Shown: piece after piece, positions 1-64,000 of the stretch | How positions within the stretch are numbered: position 1 is the stretch's first letter | How the letters are laid out: each line of letters starts with the position of its first letter | Assembly: GCA_964035545.1 (NCBI GenBank) | Contig: OZ037767.1 | Coordinates: 1,933,680-1,997,679 of the forward strand | Direction: 5' to 3' | DNA length: 64,000 bases | From: Bugula neritina | Lineage: Eukaryota > Animalia > Bryozoa | Translations under genes and position numbers: made by a program | The notes under the pieces: generated by a model | Databases searched by the model: none | Seen by the model: the letters and a program-made list of their open reading frames with translations, nothing else | Told to the model about the DNA's origin: nothing

Positions 1-180
1 CATACAGTATATTATATCATACAGTGTATTATATCATACAGTATATTATACAGTATATTGTATCATACAGTATACTATATCATACAGTATATTATATCAT
101 ACAGTATACTATATCATACAGTATATTGTATCATACAGTATACTATATCATACAGTATATTATATCATACAGTATATTAT
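1..180. repeat. 17-bp minisatellite (CATACAGTATATTATAT)n in UBXN11 intron
   Basis: Direct tandem repeat of ~10 copies ending ~30 bp before the acceptor at 208-209; explains spurious ORF 24..221. Confidence 0.9.
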
Positions 181-209
181 TTTATAGCAAATTATTTCTG
201 TCATTGCAG

Positions 210-1420
210 GTAAAAAGTTGACAGCTGACCAGTTCCTTTCTCATTTACCTGCATCGGTGATAAGAAGAGGCAAAGTAATTGATATCAGGAGCTCACTAAC
301 TGACACACTGAAAGGCCAGGAGAGGGAGGTTTGCCCCGTTACCGTGGTACACACTGAAACAATGCAAGAGATCAAGGACAGGTAAAAACTATATCTATAT
401 AATAATTGAGCTCTTCTAATAGATTAATTATAATACTTGTGGTTAGTTCTTCAATACTAGTAGATATTCTGTCAGCTTTTTCTGTGTGATATGTTGTTTT
501 ATAGCATTGTCGATATGCAAGCTTTTAGAGAAAAAGCTACAGATAGATTTTGGTGTAATAGCTAGTGCTTTTTTAGTGATCTGAAATCACTATTTATATT
601 ATACTACCCAATCGTATAACATGCATTGTATTTAGTTAATGCATTCATTGCAATCCTATATTATATATACTCATAAAAATTGACACTATTAATTTTAAAG
701 ATAGATGCGTTGTGTTTTAGATTCTAGATTTTTCTCTCAATTGGTTCTAAATTTTTGGTATATAGTTTTGTATATATTGAAGTTACATTAAAAACATATT
801 AGAGACTCATCATAGCAAATTATTTTTGCTTTGGAAGTTTTTTCAAGTCATTCTCTAAAGGGGAGTTAAAACAGCCCCTTCAAAACAAATTAAACTGATT
901 CTAACAGTATTAGGCTATTCAATTGGTTCACAGGCTAGATATAGATGAGAGCGTTAGACCACCGTCTGGTAGAAACATCACAACTCTCAGAATTAAAGAC
1001 ATAAACAATCATACTTACGTTCTGAAGATGAAATTCTCTGATACTATTGGTGATGTAATGTCTTATATCAATGATCTTAGGTAAGACTTTCCACCAATCA
1101 GGTATCAGCTACTATCAACTATTGTGTTCATACACTGCATATTGACCAATCAGGTATCAGCTTTGTTGAAAGCTACAAGTTAGCTACTCAGAAAGCAAAT
1201 AAATAGTTATTTATTCGATTTTTAGTCATTTTTACTATAGAATTTAAATTTGAAATTATTTTAGCAGTTTTTGTTATGCATTGTTCAAAGGGATTCATCC
1301 AGCTATGAATACAGACTAGTGTCAACGTTCCCTAGTAAAGTTTACGAAGATTTCACTGAAAGTTTATTCACTGCTGGACTGACACCGAACGCATCACTAC
1401 ACATTAGAATCTGCAAGTGA
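210..1420 (+). CDS. UBXN11: UBX domain-containing protein 11, last three coding exons (5' part outside window)
   Basis: Exons 210-381, 934-1080, 1291-1420 with GT/AG boundaries and consistent phase. Translation KKLTADQFLSHLPASVIRRGKVIDIRSSL...NITTLRIKDINNHTYVLKMKFSDTIGDV...YRLVSTFPSKVYEDFTESLFTAGLTPNASLHIRICK*: C-terminal UBX domain (FP and L-P-A-L motifs) preceded by the LP-x-VI-x-x-G-x-VIDIR segment recognised from UBXN11. Confidence 0.85.
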
Positions 1421-2404
1421 CACGACTACAACTCCATACAACTAGCTGTTAGCAGACTCACCAGTATCAATATTAGATTATCAGTTCCTCTGTAGTCAAG
1501 TCTATTCAAGTGTAAATTGGTAAATCTGATGCACAGAGTTTGGCTAAGTGATATTATTTTATCCGTCCACAAAGATGATATTGTTTTTGCAATAAAATAT
1601 GTAAGAAAATTGATATTTTATAAATGCAGCTGCTAACAACTAAAACATATCTTATCTTCATTTAACATAGTAACTATGACTGTTGGCTACTGGTTGTTAT
1701 TTTTACTAATTTGAATTGCCTGTACTTTGAGTCGCTTTCATCATTATAACTATAAATGATTAGTGTTCCTTTACATTGTGATAGCATTCCGAGATCCTGG
1801 GGGAGGGGGGGGGTAAGCATTTCTGCGGTTTTTTCTCCTAAAGATGTTACAGTAAATAAATGTTGTTAATATTATGTTGCAGCAACAAGATTTCACATAA
1901 ATAGTCCTCACAATTTTTTGTTAAATTTCAATAAATTATATTTTAATAAATTTGTTATAGAATAAAAAATAACAATAGATATAAAATAAAAGTATAATAG
2001 TTTAGGAAAATAAATAATTTCGGCTACTGGCCACAAGGGGTCGAAAAAAGTAACATTTTACAGCTAGCGCAATAGCACTATTACATAGCACTATATTACC
2101 AAAACCATAGCGCTATATTACCATAACCATAGCACTATATCACTATTACTATAGCGCGGTAGAACTAGTACTATAGCATTATATCACTATTACTATATAA
2201 TGCTATTACATAGCACTGCAGCACCAAGATCATGAGTTCAATACAGCAAAATGACAGTCAACAGTATGATACAGAGTTCTAGGGGATCTTCTGTTCTCAT
2301 CTTCAAAAACATACAAACTAGCGGTAACGTCTCCAACCAGAGTAACAGTCGACCTTGAGAGATGAGGCTATAATGTATCACAACTACAGCACAAGGGCCT
2401 GAAG

Positions 2405-3879
2405 CTATGTTCTTAGAGGTGGAAATGGTGATATAATGTTAACATTTATAGACTTGTTGTATCCTCGACTACCAGCATTTCCTGTCGAACCTTTACATTG
2501 GTGATCACTAATTTTACTTCTACAACACAATATTGCTCAATATTCACATGTGTAGCTGACATTACAAGTAAAACATGATAACCAAAACTCGAGTTATATT
2601 TTGAACATTCAAAAAGCTGCAAAAGTAGAGTTTCTTAGACTTACCGTATCATTTGATGGGTTTCTATAACCATTTGTCGTGGACTGAGTTGTTTAGCAGA
2701 AGTTATGGTATTAAAGGGGTAGGTCAAGTGGAAGCCCCCAGCTACCAGTTTTGTCTCTAAGGCTATAATATAAAGTTATGTATAATACATCATGAACAAC
2801 TATGGTTAAAATCTGACATTACAATGCTATAAAATGAGATGCAGTGTATTAGATCTTGATCGGTTATGGTTTTATATTCAAGCACATGGGTAGACAACTT
2901 ACTGTGCTATAATAATCCAGTGAAGCTGTGCTGGGCGTACAGACTACCACATCTTAGCATTTTGCTTTCTTACATCTGGACAAAAGTTACCAACTTTCTT
3001 GCACACCAAAACAGGTATTTATTTACCTGCTTTTTTCTCTAGCGAGCCAAGTCTTTTTATAACCAGAGAGCCAGATTCTTGCCTCCACGGCTTGCTATAA
3101 CACTTGGGTTGGGGATTCGTGCGTCTTGAGAAACCAAGGCTAGACGATGGAGCCTGGGCTAGCATCGAGGAATTACTTCTATTTGGTATTTGCTTACGTC
3201 TCAATGGATCATCTGCAACAGTAACTCAGTCGTCTGCTACAATAACTCAGTAGTCTGCAACAGTAACTCAGTAGTCTGCTACAATAACTCAGTCATTTGC
3301 TAATTTCAGTCCGTGAACAGCTACATATATTATTCAACTAACAAAAACTTCTAATAACCAACTTAATTTGCACTCCCCCCTGAAATTATAAAAAATTCTG
3401 TTTAAATTTTAAACTCATCAAATTTATTTTAAAACTTCTCATTGCAAGTGTGACTATCTGTCAAGGTGAATATTTACACGAATAGCTGCCGACTAGATTT
3501 GACGAAGAGAGTTGACTCAAGCTACAACTTAGTATGTTGGCTGCGTGCACACTTTCTTCATCGTCCTCGCTGACACAAATCTCTGAGCTGTCATTGGCTG
3601 ACAGACAGCATCTGGAATTGACATTCTACAAGAAAGTAGGATAAATTCTCAACAAGCAAGAGACAAAATTTTATTCTTTGCCAACACATATATACTGACA
3701 CATAGAGTCTAGTGACACATACTATATATTGACACATACTATATACTAACACATACTATATACTGACACATACTATAGACTGACACATACTAGCATATCT
3801 ACCGACACATAATAGTATATACTGACACATACTAGTATATATGCTGACACATACTAGTATATATACTGATACACACTAG

Positions 3880-3934
<55 letters not shown>

Positions 3935-6900
3935 TGACACATACTAGTATATACTGTAACATATTGTATACTGACACATACTAGTATATACTGTAATATA
4001 CTATATACTGACACATACTATATGCTGACACATACAGACTATATTGTGTTTTCTAGAGAATGATTAGCACAAAGAGCACACAACTCTGAAATGTGCAAGG
4101 ATGTGATACTTAAGTATTTGTTACAGTAGGGCATTAATACACAGCAGGGCACAACAACAAGAAAATAGCATACAGCACGGCCAGGTCTAAGCTGAGGCAG
4201 TTTGGTGACCATAGAATGAGGTCTACGGGATAGGAGTTGCCTCCCATCGGACACCCATGATGAGCTGCGCACTACTGCTGCTTGTTTCACTGTTTTGGTA
4301 GTCTGAGAACCATCTTCAGGCCTAAAGTCCATCAAATCGATCAAATCAGAGAGCATTTCCTTCTTGATGCTATCTGTCGGACAGTCATTGCTGAGTGATG
4401 GCGAAAAATTGACCTCTAATAGCCAGGGCTTCAGGTTGCTGTCTACTAAGATGTCAAAGCCGTAGAGCTCAAAGCAGTTAGAAGTACGAGGGACTTCAGA
4501 CACCTGAGGTATGATAGTCAAGTTAATGATGAGAATGATCTGCCACCATAGACTGTGGTCATCAATATGTCGCTGATGAAAGTAATGTCGGAGTTGTTTT
4601 ATCGTCCACTTAGAGCCGTGACCGATGCCGGCTTTGTCAACATTGTATGCTGAAGAAAATCTGTTAATAGATGTATTTGTGAGGTGAGAATACAGATTGC
4701 CAAGAGTAGACAAGTCATATTTCTCGCATGAAAACCTCACTATTCCATCATTGTACAGATATATTACCAGGGGGTGATAACTCATAACTGCGACATACAA
4801 ACGAATGTCAAATTTGTGTCCGTGAATGAGAAAGGGGTTGGTTATATACTGCTGGACTACTGTGTTTGTGTCGTATTGAAGCTCGGATAATTCTCGAATG
4901 ATAGAAATACCTCGACCACGAGATAGGTCGGCTGGCTTACAGATCCAACATGGCAACTTATCTACAAAACAAGCCACGCCCACCGGCTATATATTGCATA
5001 TAACAATATACACACAGAGTTGGTGGTTACAAGCAGGCATTGGGGTTTCACACACTAAAGCATTTTATTTGCAAGTTATTTCACTACAAACAGAGGTGCC
5101 CATAAGGCTATGGCTGTAAACTTATTTATACATTTGATGTTAGCTTAAGAGTTTAAAGGACATTTGAGTTTCAGTATGACAGTGTGTAAACTTTTCATGC
5201 CTCCAATGAACAAAGATTCTTTCACGCTGCAAATTTTTTAATAAGTTGACTATTTTTAAACAAATAAAGAAGTTCATTCAACTGAAACTGATTGTGTTAG
5301 TAAAAACTTGAACAAAAAAAATTTCCTGTCAACCCCAAACCCCCCTCAGTCCATAACCTAGCTTTATAAACTTAAGATCACCTATGGATCTTGGGCTATA
5401 TAAAAGCTCAAGTTGCTAAACTTAACTGAATAGAATGAGCTCTTTGTTTAACCTTTTGATGACTTTTCTTATCAATAGAACAGCAGCAACAAACCATTGC
5501 TATGCAAACAAAGCACTAACAAAGTTACATAACTACCAAACAATGGAGACATTTTATAGCTGCCGCTGATAAGAAAATTCTATACCCCTAAATGGAAAAC
5601 ATAAACAGTATTTATTTAATAGTTGAGTTTTTAGATAGTTGATAGTTGTATTCATAGAGGGGTGGTAATAGCTACCCTGTGTATTGGGAAAATGCCAAAT
5701 ATTTATAGAAATTGTGAAATGGAATAGAATTGAAATAAAATTAGAAAGGTTTTAAATTGGCCATTAAACTAAATAAAATCTTAGCTGCTGAATACATAGA
5801 TATAGTCAGATGATGGTTTATGTTGGAAATCTTAGCTTTATATTCCACATGTTCCACAACCACAGCACAATACTAATGATGGCTAGCTCAAAATCAATTT
5901 CTCATTACGGCTAACATCAAAGCTTCAGGTTCCTAATCCATTGATTTCCATGATGTCATAATTTTTCAAGTAAATATAAGAACAACTATAGACACTATAA
6001 GATAACCCACAACAGCTACAACATGAAAATCAATACAACACAATATTTTGACCCCAACTTAAAAATGCCGTTAGAAGCAATCAAAATGAAAGAGAGGTTC
6101 TAATGCAGCGCAGAGTTCACTATATTATTATTTCTTAAAACCGTCGTATAAAACTACATAGTACACTCAGCAGATAAGTAAGTAAAAACAACACGAAGTA
6201 TTTGCTTGTAATATATCCAAGATGACTTGTGACTTCAAACATTATCTAACAGTCTACTGTCTTCTCACAAGTCAATGAAATGTGAACTTGCAAATCCTTT
6301 CTAGAATAACTAATTTGCAGACATATAAAATGAACATTAACCCAAAATATATCACTTCAGTTGCAGAATACCAATGCCATTTGCCTCATCAAGGAAACAA
6401 TTGTACGACACCATAAAACAACACAACATATTAAAGAAAAAAAATATCAAAGATTGTAAATTATGTAAACATTTCGCATTACAACATTCAAATTTAAACT
6501 TAAATTTGTTATATTTAGAGAAATTTAGCAAATAAATTAACCAAACCTGTTTTGGTTTTGTCTGCTTGGTGTGAGAATTCTTGTGTAAATTTACGATAAT
6601 CATTTGGAAGAATGTAGGAGTGGGGAGCGAAGTTGTAGGCGAAGCCATGCAGGGCGTGTTGGAGCTTCAGAAGTCTTGCCAAGCAGTCTTTACGAGTTAT
6701 ACCTATCAAAATGACAAATGCATTATTAATTATTTTGGCTAGTGTAAACATTCACAAGTTTTTTTCGTAATAGTTTTTATATTCTTTGCATATATTACTT
6801 CAAATAATTATTCTATCAATTCAGAATTTTACTGAATTGTTTTATGGAATATTAGATAGAACCACAATAACTATATTTGTGCTAACAAAAGTTGACGAAA

Positions 6901-7373
6901 AGATTTTACGACTTATGATATAAACAAACTCAATATTATAGTAAGTCATACTAATTACTAATTTCAGCAAACTAACGACTCAGTAAAGTATTTTAAAATG
7001 AATGACTTAGTTCTATTGGAGACATAAAACTATATGGCTTTAGAACTAGTTGCATACCCGTTGCTTTAGGACAGTGATTTATTCGTTGCCATGGAAATAG
7101 TTGACTGTAGTCAGAGGTACGAAATCTAGATGTTTTCCACCAACAGTTCCATTGAATGTCGATGTGTATATCTTCATCAAACTCAATCCATCCTCTGTCC
7201 AAAAATGCCTGAGTTGTCAAGAAATATTTTACACTAAGTGAGTTGAAAAGCCTAACTTGCAAAAATAATGATTGATTTGAGATTTGAGAAAATTTTTAGC
7301 TCACCTCTCTGACCAGTTCCGGTCCAATCCCATCATCATTTATTCTAAATATCATCTGTGACTCGTCAGCCAT
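2405..7373 (-). CDS. TTLL2: Tubulin tyrosine ligase-like polyglutamylase TTLL2
   Basis: Exons (minus) 7373-7305, 7208-7058, 6702-6547, 4961-4174, 3625-3478, 3212-3027, 2762-2645, 2519-2405. TTL motifs ITRKDCLAR, WICKPADLSRGRGI, VQQYITNPFLIHGHKFDIRLYV, HLTNTSIN, GHGSKWT, CFELYGFDILVDSNLKPWLLEVNFSPSL match TTLL2. The four small C-terminal exons are inferred from phase only. Probable non-coding exon with donor at 7881. Confidence 0.85.
3213..3297. repeat. 21-bp tandem repeat overlapping a TTLL2 splice acceptor
   Basis: TCTGC(A/T)ACA(G/A)TAACTCAGT(A/C)G x4; on the minus strand the units carry a CAG, and the last one is the in-frame acceptor. Confidence 0.8.
3690..4040. repeat. 20-22-bp minisatellite (ACTGACACATACTAGTATAT) with embedded (TA)n
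   Basis: Degenerate tandem array in TTLL2 intron; same unit as the array at 43172-43743 (reverse complement). Confidence 0.85.
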
Positions 7374-8212
7374 AATGTTGTTACTGAAAAATATGAATCC
7401 ATAGAAGCAAATTCTATTCATTTATTCAAATGTTGTTTTGATGTAGCTTACAGATAAAAGAACAACACATTTATATTACCAAAATATTAGTAATAACTGT
7501 GAGTGCGTAGCATAGCTATATTAATTCATACTCATACCGATAGTGATACTCATAGTCATAGTCATACTCATACTGATATTAAAAATAAATGTAATTGTAA
7601 TCATGACAACCAGCCATAATCATAATTAGAGTGACTTAGATGCTAAAAATATCATTGTATTTATATAAATTAAAACATATTATTAGAATATTACAAATAA
7701 TAATAATTTTATTATTATTATTTATATATTTAATAATATTAAATTTAACATTAATTACATTTATTTAATTTCAATTTTCTGCCACTGAAAGTAAATGTAG
7801 ATATAATCATTATGATTATGTCATAAGTCAAACTTTTCTGAAATTTTAATAAAATTAATAAATTTTTAAACAATATTTTACCGTCATGGAGAGCTGTTGT
7901 GCAGCGATAAGATACAAATTTACAATTACTACCAGATATTAACTTTTAATTAATCCCATATCCAGCATGACTTTCTCAAATCCATGGGAACTTATCAACA
8001 GGAAAATCTCAAAATCGCTTTAAAAAATAATTCATAACTCGTGTGGTAAAATGCAATTTTCACTTTATTTTTATAACAATTCAACAAAAATGTTTCGAAA
8101 ATAATTTTTTTTATTTTATAACATTTCTTCACTTTCTACAAGTTTATAATGTTTGTATAATATTTATAGACTATAACTAGCGCGCGCACAATACACAGTT
8201 TCCGGCCTCAAA

Positions 8213-11200
8213 ATGGCCCTAAACAGTGCATTTCTCAGTAAGCCATGTCCTGGCTTCAAAACAACACGACTTGGGGCTCAGGCATCAGCAGTTATTATAT
8301 TGGTAAATATTAAAACTTGACTTTACTAAAGCTATTCTCGCAATCAATTCTTTAGTTTGAACAAAATAGTTTATGACCTCTCCATTCCATTTCCAACTAA
8401 TCCGTAATCACTGAAGATAATCATAATATTTATATTAATCCCGATTCTGACCTACTTACAGCTACTGATTACTCTAGACTAATGGCACTTACTTTTGGTA
8501 CATACTATGTCTTATTTACTTTTAAACATTTTAATTAAAGTATAATCGTTTGTTTACTACTACCATTTCACTCCTTAGTCAGTCGGATCTGGATACAGTC
8601 ATCATGAGGGTCATCACACTTACTGAATTACCCAATCTCATTTTGATTTAGTTTTACTCTTAGTAATACTTTAATAGTCTTACTCTCAGGGATTTAGAAA
8701 CTTACTGATAGTGTCAGTAATGCTAGTTGTAATGCCAGTAACTATACTAATGGTAGAAGTTAAGTTTTGGCTAGAGACTCATCATCAGCATGATCATCAT
8801 TCATTGATTCATTCATTCATTTAATTTGAATTTCATAGAGACAGTGATAGTCACATACTCATATTCATACTCATACTAATAGTGATTGTGAAACTGAATC
8901 TCAGTTTTGATGAATGCTTATGGCGCGGTTCTCGCAACAGAGTGATATTAAACCACTAGCCCACAACTTCTAATAGCAATCAAATTGCGCTTGCAATGAT
9001 AGTTACACTTATAGTTTTGTATCAGGAGCACTAGCATGTATTTTGTTGATAGATCCCAACACTGAAGGTAGGTGGGGATTGAATAGTTGATTGTGTGTTA
9101 AATAAACCACAAGTGTGTTGCAAAATGATATTTATGCAAAGAAAGTTAGGTTTCATTCCCAAGTCCCTCAATAAATAGATAAGACACCAAATTTGTCATT
9201 TATTAAGCTAATTGTCTGTTACATCTGACAATTGTCAGTTGGATAATGAGTTGTCTGCCTTTTTGTTTACATTATACTGTTGCCATGCAACTACTCTGAT
9301 TGACTGTTGCAGGTATTTGGAATATGTTGCATCATCTCTGCCATTTTAGCTATGTATTTCACTTTCCGGGATAATTTAGACAACGTGAACCGTAGATCAC
9401 ATGGTAAGCTTTCTATGATTATAGAGTGGTGCAGTAGTTGTAGTAATTTACTCACTATGATTTTATAGGGTGGTGAAAATGTCATGATGCAAGGTTTATC
9501 GCTAGCATAGAGTTACAGCAAAAATAAGATTTAAAATAACCGAATAGCAATATTCATAAAATAGAAACAAAACATGGGCTGTGAATGGTTAAATGAAGTT
9601 TTGGAAAATGGCAACTTTAAAACTTATGAAAACGACACGAAGCTAATATAAGATGCTGATTAGTGTTTATATAACATAATTGTGGATTGAGCATTCTTAG
9701 TCATCAACTTTGTGTTTCGTTGCACTGAGAAATGTTGTGTTTACCTACACGCACCTTGTCCCTGAAAAACTAAGTTTATTTTTAATAATTTCCTGGAAAC
9801 AAGGATTAGTTGGAGTTGTCCAATCATTTTTCAGCCAGTGTGCTCTGTTACAGCTGAAAACAACAAGCTGCAGTGTTACTATGGTGCCGGGCTGGCCATC
9901 TATGGAGGATGGGCCATGTTTACCTGCGTTATGCTCTTCGGGATAATTGTGGTGAGTCCATTTGTGTCTTACTCTAAGTAATCATTTTGGAACAATAGCA
10001 GCCTGTTATATTACCATTACTTGCACAAACTCCAAGTGTTTCCACCGTTTGCCCGTATGAATTGCAGGAAAACAAGAGAGCCCTGGGCTTCTGGCTAATA
10101 TTCAGTGGTCTCATTCCCCTCTATTTCATCGGCGGCCTTATCTTCCTCTTTGCAGGCTCAACCATCACTGGCTGGGGTATAGTAATATATGCTGTATACT
10201 GTAATATATGTACTGTAATATATGTGCTGTAATATATGTACTGTAATATATGTACTGTAATATATGTGCTATAATATATGTACTCTAATATATGTGCTAT
10301 AATATATGTACTGTAATATATGTGCTGTAATATATGTGCTGTAATATATGTACTGTAATATATGTGCTATAATATATGTACTGTAATATATGTACTGTAA
10401 TATATGTACTGTAATATATAATATAATGTATGCTGTATTATATGCACTATATAATAAATACAATGCACATGTTTGTAGAAACACAGTTCCTGGTTGGTCA
10501 AGGCGTCACCCTCATAGCACTGGTTAGTTTCTACCTTTAAATACTAATTAATCTGTTAATTATTATTCTACAATCTATATGTATTATTGATATTATGTTT
10601 TTCTACATCTAATAATTAGTATTCTATTATACATCTAATTATTCCATGTGTTGTTTATGCACTACTAACTGCAACTAACCACTAACTGATTGTATACTGC
10701 AGGTGTGGGTAGCTCTAGCAGTGTGGGTCTACTTTGGAGAGATCAAGAGAAGAGATAAGAACCCTGAACTAAGAGTGAGTTAGAAGTCATTGCTAGATCC
10801 TAGACCTCGATTTGTTGTGTATTGCATTTACCTAAGTGAACTCTGTTGCCAGGCAGTGCAGTGTATTATGTTGTATTATATTATTATTGTCGAACTAAGC
10901 ACCTATATTGCTAAGTCACTAACATGCTGCATGCTGTAGTGTATCAAATATATTGTACTGGTGTAATATTACCATTCATTGGGTGTATAACCAGCCAATC
11001 AGCTGTAAGATAACACTCAGCTGCCCATTAGCTATCTGCTGTTGGTGTGAAGGCGTGGCTTCTTCGAGTAGTAGACAATCACAGCCGAAATATGCTCAGA
11101 GTTGAGTATTTTATTACAAACAAATTGTCAAATTGGAATTTTCCGGTCTAAGTCAAATCTTTTGTCATTGTTTATTCTTTACAAAGAATCAATAATGACA

Positions 11201-11542
11201 AGATGTTTGACTTGTTTGGGCTTTATTTTCCAGGGCAGATTTTCCTCACTAGAAGAGAAATATAAAATGAGGTTTTTGAATAAATGGCTGCTGCAATTTG
11301 TTGAATTACTTATTTCGTGTTTTTGTAAAAGAAATTTGCCTCATAAAGTAATATTCCGGGATGGTGTATTTCCTCTTACCGTTTGAAGAAGTATACGAGC
11401 TAGTCTGTCTACTACTCGTGAAGCCCCGCAACGCGTTGTGATTTCATCAACTATGCCTTATCTGTAACTTGTTGTACAGGTTGACGACTTCATCAGAAGA
11501 AAGGTGACGTCACTTCCTGTGACATATAAACTAGTCGTCTAG
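8213..11542 (+). CDS. Uncharacterised four-transmembrane protein (LAPTM/DUF4728-like topology), short isoform
   Basis: Exons 8213-8302, 9313-9403, 9854-9951, 10068-10181, 10487-10522, 10703-10774, 11480-11542 join in phase: MALNSAFLSKPCPGFKTTRLGAQASAVIILVFGICCIISAILAMYF...YYGAGLAIYGGWAMFTCVMLFGIIVENKRALGFWLIFSGLIPLYFIGGLIFLFAG...FLVGQGVTLIALVWVALAVWVYFGEIKRRDKNPELRVDDFIRRKVTSLPVTYKLVV*. Four hydrophobic segments; the family assignment is a topology-based inference. Confidence 0.75.
10182..10420. repeat. 16-bp minisatellite (CTGTAATATATGT[A/G])n
   Basis: Tandem array starting at the donor of exon 10068-10181; explains ORF 10269..10484. Confidence 0.9.
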
Positions 11543-12566
11543 TGTAGGCTGACTGCCAGTTAATGTTTTCCGTGTCAAATCTGCTAGATTTTGCTGTTAT
11601 CACCCGATTAGCCCTGGGTTCTGCTGCACACCTTCGCTGAGATACTCAGTGAAATGGTGGTGCTCAGACCAAAGGCTAAGTTAACCTGAAGCTTGATGGC
11701 AGCTGGAACAAATGATGCCTCTATGCCGTGTATCTCGTGTGATTGGCCGATATCTTGTCTCCCTACGTGTGATTGGCTAATACCATGTATCCCTGCGTGT
11801 GATTGGTTGTGTAGATGTGTTCTCATGTCCTGTCCTGCTTTTCTAACCTCCTTGCAACATTATTGGTTGTCTACGGTGGATATAGCATAACCCATATATA
11901 TACACCTCGTATTATATACTTGTATTATATACTTGTATTATATACTTGTACAGAGTATAATATACTTGCATATAATATTATATACTGTATTACAAGGTAC
12001 TTGTATTTTAACCCCCAATTCAAAGTCTTACACCTCCTAATTCAGCAGTTCTAATGAGTAGTTGAAATATAAAACTGGATTTCCCCTTCCCTGTGTACCA
12101 TGTCACTACTTTAACTACAGTTCTTACCAATCATTCCTTGCAACTTGTCTTTCAGTTAGTAGGTTAGTTAACTATATCATTCACACTAGTTACTGTAATT
12201 ACCTTCTCTCCCCCTTCATTTCTCTACCCTTCATTTCTCTCAGATTTTATTCAGTGTTTCCACTAAGAAACTCCACGTTAATATTATGTTATGGTTGTGG
12301 GGTCAGTATTTATCTACTTATTAACCTCCTATCCACTGTAACCCCTGTGCACTCTGAATGTATTATTTTAACTCCCCACTTCATGTTGCTAATGCTGTCC
12401 ACCTGCCAATCAGAATGAGTAAGTCAACTCAGCAGAATCACGTTACTATAGCAACGAATCCAGCTGCCATCATCTCAGGAAACCATCAATTTTGTTTCAC
12501 ACCTCACCAAGTGCAGCTGCCCGGCTAGCTAAACCACCTTGTTCTTACTTTGCATGTCATCCTATA

Positions 12567-12693
12567 GGGGGAGGAGCTAGCTAGGATGGGAGGAGCTAGT
12601 TAAGAGAGGAGGAGCTAGCTAGTAGGGGAGGTACTAGCTGAGGGGAGGAGCTAGCTAGGAGTAGGGGAGGAGCTATGTAGGAGTAGGGGAGGG
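12567..12693 (+). repeat. G-rich degenerate repeat (GGGGAGGAGCTAGCTAG)
   Basis: About six degenerate copies with several G-runs; G-quadruplex potential not tested. Confidence 0.6.
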
Positions 12694-13164
12694 TTGTTCG
12701 TATACAGAGTAGGAGCATTTGGAAAAGGGGCTGACGTATGCATGTAGTGTGATTGTTAACTGCATCATCGGTGAATGTGACTCTGTGACTGTCACAGAGT
12801 CACAGTCACTGTGTTGTAAGTCTGTAGCTAGCTCTTACTTAGTGTATAATCAATAAGTCTTCTGTCTGTCTTACCTTGCATTTTGTAACCTCTTTTTCAC
12901 TTGTCTAACCCATTTACTTCCTGTTTCACGTGATGGAGGCATCATTTGGGTCTGTCCAATCAAACCATCTTCAAACTAGTGTTGGGAAACCCTTCCATTA
13001 TCTACTACGTGTCAAATTAGTCACTGACTTTACCAGCCCCAGTACTCGTGTCTTTATGACATTTACTGTTTCTCTCAAGTCAAACGGGCATATGCATGTT
13101 TGCATGTTCTGAATTCTATAATTTCAGATTTTACTAAAGATATTGTGCATTATTTTACTTAGCA

Positions 13165-13280
13165 ATTGTAAGCATATATGTTTACAGTTGTAAGCATGTG
13201 TTTACAGTTGTAAGCATGTGTTTACAGTTGTAAGCATGTGTTTACAGTTGTAAGCATGTGTTTACAGTTGTAAGCATGTA
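13165..13280. repeat. 20-bp minisatellite (TTGTAAGCATGTGTTTACAG)n
   Basis: About five near-perfect tandem copies. Confidence 0.9.
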
Positions 13281-13858
13281 AGTTTGTATAATAGACTAAG
13301 CTTTGCACAGGTGTTATAGCTTGTGTTGGTGGAATCAGTAAAGACAAGTTCAGAGTTAGTAAAATATTACAGTAAATGATTATCACTGCGAATCACTTTG
13401 GGCTTGTGAACGTGTACTGTGCTGGTTTTACTGGTCAAATGATGAGTACCGTGTATAACAGGAACCACTATTTTCAGTCTGTGTAAGAGTTTTTTTAGTC
13501 AAAAGTATATTTAGAATATGGATTAATCAGACCTAGAGCTTTCTCTTGTCAGTCATCATGGGTTAGTAGTGAGAGTTGTGGACGTCCCTCAAGGGGCACA
13601 AATTACCTGGAACTTTGTCTAATTTCCTTGCTAGTGTTTGCCATTCATCATGTGGCTCATAACTTGTGTTTCATGCAAAGCTGTAGTTATCTTCTCTCCC
13701 TCTCTGTAACATGGAAAACACCCAACTGTCTACTGATTCCACTAACCTGCGTTGCAACATGTCTGCAAATCTTGCTCTCCGTAATATAGAGCTTATGACC
13801 ACTTGTTACTAGCCGTCTAATATATTTACTGTCTAACCTGAAACTCAACATCTCTTAG

Positions 13859-15581
13859 GAGAATGAACTGATGTTTGCCCAGCCGTATATGGGGGCCTTG
13901 CCCCCAGATGGTGCGTATAACCCTGGATATGGAGCCCCTAGTGCTGGCAGTATGAAGATGGTGCGTATAACCCTGGATATGGAGCCCCTAGTGCTGGCAG
14001 TATGAGCAGGTCAGTATATTCACACTATACACTAGTATATTCACACTATACACTAGTATATTCACACTATACACTAGTATATTCACAGTATACACTAGTA
14101 TATTCACACTATACACTAGTATATTCACACTATACACTAGTATATTCACACTATACACTAGTATATTCGCACTATACACTAGTATATTCGCACTATACAC
14201 TAGTATATTCGCACTATACACTAGTATATTCACACTATACACTAGTATAGTCACACTATACGCTAGTATATTCACACTATACGCTAGTATATTCGCACTA
14301 TACACTAGTATATTCACACTATACCCTAGTATATTCACACTATACGCTAGTATATTCACACTATACGCTAGTATATTCGCACTATACACTAGTATATTCA
14401 CACTATACCCTAGTATATTCACACTATACGCTAGTATATTCACACTATACCCTAGTATATTCACAGTAAACTGAGAACCAATAGCACTGAGCTGATAGCC
14501 TGTGTTCTTGTAGTATTCCCCGCAGTCAGAAGAGCCGTCATACCTACGCCCCAACTGAACCAGCCGAATCAGTGAGAGGCGGTTCCGTGGGCCGACAGTC
14601 TCGGTTTGATCAGTACAAGGCGCAGCGGTTACCGGAGAAAGTGCCGATGACATCAGACAGGTGAGTCACTCTCTAGTGGGTCTTCAGGTGAGTCACTCTC
14701 TAGTGGGTCTTCAGGTGAGTCACTCTCTAGTGGGTCTTCAGGGGAGAAACTCTGTGGTAACATCAGCTGCTTCAAGTCGGCAGCATAAGAGACATGAAGG
14801 CAGCTTGTGTTGTGTGTAGAGTTGAATGTTGCTGCTAGATAGTTGAGGTTCTTAAAATGTAGAAGCTACCAGAAGCTGTTAAATTCTGTCTATAAGTAGC
14901 TCTGGGACAATTCCATATTTAGTATCCTAAATACTCATAGCAAATGATGTGTTACTAGATCTCCTGAGAGAGAGGGTGGGACGACGTACTACCGGTATCA
15001 GTATAACGGAGAGGGGAAGAACGCTTCACATCACGGCTCACAGGCTAGTCTGGGCAGCGCGAGGGGCAGACAGCAACCCCCCTCCTACCAGGCAGCCAGG
15101 TTCCACAGGCAAACTCCTGCACAGCCAAGGTAAGTCTCCTCTGTATTCAATACTTACCTGTGATTAGTCATTTACAAATAATCACTGCAGGTTATACTGT
15201 GTGACCTTGAAAGTGCTCTCTATATGCAATATGGGCTCTCTTACTTCCTGTTCCTTTAGCCTCTGTCTGTTTACAAAAGTTTTCTCATAATGAAGTCTGT
15301 TATGAAATTTGCTGTGGGAATCTTGTAGTGCCACTGAGCTGTATGGAAGTCAAGGAAGTCTAGGAGGACGTCAACCATACCAGCCTCAGCACCACGCTAG
15401 CCAGGGAAGTCTAGGGGGACGTCAACCATACCAGCCTCAGCACCACGCTAGCCAGGGAAGTCTAGGAGGACGTCAACCATACCAGCCTCAGCACCACGCT
15501 AGCCAGGGAAGTCTAGGAGGACGTTATGGTCAGCGTTTTCAAGTTGCTGATACCTCACACAGCAAAGACAGCGAAGTGTAG
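13859..15581 (+). CDS. Alternative 3' exons of the 4-TM gene encoding a long low-complexity tail ending -DSEV
   Basis: Exons 13859-14009 (phase-0 start, matching donor 10775), 14514-14660, 14960-15128, 15329-15581 chain in phase 2 only if one copy of a 50-bp duplication (13906-14005) is removed: ENELMFAQPYMGALPPDGAYNPGYGAPSAGSMS|SIPRSQKSRHTY...|SPEREGGTTYYRYQY...|ATELYGSQGSLGGRQPYQPQHHA(x3)...HSKDSEV*. Confidence 0.6.
14010..14466. repeat. 21-bp minisatellite (AGTATATTCACACTATACACT)n
   Basis: About 21 copies starting at the donor GT 14010; explains ORFs 13988..14653 and 14002..14250. Confidence 0.95.
15345..15524 (+). repeat. Coding 60-bp tandem repeat x3 (SQGSLGGRQPYQPQHHA)
   Basis: In-frame repeat inside ORF 15309..15581. 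Confidence 0.85.
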
Positions 15582-16485
15582 TTTTTAAAAGAGAGAGTAA
15601 CTCCCATTGCATTCCATTCAGCCTTCACCTTTATATATTCCTTTTATTTTAAGGTTTTATCTACTTTATGAGTTTATCATTATGGTATTGTATTTTATTA
15701 TTGTGTCTTTCTATCTAGTAAGTTTTTATTCAACAGTTACACACATTCCAATGTTTTTATCTCTATTCAATTTTTGTACAAATTTGAGTAAATGTCAATC
15801 TACGATGTTTTAGACACTGCTGGGCGATATAAATTTTATAACTTTTTAAACAATAAAATATTATCATATTGGAATTTTGTCTTATAATATAGGAGCTAGG
15901 TAAATGGAATAGTTACATGGCTTTTTCAAATCATTTCGTGAAGGCGATATTGAGGACTTCCTACTAAAAATCTTTTAATTGCTTGTTTGTTTTATCTAAA
16001 TTCTAATTGAAGGGAAAAACATTAAAATAAGGAAATTTAGCATTGATTATAATATATAATAGTTTTATTTCAATGACAATATATTATACTGAGCTCACAG
16101 CTGGTGATTTGCTGCATAATGGTTCAGATTAAGACCTGAAGACTACAGTCTGAGGCTGTGTTGGTGATAGAATGATTGTTTTAGATGCATGCAAACATCT
16201 CGATGTACCAGCATGCAACAATAAAGAAATTTTCAATGCTCAAGACAATAGTTTTCGACTTGATAAGTTTCTCATAGTGGCTGTTTGTATTGTTAAACTT
16301 CATGATATTACATAACGACACATCACAATTTTGTAGCCTCAGAATGAACAGCTTTGAATATCTCTACGTGGACCTTCTTGCCCTCACATTTCTAACCATC
16401 CGGTTACTTGGATATCTTGTCAATCAGTTGTGTGACCGGGTTGCAGATTCTCTACTCCTCTACAGTTGAGTTCGGACTCTACACT

Positions 16486-20763
<4,278 letters not shown>

Positions 20764-22695
20764 ATGAGTAACTGTATACCAGTGACGTTTCACAATTTCT
20801 AGTGTGTTGATATAAATTAAAACACTCAACAATCAATCACATGGATATTCGTGGTTTCTAGCTACTTTGAAAAGCATCAGACTTGCGATGTTTAGTGAGT
20901 AGTGCCCAATTGAATATATTATTTTGTTACATATGCCATGCTACCTAAAATATAATTTGATGAATAAAATATAATTTGCCTAATAGCACAAAAGCAATAC
21001 GTTGCAGAGTTTAATTAATGACATTGAGTAATATTGATGGATTTAATAGAACATGTAAGCTGGTATTCTAAGTACATTTTGTTGTACATTAAGTTGCTGG
21101 GAATTTTAGTGATATTTACATCGTATTACGTAATAACGGTGAACCCTTGGGTTTAGATCAGATGGGCAACGTACCACTGAAAGTCGTAACAAGGTGGGTT
21201 GTGTACGTCTCACAAAGGAATGTGTCTACCCGCTCATCATTTCATAAAAACCATGATAAGGATAAGTCACCGCTGGTGCATTGTTGCGTTAAGTATAATC
21301 ATGAACATACAATAAAAAGGTGTGCAAATATCTTTGTCAGCATTATTTTAGCAATAATAAGATAAAGTTGTTTATAACACAATTATTTTTAATTTTAATT
21401 TATTTTCAAAGCTTTTGAGTTAAATTTCTTAACATTTAAACTTTTCAGAATTAAGATTTAAGTTTTATAATAAATAAGTTAGAGTTATCCCCCTTTGCGA
21501 AATATTAAACCATTTTGCCCGTGAGATGCAGTTGACTGTTACTACCACTTTAACCTGTTGACTCGTACATTATGTAGATAGAAGAGGTGTGAATGGCTCT
21601 TACTTTACAAAAACAAGAAGCCATGTTGCAGTAGCTTTTTGGCAGCTTTTCAAAAACCATTGCATAACGAAAGCTATTTGTGAAAGCTTTCGTGATAGCT
21701 ATTTACTGACAGTTTTTGTTCGATGAGTCAGTGTAGCTTAATTTTCCTCCTGCTAAAGATGCAGGCAATCTATACTTAATTGTCAAAATAATTGTAAGTA
21801 TCAAGTATTATATTATATTTTGAACTTCATTAACTAAATGTTTTGTCAGCTATGTAATTAATGCTAAGTTAACAATATGTTTGTAATTTTCATGGTTATA
21901 GGTTACAGTACGAGTACAAGTATGAGTATGAGCCTAAGTATGAATGTAAGCTCAAGTATGAATGTGAGCTCAGGTCTAAGTCAAACTTAGAAAATATACT
22001 GTTGGCAACAGATAAAAATAGAGTTGTGGCCTGCATCTGTGTCCTCCATCCATTCATTGTTCATTAAGTGAATCACAATACATAGGCATCCGTGCCAAAC
22101 AGCACCTGTGCTGAAACAGCAACAATTATCAGCTGATACATTAACCACTATCGGCTGTCACAATGAGAAAGTAGCATATATGAAGCTCTTCTACTGTAAC
22201 AAAAATATACTGCTATTTAGGAATTTCATTAGTCAAAATTTTATAATTTACTTCTTTCACCATAAAAACAATGATTCTCCTAGTATAATATTTAATAGAT
22301 CCTATAAAAGAACTAGCAAATAAACTTTCTTTGCTGCTGCACCTGAATGATGGTTAAAGAACACAATATTTCAGATAGTGACTCTAATACGAAACTACAC
22401 ACAAGCTCGGCCCACATGCAGTGGTTTATGGGAATATAATTTAATTATATTCCACTTCAATGTTAAATGTTTCCAAAGTGCACTATTTATCACACTTGTC
22501 ACTTTGACCTTATATGCTATACAATCTTCGCCCATTGGCCCTTTCAAATTGTGTCAACTATAACCTTAGGCTTATCACGTTGCTCTGCAGCGGCTTAATC
22601 TCCTACTAGCTAGTTACAGTGGCAAGCTGTTTTACTGATGCAAATAGCCTTCGTATTCACCCAAATATAACCTTGCACAAGCTGTTATTACTGCA

Positions 22696-25600
22696 ATGGA
22701 CGCACCGAACACTTCCAGCCTTAGGGATGTTTCACCTCGTCTGGAAATGCTGTCAGGTAAACCTATTCCTCAAGTTGGTCTCGGAACATCAAGAGTAAGT
22801 GTTAACTTTTCCTACATTTAATTTTAGGGTTTTCAGTTCCAATTTATAACCACAATAATGACTGATGTGGGTTTTAAAATAGTGCATCCATCAGCCAAAT
22901 CATTAAGTTGTTACTAACAATGTCCATATTGGTTTTGCAGACTGGGCCCAAATGCACTGAAGCTGTGAAGCTAGCTATTGAAGCTGGTTACAGGCACCTG
23001 GATACAGCCCAAACTTACTTCACTGAGACAGATATTGGTGAAGCACTTGCAGAGTTGATAGATTCTAATCAAGTTACTAGAGAGGAGATGTTTATCACCA
23101 CTAAGGTACAAGTTATTAGCTATATTTGGTCATATGTGTAATTTACTATCAATTATTGTTATTGATGTTAATATTACTACTAGGTAAATTATTAAATTTA
23201 GTATTGAATGATTTTAAGTAATACAAATAATATTAAAAGTAAAGAGCATATTGTAATGGCTCATGGAAGGGGGGAACTCATCTGCCCCCTTGCTTGACAT
23301 GTATTATATAGTTTATAGTGGTCGCGTTTCGGTCCCAGTCTTTCCGCTTCACGTGCGGCAAGCCACGTGCGTGGATGCATAACACTGGAATCTACCCGCC
23401 AATTAGCACTGACATTTAACACGTGATTTAACACTTATAAACAGCCGGTGCCCACAGCAGTTGAGGACCACGCTAATAACTAGATAGTTAACCTGCACTT
23501 GTCTTCTATCGACTGATGTAACCTCTTTTGTTCTGTATCTTATGCAACTAATATAATCTTATCGTTCAGATCAATCCGCTCGGTTCTGTTATAACATCGC
23601 TAATGATGCAGTAGTCAACCACGCAATAATACCCACGAAACTACAATATTTGGTTATAGGTGACTCCATTTAGTTCGTAATTGTTGGGTAATGTTTGCTA
23701 TAACACAGAAAGCATTCAATTTGTTTTCTATAAGTTTAGAAATTTCTTTAAATAATACATTATAGTCATGCACTAAATGCGTGCTTCATAACTGTTAGAC
23801 CTGATTAAACTGTTATGGCACAGATGAGCTAATACATATTTTGTTAAAATTTGTCCATTTGGTATTGATATTTTTCTTAACCATTTTTACTCTTCTAACA
23901 TTGCTATTGAATGATAGCGGTAAACTATGTGCCATAAGTTAAAGTTGCTATGCTACAGAAGTAAACTTAAGTATATATGACAAGATTATAAAATTATCTT
24001 TTTTCTGTAGATTGATGTTATTTAACTTACAAATGACTACCTGCAGAAAATTTAATATATAAAATAAAAATAGTTTCTGACTCCAGCTTTCAGGTGGATC
24101 TGGACAACCTCATAGAGTTAGAGAGCAAACAGAGATCTCTTTAGGAAAATTAAAGACTGGATACATTGATCTACTATTGATACATTGTCCTGTTATCTGC
24201 TCTGTAAGTTAACACTATATTCATGAGAGATTACGTAGAGTTGTGCCCTCCTTAATTTCTCACTCATCAACCAAAAGCATTAAATATAAAACTATAATTT
24301 TATGAAATATATATAATATATTATGATCACCTTGAAACTGACCAAATAATTAAATTATAGCTAAAGAGATTTCTCAGTGATGGGGTTAGTTTATGTTACA
24401 TCTTTATTTAAAGCTGACATGGCTGTACCATTATTTTAATGCAAAACTTTAAAACAACAGTTTTTATAATTATGATTGAAATCATGCTGGGTGAAGATTT
24501 TACAACACTAGTTAAATAATAGCTGACTCATCACATTTATATAGTATTTAACCATTTACATAATATATCTTGACTATCAGCTGCATGAAACTTTAGGGTA
24601 GTATACCTAAGCATAACATGTTGGTTTTGTTTAGCCCAGACGTGTTCAGTGGCATTGTAGAACTAAAATTTTCCCAAATAAACCAGCAAATTAGAGATAC
24701 AAAAAGTTACATGCAGCTAGTTTTAATAGCATATATTTTGTGGTTGAATTTTCATAATTTTACACAAGTTACAATAGTGAGATATTTCTCTGATTGGCTG
24801 AGTGTTACATGGTCTGTTAGGGCAACATGCATTAAACATATTAAATTCATTTAAAGTAAAATCGCATTGGCAGAAGATATGCATTTATCATTTGCTACAT
24901 TAACAGCAGGCTAAATTATATATCTATAATATATTTGCAGGCTTATATATTGGTGTGCAGCTGTTTTATATTTTATAGGATGAAATGTTGGATAAAGATC
25001 CCCCTGTATTTTTTCCTCGTGATGAAAATAACAAAATCATCATAACAGACACGGACTACCTAGATACTTATAGGGTGAGCAACTCTAAATATAATATTCT
25101 AAATTGCATAAAGCAAATGTTTCCAATGTCTTCCAGAGACATAAAGTTTAAGTCGATCATAAATAAACATTTTGGTCATCGAAATAAAAACAGATTTTGC
25201 TTCATCCAAGATTCAATATGGAATCCTTAAAAGTTACCATGACTTTTTGTTTATATCTCTAATACTCTTTTCATATGTTTTAAACAGGAAATGGAGAAAC
25301 TCGTGGATGAGGGACTCGTGAAAGCTCTCGGCGTGTCAAATTTTTCCATAAAGCAAGTTGAACGACTCTGGAATGCAGCAAGAATTAAACCAACCAACAA
25401 CCAGGTACTCTGGTCTAGTCTATCACCAATTGTCTTTTCCACGAGCAGTTGCTGTATAAAATCTTACTGAGTGTATTATTTCTATCTATTTCACGAGTGG
25501 GTAACTCCTAAGAACTCATATTGTACTTCTAAGAACTCATAACATAATTGTAGATAGAGTGCCATGCGTGGTTTCCTCAGTATGAGTTGGTTGAATTCTG

Positions 25601-26698
25601 TCAGAAGAAAGGAATGACCGTCTCTGCATACTTTCCTTTAGGTGCTCCGGTGAGACCGTTCTATGCGACGTACGTTATTCTAGAACTTTCTAGTCAGACT
25701 CTCTCTTTACTGAGGGTGAAGTGTTTTATATATAAACTAAATTCCATGTAACAAAGAGCACAGGCTGTGAATGGATGAATTCTAAACAATCAAATGAAAA
25801 TCTTTAGTTCTCAGCTAGGTTTAAAAAATATGTTTGCGTGGTGTACAGATCTTTAGACTAAGTGAATTTAGTAAGCTAATGCAGAGTTTTCCAATATTAT
25901 TAGGCATTTGAATAGAGTTGATTCAATAAACTAGAACTGGTTGACATCTAAGTTGAAAGTTAGAATAGACTAAGCAATAGCCATGTGTGCTTCATATTAT
26001 AAAATAAGTTGCTTATAAATATTCCAATAAGAAAATTTATTTTATATGGTCTCTCCTCTACCAGTCAGGATGAGGAAATTCTCTTACAAGAACCAATCAT
26101 TGTTGAGATCTCTGAAAGACTAAACAAAACTCCAGCTCAGATTCTCTTGCGGTTTCTTGTCCAGAGAAATATTGTGGTTGTACCAAAGAGTGTAAACAAG
26201 GACCGTATAGCATCAAATATACAGGTGCAGTCTTTGTGTAGATAGAATAACATTTATGGTATAATAAAAAGTGTAACCAAGAACATGGAGGGAATGAAAA
26301 ATATAGCATTTGTCTCTAGAAACTTAATACTTTAAGACTTTGTTTATATTGAGTTATCAATTTACATTTACGATGATCTTAGGTATCTTATGTTTCTATT
26401 GCTGAATTAGAGAGATTAATGGTTTTCTCCATGTATTATTAGTTTGATCAAAATATTAAACAAACATTATGAAAAGCTAAGAAGGCGATGATGAGGTCCA
26501 TTTCACTATAGCCTAGCTAGTCATGCGCAGGCAGCGCAAGCTGACAGCAACCCTACACAAAAACTTTTTGTTTTTTTTTGTCTCTTTCAGTTGTTTGACT
26601 TTTCTCTGAGTGAATCAGATTTAGAAAAGATTAAACTGGTCAACAAAGGGAAGATGTTGATGCCACCTGGTAATCCTCTATTTGGTGTGGACAAGTAG
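22696..26698 (+). CDS. Aldo-keto reductase family 1-like protein (paralogue A)
   Basis: Exons 22696-22794, 22941-23105, 24087-24203, 24979-25074, 25288-25404, 25554-25669, 26065-26224, 26591-26698. Motifs [76 protein letters not shown]; catalytic Asp/Tyr/Lys/His present. Confidence 0.92.
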
Positions 26699-27229
26699 CG
26701 ACAAGTGTCATAGTTGTCCTCTATTTGGTTTGGACAAGTAGCGACAAGTGTCAACTGTGACAACTGCAATTTTCTAATCTATTCCTACACTATGCATTCT
26801 TTATTTTATAATTATTGTCACAATGTTTTTGTACCCCTTTTACTAAAGTAAGACATAATGGAAGGAAATATATTATGAAAAGCTCAAGAAAAAGTTTAGT
26901 GTACTAGATTAGATACATGTGTACCTCCATATTGAAATATATGTTGGACAGAAGCTGTGAGTGCTGATGTATTATACAGTATTATATTGTGTAACAATTA
27001 AAAGTTTTCATAATTTAAGTTTGTTATGCAACTGATGAGCATAGGGTTATTAAAGTGTTTTAGTGAAATTTATTTTATAATTTAAATTATTTTTTACAAC
27101 AAAACTATAATTTATGCAAGTATGATTTTTTATGCAAATCAGAAATAAAATAGTTTTGTTGTAGAGGACAGTATTTTTAAATCAGACAGAATAACTTTAT
27201 TTGAGTATAACTGCGATTGGGACACATAC

Positions 27230-27621
27230 TGTGGTAAATTTATGTTGTGTGTGTGTGTCCTTTGTTGCCGAGATCGGTACTTCGGTCCTCCGAAACACCG
27301 ATATGCCGATTCTCGGCATATCGGAATACCGAAGTACCGAAATGCCGGATTCGGCATTTCGGATTCCCGAAGTGCCGATATTCGGTATTTCGGGCCTCCG
27401 ATCTCGGCAAACAAAGGAATGTCTTTGTCCTGCATGTATATAAAAGCCAGCGAGTTCCAGTATAGTTCAGTCTACTACTGGAGCTCGCTGGATAAAGACC
27501 ATTGATTCACTCGGACTATACTACAATAAAGATTATCTACATTCTACCTTATTTCTCGCCTTGTTTCTTATACAAGCATGTAACAGCACTAGTTTCATTC
27601 ACAATCCACAAAACTATCACA
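27230..27621 (+). repeat. 5' LTR (392 bp)
   Basis: TGTGGTAAA...CTATCACA; TATATAAAA at 27437-27445, AATAAA at 27525-27530; appears identical to the 3' LTR (offset 7602). Confidence 0.97.
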
Positions 27622-27622
27622 T

Positions 27623-27642
27623 TGGTGGCAGCAGTGGGATTC
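27623..27642 (+). promoter_or_regulatory. Primer binding site, tRNA-Leu type
   Basis: TGGTGGCAGCAGTGGGATTC one base after the LTR; complementary to a tRNA 3' end ...GAATCCCACTGCTGCCACCA, typical of eukaryotic tRNA-Leu(AAG/TAG). Confidence 0.85.
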
Positions 27643-27672
27643 TACGAATAGCTAGTTGCTAAGAGAAATAGG

Positions 27673-28572
27673 ATGGCCCCAGGGGACCCAGCCCCTGAGG
27701 CAGCAGCACCACCAGCCCTCACTATTGAGGCGCTGGTCACAGCCCTCCAGGGATTGCGGGGGCAAGGACAGGCAGCACCTGGTGACAGGTATCGCCTCCA
27801 GCCCCCGACTTTCGGAGGAGATGGAGACGTGGAACAGTTCATCCAGGAGTTCGAGGACGTGGCCGCCACCGCTGAATGGCCAGTACGGGTGCGCGTCCTC
27901 CAACTCCGGGCCTGTCTGACAGGCCGGGCCAGGAACTTCGCACTGGGACCCGACGAAGCCCACATCCTGCGGGCTCTTAGGGCCCGGTTCGGGTTGACCA
28001 CGGAAGAGGCGACAGACCAGCTACAAGTGATGAGGAGAGACCGAAGGACATCTCTGGAAGATCACGCTAACGAGGTAGAGCGCCTGGCTCAGGCTGCTTT
28101 CGGTCACGCCACTGGCGACGATCGGAAGCGCCTCGTTTTTAACGCGTTCTTCCGGAGCGTGAACCACCCGGACCTCCAGCGGTACTGGCTAGCCGCAAAA
28201 GTCAAGAGCCTGGACGAAGCACTAGAGATGGGGAAGGCCTACTTCCAGGTGGAAGAGCCACGGAGGGCGAACTACGCAGCTCGCCAGGTGGCCGGAGATG
28301 CAGAAGAGGTACCCCCAACCCCACAAGTGGCAGCAGCAGCTACCCCGTCACCTGAGCAGACGCAGCTCAACATGCTGATGAGCATGATGAAAGGCCTGCA
28401 GGCTACAGTGACGGAGTTGCAGCGCAACCAGACGGACAGGCGGGCTCCCCGCTCGCGGGACGACCCTGTCCGCCCCCCTATGCCCACTTGCTGGGAGTGC
28501 GGGATGCCAGGACATGTGAGAAGGCACTGCCCTAAGGGACAGAAGCCTTTAAACACCCGAGGCTCACGGTGA
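27673..28572 (+). CDS. gag: Gag (capsid-like region plus CCHC zinc knuckle)
   Basis: 299-aa ORF after the PBS; PTFGGDGDVEQFIQEFE...W...LRACLTGRA capsid-like motif; CWECGMPGHVRRHC knuckle. Confidence 0.93.
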   Translation: MAPGDPAPEAAAPPALTIEALVTALQGLRGQGQAAPGDRYRLQPPTFGGDGDVEQFIQEFEDVAATAEWPVRVRVLQLRACLTGRARNFALGPDEAHILRALRARFGLTTEEATDQLQVMRRDRRTSLEDHANEVERLAQAAFGHATGDDRKRLVFNAFFRSVNHPDLQRYWLAAKVKSLDEALEMGKAYFQVEEPRRANYAARQVAGDAEEVPPTPQVAAAATPSPEQTQLNMLMSMMKGLQATVTELQRNQTDRRAPRSRDDPVRPPMPTCWECGMPGHVRRHCPKGQKPLNTRGSR

Positions 28573-28590
28573 ATTCCGCCACCCGTGGGC
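28548..28590 (+). promoter_or_regulatory. -1 programmed ribosomal frameshift signal
   Basis: T TTA AAC heptamer in gag frame (28548-28554), 6-nt spacer, then stem GGCTCACGG/CCGTGGGCC; pol is in the -1 frame, open across the site and without its own ATG. Confidence 0.8.
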
Positions 28591-31500
28591 CCCATGCCAA
28601 TCCGGTCCGGGATGGGACTCGGAAGACAGTAGAAGAGACCTCTCCAGAGTCGACCTATATCGAGTGGCACGCAAACCGGAGATCTCGGAGACCGAAAGGC
28701 CTACCCGATCCTCCTGCCCTGCCACTCGATACCCGGATGGAACTAGAAGAAACCGGATGGCAGGCACCTCGGAGATCTCGGAGGCCGCAAGGTCTACCCG
28801 ATCCTCCAGCCTGGCCACTCCGTAACCGGTTCGCGGGGTTGCCCGAGGAAGTTGTGGAGGAGGATTCAGCTTACTCGCAAGAGTATCCCAAGCTACCCTC
28901 CCGACCTCAGAAAACCCCCGTTGTCTCTAAGACGAAGAGGAGGCCCGCTGTGCGGACCCAAGTCGTGTCTCCCCCAGAGACTGACCGCTCCAGGAGCACC
29001 CAGCCGTATGGAAGCAGCTACTTCCTGCCCGGAAAGATTTCGGGTAAAGCTGCCACATTCCTACTGGATACTGGGTGCACTACCAACCTGCTGAGTAGGC
29101 GTCTCTTTGACACCCTTGGTGCACGAGAGCGGGCGAGCCTCGAGCCGTATGAAGGTGCGCATGGTACGTTGGCGGACGGATCATGCATTCCTTTCTACGG
29201 CGTCATTTCACTACCTGGACGCGTCCGTGATCAAGCAGTTCACGAGACGTTTATCGTCAGCCAGCTGAAGGAGGACGCCATCTTGGGAATGCCCTTCCTG
29301 GAGAAACACCAGTGCCACATGGATTTCCAGAAGTCAGTGGTAGTGATGGCTGGGAAGGAACTTGTCTGTGTTGACAAGTTTGGCAGGCCCTTGGTGGGCG
29401 GAGTCCAGGTAGTACGGGACTGCACAGTTCCGGGGAGGTCCCAGGCGACTCTCCGATGTAGAGTCAACTGCAAGGGGATCGCCGGCCTGGGGATGGTTGA
29501 AGGAACGCACGGAGCCATCCGACTAGCAAACAGCCTGAATCGGCTAGATTGTCGGCAAGAGCTCCTCGTGCAGTGCATCAACCCCTTCACGGAACCTGTC
29601 CAACTATCGGCTGGAGCGCTGGTGGGGAAGTACCACTCCATCCAGGAAGCGGATGTGGGTCCGGCACTGGAGACAGTGGCCGACAACCAGGGAAACCCCC
29701 CTCACACCAGACGAGAAGCAGTCCCGGAGCATCTGGCTGACCTGTATGACGGAGCATGCGGAAACTGTACGAGTAGTACTGAACGCCAAGTACTGGCTCA
29801 ACTACTCGCGGAGTACAGTGATGTCTTTAGTCGTGGCGATAGAGACATGGGGCTGACTAAGGTTATCTCTCACGAGATACCCCTGGCAGCCGACACCACT
29901 CCCATCAGGCAGCCTACCCGACGTCTGGGCCCGGAGAAGGAGAAGGAGGTGAGCCGACAGGTACAGGATCTTCTGGACCGGGATCTGATTGAGCCTGCCC
30001 ACGGTGCGTGGAGCTCCCCAGTGGTCCTGGTCAAGAAGAAGGATGGTAGCTGGAGATTCTGCGTAGACTACCGCAGACTCAACAACGCCACCATCCAGGA
30101 CGCCTACCCTCTCCCACGGATAGATGAGTCTCTAGATGCCCTCGCGGGTAGCAAGTACTTCAGTACTTTGGATCTGCTTAGCGGGTACTGGCAAGTGCCC
30201 CTCAGTCCTGATGCCCAGGACAAAGCAGCATTCATTACTCGCGACGGGCTCTGGAAGTGGAAAGTACTGCCATTCGGACTAACGTCCGCTCCGGCAACAT
30301 TCCAACGGCTCATGGAGCAAGTCCTCAGTGGGTTACACTGGAAGACCCTCCTCATCTATCTGGACGATGTCATTGTCATCTCCCCAGACTTTGCGACTCA
30401 TGTCAGTCGTCTGCGGGAGGTCTTTGACCGTCTCCGGGCAGCCGGACTGAAGCTGAAGCCCTCCAAGTGCGCACTCCTGCAGCCAGAAGTCACATACCTG
30501 GGCCATGTGGTTGGCCGTGATGGGGTCGCTACCGATCCAGAGAAGGTACAAGCTGTGAAGGAGTGGACTGTTCCCCGCGACCTCCCTGAGTTGCGTGCAT
30601 TCCTGGGCCTAGTAGGGTACTACCGGCAGTACATACCTGGTTTCGCAGGAGTGGCTCAGCCGTTAAATCGGCTGACCGCAAAGGGAGTCCGGTGGCAGTG
30701 GACACAGGAGGAGCAGCAGGCATTCGACCACCTCAAGCAACGGCTAATGGAAGCGCCAATCCTGGCGTATCCTGACCCAGCCAAAGAGTACATCCTGGAC
30801 ACCGACGCCAGCGACCACAGCGTGGGAGCCGTCCTGTCTCAAGTCCAGGGTGGAAGTGAGGTGGTCGTGGCTTACTATAGCAAGACTCTCGCGGCCGCCG
30901 AGAAGAACTACTGCACCACTAGGAAGGAACTCCTAGCAGTAGTCAAGGCGGTCAAGCACTTTCGGCCATATCTGTATGGGAAATCGTTCCGTTTGCGAAC
31001 AGACCATGCGTCACTGATATGGCTGTGTAAACGTGCAGAGCCCTCGAGCCAGGTAGCTCGTTGGCTAGAGATTCTTGCCGAGTTCTCTTACCGTATAGAG
31101 CACCGTGCAGGCCGGAAGCATGGGAACGCCGACGGCATGAGCCGCCGGCCGGTAGAGGACTGTAAGCAATGCCTGCACATTGAACAGCGGGACGGGGGAC
31201 CCGCTCGCCTTGACGTGGAAACGGAGCTAGTGGAGGGCACCGCCTACCGGTGGGAGCACGGCCATCTTCGGACCGAAACCCACCAGGACGGTGTCCAGGC
31301 GCTCCACGCCAACCCTACTCTGCACCAGAACGTCAAGGAGCTGTGCCGACTCCAGGAGACGCTACCCGGCGCGGTAGCGGACATCTTCCGGGCCAAGAAG
31401 GAGGGCCGACGACCTAGCGAGGAACGGCAGCGGCAGGGAGACGTTGAGTTCCAACTCCTCTGTCGTCGCTGGGATGCCCTCAAGGTCAGTCCTGATGGCC

Positions 31501-34500
31501 TCCTGATGATAACGTTAGCAGCAGACAACCGCCAGCAGAAGAGGGACCGCGTCGTCTGTCCACGCGCCCTCCGGCGGGAACTGATCTGGGACACCCATAA
31601 GCAGGCTCATGCTGGAGTCAGTCGGGTCATCAGGTGTCTGCGGCTGCGTTGGTATTGGCCCGGAATGACTCGGGACGTACGACTGCGGGTACGGCAATGC
31701 GAGGTCTGCCAAGCTAGCAAGCATGGCCGCCCCACGGAAACCACTGGTCGACGCCGGCTGTACGCTGGTCGACCGTGGCAAGTAGTGGCGGTAGACCTCG
31801 TCGGGCCTATGCCGTTATCCGCCAGAGGAAACACCTGGATACTGGTGCTCACGGACCACTTTACCCGGTGGGCGGATGCTCTGGCTATTCCAGACGCCAC
31901 CGCCCCCACAGTGGCCCGGACCCTGGACCAACATGTATTCTGTTACCTCGGTTTGCCCGAGCAGATACATACAGACCAGGGTGCCCAGTTCCAGTCCCAG
32001 CTCATGGGAGACCTCTGCCGGATATGGGGGGTGAACCAGAGTCGGACCACCCCATATCACCCGCAAGGGAACGGAGTCGTCGAGCGGAACAACAGGATGT
32101 TGGGTGATGCGCTCCGGAGCCTGCTGCTTGGTCGAGGTCAGGAAGAATGGGACGTGGTGCTGCCGCAGATCATGCGGGCTTACCGCAGCACACCACACTC
32201 CGCCACGCAGGAGACCCCAAACTTCCTGATGTTAGGCCGGGAGACGCGGGTCCCGGAACACCTGACGTACCATGTTCCTGCCCCCGAGTCACCGGTACAC
32301 GAATATGTGGAGGGTCTGATGGACATCATGGGCAAAGCTCATGATGCGCTGCGCACCCAGCAGTGGCAGACCCGCACAGAGGACTCAGAGGAGCCCCCGT
32401 TGTACCAAGTGGGAGACTGGGTCTGGATGGTGAGTTACCGTAGGCGGCGTGGACAGTCGGCTAAGCTTCAGCCCAAGTTCGTCGGCCCCTACTGCGTAGT
32501 AGAGGTGCTGCCCAACCACACATACCGTGTGGAGCGCTCTGGACAGGTCTCTGTCCAGAGCGAGCAGCGCCTCAAACCTTACCATGCCAGCCCAGACGCG
32601 GTGGGTCAGGCTCCACCCCTCTTGGAGCCCCACCGTCAGCCCAACCGTCGTGGACGGGCCACCCGGCCCCGTGAGGTGGAGATTATGGTCCCCAGGGAGG
32701 CAGACCAGGAGCAAGCCGCCCTGATAGAGCAGCTGGAGCGACAGCAGAGAGCGGAGCGGGAGCAGGAACAGCAGCAAGCCCTTGGCTCACAACCCCTCCC
32801 GGGGGAGGACACCCCCACCCCCGTACGGGGTGAAGACGGGGACCCCCCTACCAGGGTAGCCCAGGAGCCACCAACACCACCAGAGTCTGTTCCACTTGAG
32901 AGGAGCCAGCGGCCAAGAAGACCTCCCAGGTACCTGGCAGACTATGCTGTAGGACACCTGGAGGGGCCCCCTCCTGAGGAAGACCCCCCCCACACTGACT
33001 GCCACCCCATCTTGGTTGGAAATTCCCTCCATCACCCCGGAGAATTCCACCAAGAAGAAGAAATGGCCGACCGAATTTCGGAAGACACTCGATCACGCGA
33101 GTTGTCTCCTCGAAATCCGGGGGAAATTCCCACGAGCCACGCGACTCGGGCTTCAGCAGGTAAAACTTCTGAAGCACGAGGTTCGGCCATTTCTCATTCT
33201 GACCTCACACAGCTCGCACGGCAGTTGCAACTCAAACTAAATTCTGATTCTAATACTCATTTTGATTTTACCACTATTCTCCGTACGCTATCAGCGGCTA
33301 TGGGGATCACTCTACCAGATACACAATCAGGTATTTCTTCTAGATTAGATCCTCCAGTTGCGGAGTCTAATCAAACTACAGTAGACTGGTCTTTACTAGA
33401 TTTACTTGGTTCTGATATCTTAGGACCGGAGGCCGAGATGGATCTCGGAGATGACTCTGCCATTGATACATTGTTGAATCACGATGTAGGCTCAGTCAAT
33501 TTCTGCGATACACCTCGGCCCTCGGTTTTTAACTTATCTCCATTCACACCTGTGCCGAATTTCGGCGATAGTGAGACCGGCTTCTCACAGCCTCTACTAT
33601 CTATTCTAGAGGAGCGGATGGACGTTGAGGAGGCCAGTCGGTCCGACTCCCCTCCCCCACCGGGCCTTGCTTCGGCTTCTACCAGCCAGCAGGCCGCCAC
33701 CTCCTCCACAGAGGTGTGTTCCGCCATGGTTGGCCCTGACCCCAAACCGGTCGAGCTTCAGCTCACGGCCGGGGAGGAGCAGGGCATCCTACACGGCGAC
33801 CACCTGCCAGCAGAAGAAGACGCCTCCCCAATACTGGCCCTGCCTCGGGCCCTGGTCGCCCGCCAGTATTGGGTGACTGGACCCACCAACCTAAAAATTG
33901 GTGATGCTTGCGGTGAGCCGGGCAACCGCATCTGCCATGAGTGTAAGAGGAAATTCTCCTCTGCACGGCGGTTGCGCGTACACGCCCCTCAGCATTACAT
34001 CAACGTGTTTTGCCCGTGTGGGGAGTTCTCCTACCAGAGAGACTATGTGTTGAGACATCAGCGCATAGCTCACTGCCACACGGGCTACACGTTTGCTGTA
34101 GACCAGGCCTCCTTTCCCGAATTTCGGGACCTGGTGCTGCCACACGTGGCGGATCCCCACAAACGGGCTGCTCTCGCCCTGGGATTTCCCGCGTGTAGGC
34201 CAGTTCGGGAGGAAGAAGGGGAGCCCGCCGCGACACCCCAACCGGCAGCCACCCAGCCACTTCGGGTCATGCTGGCACGGGTCGGACCAGGTGCCAGGGC
34301 CGATTCATCGGACCTGGGCCCCCGACCCTCGGCGGCGGGCGGGAAGCAGACGCACCGCCAGCGACGTCCTGCCCGTGGTACTACCGACCGCCCTAGGCAC
34401 CAGACGTCAGCTCAGTTGGCAGAGGAGGTCCACCAGTTACGCCGGCAGCTCCGCAGATGTGAAGAGGAGCTGGGGCAACTCCGGAGACGAGTTAGCCGCC

Positions 34501-34532
34501 TGGAGCGGGGTCGTTCTGGCGACCGCCGCTGA
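28548..34532 (+). CDS. pol: Pol polyprotein (PR, RT, RNase H, integrase, GPY/F) with long C-terminal ZnF/coiled-coil extension
   Basis: LLDTGC protease (~29067), PFGL and YLDD RT (~30357), DTDAS RNase H, H-x3-H..C-x2-C and D,D(35)E integrase (VDLVGP, TDQG, GVVER), KLQPKFVGPY; no stops or frameshifts. Confidence 0.96.
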   Translation, partial: FKHPRLTVNSATRGPHANPVRDGTRKTVEETSPESTYIEWHANRRSRRPKGLPDPPALPLDTRMELEETGWQAPRRSRRPQGLPDPPAWPLRNRFAGLPEEVVEEDSAYSQEYPKLPSRPQKTPVVSKTKRRPAVRTQVVSPPETDRSRSTQPYGSSYFLPGKISGKAATFLLDTGCTTNLLSRRLFDTLGARERASLEPYEGAHGTLADGSCIPFYGVISLPGRVRDQAVHETFIVSQLKEDAILGMPFLEKHQCHMDFQKSVVVMAGKELVCVDKFGRPLVGGVQVVRDCTVPGRSQATLRCRVNCKGIAGLGMVEGTHGAIRLANSLNRLDCRQELLVQCINPFTEPVQLSAGALVGKYHSIQEADVGPALETVADNQGNPPHTRREAVPEHLADLYDGACGNCTSSTERQVLAQLLAEYSDVFSRGDRDMGLTKVISHEIPLAADTTPIRQPTRRLGPEKEKEVSRQVQDLLDRDLIEPAHGAWSSPVVLVKKKDGSWRFCVDYRRLNNATIQDAYPLPRIDESLDALAGSKYFSTLDLLSGYWQVPLSPDAQDKAAFITRDGLWKWKVLPFGLTSAPATFQRLMEQVLSGLHWKTLLIYLDDVIVISPDFATHVSRLREVFDRLRAAGLKLKPSKCALLQPEVTYLGHVVGRDGVATDPEKVQAVKEWTVPRDLPELRAFLGLVGYYRQYIPGFAGVAQPLNRLTAKGVRWQWTQEEQQAFDHLKQRLMEAPILAYPDPAKEYILDTDASDHSVGAVLSQVQGGSEVVVAYYSKTLAAAEKNYCTTRKELLAVVKAVKHFRPYLYGKSFRLRTDHASLIWLCKRAEPSSQVARWLEILAEFSYRIEHRAGRKHGNADGMSRRPVEDCKQCLHIEQRDGGPARLDVETELVEGTAYRWEHGHLRTETHQDGVQALHANPTLHQNVKELCRLQETLPGAVADIFRAKKEGRRPSEERQRQGDVEFQLLCRRWDALKVSPDGLLMITLAADNRQQKRDRVVCPRALRRELIWDTHKQAHAGVSRVIRCLRLRWYWPGMTRDVRLRVRQCEVCQASKHGRPTETTGRRRLYAGRPWQVVAVDLVGPMPLSARGNTWILVLTDHFTRWADALAIPDATAPTVARTLDQHVFCYLGLPEQIHTDQGAQFQSQLMGDLCRIWGVNQSRTTPYHPQGNGVVERNNRMLGDALRSLLLGRGQEEWDVVLPQIMRAYRSTPHSATQETPNFLMLGRETRVPEHLTYHVPAPESPVHEYVEGLMDIMGKAHDALRTQQWQTRTEDSEEPPLYQVGDWVWMVSYRRRRGQSAKLQPKFVGPYCVVEVLPNHTYRVERSGQVSVQSEQRLKPYHASPDAVGQAPPLLEPHRQPNRRGRATRPREVEIMVPREADQEQAALIEQLERQQRAEREQEQQQALGSQPLPGEDTPTPVRGEDGDPPTRVAQEPPTPPESVPLERSQRPRRPPRYLADYAVGHLEGPPPEEDPPHTDCHPILVGNSLHHPGEFHQEEEMADRISEDTRSRELSPRNPGEIPTSHATRASAGKTSEARGSAISHSDLTQLARQLQLKLNSDSNTHFDFTTILRTLSAAMGITLPDTQSGISSRLDPPVAESNQTTVDWSLLDLLGSDILGPEAEMDLGDDSAIDTLLNHDVGSVNFCDTPRPSVFNLSPFTPVPNFGDSETGFSQPLLSILEERMDVEEASRSDSPPPPGLASASTSQQAATSSTEVCSAMVGPDPKPVELQLTAGEEQGILHGDHLPAEEDASPILALPRALVARQYWVTGPTNLKIGDACGEPGNRICHECKRKFSSARRLRVHAPQHYINVFCPCGEFSYQRDYVLRHQRIAHCHTGYTFAVDQASFPEFRDLVLPHVADPHKRAALALGFPACRPVREEEGEPAATPQPAATQPLRVMLARVGPGARADSSDLGPRPSAAGGKQTHRQRRPARGTTDRPRHQTSAQLAEEVHQLRRQLRRCEEELGQLRRRVSRLERGRSGDRR

Positions 34533-34831
34533 GACTATTCGTATAGTATTTTTCTTTCCTACTCTTATTCTTTGTTTGTTTATTTTATGTGTGTAAGTTC
34601 TTCATGTAATGCATGTACCTATTCATGCTCTGTTTTTCTTGTGTGTGCACAAATCTTCCCTGTATTTTCTTTTTATGTTATCATTGTAATATTACTATCA
34701 CTGCATGTTTACCATATTTTTTTTTGTGTGTTACTTCCAACTGTGCGTTTTATTGTCGTGTCATTCCCTGTTGTGTGTTTGTGTTGTGTACGCCTCTTTA
34801 TCGGAAAGCATGCTTTCCGATGGGGGGTGTG

Positions 34832-35223
34832 TGTGGTAAATTTATGTTGTGTGTGTGTGTCCTTTGTTGCCGAGATCGGTACTTCGGTCCTCCGAAACAC
34901 CGATATGCCGATTCTCGGCATATCGGAATACCGAAGTACCGAAATGCCGGATTCGGCATTTCGGATTCCCGAAGTGCCGATATTCGGTATTTCGGGCCTC
35001 CGATCTCGGCAAACAAAGGAATGTCTTTGTCCTGCATGTATATAAAAGCCAGCGAGTTCCAGTATAGTTCAGTCTACTACTGGAGCTCGCTGGATAAAGA
35101 CCATTGATTCACTCGGACTATACTACAATAAAGATTATCTACATTCTACCTTATTTCTCGCCTTGTTTCTTATACAAGCATGTAACAGCACTAGTTTCAT
35201 TCACAATCCACAAAACTATCACA
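34832..35223 (+). repeat. 3' LTR (392 bp), preceded by short G-tract GGGGGGTGTG (PPT candidate)
   Basis: Direct repeat of 27230-27621 followed by TSD ATAC. Confidence 0.97.
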
Positions 35224-35859
35224 ATACTGGCCATGTGAGTCAGACAACTCCAAGTAATTAGACAACTCCAAGTTTGCTCCTCAACTATGCAGCAGGCTGT
35301 CGGTATACACGGTTTACAGAGGCCATGGGAAGAGGGGGTGGTTTATTGTTCTCTCACTACAAAACACAAGGATTGTAGGTTAGGTGCATTGCTATAGTGA
35401 ATGACTAAACTTTGCTATGAATTGCTCTAAAAAGCCAAGTCCTACAATATACAGGCATAAAGGGATGTGATATAATGTAATGTAAAAACATGTGACGTGA
35501 TAAAATGATGTAATATGGTCACATGATCACATGACTTGACAAAATAACGTGTTATGTTATGAAATGTTTCAGATTGGGAAAAACTAATGATATATTGCTA
35601 CTTTACTTTTGTTATAAAAACAATATAGTAATTTAACATTAGCTTCAATCTTTTGTAAGTAAAGCTACAGTGTAGCATCTAGCTTTTAATTGATTTCAAT
35701 CGTAACTTATAAGAGACACACTAGATCACATTTACTGCAATATTTAAACTATAAAACAGCTGCCAGCTGATATTAAAAAGATATAAAATATATTTATACT
35801 TTCAACTGCTACTGTACTTCATTGCTTTAGCTGGAGTTCTCAACAAAATATTTAAATAC

Positions 35860-38800
35860 TTACTGCTTAACAAATTTAAAATCAAATAGCCTTAGGTCTC
35901 TGTCAAGAGATTTTAGATTGTCCATATCTGCATCACTCAGGCTAAAGTCAAACAGCTGTAAAACAATAAATGGCTATAAACAAGCATTACACGTGAAATA
36001 GATGTATATACAGATAAATAAACGATAATTTATACATACACATCTATTTCAGGTGTAATGTGTGTGAATGCATGCAAATATAATGTATATAATATTAATA
36101 TATACATTATATTAATTACACTTAAAATATATGGCTATAAATGTAAACAAATAAATAAATAAAATTAAGCATGCTTAAAATAATAAAACTCAGTAATATT
36201 GGCAGCGCTAGTTAGTTTGTAATCCTGAAACCGCACCCCTTTAGCCTAAGGGGTCAACTTGTTAACCAATAACTGCTGTACTTGCACTTTGAGCAATCAT
36301 GGATTTTATTTAGGTAAGTCAGAATTTACAGACATTTTTGCCCATACAGATCTATTTGCAATGTATCTTGGTTAGTTTACTTTAGTTTAAACTAGAAGTT
36401 CTTTTGAAAAATATGTTGAAATAATATTGTTAGTTTATCAGTTATTGTCTGGTGAATCAAAAAGTTTTAAATAGATATTCATATACCTGGAAATTAGATT
36501 CAATTCTCGACTGAGTCACACTCTTTGGTAGAACAATGATACCTCTTTGGATGAGATATCTCAGCAGAATCTGAGCAGGCGTCTTGCTTAGCTTTTCCGC
36601 TATCTCCAGGACGACGGGATCTTTAAGGGGCGTGTCATCAGCATCTGCGCCTCTACATAATTAATATTTTAACTCTATATTTTATTTTAAAACTAGTCAA
36701 ATTAATTATTTTCAATACAACACTGATATGCTTCAAGAATAAACAGTATATTCGGTTGATTCATCATTTGGAATATTTTAATATAAATAATAATCTGATC
36801 CCCATCACTTTTTATCATGATAAACAATAGTGCAGTGAAAAGAATTTCAAGAAATAGCATAGTGACAGAGTATTGTATGTGACATAAGATCATGTGACAG
36901 ACAGCACTGTGACAGAAAGCCTGTAAATAAGGACTGTTAACAGTTGAATACCTCATAGCGGCTGATCCTGGTGACCCTATAGGTGCGTACGCTGACACAG
37001 TTATTCCCTTCTCATTACACAGCTCCACCAGTTCTTTCTGCTGGAACCAGACGTGACACTCTACCTGTTGGGTTATGTAACATGCAGGTTTTACTCAGGT
37101 GGATTTTATGACAGGTTATTATGTAGATGCAGTTGATGGGTGAAACTACACAGTATTTGTGCAGGCTGCAGCAAAAAGTCAAAATAAGAGATTAGTGTTA
37201 CTTTTGTAGATGCTGGGTTTCCCAAGCTTGTTCTATTATTAGTGACTCACCTGCAAATTACAGGGCTTGATTCTGGACTCCTCCCAAACTCTTCTCACCT
37301 GAGCTGCGTTGAAGTTTGAAATCCCGAGAGCTTTGACTAAGCCCTCGTCTACTAATTTCTCCATTTCCTGTACAATACAAACTTTGATACTCAGTAAAGT
37401 TCTCTTTGTTAAAAGGCAATAATTTTCAACGGCATAGCGAACAACTTTATAACCTTTTATTCTGAGTTTACGTTAGTTCCAAAACTACTGCTAATTATGG
37501 CAGTATTATGAAAACAGGTGCCAGATGTAGATTTTAAGGGCGAAATATTCGTTAGTGTGAATTGAGGCTGAAAACTCACTGCGAAAACCACAGACAAAAT
37601 CAGAGACAGTGCAATAGTTTTAAGATTAGAATAGCCCAATAAGCTGCAAGTAAGACGTATATGATGGGTTACCTTGTAGGTGTCCATGAAATCAGTTTCT
37701 ATCCAAATCGGAACTCCGTCTGCGTCAAAAGGCAAATACTCTGGTGGGTTATTGTCCAGTCTACAATCCTGTGTGTAAGTCAACAGTAGATATTAGTTTT
37801 ATTAGCAATGGCTGAGTTTGATATACTTACACTACTAGAATAGTGAAGGTATATTAGTGCAGTAGATGTGTACTTACACTACTAGAGAAGTAGGTGTTAG
37901 ATACTTACACTAGTAGAGTAGTAGGTGCTAGATACTTGCACTACTGGAATAGTAAGTGCATACTTACACTACTAGAGCAGTAGGTATATAATACTTACAT
38001 TACTATAGAGCAGTAGGTATATACTTACACTCATAGCCGCAGGGAAATGAATGAGGAGCAGGTCAATATAACTTGTCTTTAGACACTTCAAAGAGTCTTC
38101 TGTCTGCTGCCGCACTCTGTGAGGTGCTGCTGACCCTCCAGTCAGCTGAAAGCAGCATAGAAATGCAGACGTACTATACATACATGCTTTACAAAACTGT
38201 CAACTAAATTCACCACTTCAAATTGTAAACATTCTGAGCACATGGCATCAAAGAGTACTCTTACCTGAAACTGGATCTAACTCTAGGAAGTACCTAGTAA
38301 TAACAGTTATTCAGCGGTAGAGCCATAGTGGCAGCACGACTTAAGCTCTCAGCACCACACGCACACACATGTATATAGTATTGTAGCTATAGCTTTTACT
38401 AAAAGTCTTGGAGCCAACTTTAGTAAAGAAAACTTGAAGAAATGGAAAAGTAGTTCATGAAAACATGTCGTAGAAACTTGTTGCTGTAGCTGTACAGCAT
38501 ATACCTAACGCCCCACCCCTCTGCACAGAAATAATTGTCTATTATATAAAACAATTTATAATTTACTATTAGGCTTGACTAAGAATTTTAAGTTTTATTG
38601 AGGACAACAATTTTACAATTCACTTTCTCACCTTTGTGGTAATGAAGATCTCATCTCTTGTAACTTTTCCAGCTTTAATTGATTCATCCAGGGCGGTTCC
38701 AATTTCCTTTTCGTTCATGTATCCCCTGGCAGTGTCAATGTGTCTGTATCCAACGTCTATCGCAATGGAAACAGCTTTCTCCACTTCACCGGGTTTTGAC

Positions 38801-39343
38801 TTGAAGCACATAACAAAAGGGGTATGCAATATCTTTCAAAGTGGCTTGGTAGCTTAGTTAGATGTGTTTTAATCTGTGTGCTTTATAACCAGAAAGCTTC
38901 AAAGTTAATTTCACGAACACGAAGTTATCTGAGCTGTATAATAGTTTATCCCATGATACAAAGGAAAACATCTTTAAAATAAAATATCATCAATAATTCT
39001 CTTAAGATGCATGCTGAGCCTTGTCTTTAGATTATAGAATATTTATAAGTTATCTTTCTGCTGGAGTAAAACTCGAGTTTTGTAATGTCAGAAGACATGT
39101 GAACTGGCAATGGTATTCACAGCAATCTGTTGAATGCAGAGTTATAGCTGTGAGCAAAACAATCACACTCCTAGTAAGTAACTACCAACAAGCTGTCACT
39201 CCATTCAGATATTATACAAACTGCTTCCAGCATACAGAATTAAACACATTGAAAGAAAGGATTCTTACCAGGAAAGTACCCAGTCCAACAAGGGGCATTG
39301 GTTTCCCCATCAACATTGGGAGAGCAGTTTTTGTGGCTGCCAT
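35860..39343 (-). CDS. Aldo-keto reductase family 1-like protein (paralogue B)
   Basis: Exons (minus) 39343-39269, 38799-38632, 38145-38029, 37768-37673, 37367-37251, 37064-36952, 36652-36487, 35955-35860. Motifs [78 protein letters not shown]. Intron positions match paralogue A. Possible extra last exon 35441-35405. Confidence 0.92.
37825..38030. repeat. ~31-bp degenerate repeat carrying repeated GTAAGT (minus strand) at an AKR-B donor
   Basis: Units like ATACTTACACTACTAGAG(C/T)AGTAGGT; the last unit contains the used donor at 38028. Confidence 0.7.
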
Positions 39344-40517
39344 CCTGAGTAACTCTATACTATCAACTAACCGGCTTTCACAATGATTATCACTGATGCT
39401 CATAGTAATGCGTATGCTAATACTGTTGGCAGTGTTCCAATGATCATATGATTGCGGTTTGTTCGCTATCTGTGACAGATGAGGGTTGTGCAAACTACAT
39501 GTAGATTGTAGAGCATTAGAACTGAATGATTTATGATTGGCTGCAAAAGATTAAATTCAAATATTGTGTTTTTATGTAATAAGTTAGAGTTATAAATAAA
39601 TAATAATTGTTAAAGCATGGCTACACCTGCAGATGCTAGGAAAGTTTAGTTGTTTTGCAAGCTAACATAATGAATTGTCTGCTGTTGAAATTAAATGATT
39701 TAAACTATAGCTAATGATTCCAACACTGTGAACGGGAAAGCTGCTCTAGTGACCAAATTTATTGTCAGAGTTGTAATTCCTTACTGGGTAATTTATTATA
39801 GAACAGACACAAAGTAACATAACAGAAAATACATTAAAAGTAATAAAATGTGTTAAAAGTGAGAAAAACTAGTTTAATCGATTATACCATTCACAGCAAA
39901 ATTGCCACCAGGCAGTTAAAAACTCAGTTGTATCCTAAGAATAATTTATTACACACATATAAATAAAATTGAGAAATAATGCTATTAAAAAGTTCAGCCA
40001 ATGATTGTTTAAAAACCTTTGAGGAACATACAATACATTTAAATTAAGTCCATCACATTTCAGCTCAAACTAAAACATTTAAAATATTCAAGGAATCGCA
40101 TCTATTTAAAAATGCTTCAAATTTTTGAACAAGAATAGAAATTTGGAATGCTCTTGTTTGAAAGAAGCCAATAAGCTAATAAGTACTAAGTACTTAGTAG
40201 TACAACTTGCAAACATTACAGAAATGATGTATGCAACCGGCAAGGCATAAAAACGTTCAAAACACAAGCAGAAAAAACACAAGAAAAATTAGTTGACTGC
40301 ATTGAGATTAAAGATATGCGATACTGGAAAAACATGATACAGCCCTTGGCCTAAGACAGCACACTAATATATTACGCTACTAGTCTACTAATAGTAAATG
40401 GGGGAAGTAATATTACACTCTATTAAGCATTCACATTAGAAACATGTTTGGGAATATCACATCTGCACACTTCACAACACTGAGACTTGTGTTCCAACAC
40501 ACGTCTCTTTCACCTCT

Positions 40518-43500
40518 TCACTTGACGATTTTGACAACTCTGGAAGCAAAATCTTTTCTTCTTCCAGCGGAACTTCTGAGAGTTTGATCAATCTGAAACA
40601 CGTACAGATGTGTACTTACCCTGTCTTATATATAGTATGTGATGCACTTACTCCGTCTTATATATAGTATGTGTTGTACTTACCTTGTCTTATATATAGT
40701 ATGTGTTGGACTTACCTTGTCTTATATATAGTATGTGTTGGACTTACCCTGCCTTACATATAGTGTGTGGTGTATTTACACTAACCTACATGTTTAACGC
40801 CCCTTAACTGTTCTAACATGCATGCTGAAACACACTTGAATAAATCTGAAAACTTGCACTGATTTGTAATTTTTATTACACATGAGTAGATTAATGTAAA
40901 TACAATTTAATTGCTGACCTATTTACCTACCTGACCTATTTACTCCTGTGTTATTCTTACACTGACCTACTTACTATACTATACCTACACTGACACTTAC
41001 TATACTATACTTACACTGACAAACTTACTATACTATACTTACACTTGTCTGCACGCTAGCATCTCCAGCTCCTCCAACATTGTCATGTCTCTCCACCAAC
41101 ACCGGCTGTCCACTCATCTTACGGGCTGTTCCTGGCTTACCGGGCTTACCCGGTTTAGCTGTTACAGTCGCTGTCAGCCTCTTCCCTCCCCTGAGAGTAA
41201 ACAGAGTAAATACATACCATACACAGTAAATACATACCATACACAGTAAATACATACCATACACAGTAAATACATACCATACACAAATAGTGTGAGTACC
41301 ATACACAGTAAATACATACCATACACAGATAGTGTGTATTACGGAGGGACCAAATGCCCCCTGCGGCTCTTAGAATATAAATCCAAAGCTAAACAATTCT
41401 TATTGGTCAATAAAAAGCGTAAAAGCTGACTGAAGATACTAGAAGCTTGATTAGATTACAAATCTGATGACTAATGTTACTAAAAATAACTACCAAACAC
41501 CAAACCCCACTCTAATATAATAAAATGTATTGTAAACTTCTTATATTTTGCAACTTAAGTTACATTTTCAGAGAATTGCGAGTGTAGAACACCACTGAGT
41601 GCAAATTTCAACAAGAAGATAAGCTAGAAGATGCTAAGAATTTACCTGCCACCCTTGGGAAGGGACGTGGTTGAGGCCACCCCTGTTGTGTAGGCCGGGC
41701 CGTGGGGCACAGTGTAAGATCGTGAAGCAACAGGTGACGGGGCTGAGAACATTCTAGAATGCTGCTGAATTGTAGCGGCAGAGAGACTGTGAGGAGTTGC
41801 ATTCTCTTCATTACCTGCAAATATTCCAACCAATTCTATACTGTTCTGTGAGGGTGTGGAATACAGAGCATGAGCTGTACTTTCATTTTACTACCAAGTT
41901 TCATTCTCTTCTGTATTTTCGCATGTCGGCCATATTGAATATATGCAGAATGATATTTTAGAATCTAACCAGCAAATAGAATAGTATGTTGTGTTGTCAA
42001 AGGAAAATGGTGAGTATGCAGGAGTTGATAATTCTAAATTACTTCTAACTTGTGAAGAGTAACTTCTGACTACACTTTAGGAGTAAGTATATAATAGATG
42101 AGTACATACATTATATGTAAATATGTAACACGCAAAGGTAAGCAATAAAATGTTCGTGCGACATTACTTTCCTGCAAAAGACTCTAATTGGTTGACAGAA
42201 GTATACCATGAGCAACTTAAGCAAGCAGCCTCAGGTACGTTCGGGTGCCTCTCAGGTGATGGAGGTTTATATTACTAACAAATACCAAAGTAAACACTCT
42301 GTACAGAAACATAGAATATACCTGTGCAGCTGTCCAGGTGTGTTTGTGGTTTAGACTGAGAGCCAGTTCTGTCCTGTTGGGGGTCCCCCTCCCCCTCCGG
42401 CTCGTGAAACATGTTCATAGCCTCCATGTTGAGGGCGCACACGCCTCTCATGAACGCCTTCTTCATATTCTCCTCGTAGTACTCTCGCTCTTTGTGTAGT
42501 GACATCACTTCCTCTCTACTGGCATTGTACTTTTCCTCCAGCTACAGACAACGAGATGATTATAGACAGCAGTTCACAGTCACCTACTCTTTTTAGGTTT
42601 GTTTAAAGCAACTTCGACATATTTATGTTATATTAGTAAAAAGCTTGAGTTTGGCGAAATCTACCTAAGATATGTAATTGAGAAAGATTCTCTTTCTCTT
42701 ACTGACATTATGAGATAAATGATTTTATTATTATTTTGCCTTTCTTGTCTTTCTACATTGTAGCATTGAAATTCTACACAACATTACAATGACCTCAACT
42801 TTTTAACTATTCATACAACTGAGAAGAGAGTATGACGTTTTAGAGTTGAAAAAATACATGCAGCTAAAATAAATGTCTTTTTGAAACAAATCACTACACC
42901 TTAAATAGATATATAATACATATGACTATATTATATATATAATAGATATGACTATATTAGATATATAATATAGCAACTTACGGACTGAAGCTTCGACTCG
43001 TAATCACTGGTGAGAGAGATACAAATCTCTTGCGCCTTCGCCTGACACGCCTTTTCCACTCTCCTCCGCCATTTCTCCACTATCACCATGTGCCACTTTT
43101 TCCAGCACTTGCGCCTGATTGCGTTATTGTGGTGCTGTGCAGCCAGCTTCATGGCATAACCCTGAGTCAGCACGTATATTAGTATGTGTCAGTATATGTA
43201 CTAGTGTGTGTCAGCATGTATATTAGTATGTGTCAGTATGTATATTAGTATGTGTCAGTATATATACTAGCATGTGTCAGCATGTATATTAGTATGTGTC
43301 AGTATGCATACTAGTATGTGTCAGTGTATATACTAGTATGTGTCAGTGTATATACTAGTATGTGTCAGCATGTATATTAGTATGTGTCAGTATGCATACT
43401 AGTATGTGTCAGTGTATATACTAGTATGTGTCAGCATGTATATTAGTATGTGTCAGTATGCATACTAGTATGTGTCAGTGTATATACTAGTATGTGTCAG

Positions 43501-46500
43501 TGTATATACTAGTATGTGTCAGTATATATACTAGTATGTGTCAGCATGTATACTAGTATGTGTCAGTATATATACTAGTATGTGTCAGTATATATACTAG
43601 TATGTGTCAGCATGTATACTAGTATGTGTCAGCATGTATACTAGTATGTGTCAGTATATATACTAGTATGTGTCAGTATATATACTAGTATGTGTCAGCA
43701 TGTATACTAGTATGTGTCAGTATATATATTAGTATGTGTCAGTAACATCTTTTAAATAAGCACTAGTCTAAAATAGTTTTGGGAAAAATTGAATTGAAAT
43801 TAAAATAACTGTATTCACTAAAAGTGTAAAATTTAAAAAAAATGTTCCAAGAAAAAACAAATCGAATTTTCACATAAAATTCCTCATGGTTACCAGTATC
43901 AAACAGCAGATAGCGCAGCAGATAGCGCAGCAGATAGCGCAGCAGTCGACACACAAACACACACCTCCTGCTTCTTGGCCGCAAACTGCAACTTCCAATC
44001 TGTGAAAGTTTTCATCGTATCAAACTTTTCCTTCTGATTTTGAAGACTTCTGGTGAGATTAGAGATGACTCCATCCTTACGTTCAATTGATACTTCGTAC
44101 GTGTGTAGCAACTCCTTCAGTCCTTCTAGTTCATTGTACATGGTATTTATCTCCCCTGCATGTCTAATTGTAGGGAATAAGATATGAGAGTAAAAATATG
44201 TGACCAGTCGCGACAAAACCGGGGATGTGGCGGCGTTTATAAAGTGTAGTAAATGAAGGTTTAATTAAGAAATACTTAAATTTGAAATTAATTTCCAATT
44301 TTTAGATTTTAGACTTTTCTAATACAAAAGAATCCAAGGAATTCAAAAATCATACTTTCGTAAGCATTTGATGATTCCTTCAACTCTAAAATTGCATTTA
44401 AAGTTGGTAACTAAGGCTTTCAATTTTTTAAATGATGAACAAATTGCGAAGTTATCAATTAAAGAAAGAAGACAATTTTAGTCATTTTCATAGCGTGAGA
44501 TCTTGCAAATTTATTTTTTATCAAATAAATTTAGCTTACACCTCTTTCTTCGTATTGTCAGAAGCATCATATTTAAAATCGAAGGCTAGTTTTAGTTTTT
44601 CATCGTGTTCCATCCAAAGTTAGCTTTTAAGTTACTGAGCTGTTTTGCCCTTTGGTGATAAATGCTGAACCTAATCTTTATCTTTAGCGTTCAAGCTTGA
44701 AAACCACAACAATACAGGTAATTATACTCAAAACAATCATTTACGCTACTAACTTAGAATTGTTGCCAGGATTATTTGTAGTTATCAATTTATTAATATT
44801 TATACTATCACTAGGACTGGAGTATGTCTTAGTCTATTCTATTCTATACTACTAGTACTAGTAACTATTTAAATGACTCTCACTATGACTCACAGTTTGA
44901 GGTACGGTTACTCATAATGATAATCATAATATTGATAATAATAATCATATTATTTATAATTTACTGATACTGGTATTTGGTAGTAAAACCAAATGTAGCT
45001 CATTAAATGATTAATATTAATAGTATAACTATAACATTAACTATAAGTATAAGTATAAGACTATAAGTATAAGTAATTAATACTTATAAATTCACTATTA
45101 CTATTACTTATTAGTATTACTGTATTAGTATTTGAGTCTGAGTGAGTTTCGCCTTTGCTCTTAAAACTTGATGCTCATACTGATAGTATTATATTTATTG
45201 ATTTATTCTATAGTTAATATTTCAATTTACATTAGACTTACTCTTACTCTTAGTCTTAGTAACTTTTAACCTCTGTCTTAGATTTCGTCAATACAGTTAC
45301 TGATTACTATTACTATTAGTATTAACATTAGGCTTACTAGTACTAGTCAAACTACTGGTTCCTTTTGTGATTTTTAAATTAGCTCAAAGTTTGATTTAAA
45401 ATATAATGATAAAATCTTTATCACATTATGCAGGCTTACAGTTAATGTTACTATCAAAACTCAATTGATAATCATATTTATATTGATAAAAGCATCACCT
45501 ATAACCAAATTGAAATGATAAATGTGACTAAATGTAAATGAGTATAATGATGAAATATTAATGCGAGTTCATGATGATTCTATATAGTTGACTGACTTAG
45601 TTTTTCAGTAAGTTACTTTTAGTCTTATTTAGTGAGTAGTAACACTAACTGAATGCATAAATAGTCTAAACTTTTTAATTTTATTATAAGATAAGCAAAA
45701 ATTTATTCATATTTTAAAGTAATTTATTGAATTCAAATTGATTTTATAGTAAATGTCTTTAATAGATTCAGTTGCACTTAGCTAGCTTTTTTACTCAATA
45801 AATGCCTGAGTAGTTAATAGTTATCTAAAGACATTGCTTCAAAATTGCCAATTGCAGATATGCTAGATATTCAAGTGCATAATGTGTAATTTTACTGATA
45901 ATACTATGTTAATATAGAATAATCCGATATTCTGTACATTTTAGAAAGTGGACTTGTGAGGGCATTAGAGTGAAGACTTATACCTACACAACTCTACTAC
46001 CTATCAATCTAATACTTCTAATGTAGACACTCCGAATTTTGGCTTGCAAGGTTATGGCTTCTGCTTATTTCATTCATAAAAAGGTTTGCAGTCTTTTAAT
46101 GATGTGCTTGAAAATTATCAAGAATTTTTTTAATTCAAATTGTTCTATTGAATTCAATAAATTTAAACGTTAATGAAATGCAGGATCACAATTAACTGCT
46201 GCCATAATAGTACCACAAGAGTGTTTAGCCAACTAAATTTTTATAATCTAACTGGGTATAATTTCTAATCAAGCTACCGTTTCCTTTTGTTATTTAAAAA
46301 AAGTCAACATTGTACTTTCAGCTCTGAAATAGATAATCAGTGGGTAGATTGGCAGGATGGATGTCAAGTAGCAGCATCTATAGTTGCTAGAAAATCAGCT
46401 GATGATAGTGATGAAGCTTTTGCCACATACATGATGTTATGTGTCCATACTCCGTAAACTCATATTATGAAGACCAAGAAAGTAGAAAGATGATAAGTGT

Positions 46501-49500
46501 CTTCTTTGCAAAAACCGTAGAAGCTACCTAATTTTCTTTTCTTGATAAGAGTTAATTCAAGCATAATGGTTGTATCCAGGCTGGATTTTTACTGCATTTA
46601 ATTGGTTTTCAAAATAATGTATTTGATATTTTAAATGTGAATATTAATGCCTAATAAAACTCAAAAGTTCTAATAGCTGATTTTTAGTTTATATTTTCAA
46701 CATCTCAGCTAAATCAATTGCTAAATTTAGTTGCCGTTAGAGATTAAAAAGATATTTATGAATGAACGTCGCATGATCTCATAATAGTCAAATAATTTTC
46801 TCATAAGTGTTCTACTCATTAAGCAATAATTATGAAACAGCGCAGCTCAATAGCTGCAGTTTGATATATTACACAATATATAAGAGGAAAGGGAGATATT
46901 CAATGTATAAGAGGAAGCAGCTGCCATTTTGTTTTATATGATTTCCTGCTGACTTGGATGCCTAATTTAAATATCTCAACACACAAACTTGCTGAAACAT
47001 CCTCTTCTTTGCTGGAATTGTTAAACCTTTCAACCATTAAACAAAGTAAAAAGCGAATTGACAAATAAATTAGACAAAAAGTTTGGCAGCCATATTTGAC
47101 TTAATTTTATGTTGAGGCAGAATGAAATTTAGTTTAACAGAAAGCCCAAACTTTCACAATTATTTTGATACCAAATTTGTCATTATTCCTATTATACAAA
47201 GACCCGTTGCTAAGGCTTGTAAATTGTAAACAAATAATTTTCAACTTATTCTAGAGTTGCCAACTTTAAACGCGATTTTCTCGAAACAGTAATTTAGAAA
47301 TTTTAAAAACGTTAAAGTTTTTAAATACTGATATCTTGAGTTCTATTTATGCTAGAGACTTCAAACAAAGTGCAAAATGTTTGAAAGAGTCTGCTCTATC
47401 ACTCCATAGTAATAACTAGGTTTCCAACATTTTATATACATCCCTTGTTTTGTGGTGCCAGGTCACATATGCATGATTGCCACTGTTACTCTACTGAACA
47501 GCTATTCAAGTTAAATACACCTCAATTCATAATCCATATATGTATGAGATTTATAAGTTTCCAGGCTAAAATAAATAAATGCAAAACTTTGAAAAGTTTA
47601 TTTTTTGTCAAAAATTACCGGATTGCTTAAAAACTTCAAAACCATTGGTTGACTAGTGTGAATATGATAAGAGACAATAAAAGCTCACACGTACCTGGAC
47701 TCTGTAGTCTGCAGTTTATGGCGGGCATTTTCTAATAACTTTATTCGTAATCTTGAGATTTCATCCTAAAACATAGAATATTACATTATTATATAAAAAC
47801 AATGATGGCTTCATATCATTTTCTCAGTGAAAACATGCAAATTTGAAACCATCACAAAAATGTATGGATTTTAAATTTTGTCTTAAGATTATTGAAAGAG
47901 TTTAAACTGAATACCAAAACCTGTGAGGTCATCATAACTTGCACACATATATTTAGCTTCAGTATAAATAAGGCAGAGTAAAATATTAAAGAGTATCTGT
48001 GATACATGTCCCACAATTCCTCAGTACAAATAGCAGCAGCTAAAATACTGAACAGTTAGTATTCGACAACAAAGTAAGACGACTTCAACATCTGGTGTTG
48101 ACTACACAACATTCACTGAGGAGGCAAATTTTCGTTGAAAAAGAGATGAATCATGCAAATCACAACGTAACTTGGCAGCGTGATGATGCCACAAATGACA
48201 GTAAAACTAGTGAGTAGAACTTGTAGTTGGTTGATAGAAAGAAAATAATGTCAATTCCTACAATTGTACAGTCACTGCTACATTCCCTTTCTTATTCCAA
48301 TGAAGTGAATTATTGGTTCATGCTTACAGATACAGGTTTAGCTCCTTTTTATACAAAAAGCAAAACATCAGCTATTATCAATGAATATCAAGATTTTTAT
48401 TAAAACTGAAAAGTAGCGGAAGATGCTTTGAGAGGTAGAACACTTTTAGAATTTTTTTAAGAAAAGCATAAAATCTCAACACACTGCTGCCCCCTCACCC
48501 CCTCTTCTCCACCCCTGCCTCCTCTCCACCCCTCTGCTTATATCTGACTCACTATAATGTTAGAGTTGACTTGTCTGCTCCACAGGTCCAGTTTCCTCTC
48601 AATATCACTCAAGTCACTAGCACTAGGCGCCAGCTCCACACTGCGCTGTAGTGTCGTCTCCAGTAAGATGTTGTCCTCGCTCTCCGCGCCGCTGTCTGAC
48701 CCAGTGGCAGCGTTTGTGTTCTTGTTACCGTGGCGATTGGGAAAGAGGTCACTCTCTGTATCGTCAGCACGGTGCTTGTGGTGGTATTGTTGAGACGGAG
48801 ATACTCTGGTCTTTGGAGTTACTGTCTCTATGTCTGACTCTAGTAGCATAAGAATTTTATTCAGTGCTGGACTGACATATCAGTAGAGCATAAGAATTCA
48901 ATGCTGGACTAATGTAGTAGCACACTAGTAAATATACAATACAGCATATCATGCAGCCTAAGCACACGTTTACGCATTTCTTAACAGCCAGTCATTTTCC
49001 TTAACACAGATTATCATTTCGTTACAAGCCCTTTTTTTCAGCACCTACTGGTCTACTTGAATAAGAAACAGGGAATAAAAAGGATACTATTTTATATTAC
49101 TAGTTTATCTACTAACATCTGGTCACACAAGTAATCGCTAGACAATGTCATAATCCATTTGCGACGTAAAATTAAATATTTTATTAAAAAAAATCGGACC
49201 GTTGAAAATCACTGTTACCTTTATTAGAAGGTTTTCTGGCAGGTGTTAGAATTCTACCGAGACCTTGTTTAGTTGGCACTATCTGTGGGAGAGGCTTAGC
49301 TGCTACTGAGCCTTCATATTCTTCCTCACTGCCTAAAGAGAGGAAACAGCATCCAATGAAGTACATTGCTAGTTTAAAGAGACAGTCACTGATTGAAAAT
49401 AAAACACCAACATAATTCCATATCAAATACAAACTGCATATGTCAACTAACGCATGTGCTGCCCAATCACATTGTTTTTATTATTGAACTCTTTACAATT

Positions 49501-49698
49501 CAAAGGACTTTAAAAATATGGTAATGTAATTGGCTACTTCAAAAAATAATCATGCATGTAAAAGTAATCATTAACACTTTTGAATACTTCAATTGATTTA
49601 CTTATCTTAAGTAAATAATGTTGTAAAAATATTATATAAAATACGACACAAATACCATTGAAATATATTTTTCCTTAGATAGCTTGACTACCTCCTAC

Positions 49699-49749
<51 letters not shown>

Positions 49750-50641
49750 GTGCATAAGCTGAGTAGATTGTTTATATTTTTTAGGCTTTCTACAAAAAGA
49801 TTTGAGCTGCTCTCACTTGTGTGAGATTCCTCTGAGGGAGTGGGGAGTCGACATGACTGAGTTAAGTGACGCTTGCTGTCTGCAAGAACTCGAGGTAAGT
49901 CATCAACGTCTATTTTAGGCACGACAACAGCATATTTCAATAGCTCTTCATACTCGTCCTGAAATCTGTTGCGAAAGGATATAAGTTATAAATAATAGCA
50001 GAATGCATTTAATGTCTGTTGGGTGAAAGAAATATGATTATCTGTACTTCTTTAAACTAAAAAATATAAGCAAAGGTTGCTAAACAGTTATATAAGCATA
50101 ACTATTTGAATCCGGTAACCATTTATTTTTAACATTATGCTCAGCAATTTTACTATTATTTATCAAATATTAAATACTAAATAAAAATTGGTAAACAGAT
50201 ATTATTTTAAATTAGCAGGAACTAGAGTTATGAGGTTGTTTTTTGTGCAAACTGCTAACCATCCATATGCATACAATTACACTTATGAAGTTGAAAATTT
50301 ATGATGTTAAACTTAAAGTAAGTAAACTCAAATCCTTATTTTCAGAAATAATTGACTTGGCTGTGTTGTTGAAGCCATGACTTGATTTGGGTAAACTCCT
50401 TAATTTGAGCTGTGGCTGCTACTACGATCATGATCAAGAAGAACTGTTAAACTTAATGATGATCAAAATCATAATCATATTATTATTCATATTGATAATG
50501 ATATTGTGATGGTGAATGATGTGGAGTTGGAGTAAAACTTAAACTAAAAGCCGAACTGACAGACCTCGATGACACAGAACTTCCCGCTGATTGCTCGGGA
50601 TACTCTGGAGGTGCTGAATTATTGTCGCTATAAGTGTCCAT
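40518..50641 (-). CDS. POC5: Centrosomal protein POC5
   Basis: Exons (minus) 50641-50565, 49965-49817, 49332-49219, 48839-48553, 47765-47695, 44163-43965, 43161-42982, 42541-42322, 41814-41646, 41190-41043, 40592-40518. Diagnostic [46 protein letters not shown]-containing centrin-binding-like repeats, [29 protein letters not shown]. Confidence 0.92.
40610..40785. repeat. 31-bp minisatellite (ACTTACCTTGTCTTATATATAGTATGTGTTG)
   Basis: About five copies next to the last POC5 acceptor. Confidence 0.85.
41197..41335. repeat. 20-bp minisatellite (ACAGTAAATACATACCATAC)
   Basis: Tandem copies adjacent to POC5 acceptor 41191. Confidence 0.85.
43172..43743. repeat. 20/22-bp minisatellite (TATATACTAGTATGTGTCAG)n
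   Basis: About 26 copies beginning ~10 bp from POC5 acceptor 43162. Confidence 0.95.
44199..47467. mobile_element. ~3.3 kb non-autonomous or degenerate DNA transposon with ~30-bp imperfect TIRs in a POC5 intron
   Basis: Left TGTGACCAGTCGCGACAAAACCGGGGATGT versus right (reverse complement) TGTGACCTGGCACCACAAAACAAGGGATGT; both ends flanked by TA/ATAT; no intact transposase ORF seen. Confidence 0.65.
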
Positions 50642-51006
50642 TTTTAAACATTAAGTTAGAAAACTGTCACTGTGAAGTGATAGCCAAATTTTAATTTGCT
50701 CAGTTTAGTTTAGTTTATGCATAAACAATGATTAAATAATGCGCTTGTGGTTGAATGAAGTTGATAGGCTTGAATTTGTGTAGAACTGACCAATAGATTT
50801 AGTTATTGCAATCATTGCAATCCAAGTGGTCCTTGTTTTTCTAATCTCAAAATTAAAACGTTTTAAAAGGCTCAATGTTCAACGTAACAAAATAGTACAA
50901 ATTTACTTGTATATGATGAAAATATTGCATAAAAATTTGTGTAAAACATTAATTCGAAAACAATTAGTAAGTAAATATCACCTCGCAACATTTGTTTATA
51001 AGTGTC

Positions 51007-54000
51007 ATGGCGTCAATCATGGAGGACCCTAATGATGATCCGCAATACGTTAGACGCCTGGATAGAACTCCTGAAACAGATAAAAGCAACGTTGCAAAAC
51101 TTTCCAATGATGATCGTAAAAAGATTTATGGTCTTAGAACTGTTTTTAGTAATACTTTCAGTAAATTACAGAGATTAGAAGAAAGTAATGATGAAAAGTA
51201 AGTATCACTATCAGTATCACTGGCACTATCACTATCAGTATGACTATGAGTATCATACTGATACTCGTACTGATACTCATAGTCCTACTGACTATCAGTA
51301 TGAATATCACTATGACATTGAGTTTGACTATCAGTGTGACTATGAGTATCAGTAAGACTCGGTGAGTATACCTCAGACTGTAACTTGTAAGACTAAGAGT
51401 AAGTGTATCAGTTACAGTATGAGTAACACTAACTCCAAGAGTAAGTCCGAGTAAAAGTAAGTCAGTAACACTAACTCAACCTGTAAGTAACAAGTGTGAG
51501 AGTAAGTTATAGTAATAGTGACACTGTCACTAACAGTAACTGTAAGTCACTAAGTGTAAGTCTATAACATGCATATAACTTATAGTTATAACATTAACTG
51601 TTATAAGTTTTATTGAACACAGTCAGTGACTCACTCAGTGTTACTAGTGACTGATGAATATTAATAAAGATTAACTTTAAGATACTAATAATAATCTAAT
51701 GATATTTATTTGTTACTGTTAGTGTTAGATTTCAAATAATTATTATTTAAAACTTCAAGTTTGATTTGTTATTATGATTATTTAAATTAACAATATTATA
51801 TTCATTGTAATTATGAAAGTCTTTATTTTAAACTTAAGTGAAAAGTGAATTTTGGCTATTTTACTTTTAGTATTTCACTGTTTTAATTTGTATAAAATTT
51901 ACTGAAGGTAATCATACTCATAATAGTAATGACTATGAGATGAAGATTATGCAATTAATATATACAACTGCAATGATAACAATCACAATGTTGCGTCCAT
52001 ACTTAGCTATCATTGTAATTGCTATTATAATAATGCCATCGCAGTTGAATTATTTTATACATTAGAAGTTGAATATCATAAATATTATGCACCTAAAGGG
52101 AATTAATATCTCATGGGTGTACATATAGTTATGATTTTTTACTGTAACACTACTTGGTTGTTAGTATTACGATTGGTAATTAGTTTAAATTGCTATTAGG
52201 AATTAGTTTAAATTGCTATTAGGAATTAGTTTAAATTGCTATTGGTGATTACTTTAAATTGCCATTAGCACAAATTATCTTTACTTTACAAGTTTAAGGT
52301 TTATGAACGGTTGGGGTTAGCTATTAATACCAGAAGGTCATTTAATATTGCTTCATCATTCAATGCCCTCTTCCATTCTTTTTATCAATAGTATAGATTG
52401 TTGTATGCAAGGGTCATTTCACCTTTGTTTATAGATTTTTACTGTTACTGACCTACTAATAGTCCACTTGAATGAGATTCAATCATTATAATGATTATAA
52501 CCATAAGTTCAACTAAGACATATTAAAAGCTAGTAAAATTACAAACACTTTCATTTCTAACACTGCTCTCATCAGGTATACAGTTTTAGACTTTGGTATT
52601 TATTTCTTGTATAAATTTATACTTTAGCAAAATTTTATCTTCTTACACATTCATGCGTAAACATATTATTTTATTCTATTATACATTATAACTTTATATA
52701 TTATGTATATATATATATATATATGAATTGTTATATATTTGTTTGTACTCGCACATGTATACATCTATTTTATAATTATGTAATAATATGCTAACATTTA
52801 CTTGATCACACATTGATGTCTAAGCAGCTATTCTATCATGTCTTATCATCTAAGTATATTGTCATGTAGAGATCTGGCAATAGAAAGAGAGCGGGAATTG
52901 AGAAAGAATTTAGAGAAAAAGTTGATGGAGACTAAGTTAGTTGATATGTATAGTGATCCCGCAGTGAATGAAGAACTTCACGATAGGCTACCTCGAGCTG
53001 CGAAGGATCGAATGTACTCTGTGTACGACACCCCTAGGGGAAGTAGAAGGTTAGTCTGGGTTCCACGTATAGCCGGCTTTCAGCCTAGTTGAAAATTAAT
53101 TAAAAATTAGGTATTCATTTTTAATATTGAGCAAAAGTAAGGGAATCAAATTGATTAAAACTAATTATAAATTACTCATAGAATGTCATTAAAATCTTTT
53201 GCTAGCTTTGTATTATTTTGTAAACTGTAGAATATTCTAGCAAACTATCAAAAAGTATAATTTAATTTCAGCATGGAATTTATTCTTCTAAATTTCAAGC
53301 TGATAATCACATTTAAATATTTTTATTCGGCTGTCATTTTAGTTCAGAATATCTTATATGTAATAATAAGTACAGATTAATATTATGCATTATGTAATCT
53401 ACACTATTACATAATGCAGTATATGATACATACACATTGTACAAGTGTTATATAATACTGTTTACACATATACTACACATATTTATTGTTGTACATTGTA
53501 TGTCTACATATGTACATACTATATTAAATATGTGTATCTATTGCATGTATATTACAGTATTTATGTCACAATTCTGCAGTAAACACAGGAGAAGGAAGGC
53601 AGCACACAGTGATGATGACTACAGCGCTGCCTCTGACGATGAGACTGCCAGGAGACAGCACAGACACAACCACACTTACCCCGGCTCCCCCCTGTTTCGT
53701 CCGCCACTTTACCCTCACCCTGGTTAGTCATAGCAGTATTGTGCTACTCTCCTTAGACTTCTGTAAGTTTTACCTCTGGAAATGGTTAATGGTTGAAATA
53801 TTAGTGAAAATGTTAAAATTGGTTTAAACTTATTTGCAGCTGTAACAGAAATTCCTAAATTTTCGACTTGGCATGGTTTTTGTTTTTACAAAATATACTA
53901 ATTTGTTTTTTGCCAATGAAAGAGTTTAATAGGAGTTGTCATCCCTTCTACTGCACACCTTAAGTTTTATAAATAGTAAAATGGCATGTAATTTTGTCAT

Positions 54001-57000
54001 ATATTTTGGAGTTATTATACCGAACATATATGTCTTCTGGTTTAATTTATTTCTAATGTTATCAGAGAGGTTTTCTTGCTATGATTTGTATTACTTGTAT
54101 TTATCAGGAGTTATCTGATTGTTTTGTTTTTACTGCATTTTACCAGAGAACAACATGAACTGCCTACATTTAGCCGTTCAAAGTTTATTATATTATTTAA
54201 ATTTATAAATATAAGCCTTAGAACTAATGCCTTAATTTCCAGGTATGTACGGGTGGCCCTTGGGAGCTGCCTACCCACCCCCATTCACTCATCAGTCAAC
54301 ACCTAATGCTAATGCTAGCCAATCAGCTCCCCCTGGTGTTAGCTTCCAGCCAATGATGTCTTCATTCTGGCCACATACTAATATTACTCAGAATCAGGGT
54401 GGAGACACCAATGCAGCTTCACAAGGTCAGTTTTCACTCTAATCCATAAGTACACAGTAGTTATGGTGCGTATTCCAACACAGCATGTAGTAGTAACTCC
54501 AGAAGTAATTGATATGCTGCCGTCCACTGTTGGCGCTGTCGTGAAAGTCAGATGATGATGGACTCCTTCAGAATCTCTTTCATTCTCATCTGCGTTACTT
54601 TTCATTTCTGAAATAACGACAAACATTTTCATTTATGAAATGCGCTGATAAAAGTTATCTTATCGCTTTGAAAAAGTTCAATGTTTATGCTAATGAAATG
54701 TTAGATTTCTGTATTAGTATTTCACTATATAACATTCTTCAAGTTAACGTTCAGTGCCTTACTATTGGCTCACATGCAGCTGCTATGTGCCTGTGTCTGT
54801 CTGTTATTCTCTGGCCTACCTTTAACCTTGTTTTACTATCTAATGTGACGCACTCAATATTATTTATATTACTGATATTCTCATTATATAATCTCTTTCT
54901 GTAATATTCTACGTTGAGTGATGTTTTAGTGCAACCATCCATTCTAATTTCCTCAACAATTGAGGCTTTAAACTCTTTGATTTTTAATCATTGATACGTG
55001 CTTAATGCCAGTTGAACTACATACTCAGGCTTTGTGTTAGCCAGTTTATGTCATTGTTTCTCCTGGGGTAATCTAATCAAATGTTTTGTTTTTGGTTTCA
55101 TTCAAAAGCTATTTATTTTTCATTTTTCATATTTTTAAAATAACATTCTTCGTTCATTACATGACAAACCCACTAGGCAGCGTAGGAATAGCTCTGTCAG
55201 CACTCACTTGCTAGGTTGTTTGAGTTCGTTTAGTCTCTGAGAGTATGTTTTACTTTCTCTAAGAGTAGAACATAGTTTTTCTAATTTTTTTATTCAAGTT
55301 TGAGGATAAAAATTATAAATTAGTTAGAAAACTAGGTTTGAAAACTTGAAAGTGTATAAGTATACTGCCAGCAAAGTTCACTTCGATATTAAAATAGTTT
55401 TGTCTTGTCTCACAAGGAAAAGGTTCTGTTTTTTTAATCTAATTATTAATAATATGCAAGATTATTGTCTGTCATCAATCAGTATGGAGTTGTATTGCCT
55501 CGCCTATGTTAACAGACGCTCGGACACAGCCTTCAGATGTGAATATTATCAAAGCTGCCAGCATGTTGAGTTCCGACAGCAAAGAGAGGCAAATTTCTCG
55601 TCTCCTACAGGAAATAGATCTCCTGAAAGACCAAAACCGAAAAGTGAGAAATCTTATTTTGTTTCCACTATATAGTTGTGCTAGATCTAACTTGTTAATA
55701 TATTCATCTTCAGTCACTCTAGCATTCTGGGAAGGCATGCAATCAGGACTGGGTTACTAGTTCCAAGTGTTAAATTGTCCTTCTGCTCTACTAGGTTAAA
55801 GTATCTAGAATGTTCCACATGTAATTCTGTGTTCTATATTTTAGGTTATATTTAGAGGTATGCTTCTGTTCACAGGTGGATGTTACATGTACAACCATTT
55901 GTTCTATATATCAATATACATTCTATTTAGAAATATGTTTTATCAGTAATATTATATTCTATTTATATGCACTTGGTTTATTTATAGACATCTATTTTAT
56001 TTATAAACATGCTACTGTATATAGACATCCGTTCTATTTATAGACATGTGTTCTATTTATAGACATCCGTTCTATTTATAGACATCCATTCTATTTTAAG
56101 GTGTCTGAGGAGTTAGCCGAACAGGTAGAAGTCAGCAACAGACTCAAGGTAGAGGCGGAGCTTAGAGAAGTAGCTAATAAAGAGAAAGACTCTTCAAAAG
56201 TTTCAGGTTTGTTCACGTCATCTGCTGTCCTCCAGAGCCCTGATTGGCTGATGGACAAGTTGAGGTTATCTACAGTATTCTGCAGATCGACAAATCAAAT
56301 ATATTTTAAAATATATACTGATGATATACGTGGTTAGCTAATGCACTAGATGTATTATTTTTTGTATCTATTTAGTTCAAGTTTCCCTTTTCACTACTGT
56401 AAACCTACTCTAGTAAGAATCAGATATGAGAGACAGATACATGAATCTAAATATTGATAAAATGTTAGTAGTTGACAGTTGTTCATTTTTGTTCATGGGT
56501 ATTGGGATTTGTCTTACTAAATTACAGAGTAGGCACACAATGCCATCATAACTCGTAGGATAAATGGCCACTTAGTCTATTGTTAGTATAAACTATAAGC
56601 CAAGGGGCTCGTTGTGTAGTGAGCTTCTAGTAACTGACTCTTAAACCTTCCCTTCTGAAGTTGCCCTGATAGTGTAGTGGATAAAGGCATACACTGCTAA
56701 GCCAAGCCATAATATGTTGTGAGGGTTCTACCCCACTAACCGCATGCTATTTTCATCTTATAGTCAGTATGTATTGTAGCCTTAATACAAGAAATATATG
56801 AGAAGCAACGGCAGAGAGATCGGGCTATGATGGGTCGACTGAAACTGGCCAATGAGGAGAGAGATAGAGCTCTAACGATGGTCAACTCGCTGAAGCGTGG
56901 CCAGACAATGTATGTATGCCCCCTGTGTGTGACAAGGAGTTGTCTACCCTTATAGTTGACTAGTAAATCCTTTTATTCAATTAAACTGATACAAATTATG

Positions 57001-58403
57001 AATCCATGTCCGCAATCACCTTTATCAGTTGCAGTTAACTTCATTAAAATTTAGGAGTTATATTTTCATTGCAAAACTCAGAAATTTATTGGAAAATTAA
57101 CATCGAAACACGTATGATAAATTAGGGGTTGATATCAGATGATACAGTCTTGGAAAAAAGTCAATGGTTGCTCGGTTTTTCAAAGTAACTCTTGTTTGGG
57201 TTATTTACTCTCTCAATATCTGTTACGATGCGACATTGGGGTATAATCTACTAAAAGAGCTAGTATATAACTTATAACAATAGGTATATAACTTATAACA
57301 ATATTCACACTGAAGTCACACTAGAGATACGCTGTGATATATTCTCTTCCATCTTTACTTTTTAGGGAAGAAATTGTCTCAGATACTGAAGACGGAATTG
57401 CTTCTAGTCAGGTATCTTTTCAGTTATTACTATGAATTATACTAGTATATATTACTATGAATTATACTAGTATAATTCATAGTAATATATACTAGTATAT
57501 ATTACTATGAATTATACTAGTATATATTACTATGAATTATACTAGTATATATTACTATGAATTATACTAGTATATATTACTATGAATTATACTAGTATAT
57601 ATTACTATGAATTATACTAGTATATATTACTATGAATTATACTAGTATATATTACTATGAATTATACTAGTATATATTACTATGAATTATACTGTGTTAT
57701 ATATTATATAATACTTTAATGTTTGACTAGTGTATACGCGATTTAAAATTTTAGTGAATAAAGTTATAGTTTTACAGTTCATTGAGACAATTATTCAACA
57801 CAAAATATAAATTACAAGCAGTTAAAAATATTTGTTTTAAATTAAAAGCATTTTTGTGGAAAATATTCATTAAAATATTATGCCAGTTGATGACTCATAA
57901 TCACCCACAGGTGGATAAGCTGACCGCTGTCGGTATTTCCCAGAGAGCAGCTGACACTCTGAGTTCAATTCATGGCACTTCAGTAAATACTCGAGAAGTT
58001 CACTCGCAGAGAGTCAAAGAACTCGTCAATGAACGAGATGCTGCACTCAGAAAGGTACTACCTGCTTAATATTTATCACTTAGTAGTTATCTGCACTATG
58101 CACGTTGAGATCACAACTCCTTAACTTTTCATGTCTAAATCCTAATCTCATTGTTGGTAGTTGTGTAAAAAATTCAACCCATTGTTTTTTGTAATTGTTT
58201 TAATTTATTAATTCACCATTATTATTGGGTGTGTATTGATGCCTGAGCGTGTGATGGAATGCTGCCGGTGTGCTCTATAGTCGCTGCTGCCACAGGTTTA
58301 TTGTTTGCTGCCACAGGTGTCTCAGTTGGAGTCAGAGATGCTGAAGCTACAGAGAGAAGTGGATGAGCTTTTACCTCTTCAAGATGAACACCTGAAACTC
58401 AAG
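51007..58403 (+). CDS. MIPOL1: Mirror-image polydactyly 1-like coiled-coil protein, 3'-incomplete
   Basis: Exons 51007-51197, 52870-53049, 53580-53722, 54243-54425, 55516-55643, 56101-56206, 56780-56909, 57366-57411, 57911-58054, 58317-58403 join in phase. ALIQEIYEKQRQRDRAMMGRLKLANEERDRAL and ELVNERDAALRKVSQLESE resemble MIPOL1 ERD repeats. No further exon or stop identified in the window. Confidence 0.78.
52178..52262. repeat. 23-bp minisatellite (AATTAGTTTAAATTGCTATTAGG)
   Basis: About 3.5 copies. Confidence 0.8.
55978..56096. repeat. 19-bp degenerate minisatellite (TTTATAGACATCCGTTCTA)
   Basis: Runs up to the acceptor at 56100. Confidence 0.75.
56662..56745 (+). mobile_element. Possible degenerate tRNA-derived SINE head
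   Basis: A-box-like TAGTGTAGTGG (56670) and B-box-like GGTTCTACCCC (56724); no cloverleaf established. Confidence 0.25.
57425..57695. repeat. 25-bp minisatellite (TACTATGAATTATACTAGTATATAT) with one inverted unit
   Basis: About 11 copies starting just after donor 57412; inversion near 57470-57495. Confidence 0.92.
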
Positions 58404-59129
58404 GTTAGTTTTGTTCTGATCTTTGTAGACCTCATAGCTCCTAGTGTTTGAGTACTCTAGCAGGTGGAGATAACTAGTTTCATATGTGGTTGCAACACAC
58501 TTACTGAATCCCTTTGCTTTTCTTGTTTATGATTTGTGAGAAAAACCAATAAAATAGACATTAGATAAAATTTTAGCACGAGTTGCAACTAATTTATTCT
58601 ACTGGTTTTATTATCATCTTAGGTTATGCTGGTATACCATGGCATAAATGCTATCTTGTGAATATATTAGGTATTGAATACCTTTAACGGGTTTATAACC
58701 CATTTTTGCTGTAATTTCAGCTAATAATTAATGCAGATAGTAAACTGAAAATCATTATAATCCCAAAGGGGCTTAACCTACAATCGATGCAGATTAATTA
58801 ACATGAAACAAAGTGTAATAACAAATAAATTTACTTTGTTGATACTTTTTGTTAACAAATTGAAATTTCTGTAAAAATTAAGTATTTCGGCAAATATATG
58901 ACAAACAGATGAATTACATTATTGTATGTAAATAGTTGAAGTTATCAATAATTAGAACAATGTGATAATGATGTAAGTTAAAATGAAGGTGCAGCTAAGT
59001 TGGCACTGTTTGTTGGCCAGTCTTTACATAATATTATGTGTGTTTACTGTTCTATAGGTGTGTTTACTGTAATGTTAACATAATAACTGACAACTGAATA
59101 TATAATTTATTAGAGTTGACTTAATTTAG

Positions 59130-59345
59130 TATACAATATACAGAGTATAACACAACATACAGAGTATAACACAACATACAGAGTATAACACAATATACAG
59201 AGTATAACACAATATACAGAGTATAATACAACATACAGAGTATAACACAATATACAGAGTATAACACAACATACAGAGTATAACACAACATACAGAGTAT
59301 AACACAATATACAGAGTATAACACAATATACAGAGTATAATACAA
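59130..59345. repeat. 19-bp minisatellite (ACAGAGTATAACACAA[T/C]AT)
   Basis: About 11 copies; source of the repetitive ORFs at 59110-59586. Confidence 0.92.
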
Positions 59346-60290
59346 TATAAATAATATAATAAATAAAATATACATAATATAATATAATATACATAATTAT
59401 TATAACACAATATACATAATATAATACAATATACACAGTATAATACAATATAGCTAGTCTTTTTAAGGAATTGACCAATAGAAAATATGTAGTACCTATT
59501 GAAGCTATACCAATAAACTTCCACTGATATAATATTGTTTTTAAATATTCAAACATTAATTTGTTTTTATATAACAAGAACATCATAGTATTTATTTATG
59601 TAATCTTACAAGATAATATTATACTTCTTTGTTTTATCATATGGCTGTCATAAGATACCCTTTACCTCGTGCCATGCATGTAGTTTAACATAACGTTCTA
59701 GCTGTTGAGTTTCATTTAAACTCTGAAGATGGATACAAAGTGTAAGTTTATATGAATACAGTATTAAATGAAAAAAATTTCTTGTGTAGTTATTTTTAAT
59801 TAAATTGCTAGCCCTTAATGATATATTTAAAATATTATAGGCTACATATACTATATAGTACAATATACATAGTATAGTACAATATAAATAATTATTATAA
59901 TATTTGAGTTTTTGTTCATCTATGTAAATAATTTACAATATTTTTGAGAGTAATTCATTTGCATTAGTTTACGGTATTGAAATTATTATTTAAATTATAT
60001 ACATAAAAAATAATACCAGTAAAGAGCTGTGTAATGAACTAATGTATTAGAGTGTTGAAATTTGTGGTATATTATTATACTAACAATATAAATATAATAT
60101 AACCTGTTTAATAAGGATTTGTTTTAGTGATTTAAATTGCTAATTTTTTGCTGAGCAGTAAATATTTAGAGCACGTTATCTCTTAAGAAAGTTTGAAATT
60201 TCAAATCAATTATTCCTAAAAAATATTACTTGTAACATTTTAGTATTTTAAGACTACTTAAATTTTTGGATACTGTGCCAGGCACATATT

Positions 60291-60477
60291 TTAATACAAA
60301 ATAAATAAAATAGGAAAATCGTAATTTGTTTTTCAATAGTTTATGTTAAAACTAAATGGTGTTAAGATGATTTTAATTACACATGTGTAATTAAAACTAT
60401 CTCAACACCATTTAGTTTTAACATAAACTATTGAAAAACAAATTACGGTTTTCCTATTTTATTTATTTATGTTTTAA
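60291..60477. repeat. Near-perfect spacer-less palindrome (~185 bp; MITE/fold-back-like)
   Basis: Arms AAATAAATAAAATAGGAAAATCGTAATTTGTTTTTCAATAGTTTATGTTAAAACTAAATGGTGTT... and the reverse complement, centred on ...TTACACA|TGTGTAA.... Confidence 0.9.
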
Positions 60478-62029
60478 TGAAGGGGCTCACCCCCCCCCCC
60501 ACCCGTATGGTGTGATGAACAGTATATATTAACCCACTATCAGTATGTTGGTATATCTTGTTTAGTTTAACAGTAATTCCAACATGTAATATCTTCAACA
60601 AAATTTTACCTATTGGTCACTTAAAGAATTGTAAACTCCTTTTGCTGCCTAACTATTTCATACCGCTGCGATCTGTTAAATCTTGCTGACTACTATCTTG
60701 ACAAACAGATTCTGTTCCGGAAACTTTCAGTTTCTAAGACGATTGATTAAATTCTACCTACGCCCTTGGCTGCTCACAATTATATTTTTAGATGTATTGA
60801 GATTCCCTGGTTAGTTGTTCAGATCTCCCTTGCTTACTCTTAGCTAATTGAGTGTGTTAGTGTAAATACATCATTACATGGACATTTACTCTACCTTCTC
60901 CTGGTAATAATTCCTAATCAAAACACGGACTGATTGAGAAAATAATTGTAATGGGCATATTATAATTTGTTCAGGGATGTAATTTAGTTTCGTAATACAA
61001 AGAGTATTATTCATGTTATTAACTTTGCTGTCAGGAAGAAAATGAAAAAAGCATTTCATATGTAATTATTGGTTGTTCAGAATCTTTAACTTTTGTCTTT
61101 AGAAATGTTTATAAACTAACTTTTTATATAAAAGCTTGTCAAGTGAGACAACTAAAGGCAATGTGTAAGATACTACAATATAGGCTATAATTTTTAATTA
61201 AATTTTTTGATATATTGCAATGTACACTATAATCTAGCTCGATATATACTATAAAATGTTACAATTGCTTACACATAATATAATATATTAAAATATTCAC
61301 TATAATTTATTGCAATATACACTATAATTTATTACAATATACACTGTAATTTATTACAATACAATTATTAATAATACCTTAAGCTATAATTTTCGTTTAG
61401 TTATTTCCCAAACAGTGCTAAAAAATTGCAATTATATAAGTCTACATTTTAGATTCAATAAAAAGTGTTAACCATTTTCTCAACCAGGTTTATACTGACT
61501 TGTAAATCATTGCAAAGCATATTAATAATATTATGTTAACAAATATGTTTTATAATATTATACATTGTAATGCAAATCTTATATCTTATTTATGTTGGTT
61601 TAGGGTTTTTTTTATAGCCTTCCTATACAAATGTTTAAGCAAGCCATTTACCATATTTATATTGCTGCATGATTACAAATAGCATAATTGTTGTATATGT
61701 GAATATTTGTAATAATCTCGACTACTACGAGTACACACACTCTGTGGGTTTACCTTGACACTGCGGTGTTGATGGAGTAAACATATTAATGTTTATTATT
61801 TGATCTTAATCGCAATGACTACATCAAGTCCCCTTCAGCGTGCATTTAGATTGTGGATGTAGCATATAATATGTAATGTGCGCTATATACTATATAATAT
61901 ATAGCATAATATATAATATAATGTATAATATATAACATATAATATGTAATAAAATTTAATATACAACATACAATATGTAACAGTATTTATTATATTGTTA
62001 GTAACTTCATTAAAATAAATAATTATAAT

Positions 62030-62205
62030 AGAAACATTTTTATTTACTACTTTCTTATCAAAGTCAATTAATATATTGGACACTATTGTATCCATCTTCA
62101 GAGTTATAAATTGACTGTATAGGTAACTCTGTCAATGGATAAAATATTGTCCAATATATTAGTTTATTTTGACAAATAAAGTAGTAAACAAGAAAAATGC
62201 TTGTT
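62030..62205. repeat. Imperfect inverted repeat (MITE-like)
   Basis: TTTACTACTTT..TAATATATTGGACACTATTGTATCCAT..CAGAGTTA pairs with TAACTCTG..ATGGATAAAATATTGTCCAATATATTA..AAAGTAGTAAA around a ~17-nt spacer. Confidence 0.75.
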
Positions 62206-64000
62206 GTTTATTCATGTTTAATAATATATTTAGTAGATAGTTTCAACTTGCCAAGTTCTATATTTAAATTTATTTCATATGTTACATTCAAAGCAATTAT
62301 TATTTGATTGCTTCTACATTGTGAGGGCTGTCCTTGCATTGGCTTGGAATTGAACCACGTCAGCCATTTGTATAGCTACTCATTTACCATATTTGATATT
62401 CGTTTAAATATATCAAATTTTTAGTATCAAGATTTTGAATTACTTTATTGATTTTCGACTTTTACATGAAAAGAGAGAGTAGTATATAAATAGAAAATAT
62501 TCATAGTGTGTTTAGTATAATATTATAATAAGTTTATGTGTGTTTTGGTTTGGCTAACGTTGATATAGGGCTAGCTTACATTACCCGTTGCTGATCAATA
62601 TAGTTTGAATATCCGTCAGTGTTTTGTATTTACTTAAGGTAATGTTAAGCTTGCCGTGGCGCCATAGGTCTCGGTGTACATGCATCTTAGATATAGTCAG
62701 AGGTGAGGTATCATGTATGCACCATCTACGCACACCTCCGTATTATATTAATATGTCAGCCGTGAGAGGAAAATGCAGAGGTAATGCAGTCAGCGAAGGA
62801 TGCATAATACCGCCGGTATTCACGGTCATGTGAAGTACGCTCTATACGGTGTAACTAATATGCCACTATGCAAACTCCATCTATTGACAATACACTCACT
62901 GGAGAGTAGACAAATTTACAGAAAATATTACCTTTGTTTGTGTGTCATACTTTCATCTACTTAATATTCTAACTCTGTAAACATTGCTATTAATACCGTG
63001 AAATGAACAATTCACCCTCTACCTGTCTGGTCAGCTTATAGCTAATGAGTGGATTAAAATCCGATGCATTTGATATTAGGCGAAGGTTTTACCAGTTTGT
63101 TTTTTAGTTTGAAAAAGTATTTTAATTTTGTTGCCTGATTTAATTTGTTTCAAAAAATTACTAAACATCAATTCTTTGTTATTGTTGAATTTCCCCATCC
63201 TGCAATATCGGGTATTGATCATTGTTGGTATTACAAGGGTTTGCACACAGCTTACTGACTCTGTAAATGTTTAGCTACTGCTTATTATAGTGGAAAATAT
63301 TGAAAGCTGTTAATTTATATTTGCCATATTACTCCACAATGAGATAAGAGTCAAATGACTAAACAACTATATGGAGATAAAATTTTAATTAAATAATTAT
63401 TTGTGGACTTAAAATTCATTATGATATATTCGTCCTAAACATATCTAGCTGCACAGCTTTTATAATAACTTTGTAATTTTTGGACTTATTTTGTTGAAAT
63501 AATTTTGATTTCTCAAAGTCGTGTGTTCTATTAAAACCAGCAAGGATATAGTTTCTTTGTCAAGGGTGTGTGTTGCAACGTCACAATGATTTTGAAATGC
63601 CCGATATCAGTAAGGGTGTTTGGTATGGAAAGTGACGCTAAAGAACTCGTTATCATCTTCTGTGAAAGATAGTAGCTATGTCTGTGTGACAACGGTGTAG
63701 TGTTTTCAGGCGATAATATTGCTTCACCTACTCTACGTAGATACCTACACTAACTCACTCTGCCCTTGTCCCTTTATCATGTTCCACTGGCTTTTGTGCG
63801 GTGTACAAAAATAGATTCATCAACAATTATTATGCTCAAGTTATCATTGTAAAGGTCTATTAACTAGATATCATTATATAAAGTAAGTTATGCAAGAAAT
63901 GTTTACTTTATTGTTTCTAATCATAAACATTAATTTGGGAGCTTCTTTTGCTATTATTCCATTCAGCAATCAGTTTGAAATCAACTATAGGCATTTCTGT

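Follow-up and report, generated by a model that had tools for sequence, protein, structure and literature searches.

A Ty3/Gypsy retrotransposon within a 64,000-nucleotide stretch of the Bugula neritina genome (the window) raises the question of what is encoded by the 528 codons that continue its pol frame past the end motif that follows integrase. The insertion is intact and young, and it carries the marks of the Ty3/Gypsy (Metaviridae) group: TG...CA LTRs, a target-site duplication and the Pol order PR-RT-RH-IN. All features are on the forward (+) strand, apart from the TATA box, palindrome and island described below, for which no strand is assigned. The 5′ LTR (27230-27621) and 3′ LTR (34832-35223) are each 392 nt with TG...CA ends and are identical to one another. 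The repeats and empty-site contigs define a 4-bp target-site duplication (left copy 27226-27229, right copy 35224-35227), the contigs from two other runs (X2 and X3) joining 27225 directly to 35224. A primer-binding site, which we take to be of the tRNA-Leu type, occupies 27623-27640, and a purine tract (34819-34827) lies upstream of the 3′ LTR.

The gag frame (27673-28572) encodes a single CCHC knuckle (zf-CCHC E 0.017, below the curated cut-off) and is overlapped by the pol frame (28536-34532; 1,998 aa, a single stop-free frame). A heptamer in the overlap (28548-28554) presumably belongs to the slippery class, and pol is probably expressed there through a -1 frameshift. Pfam regions were assigned to PR (29028-29297), RT (30030-30509), RNase H (30699-31085), the integrase zinc region (31560-31724), the integrase core (31770-32063) and an SH3/GPY-F region (32412-32534), the last of these and ending at aa 1333 of pol. 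These are followed by an Arg/Pro-rich end motif (32901-32945). At locus L001, a tail-less relative (37% identical), a stop is found a few codons past the equivalent motif. The preliminary description had claimed that Pol stays open beyond this point, and this was borne out: the tail (32946-34532) is in frame with integrase for all 528 codons. The probability of such an open stretch by chance at the local base composition is ∼2e-8, and the other two forward frames of the region contain 14 and 26 stops.

The familiar additions to Gypsy elements were not observed here. As had been described, no transmembrane-like stretch is present in the tail (top 19-residue hydropathy 0.94), and no chromodomain was detected, with no chromo family matching the ORF or the tail at E ≤ 1. 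The related protein P0184 likewise gave no chromodomain at E ≤ 0.01. A glycoprotein ORF of the kind borne by Env-bearing (errantivirus-like) Gypsy elements was not found, there being no further long forward ORF inside the element. A scan of the element for splice acceptors returned four pyrimidine-rich AG sites, but none of the possible donors near the 5′ end was convincing.

Read-through past the end motif recurs in relatives. P0179 and P0180 both span the region from end motif to coil, and a distant family with 55% Pol identity includes five ORFs of 2,373 aa that combine PR-RT-RH-IN with the tail domain. Fusion to Pol has been kept despite fast-changing linkers of 309-625 aa (329 in the window copy, 309 in P0179, 327 in P0180 and 625 in P0184). 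A profile of the conserved domain recovered 289 clusters at 50% identity, most members being seen as fragments only (the best 150 hits were all ≤596 aa). Among 7,994 scored candidates there were three long hits, one of which held Pol. A single-sequence search among proteins of 1,098-3,497 aa gave no domain match. Pattern scans based on the finger alignment produced 65 matches in metagenome contigs and 17 in viral contigs, with no confirmed locus in either, and an integrase query returned three metagenome loci, none with the domain, and no viral loci. Between 32900 and 33320, the 40 listed of 57 differences from related contigs comprise 14 silent changes, 25 residue-changing ones and one potential stop; the last is listed alongside two more changes in the same codon and would be a stop only if alone, and the set is too thin for dN/dS. 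Cover of 33182-33462 by related contigs is thin in X2 and X3, where absent cover proves nothing.

The conserved part of the tail is a compact double-zinc-finger domain of ∼115 aa (33861-34205) that no Pfam family names. Two C2H2 fingers had been proposed. Finger 1 (33933-33995) is indeed C2H2 with canonical spacing (C-x2-C-x12-H-x3-H), but finger 2 (34011-34076) is of the C-x-C/H/C type (C-x-C-x12-H-x5-C). Its final Cys (34074) is conserved in 83 of the 113 rows, whereas the His preceding that Cys occurs in 6 of 111 and the His following it in 41 of 121. Apart from this eighth ligand, the Cys/His residues are strongly conserved, seven of the eight being retained in 94-98% of rows (111/116 to 122/124). 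The conserved unit extends past the fingers, with a W..T...I helix before them and a V-D strand and helices after. Arg residues on the finger-1 helix are kept in 80/119 and 79/120 rows, the finger region has a net charge of +7, and the five-residue linker is hydrophobic and lacks a TGEKP motif. Finger 1 matched Pfam zf-C2H2 with E 0.00022 and 21.9 bits, below the 25.2 cut-off. No further canonical fingers with TGEKP-type linkers, as in a classical Kruppel array, were found, and none of 24 members matched the zf-BED profile at E ≤ 0.1; a BED fold appeared in one Atlas row (rank 28, score 0.90).

An AlphaFold model of the ∼115-aa domain was confident (pLDDT 94.8, pTM 0.84). In structure comparison the best 19 rows were all tandem zinc-finger domains, mostly solved on DNA, led by Kaiso (Z 4.0, rmsd 2.8 over 57 residues). 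No structural match reached Z ≥ 5 and no Foldseek match reached E ≤ 0.001. None of the solved structures spans the whole 115 aa, which does not imply a novel fold. A first, longer model of 218 aa had a pLDDT of 70, and no fold matched it at E ≤ 0.001, predicted viral proteins included. A complex prediction with two copies and zinc scored 0.29 against a mark of 0.32 and is evidence neither way. The finger pair is predicted to bind DNA; C2H2 fingers are also known to bind RNA and protein.

Two alternative explanations of the tail can be weighed against these data. If Pol merely read by chance into a host fragment that had been captured and was drifting neutrally, this would fit the GC content of 33186-33490 (0.43 versus ∼0.60) and the presence of the domain in host-annotated genes, but it is contradicted by zinc ligands conserved at ∼30% overall identity and by a frame that is open in several families and a domain of 289 clusters, and is highly improbable. 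An anti-silencing or decoy factor, in which the partner of the domain would be a host protein (a repressor, or a piRNA or chromatin factor), not nucleic acid, and the element would be shielded, could account for an atypical finger 2 packed in a larger domain without a full match among solved structures, and for the fast divergence of the family (80 thinned rows have a median pairwise identity of 0.29). The conserved basic residues of the finger-1 helix and a layout typical of a DNA-binding factor argue otherwise, and this explanation too is improbable. The domain tree was drawn from 80 of 98 rows, with some labels lost in de-duplication, and group statistics were not used.

That layout is repeated across the family. 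The preliminary description had noted an acidic stretch, a basic patch and a heptad coil, and each was found at the position claimed. An acidic-hydrophobic segment with activation-domain-like composition (33336-33530) is the sole such tile in the 1,998-aa ORF. Tiles of comparable composition precede the fingers in 12 of the 16 members that have at least 150 aa before them, versus 1 of 43 downstream pieces. Four of the 16 are without a tile, and in the close subfamily P0014, P0124 and P0160 the acidic segment has been lost in frame. The basic patch (34353-34379) may serve in nuclear import or nucleic-acid contact. The C-terminal coil (34416-34505) corresponds to helix 178-216 of the 218-aa model, with pLDDT >90, and is predicted to dimerise the tail. 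With a home-made score compared with shuffles, a coil was above background in 38 of the 53 members, and in 37 it lies within 45 aa of the C-terminus. The succession of an acidic part, the fingers, a basic linker and a coil recurs. The preliminary proposal is supported in part: the module is encoded by the element, is under selection and is laid out like a transcription factor, and two of the refuting outcomes named beforehand did not occur, relatives reading through the end motif and the zinc ligands being kept. Dimerisation and binding to DNA or chromatin stand as predictions.

Matches are not confined to Gypsy copies, since the domain is also present in genes annotated as stand-alone in Watersipora subatra and Bugula neritina. 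These bryozoan genes keep the domain, and some the coil too, with no Pol domain, which suggests that the module can work without integrase. This bears on the main alternative, namely that the tail is a targeting domain tethered to integrase, with the fingers guiding insertion by recognising a DNA motif, a chromatin mark or a host factor, and the coil aiding intasome multimerisation. Such a role is possible and deserves serious weight, although we would not expect it to prove correct. A selected in-frame fusion across families is as it would predict; the position at the integrase C-terminus is that of chromodomains and the CR motif (PMC3059260, PMC12440569); and Ty1 integrase likewise possesses a long, disordered C-terminal half and is targeted by contact with a protein (PMC8487063). 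The window copy, a single insertion site, lies ∼90 nt beyond the stop of a host gene. Targeting would, however, leave both the recurrent acidic-hydrophobic tile and the integrase-free genes without explanation.

Candidate sites for a nucleic-acid-binding tail are present in the element. A nested palindrome of CCGA/TCGG units in U3 (27258-27418; fold z = -14.5) lies upstream of a TATA box (27437-27445) in the 5′ LTR and contains 18 units in 162 nt, compared with 1.0-1.5 per kb in the flanks; from its sequence it may be the target array of the tail. The only Rfam result for the element was a sub-threshold miRNA match on this palindrome. A second signal is an island at 33005-33064, conserved at the nucleotide level and containing an imperfect hairpin, where related-family contigs pile up in three of three runs. 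It belongs to a group of four kappaB-like decamers at 32978, 33018, 33039 and 33121 that are clustered in a cluster test, and 33005-33131 is a candidate binding site only. An in-frame ATG at 33300-33302, at the end of a T-rich stretch, is a possible second start (410 aa), and in five members (P0027, P0084, P0093, P0117 and P0121) the called protein begins at the equivalent Met. Motif cluster and recurrent Met are sequence-level observations only that bear on a putative Tas-like internal promoter. No RNA record was listed for the tail, a result that is silent as to its expression. The Met at 33063 was dropped as a start because it differs in related contigs.

An RNA-level role for this island was also considered, in which the fingers and Arg patch would bind the 33005-33064 hairpin in element RNA and promote export, packaging or translation in a Rev-like manner. 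An Arg-rich patch with an oligomerising coil fits Rev-like proteins, the island is conserved across related families, and the hairpin gave z ∼ -3.5 on a post hoc window, with 0-1 of 200 shuffles folding better. Against this, the signal is lost in a wider window (z -0.6), Rfam has no match at 33005-33064, the hairpin may stem from two palindromic DNA sites, and the acidic tile is again left without explanation. A Rev-like regulator is unlikely.

The reading favored here, held tentatively and at somewhat less than an even chance, is that the element encodes in this tail a transcription factor of its own, synthesised within Gag-Pol. The tail would be produced as the end of Gag-Pol by the -1 frameshift, packaged in the particle, and either freed by the element's protease or retained on integrase; no protease site for its release was identified. 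It would then enter the nucleus together with the new DNA copy, where the double finger is predicted to bind DNA as a dimer held by the coil, and the acidic segment may recruit host co-activators to the element's promoter. LTR transcription would be turned on in a positive feedback, and the internal start near 33300 might provide a second supply of the tail. In favor of the transcription factor are the fusion to Pol maintained in distant families, the conserved ligands, the confident fold with its tandem-finger structural neighbors, the basic finger region, the recurrent tile and coil, and the integrase-free bryozoan genes. Counting against it are the weak structural matches, the binding of RNA and protein by other C2H2 fingers, the acidic segment lost in one subfamily, the tile missing in 4 of 16 members and the largely fragmentary record of the family; moreover, extra Gypsy domains so placed have classically served in targeting (PMC3059260).

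A broader proposal, that a widespread animal Gypsy lineage carries a sequence-specific factor in Gag-Pol, delivers it in particles to activate new copies and has repeatedly donated it to hosts as genes, is rather doubtful at present. Transcription of Ty3/Gypsy elements is generally considered to depend on the host, and transactivators that bind DNA and are dedicated to the element characterise complex retroviruses. A Pol-borne factor would be a new route to self-activation for Ty3/Gypsy, and a targeting role would make this a natural integrase equipped with a zinc-finger reader of DNA. Under either reading the zinc-finger domain family is large and unnamed, its fold is confident, some members are annotated as stand-alone host genes, and its motif would be directly comparable with LTRs and insertion sites. 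A literature search, with Repbase, GyDB and Dfam outside its scope, found no description of such a tail.

Several known systems resemble parts of this arrangement. The finger pair superimposes on two-finger units of the tandem C2H2 proteins Kaiso, SALL4 and CTCF (Z 3.5-4.0), but differs in the C-x-C/H/C finger 2, the five-residue linker without TGEKP and its embedding in a 115-aa domain. The Tas protein of foamy viruses has an acidic part and a DNA-binding part. As with Tas and other retroviral transactivators, a candidate regulator is encoded by the element 3′ of pol; Tas is, by contrast, a separate ORF, whereas the tail module is fused to Pol, and no structural match between the tail and predicted viral proteins was found at E ≤ 0.001. 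Foamy viruses combine an internal promoter with Tas-mediated transcription (PMC7828637). In chromoviruses and CRM elements, integrase ends with a chromodomain or CR motif (PMC3059260, PMC12440569), and the tail is similarly in frame after GPY/F of a Ty3/Gypsy Pol; it differs in its length of 500-900 aa and in having zinc fingers, an acidic tile and a coil in place of a chromodomain. KnitGypsy-Dnmt3 and the orchid AlkB elements (PMC5890265, PMC9289625) are likewise Gypsy lineages bearing a selected extra domain, once inside Pol, but these are captured enzymes of known families whereas the tail domain is non-enzymatic and belongs to no named family. Finally, Grande (gene23), RIRE2, Retand and Boty carry extra ORFs downstream of pol and before the 3′ LTR, for which regulatory roles are proposed but unproven (PMC7264820), so that the same slot is filled by conserved additional coding sequence; those ORFs are antisense, separate and found in plants or fungi, whereas the tail is sense, fused to Pol and carried by an animal element.

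The Pol protein that bears the tail is encoded by a complete LTR retrotransposon at 27230-35223. Both LTRs are 392 nt in length and identical in sequence, a primer-binding site follows the LTR, and a 4-bp duplication lies on either side of the element. Given that 27225 is joined straight to 35224, representing an empty site, in contigs of two of the three sequencing runs (X2 and X3; the three are samples of one study), the insertion is polymorphic. The gag gene (27673-28572) overlaps pol (28536-34532) at a slippery heptamer, which points to a -1 frameshift by which pol is probably reached from gag. Pfam analysis revealed PR, RT, RNase H, integrase and SH3/GPY-F regions in Gypsy order. Upstream of the protease and past the frameshift site (28680-28830), a short Arg/Pro-rich peptide is present as two repeats. 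U3 (27258-27418 and 34860-35020) contains a strong palindrome (z -14.5), nested and rich in CpG, that is built of CCGA/TCGG units; its CpG observed/expected ratio is 1.75, compared with about 0.45 in the flanks.

The element is antisense to a minus-strand gene (35314-39400), which its motifs suggest to be aldo-keto-reductase-like, and sits in or just beyond its 3' UTR, so that some 90 nt separate the apparent stop and the end of the last exon from the 3' LTR. Elsewhere in the window, exons at about 4040-7300 (minus strand) presumably belong to a tubulin-tyrosine-ligase-like gene and those at 19780-20120 (plus strand) to a two-pore potassium channel. Between about 17500 and 19150 the sequence is an uninterrupted GT dinucleotide repeat of roughly 1.6 kb, and long spacer-less palindromes are located at 57438-57693 and 60299-60468, one of which contains an 85-nt arm pair at 95%.

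The preliminary description held that the Pol frame stays open beyond its Arg/Pro-rich end motif (32901-32945) and that the extension contains neither a chromodomain nor a membrane segment. Both statements were confirmed: 528 codons without a stop follow the motif (32946-34532), for which the chance probability is about 2e-8. By comparison, a tail-less control relative (37% identical over 1,209 aligned residues; one case) has a stop a few codons beyond a like motif. The open tail is real, selected and family-wide. A T-rich stretch of low GC3 was noted at 33186-33490 within the otherwise GC-rich ORF.

When the last 218 aa were used as a query, 29 unnamed proteins were recovered among 1,442 candidates. 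A profile built from these was run against 1.84 billion representatives and detected 289 clusters at E<=0.001, of which 133 also passed E<=1e-10; the best 150 of the 289 were inspected, and the weakest of the remainder may include ordinary C2H2 proteins. Ligand conservation was counted over 139 domain rows, collapsed from 163. In finger 1 the ligands are kept in 111/116 (Cys), 116/118 (Cys), 119/123 (His) and 117/125 (His) cases, and in finger 2 in 122/124 (Cys), 117/123 (Cys), 116/122 (His) and 83/113 (Cys). Thus, of the two C2H2-type fingers originally described, the first stands, whereas this pattern identifies the second as C-x-C-x12-H-x5-C. A Trp, a Thr and an Ile upstream of the fingers and a Val-Asp pair downstream are as conserved as the ligands themselves. 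Neutral read-through, in which the tail would be unselected sequence, is accordingly regarded as highly improbable.

AlphaFold, supplied with a 24-row alignment, predicted a single compact unit of 115 aa (33861-34205; pLDDT 94.8, pTM 0.84). Solved structures matched weakly and over the finger pair only (best Z 4.0), the top 19 rows being tandem zinc-finger domains. No Pfam family covers the domain, zf-C2H2_4 being matched by 6/24 members at E<=0.1, and with C2H2 families skipped, 26 of the 30 nearest Atlas clusters were without a common family. The zinc domain is unnamed. Two tandem copies of it occur in P0042/P0178, P0066 and P0199/P0155, two of which are annotated as bryozoan genes.

Comparison of predicted proteins shows that the fusion of the tail to Pol is conserved. 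Relatives P0179 and P0180 maintain one frame from the Pol-end motif via the fingers to the coil; given that both begin just before the motif, the integrase core is not visible in either. Two others (P0160 and P0124) cross the end motif or start at it and extend to just before the fingers. The P0181 cluster has 34 members, and among the 15 listed, five ORFs of 2,373 aa, with 7-14 residue differences, contain PR, RT, RH, IN and the domain; they are 55% identical to the window element in Pol and about 30% in the finger region. The motif-to-finger linkers (309-625 aa) diverge fast and are still open. Against a general claim of fusion, most domain matches are short gene calls and long proteins searched with a single sequence gave no match; in a further search for long proteins, only 7,994 candidates were scored.

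The layout of the tail is conserved despite the absence of sequence likeness. A heptad stretch exceeded 95% of shuffles in 38 of the 53 members with at least 80 aa after the domain, and the upstream part was net acidic in 19/23 members with at least 100 aa there. With an activation-domain-like tile defined as 39 aa of charge -8 or lower with six or more W/F/Y/L, such tiles were found upstream in 12/16 members and downstream in 1/43. The sole such tile in the window ORF is at 33336-33530, and another fused Pol (P0184) has two, of which the first is in its tail and the second in the Pol part. The acidic segment was lost in frame in one close subfamily (P0014, P0124 and P0160).

Beyond the fusion, selection, fold and layout established here, the tail may act as a transcription factor that the element encodes and supplies as part of Gag-Pol, a reading held tentatively, at somewhat under even odds; nuclear DNA binding, dimerization and activation would be its putative activities. 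Integrase targeting by the tail has position and precedent in its favor and is a less probable alternative, but the transcription factor is favored because it accounts better for the acidic tile, and for the genes that lack integrase. These two readings are not mutually exclusive. RNA binding by the tail is considered unlikely, as is, at much the same level, a protein decoy.

The only named members of the family are uncharacterized proteins of Watersipora subatra (XP_067940963.1, XP_067940964.1 and XP_067944745.1) and Bugula neritina (KAF6040922.1 and KAF6040923.1), which have the domain in one or two copies and no Pol domains. Three bryozoan stand-alone members (P0144, P0196 and P0199) share a weakly similar, unnamed N-terminal part common to both genera. 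The two genes of Bugula carry neighboring locus tags. In a tree read by eye, in which deep support is weak, fused and host-annotated rows occupy several separate places, a distribution that would fit repeated domestication of the domain into hosts. Capture of the domain from a host by the element is a possible alternative, and some host-annotated members may be mis-annotated element relics.

Four kappaB-like decamers, the motif being picked after the sequence was seen, lie just past the usual Pol end (32978-33131); four arose by chance in 8/2,000 synonymous resamplings and 0/2,000 codon shuffles. Within this region, 33005-33064 attracted a pile-up of related-family contigs in 3/3 runs; in X2, 0/87 were 99% alike and 27/87 were 95-99% alike. 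This island, conserved at the nucleotide level, folds as a hairpin, with z of about -3.5 when the window was selected post hoc and -0.6 when it was widened. Decamers and island together could possibly form an internal enhancer or RNA element. A T-rich stretch after the decamers ends at an in-frame ATG (33300), and five relatives are called from the equivalent Met; the apparent resemblance of this arrangement to an internal promoter is only a lead.

No description of a Pol with a zinc-finger tail was found in full-text searches over the main text of the open-access literature. Zinc fingers are unmentioned in the consulted portions of PMC13524379, PMC8556966 and PMC6338049, and the architecture is not described in those of PMC9289625, PMC12440569, PMC3059260, PMC5890265, PMC7264820, PMC7828637 and PMC8487063. 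In summary, the tail is a variant of the accessory modules known at the integrase end of Gypsy elements, and it brings an unnamed zinc domain with a putative function.
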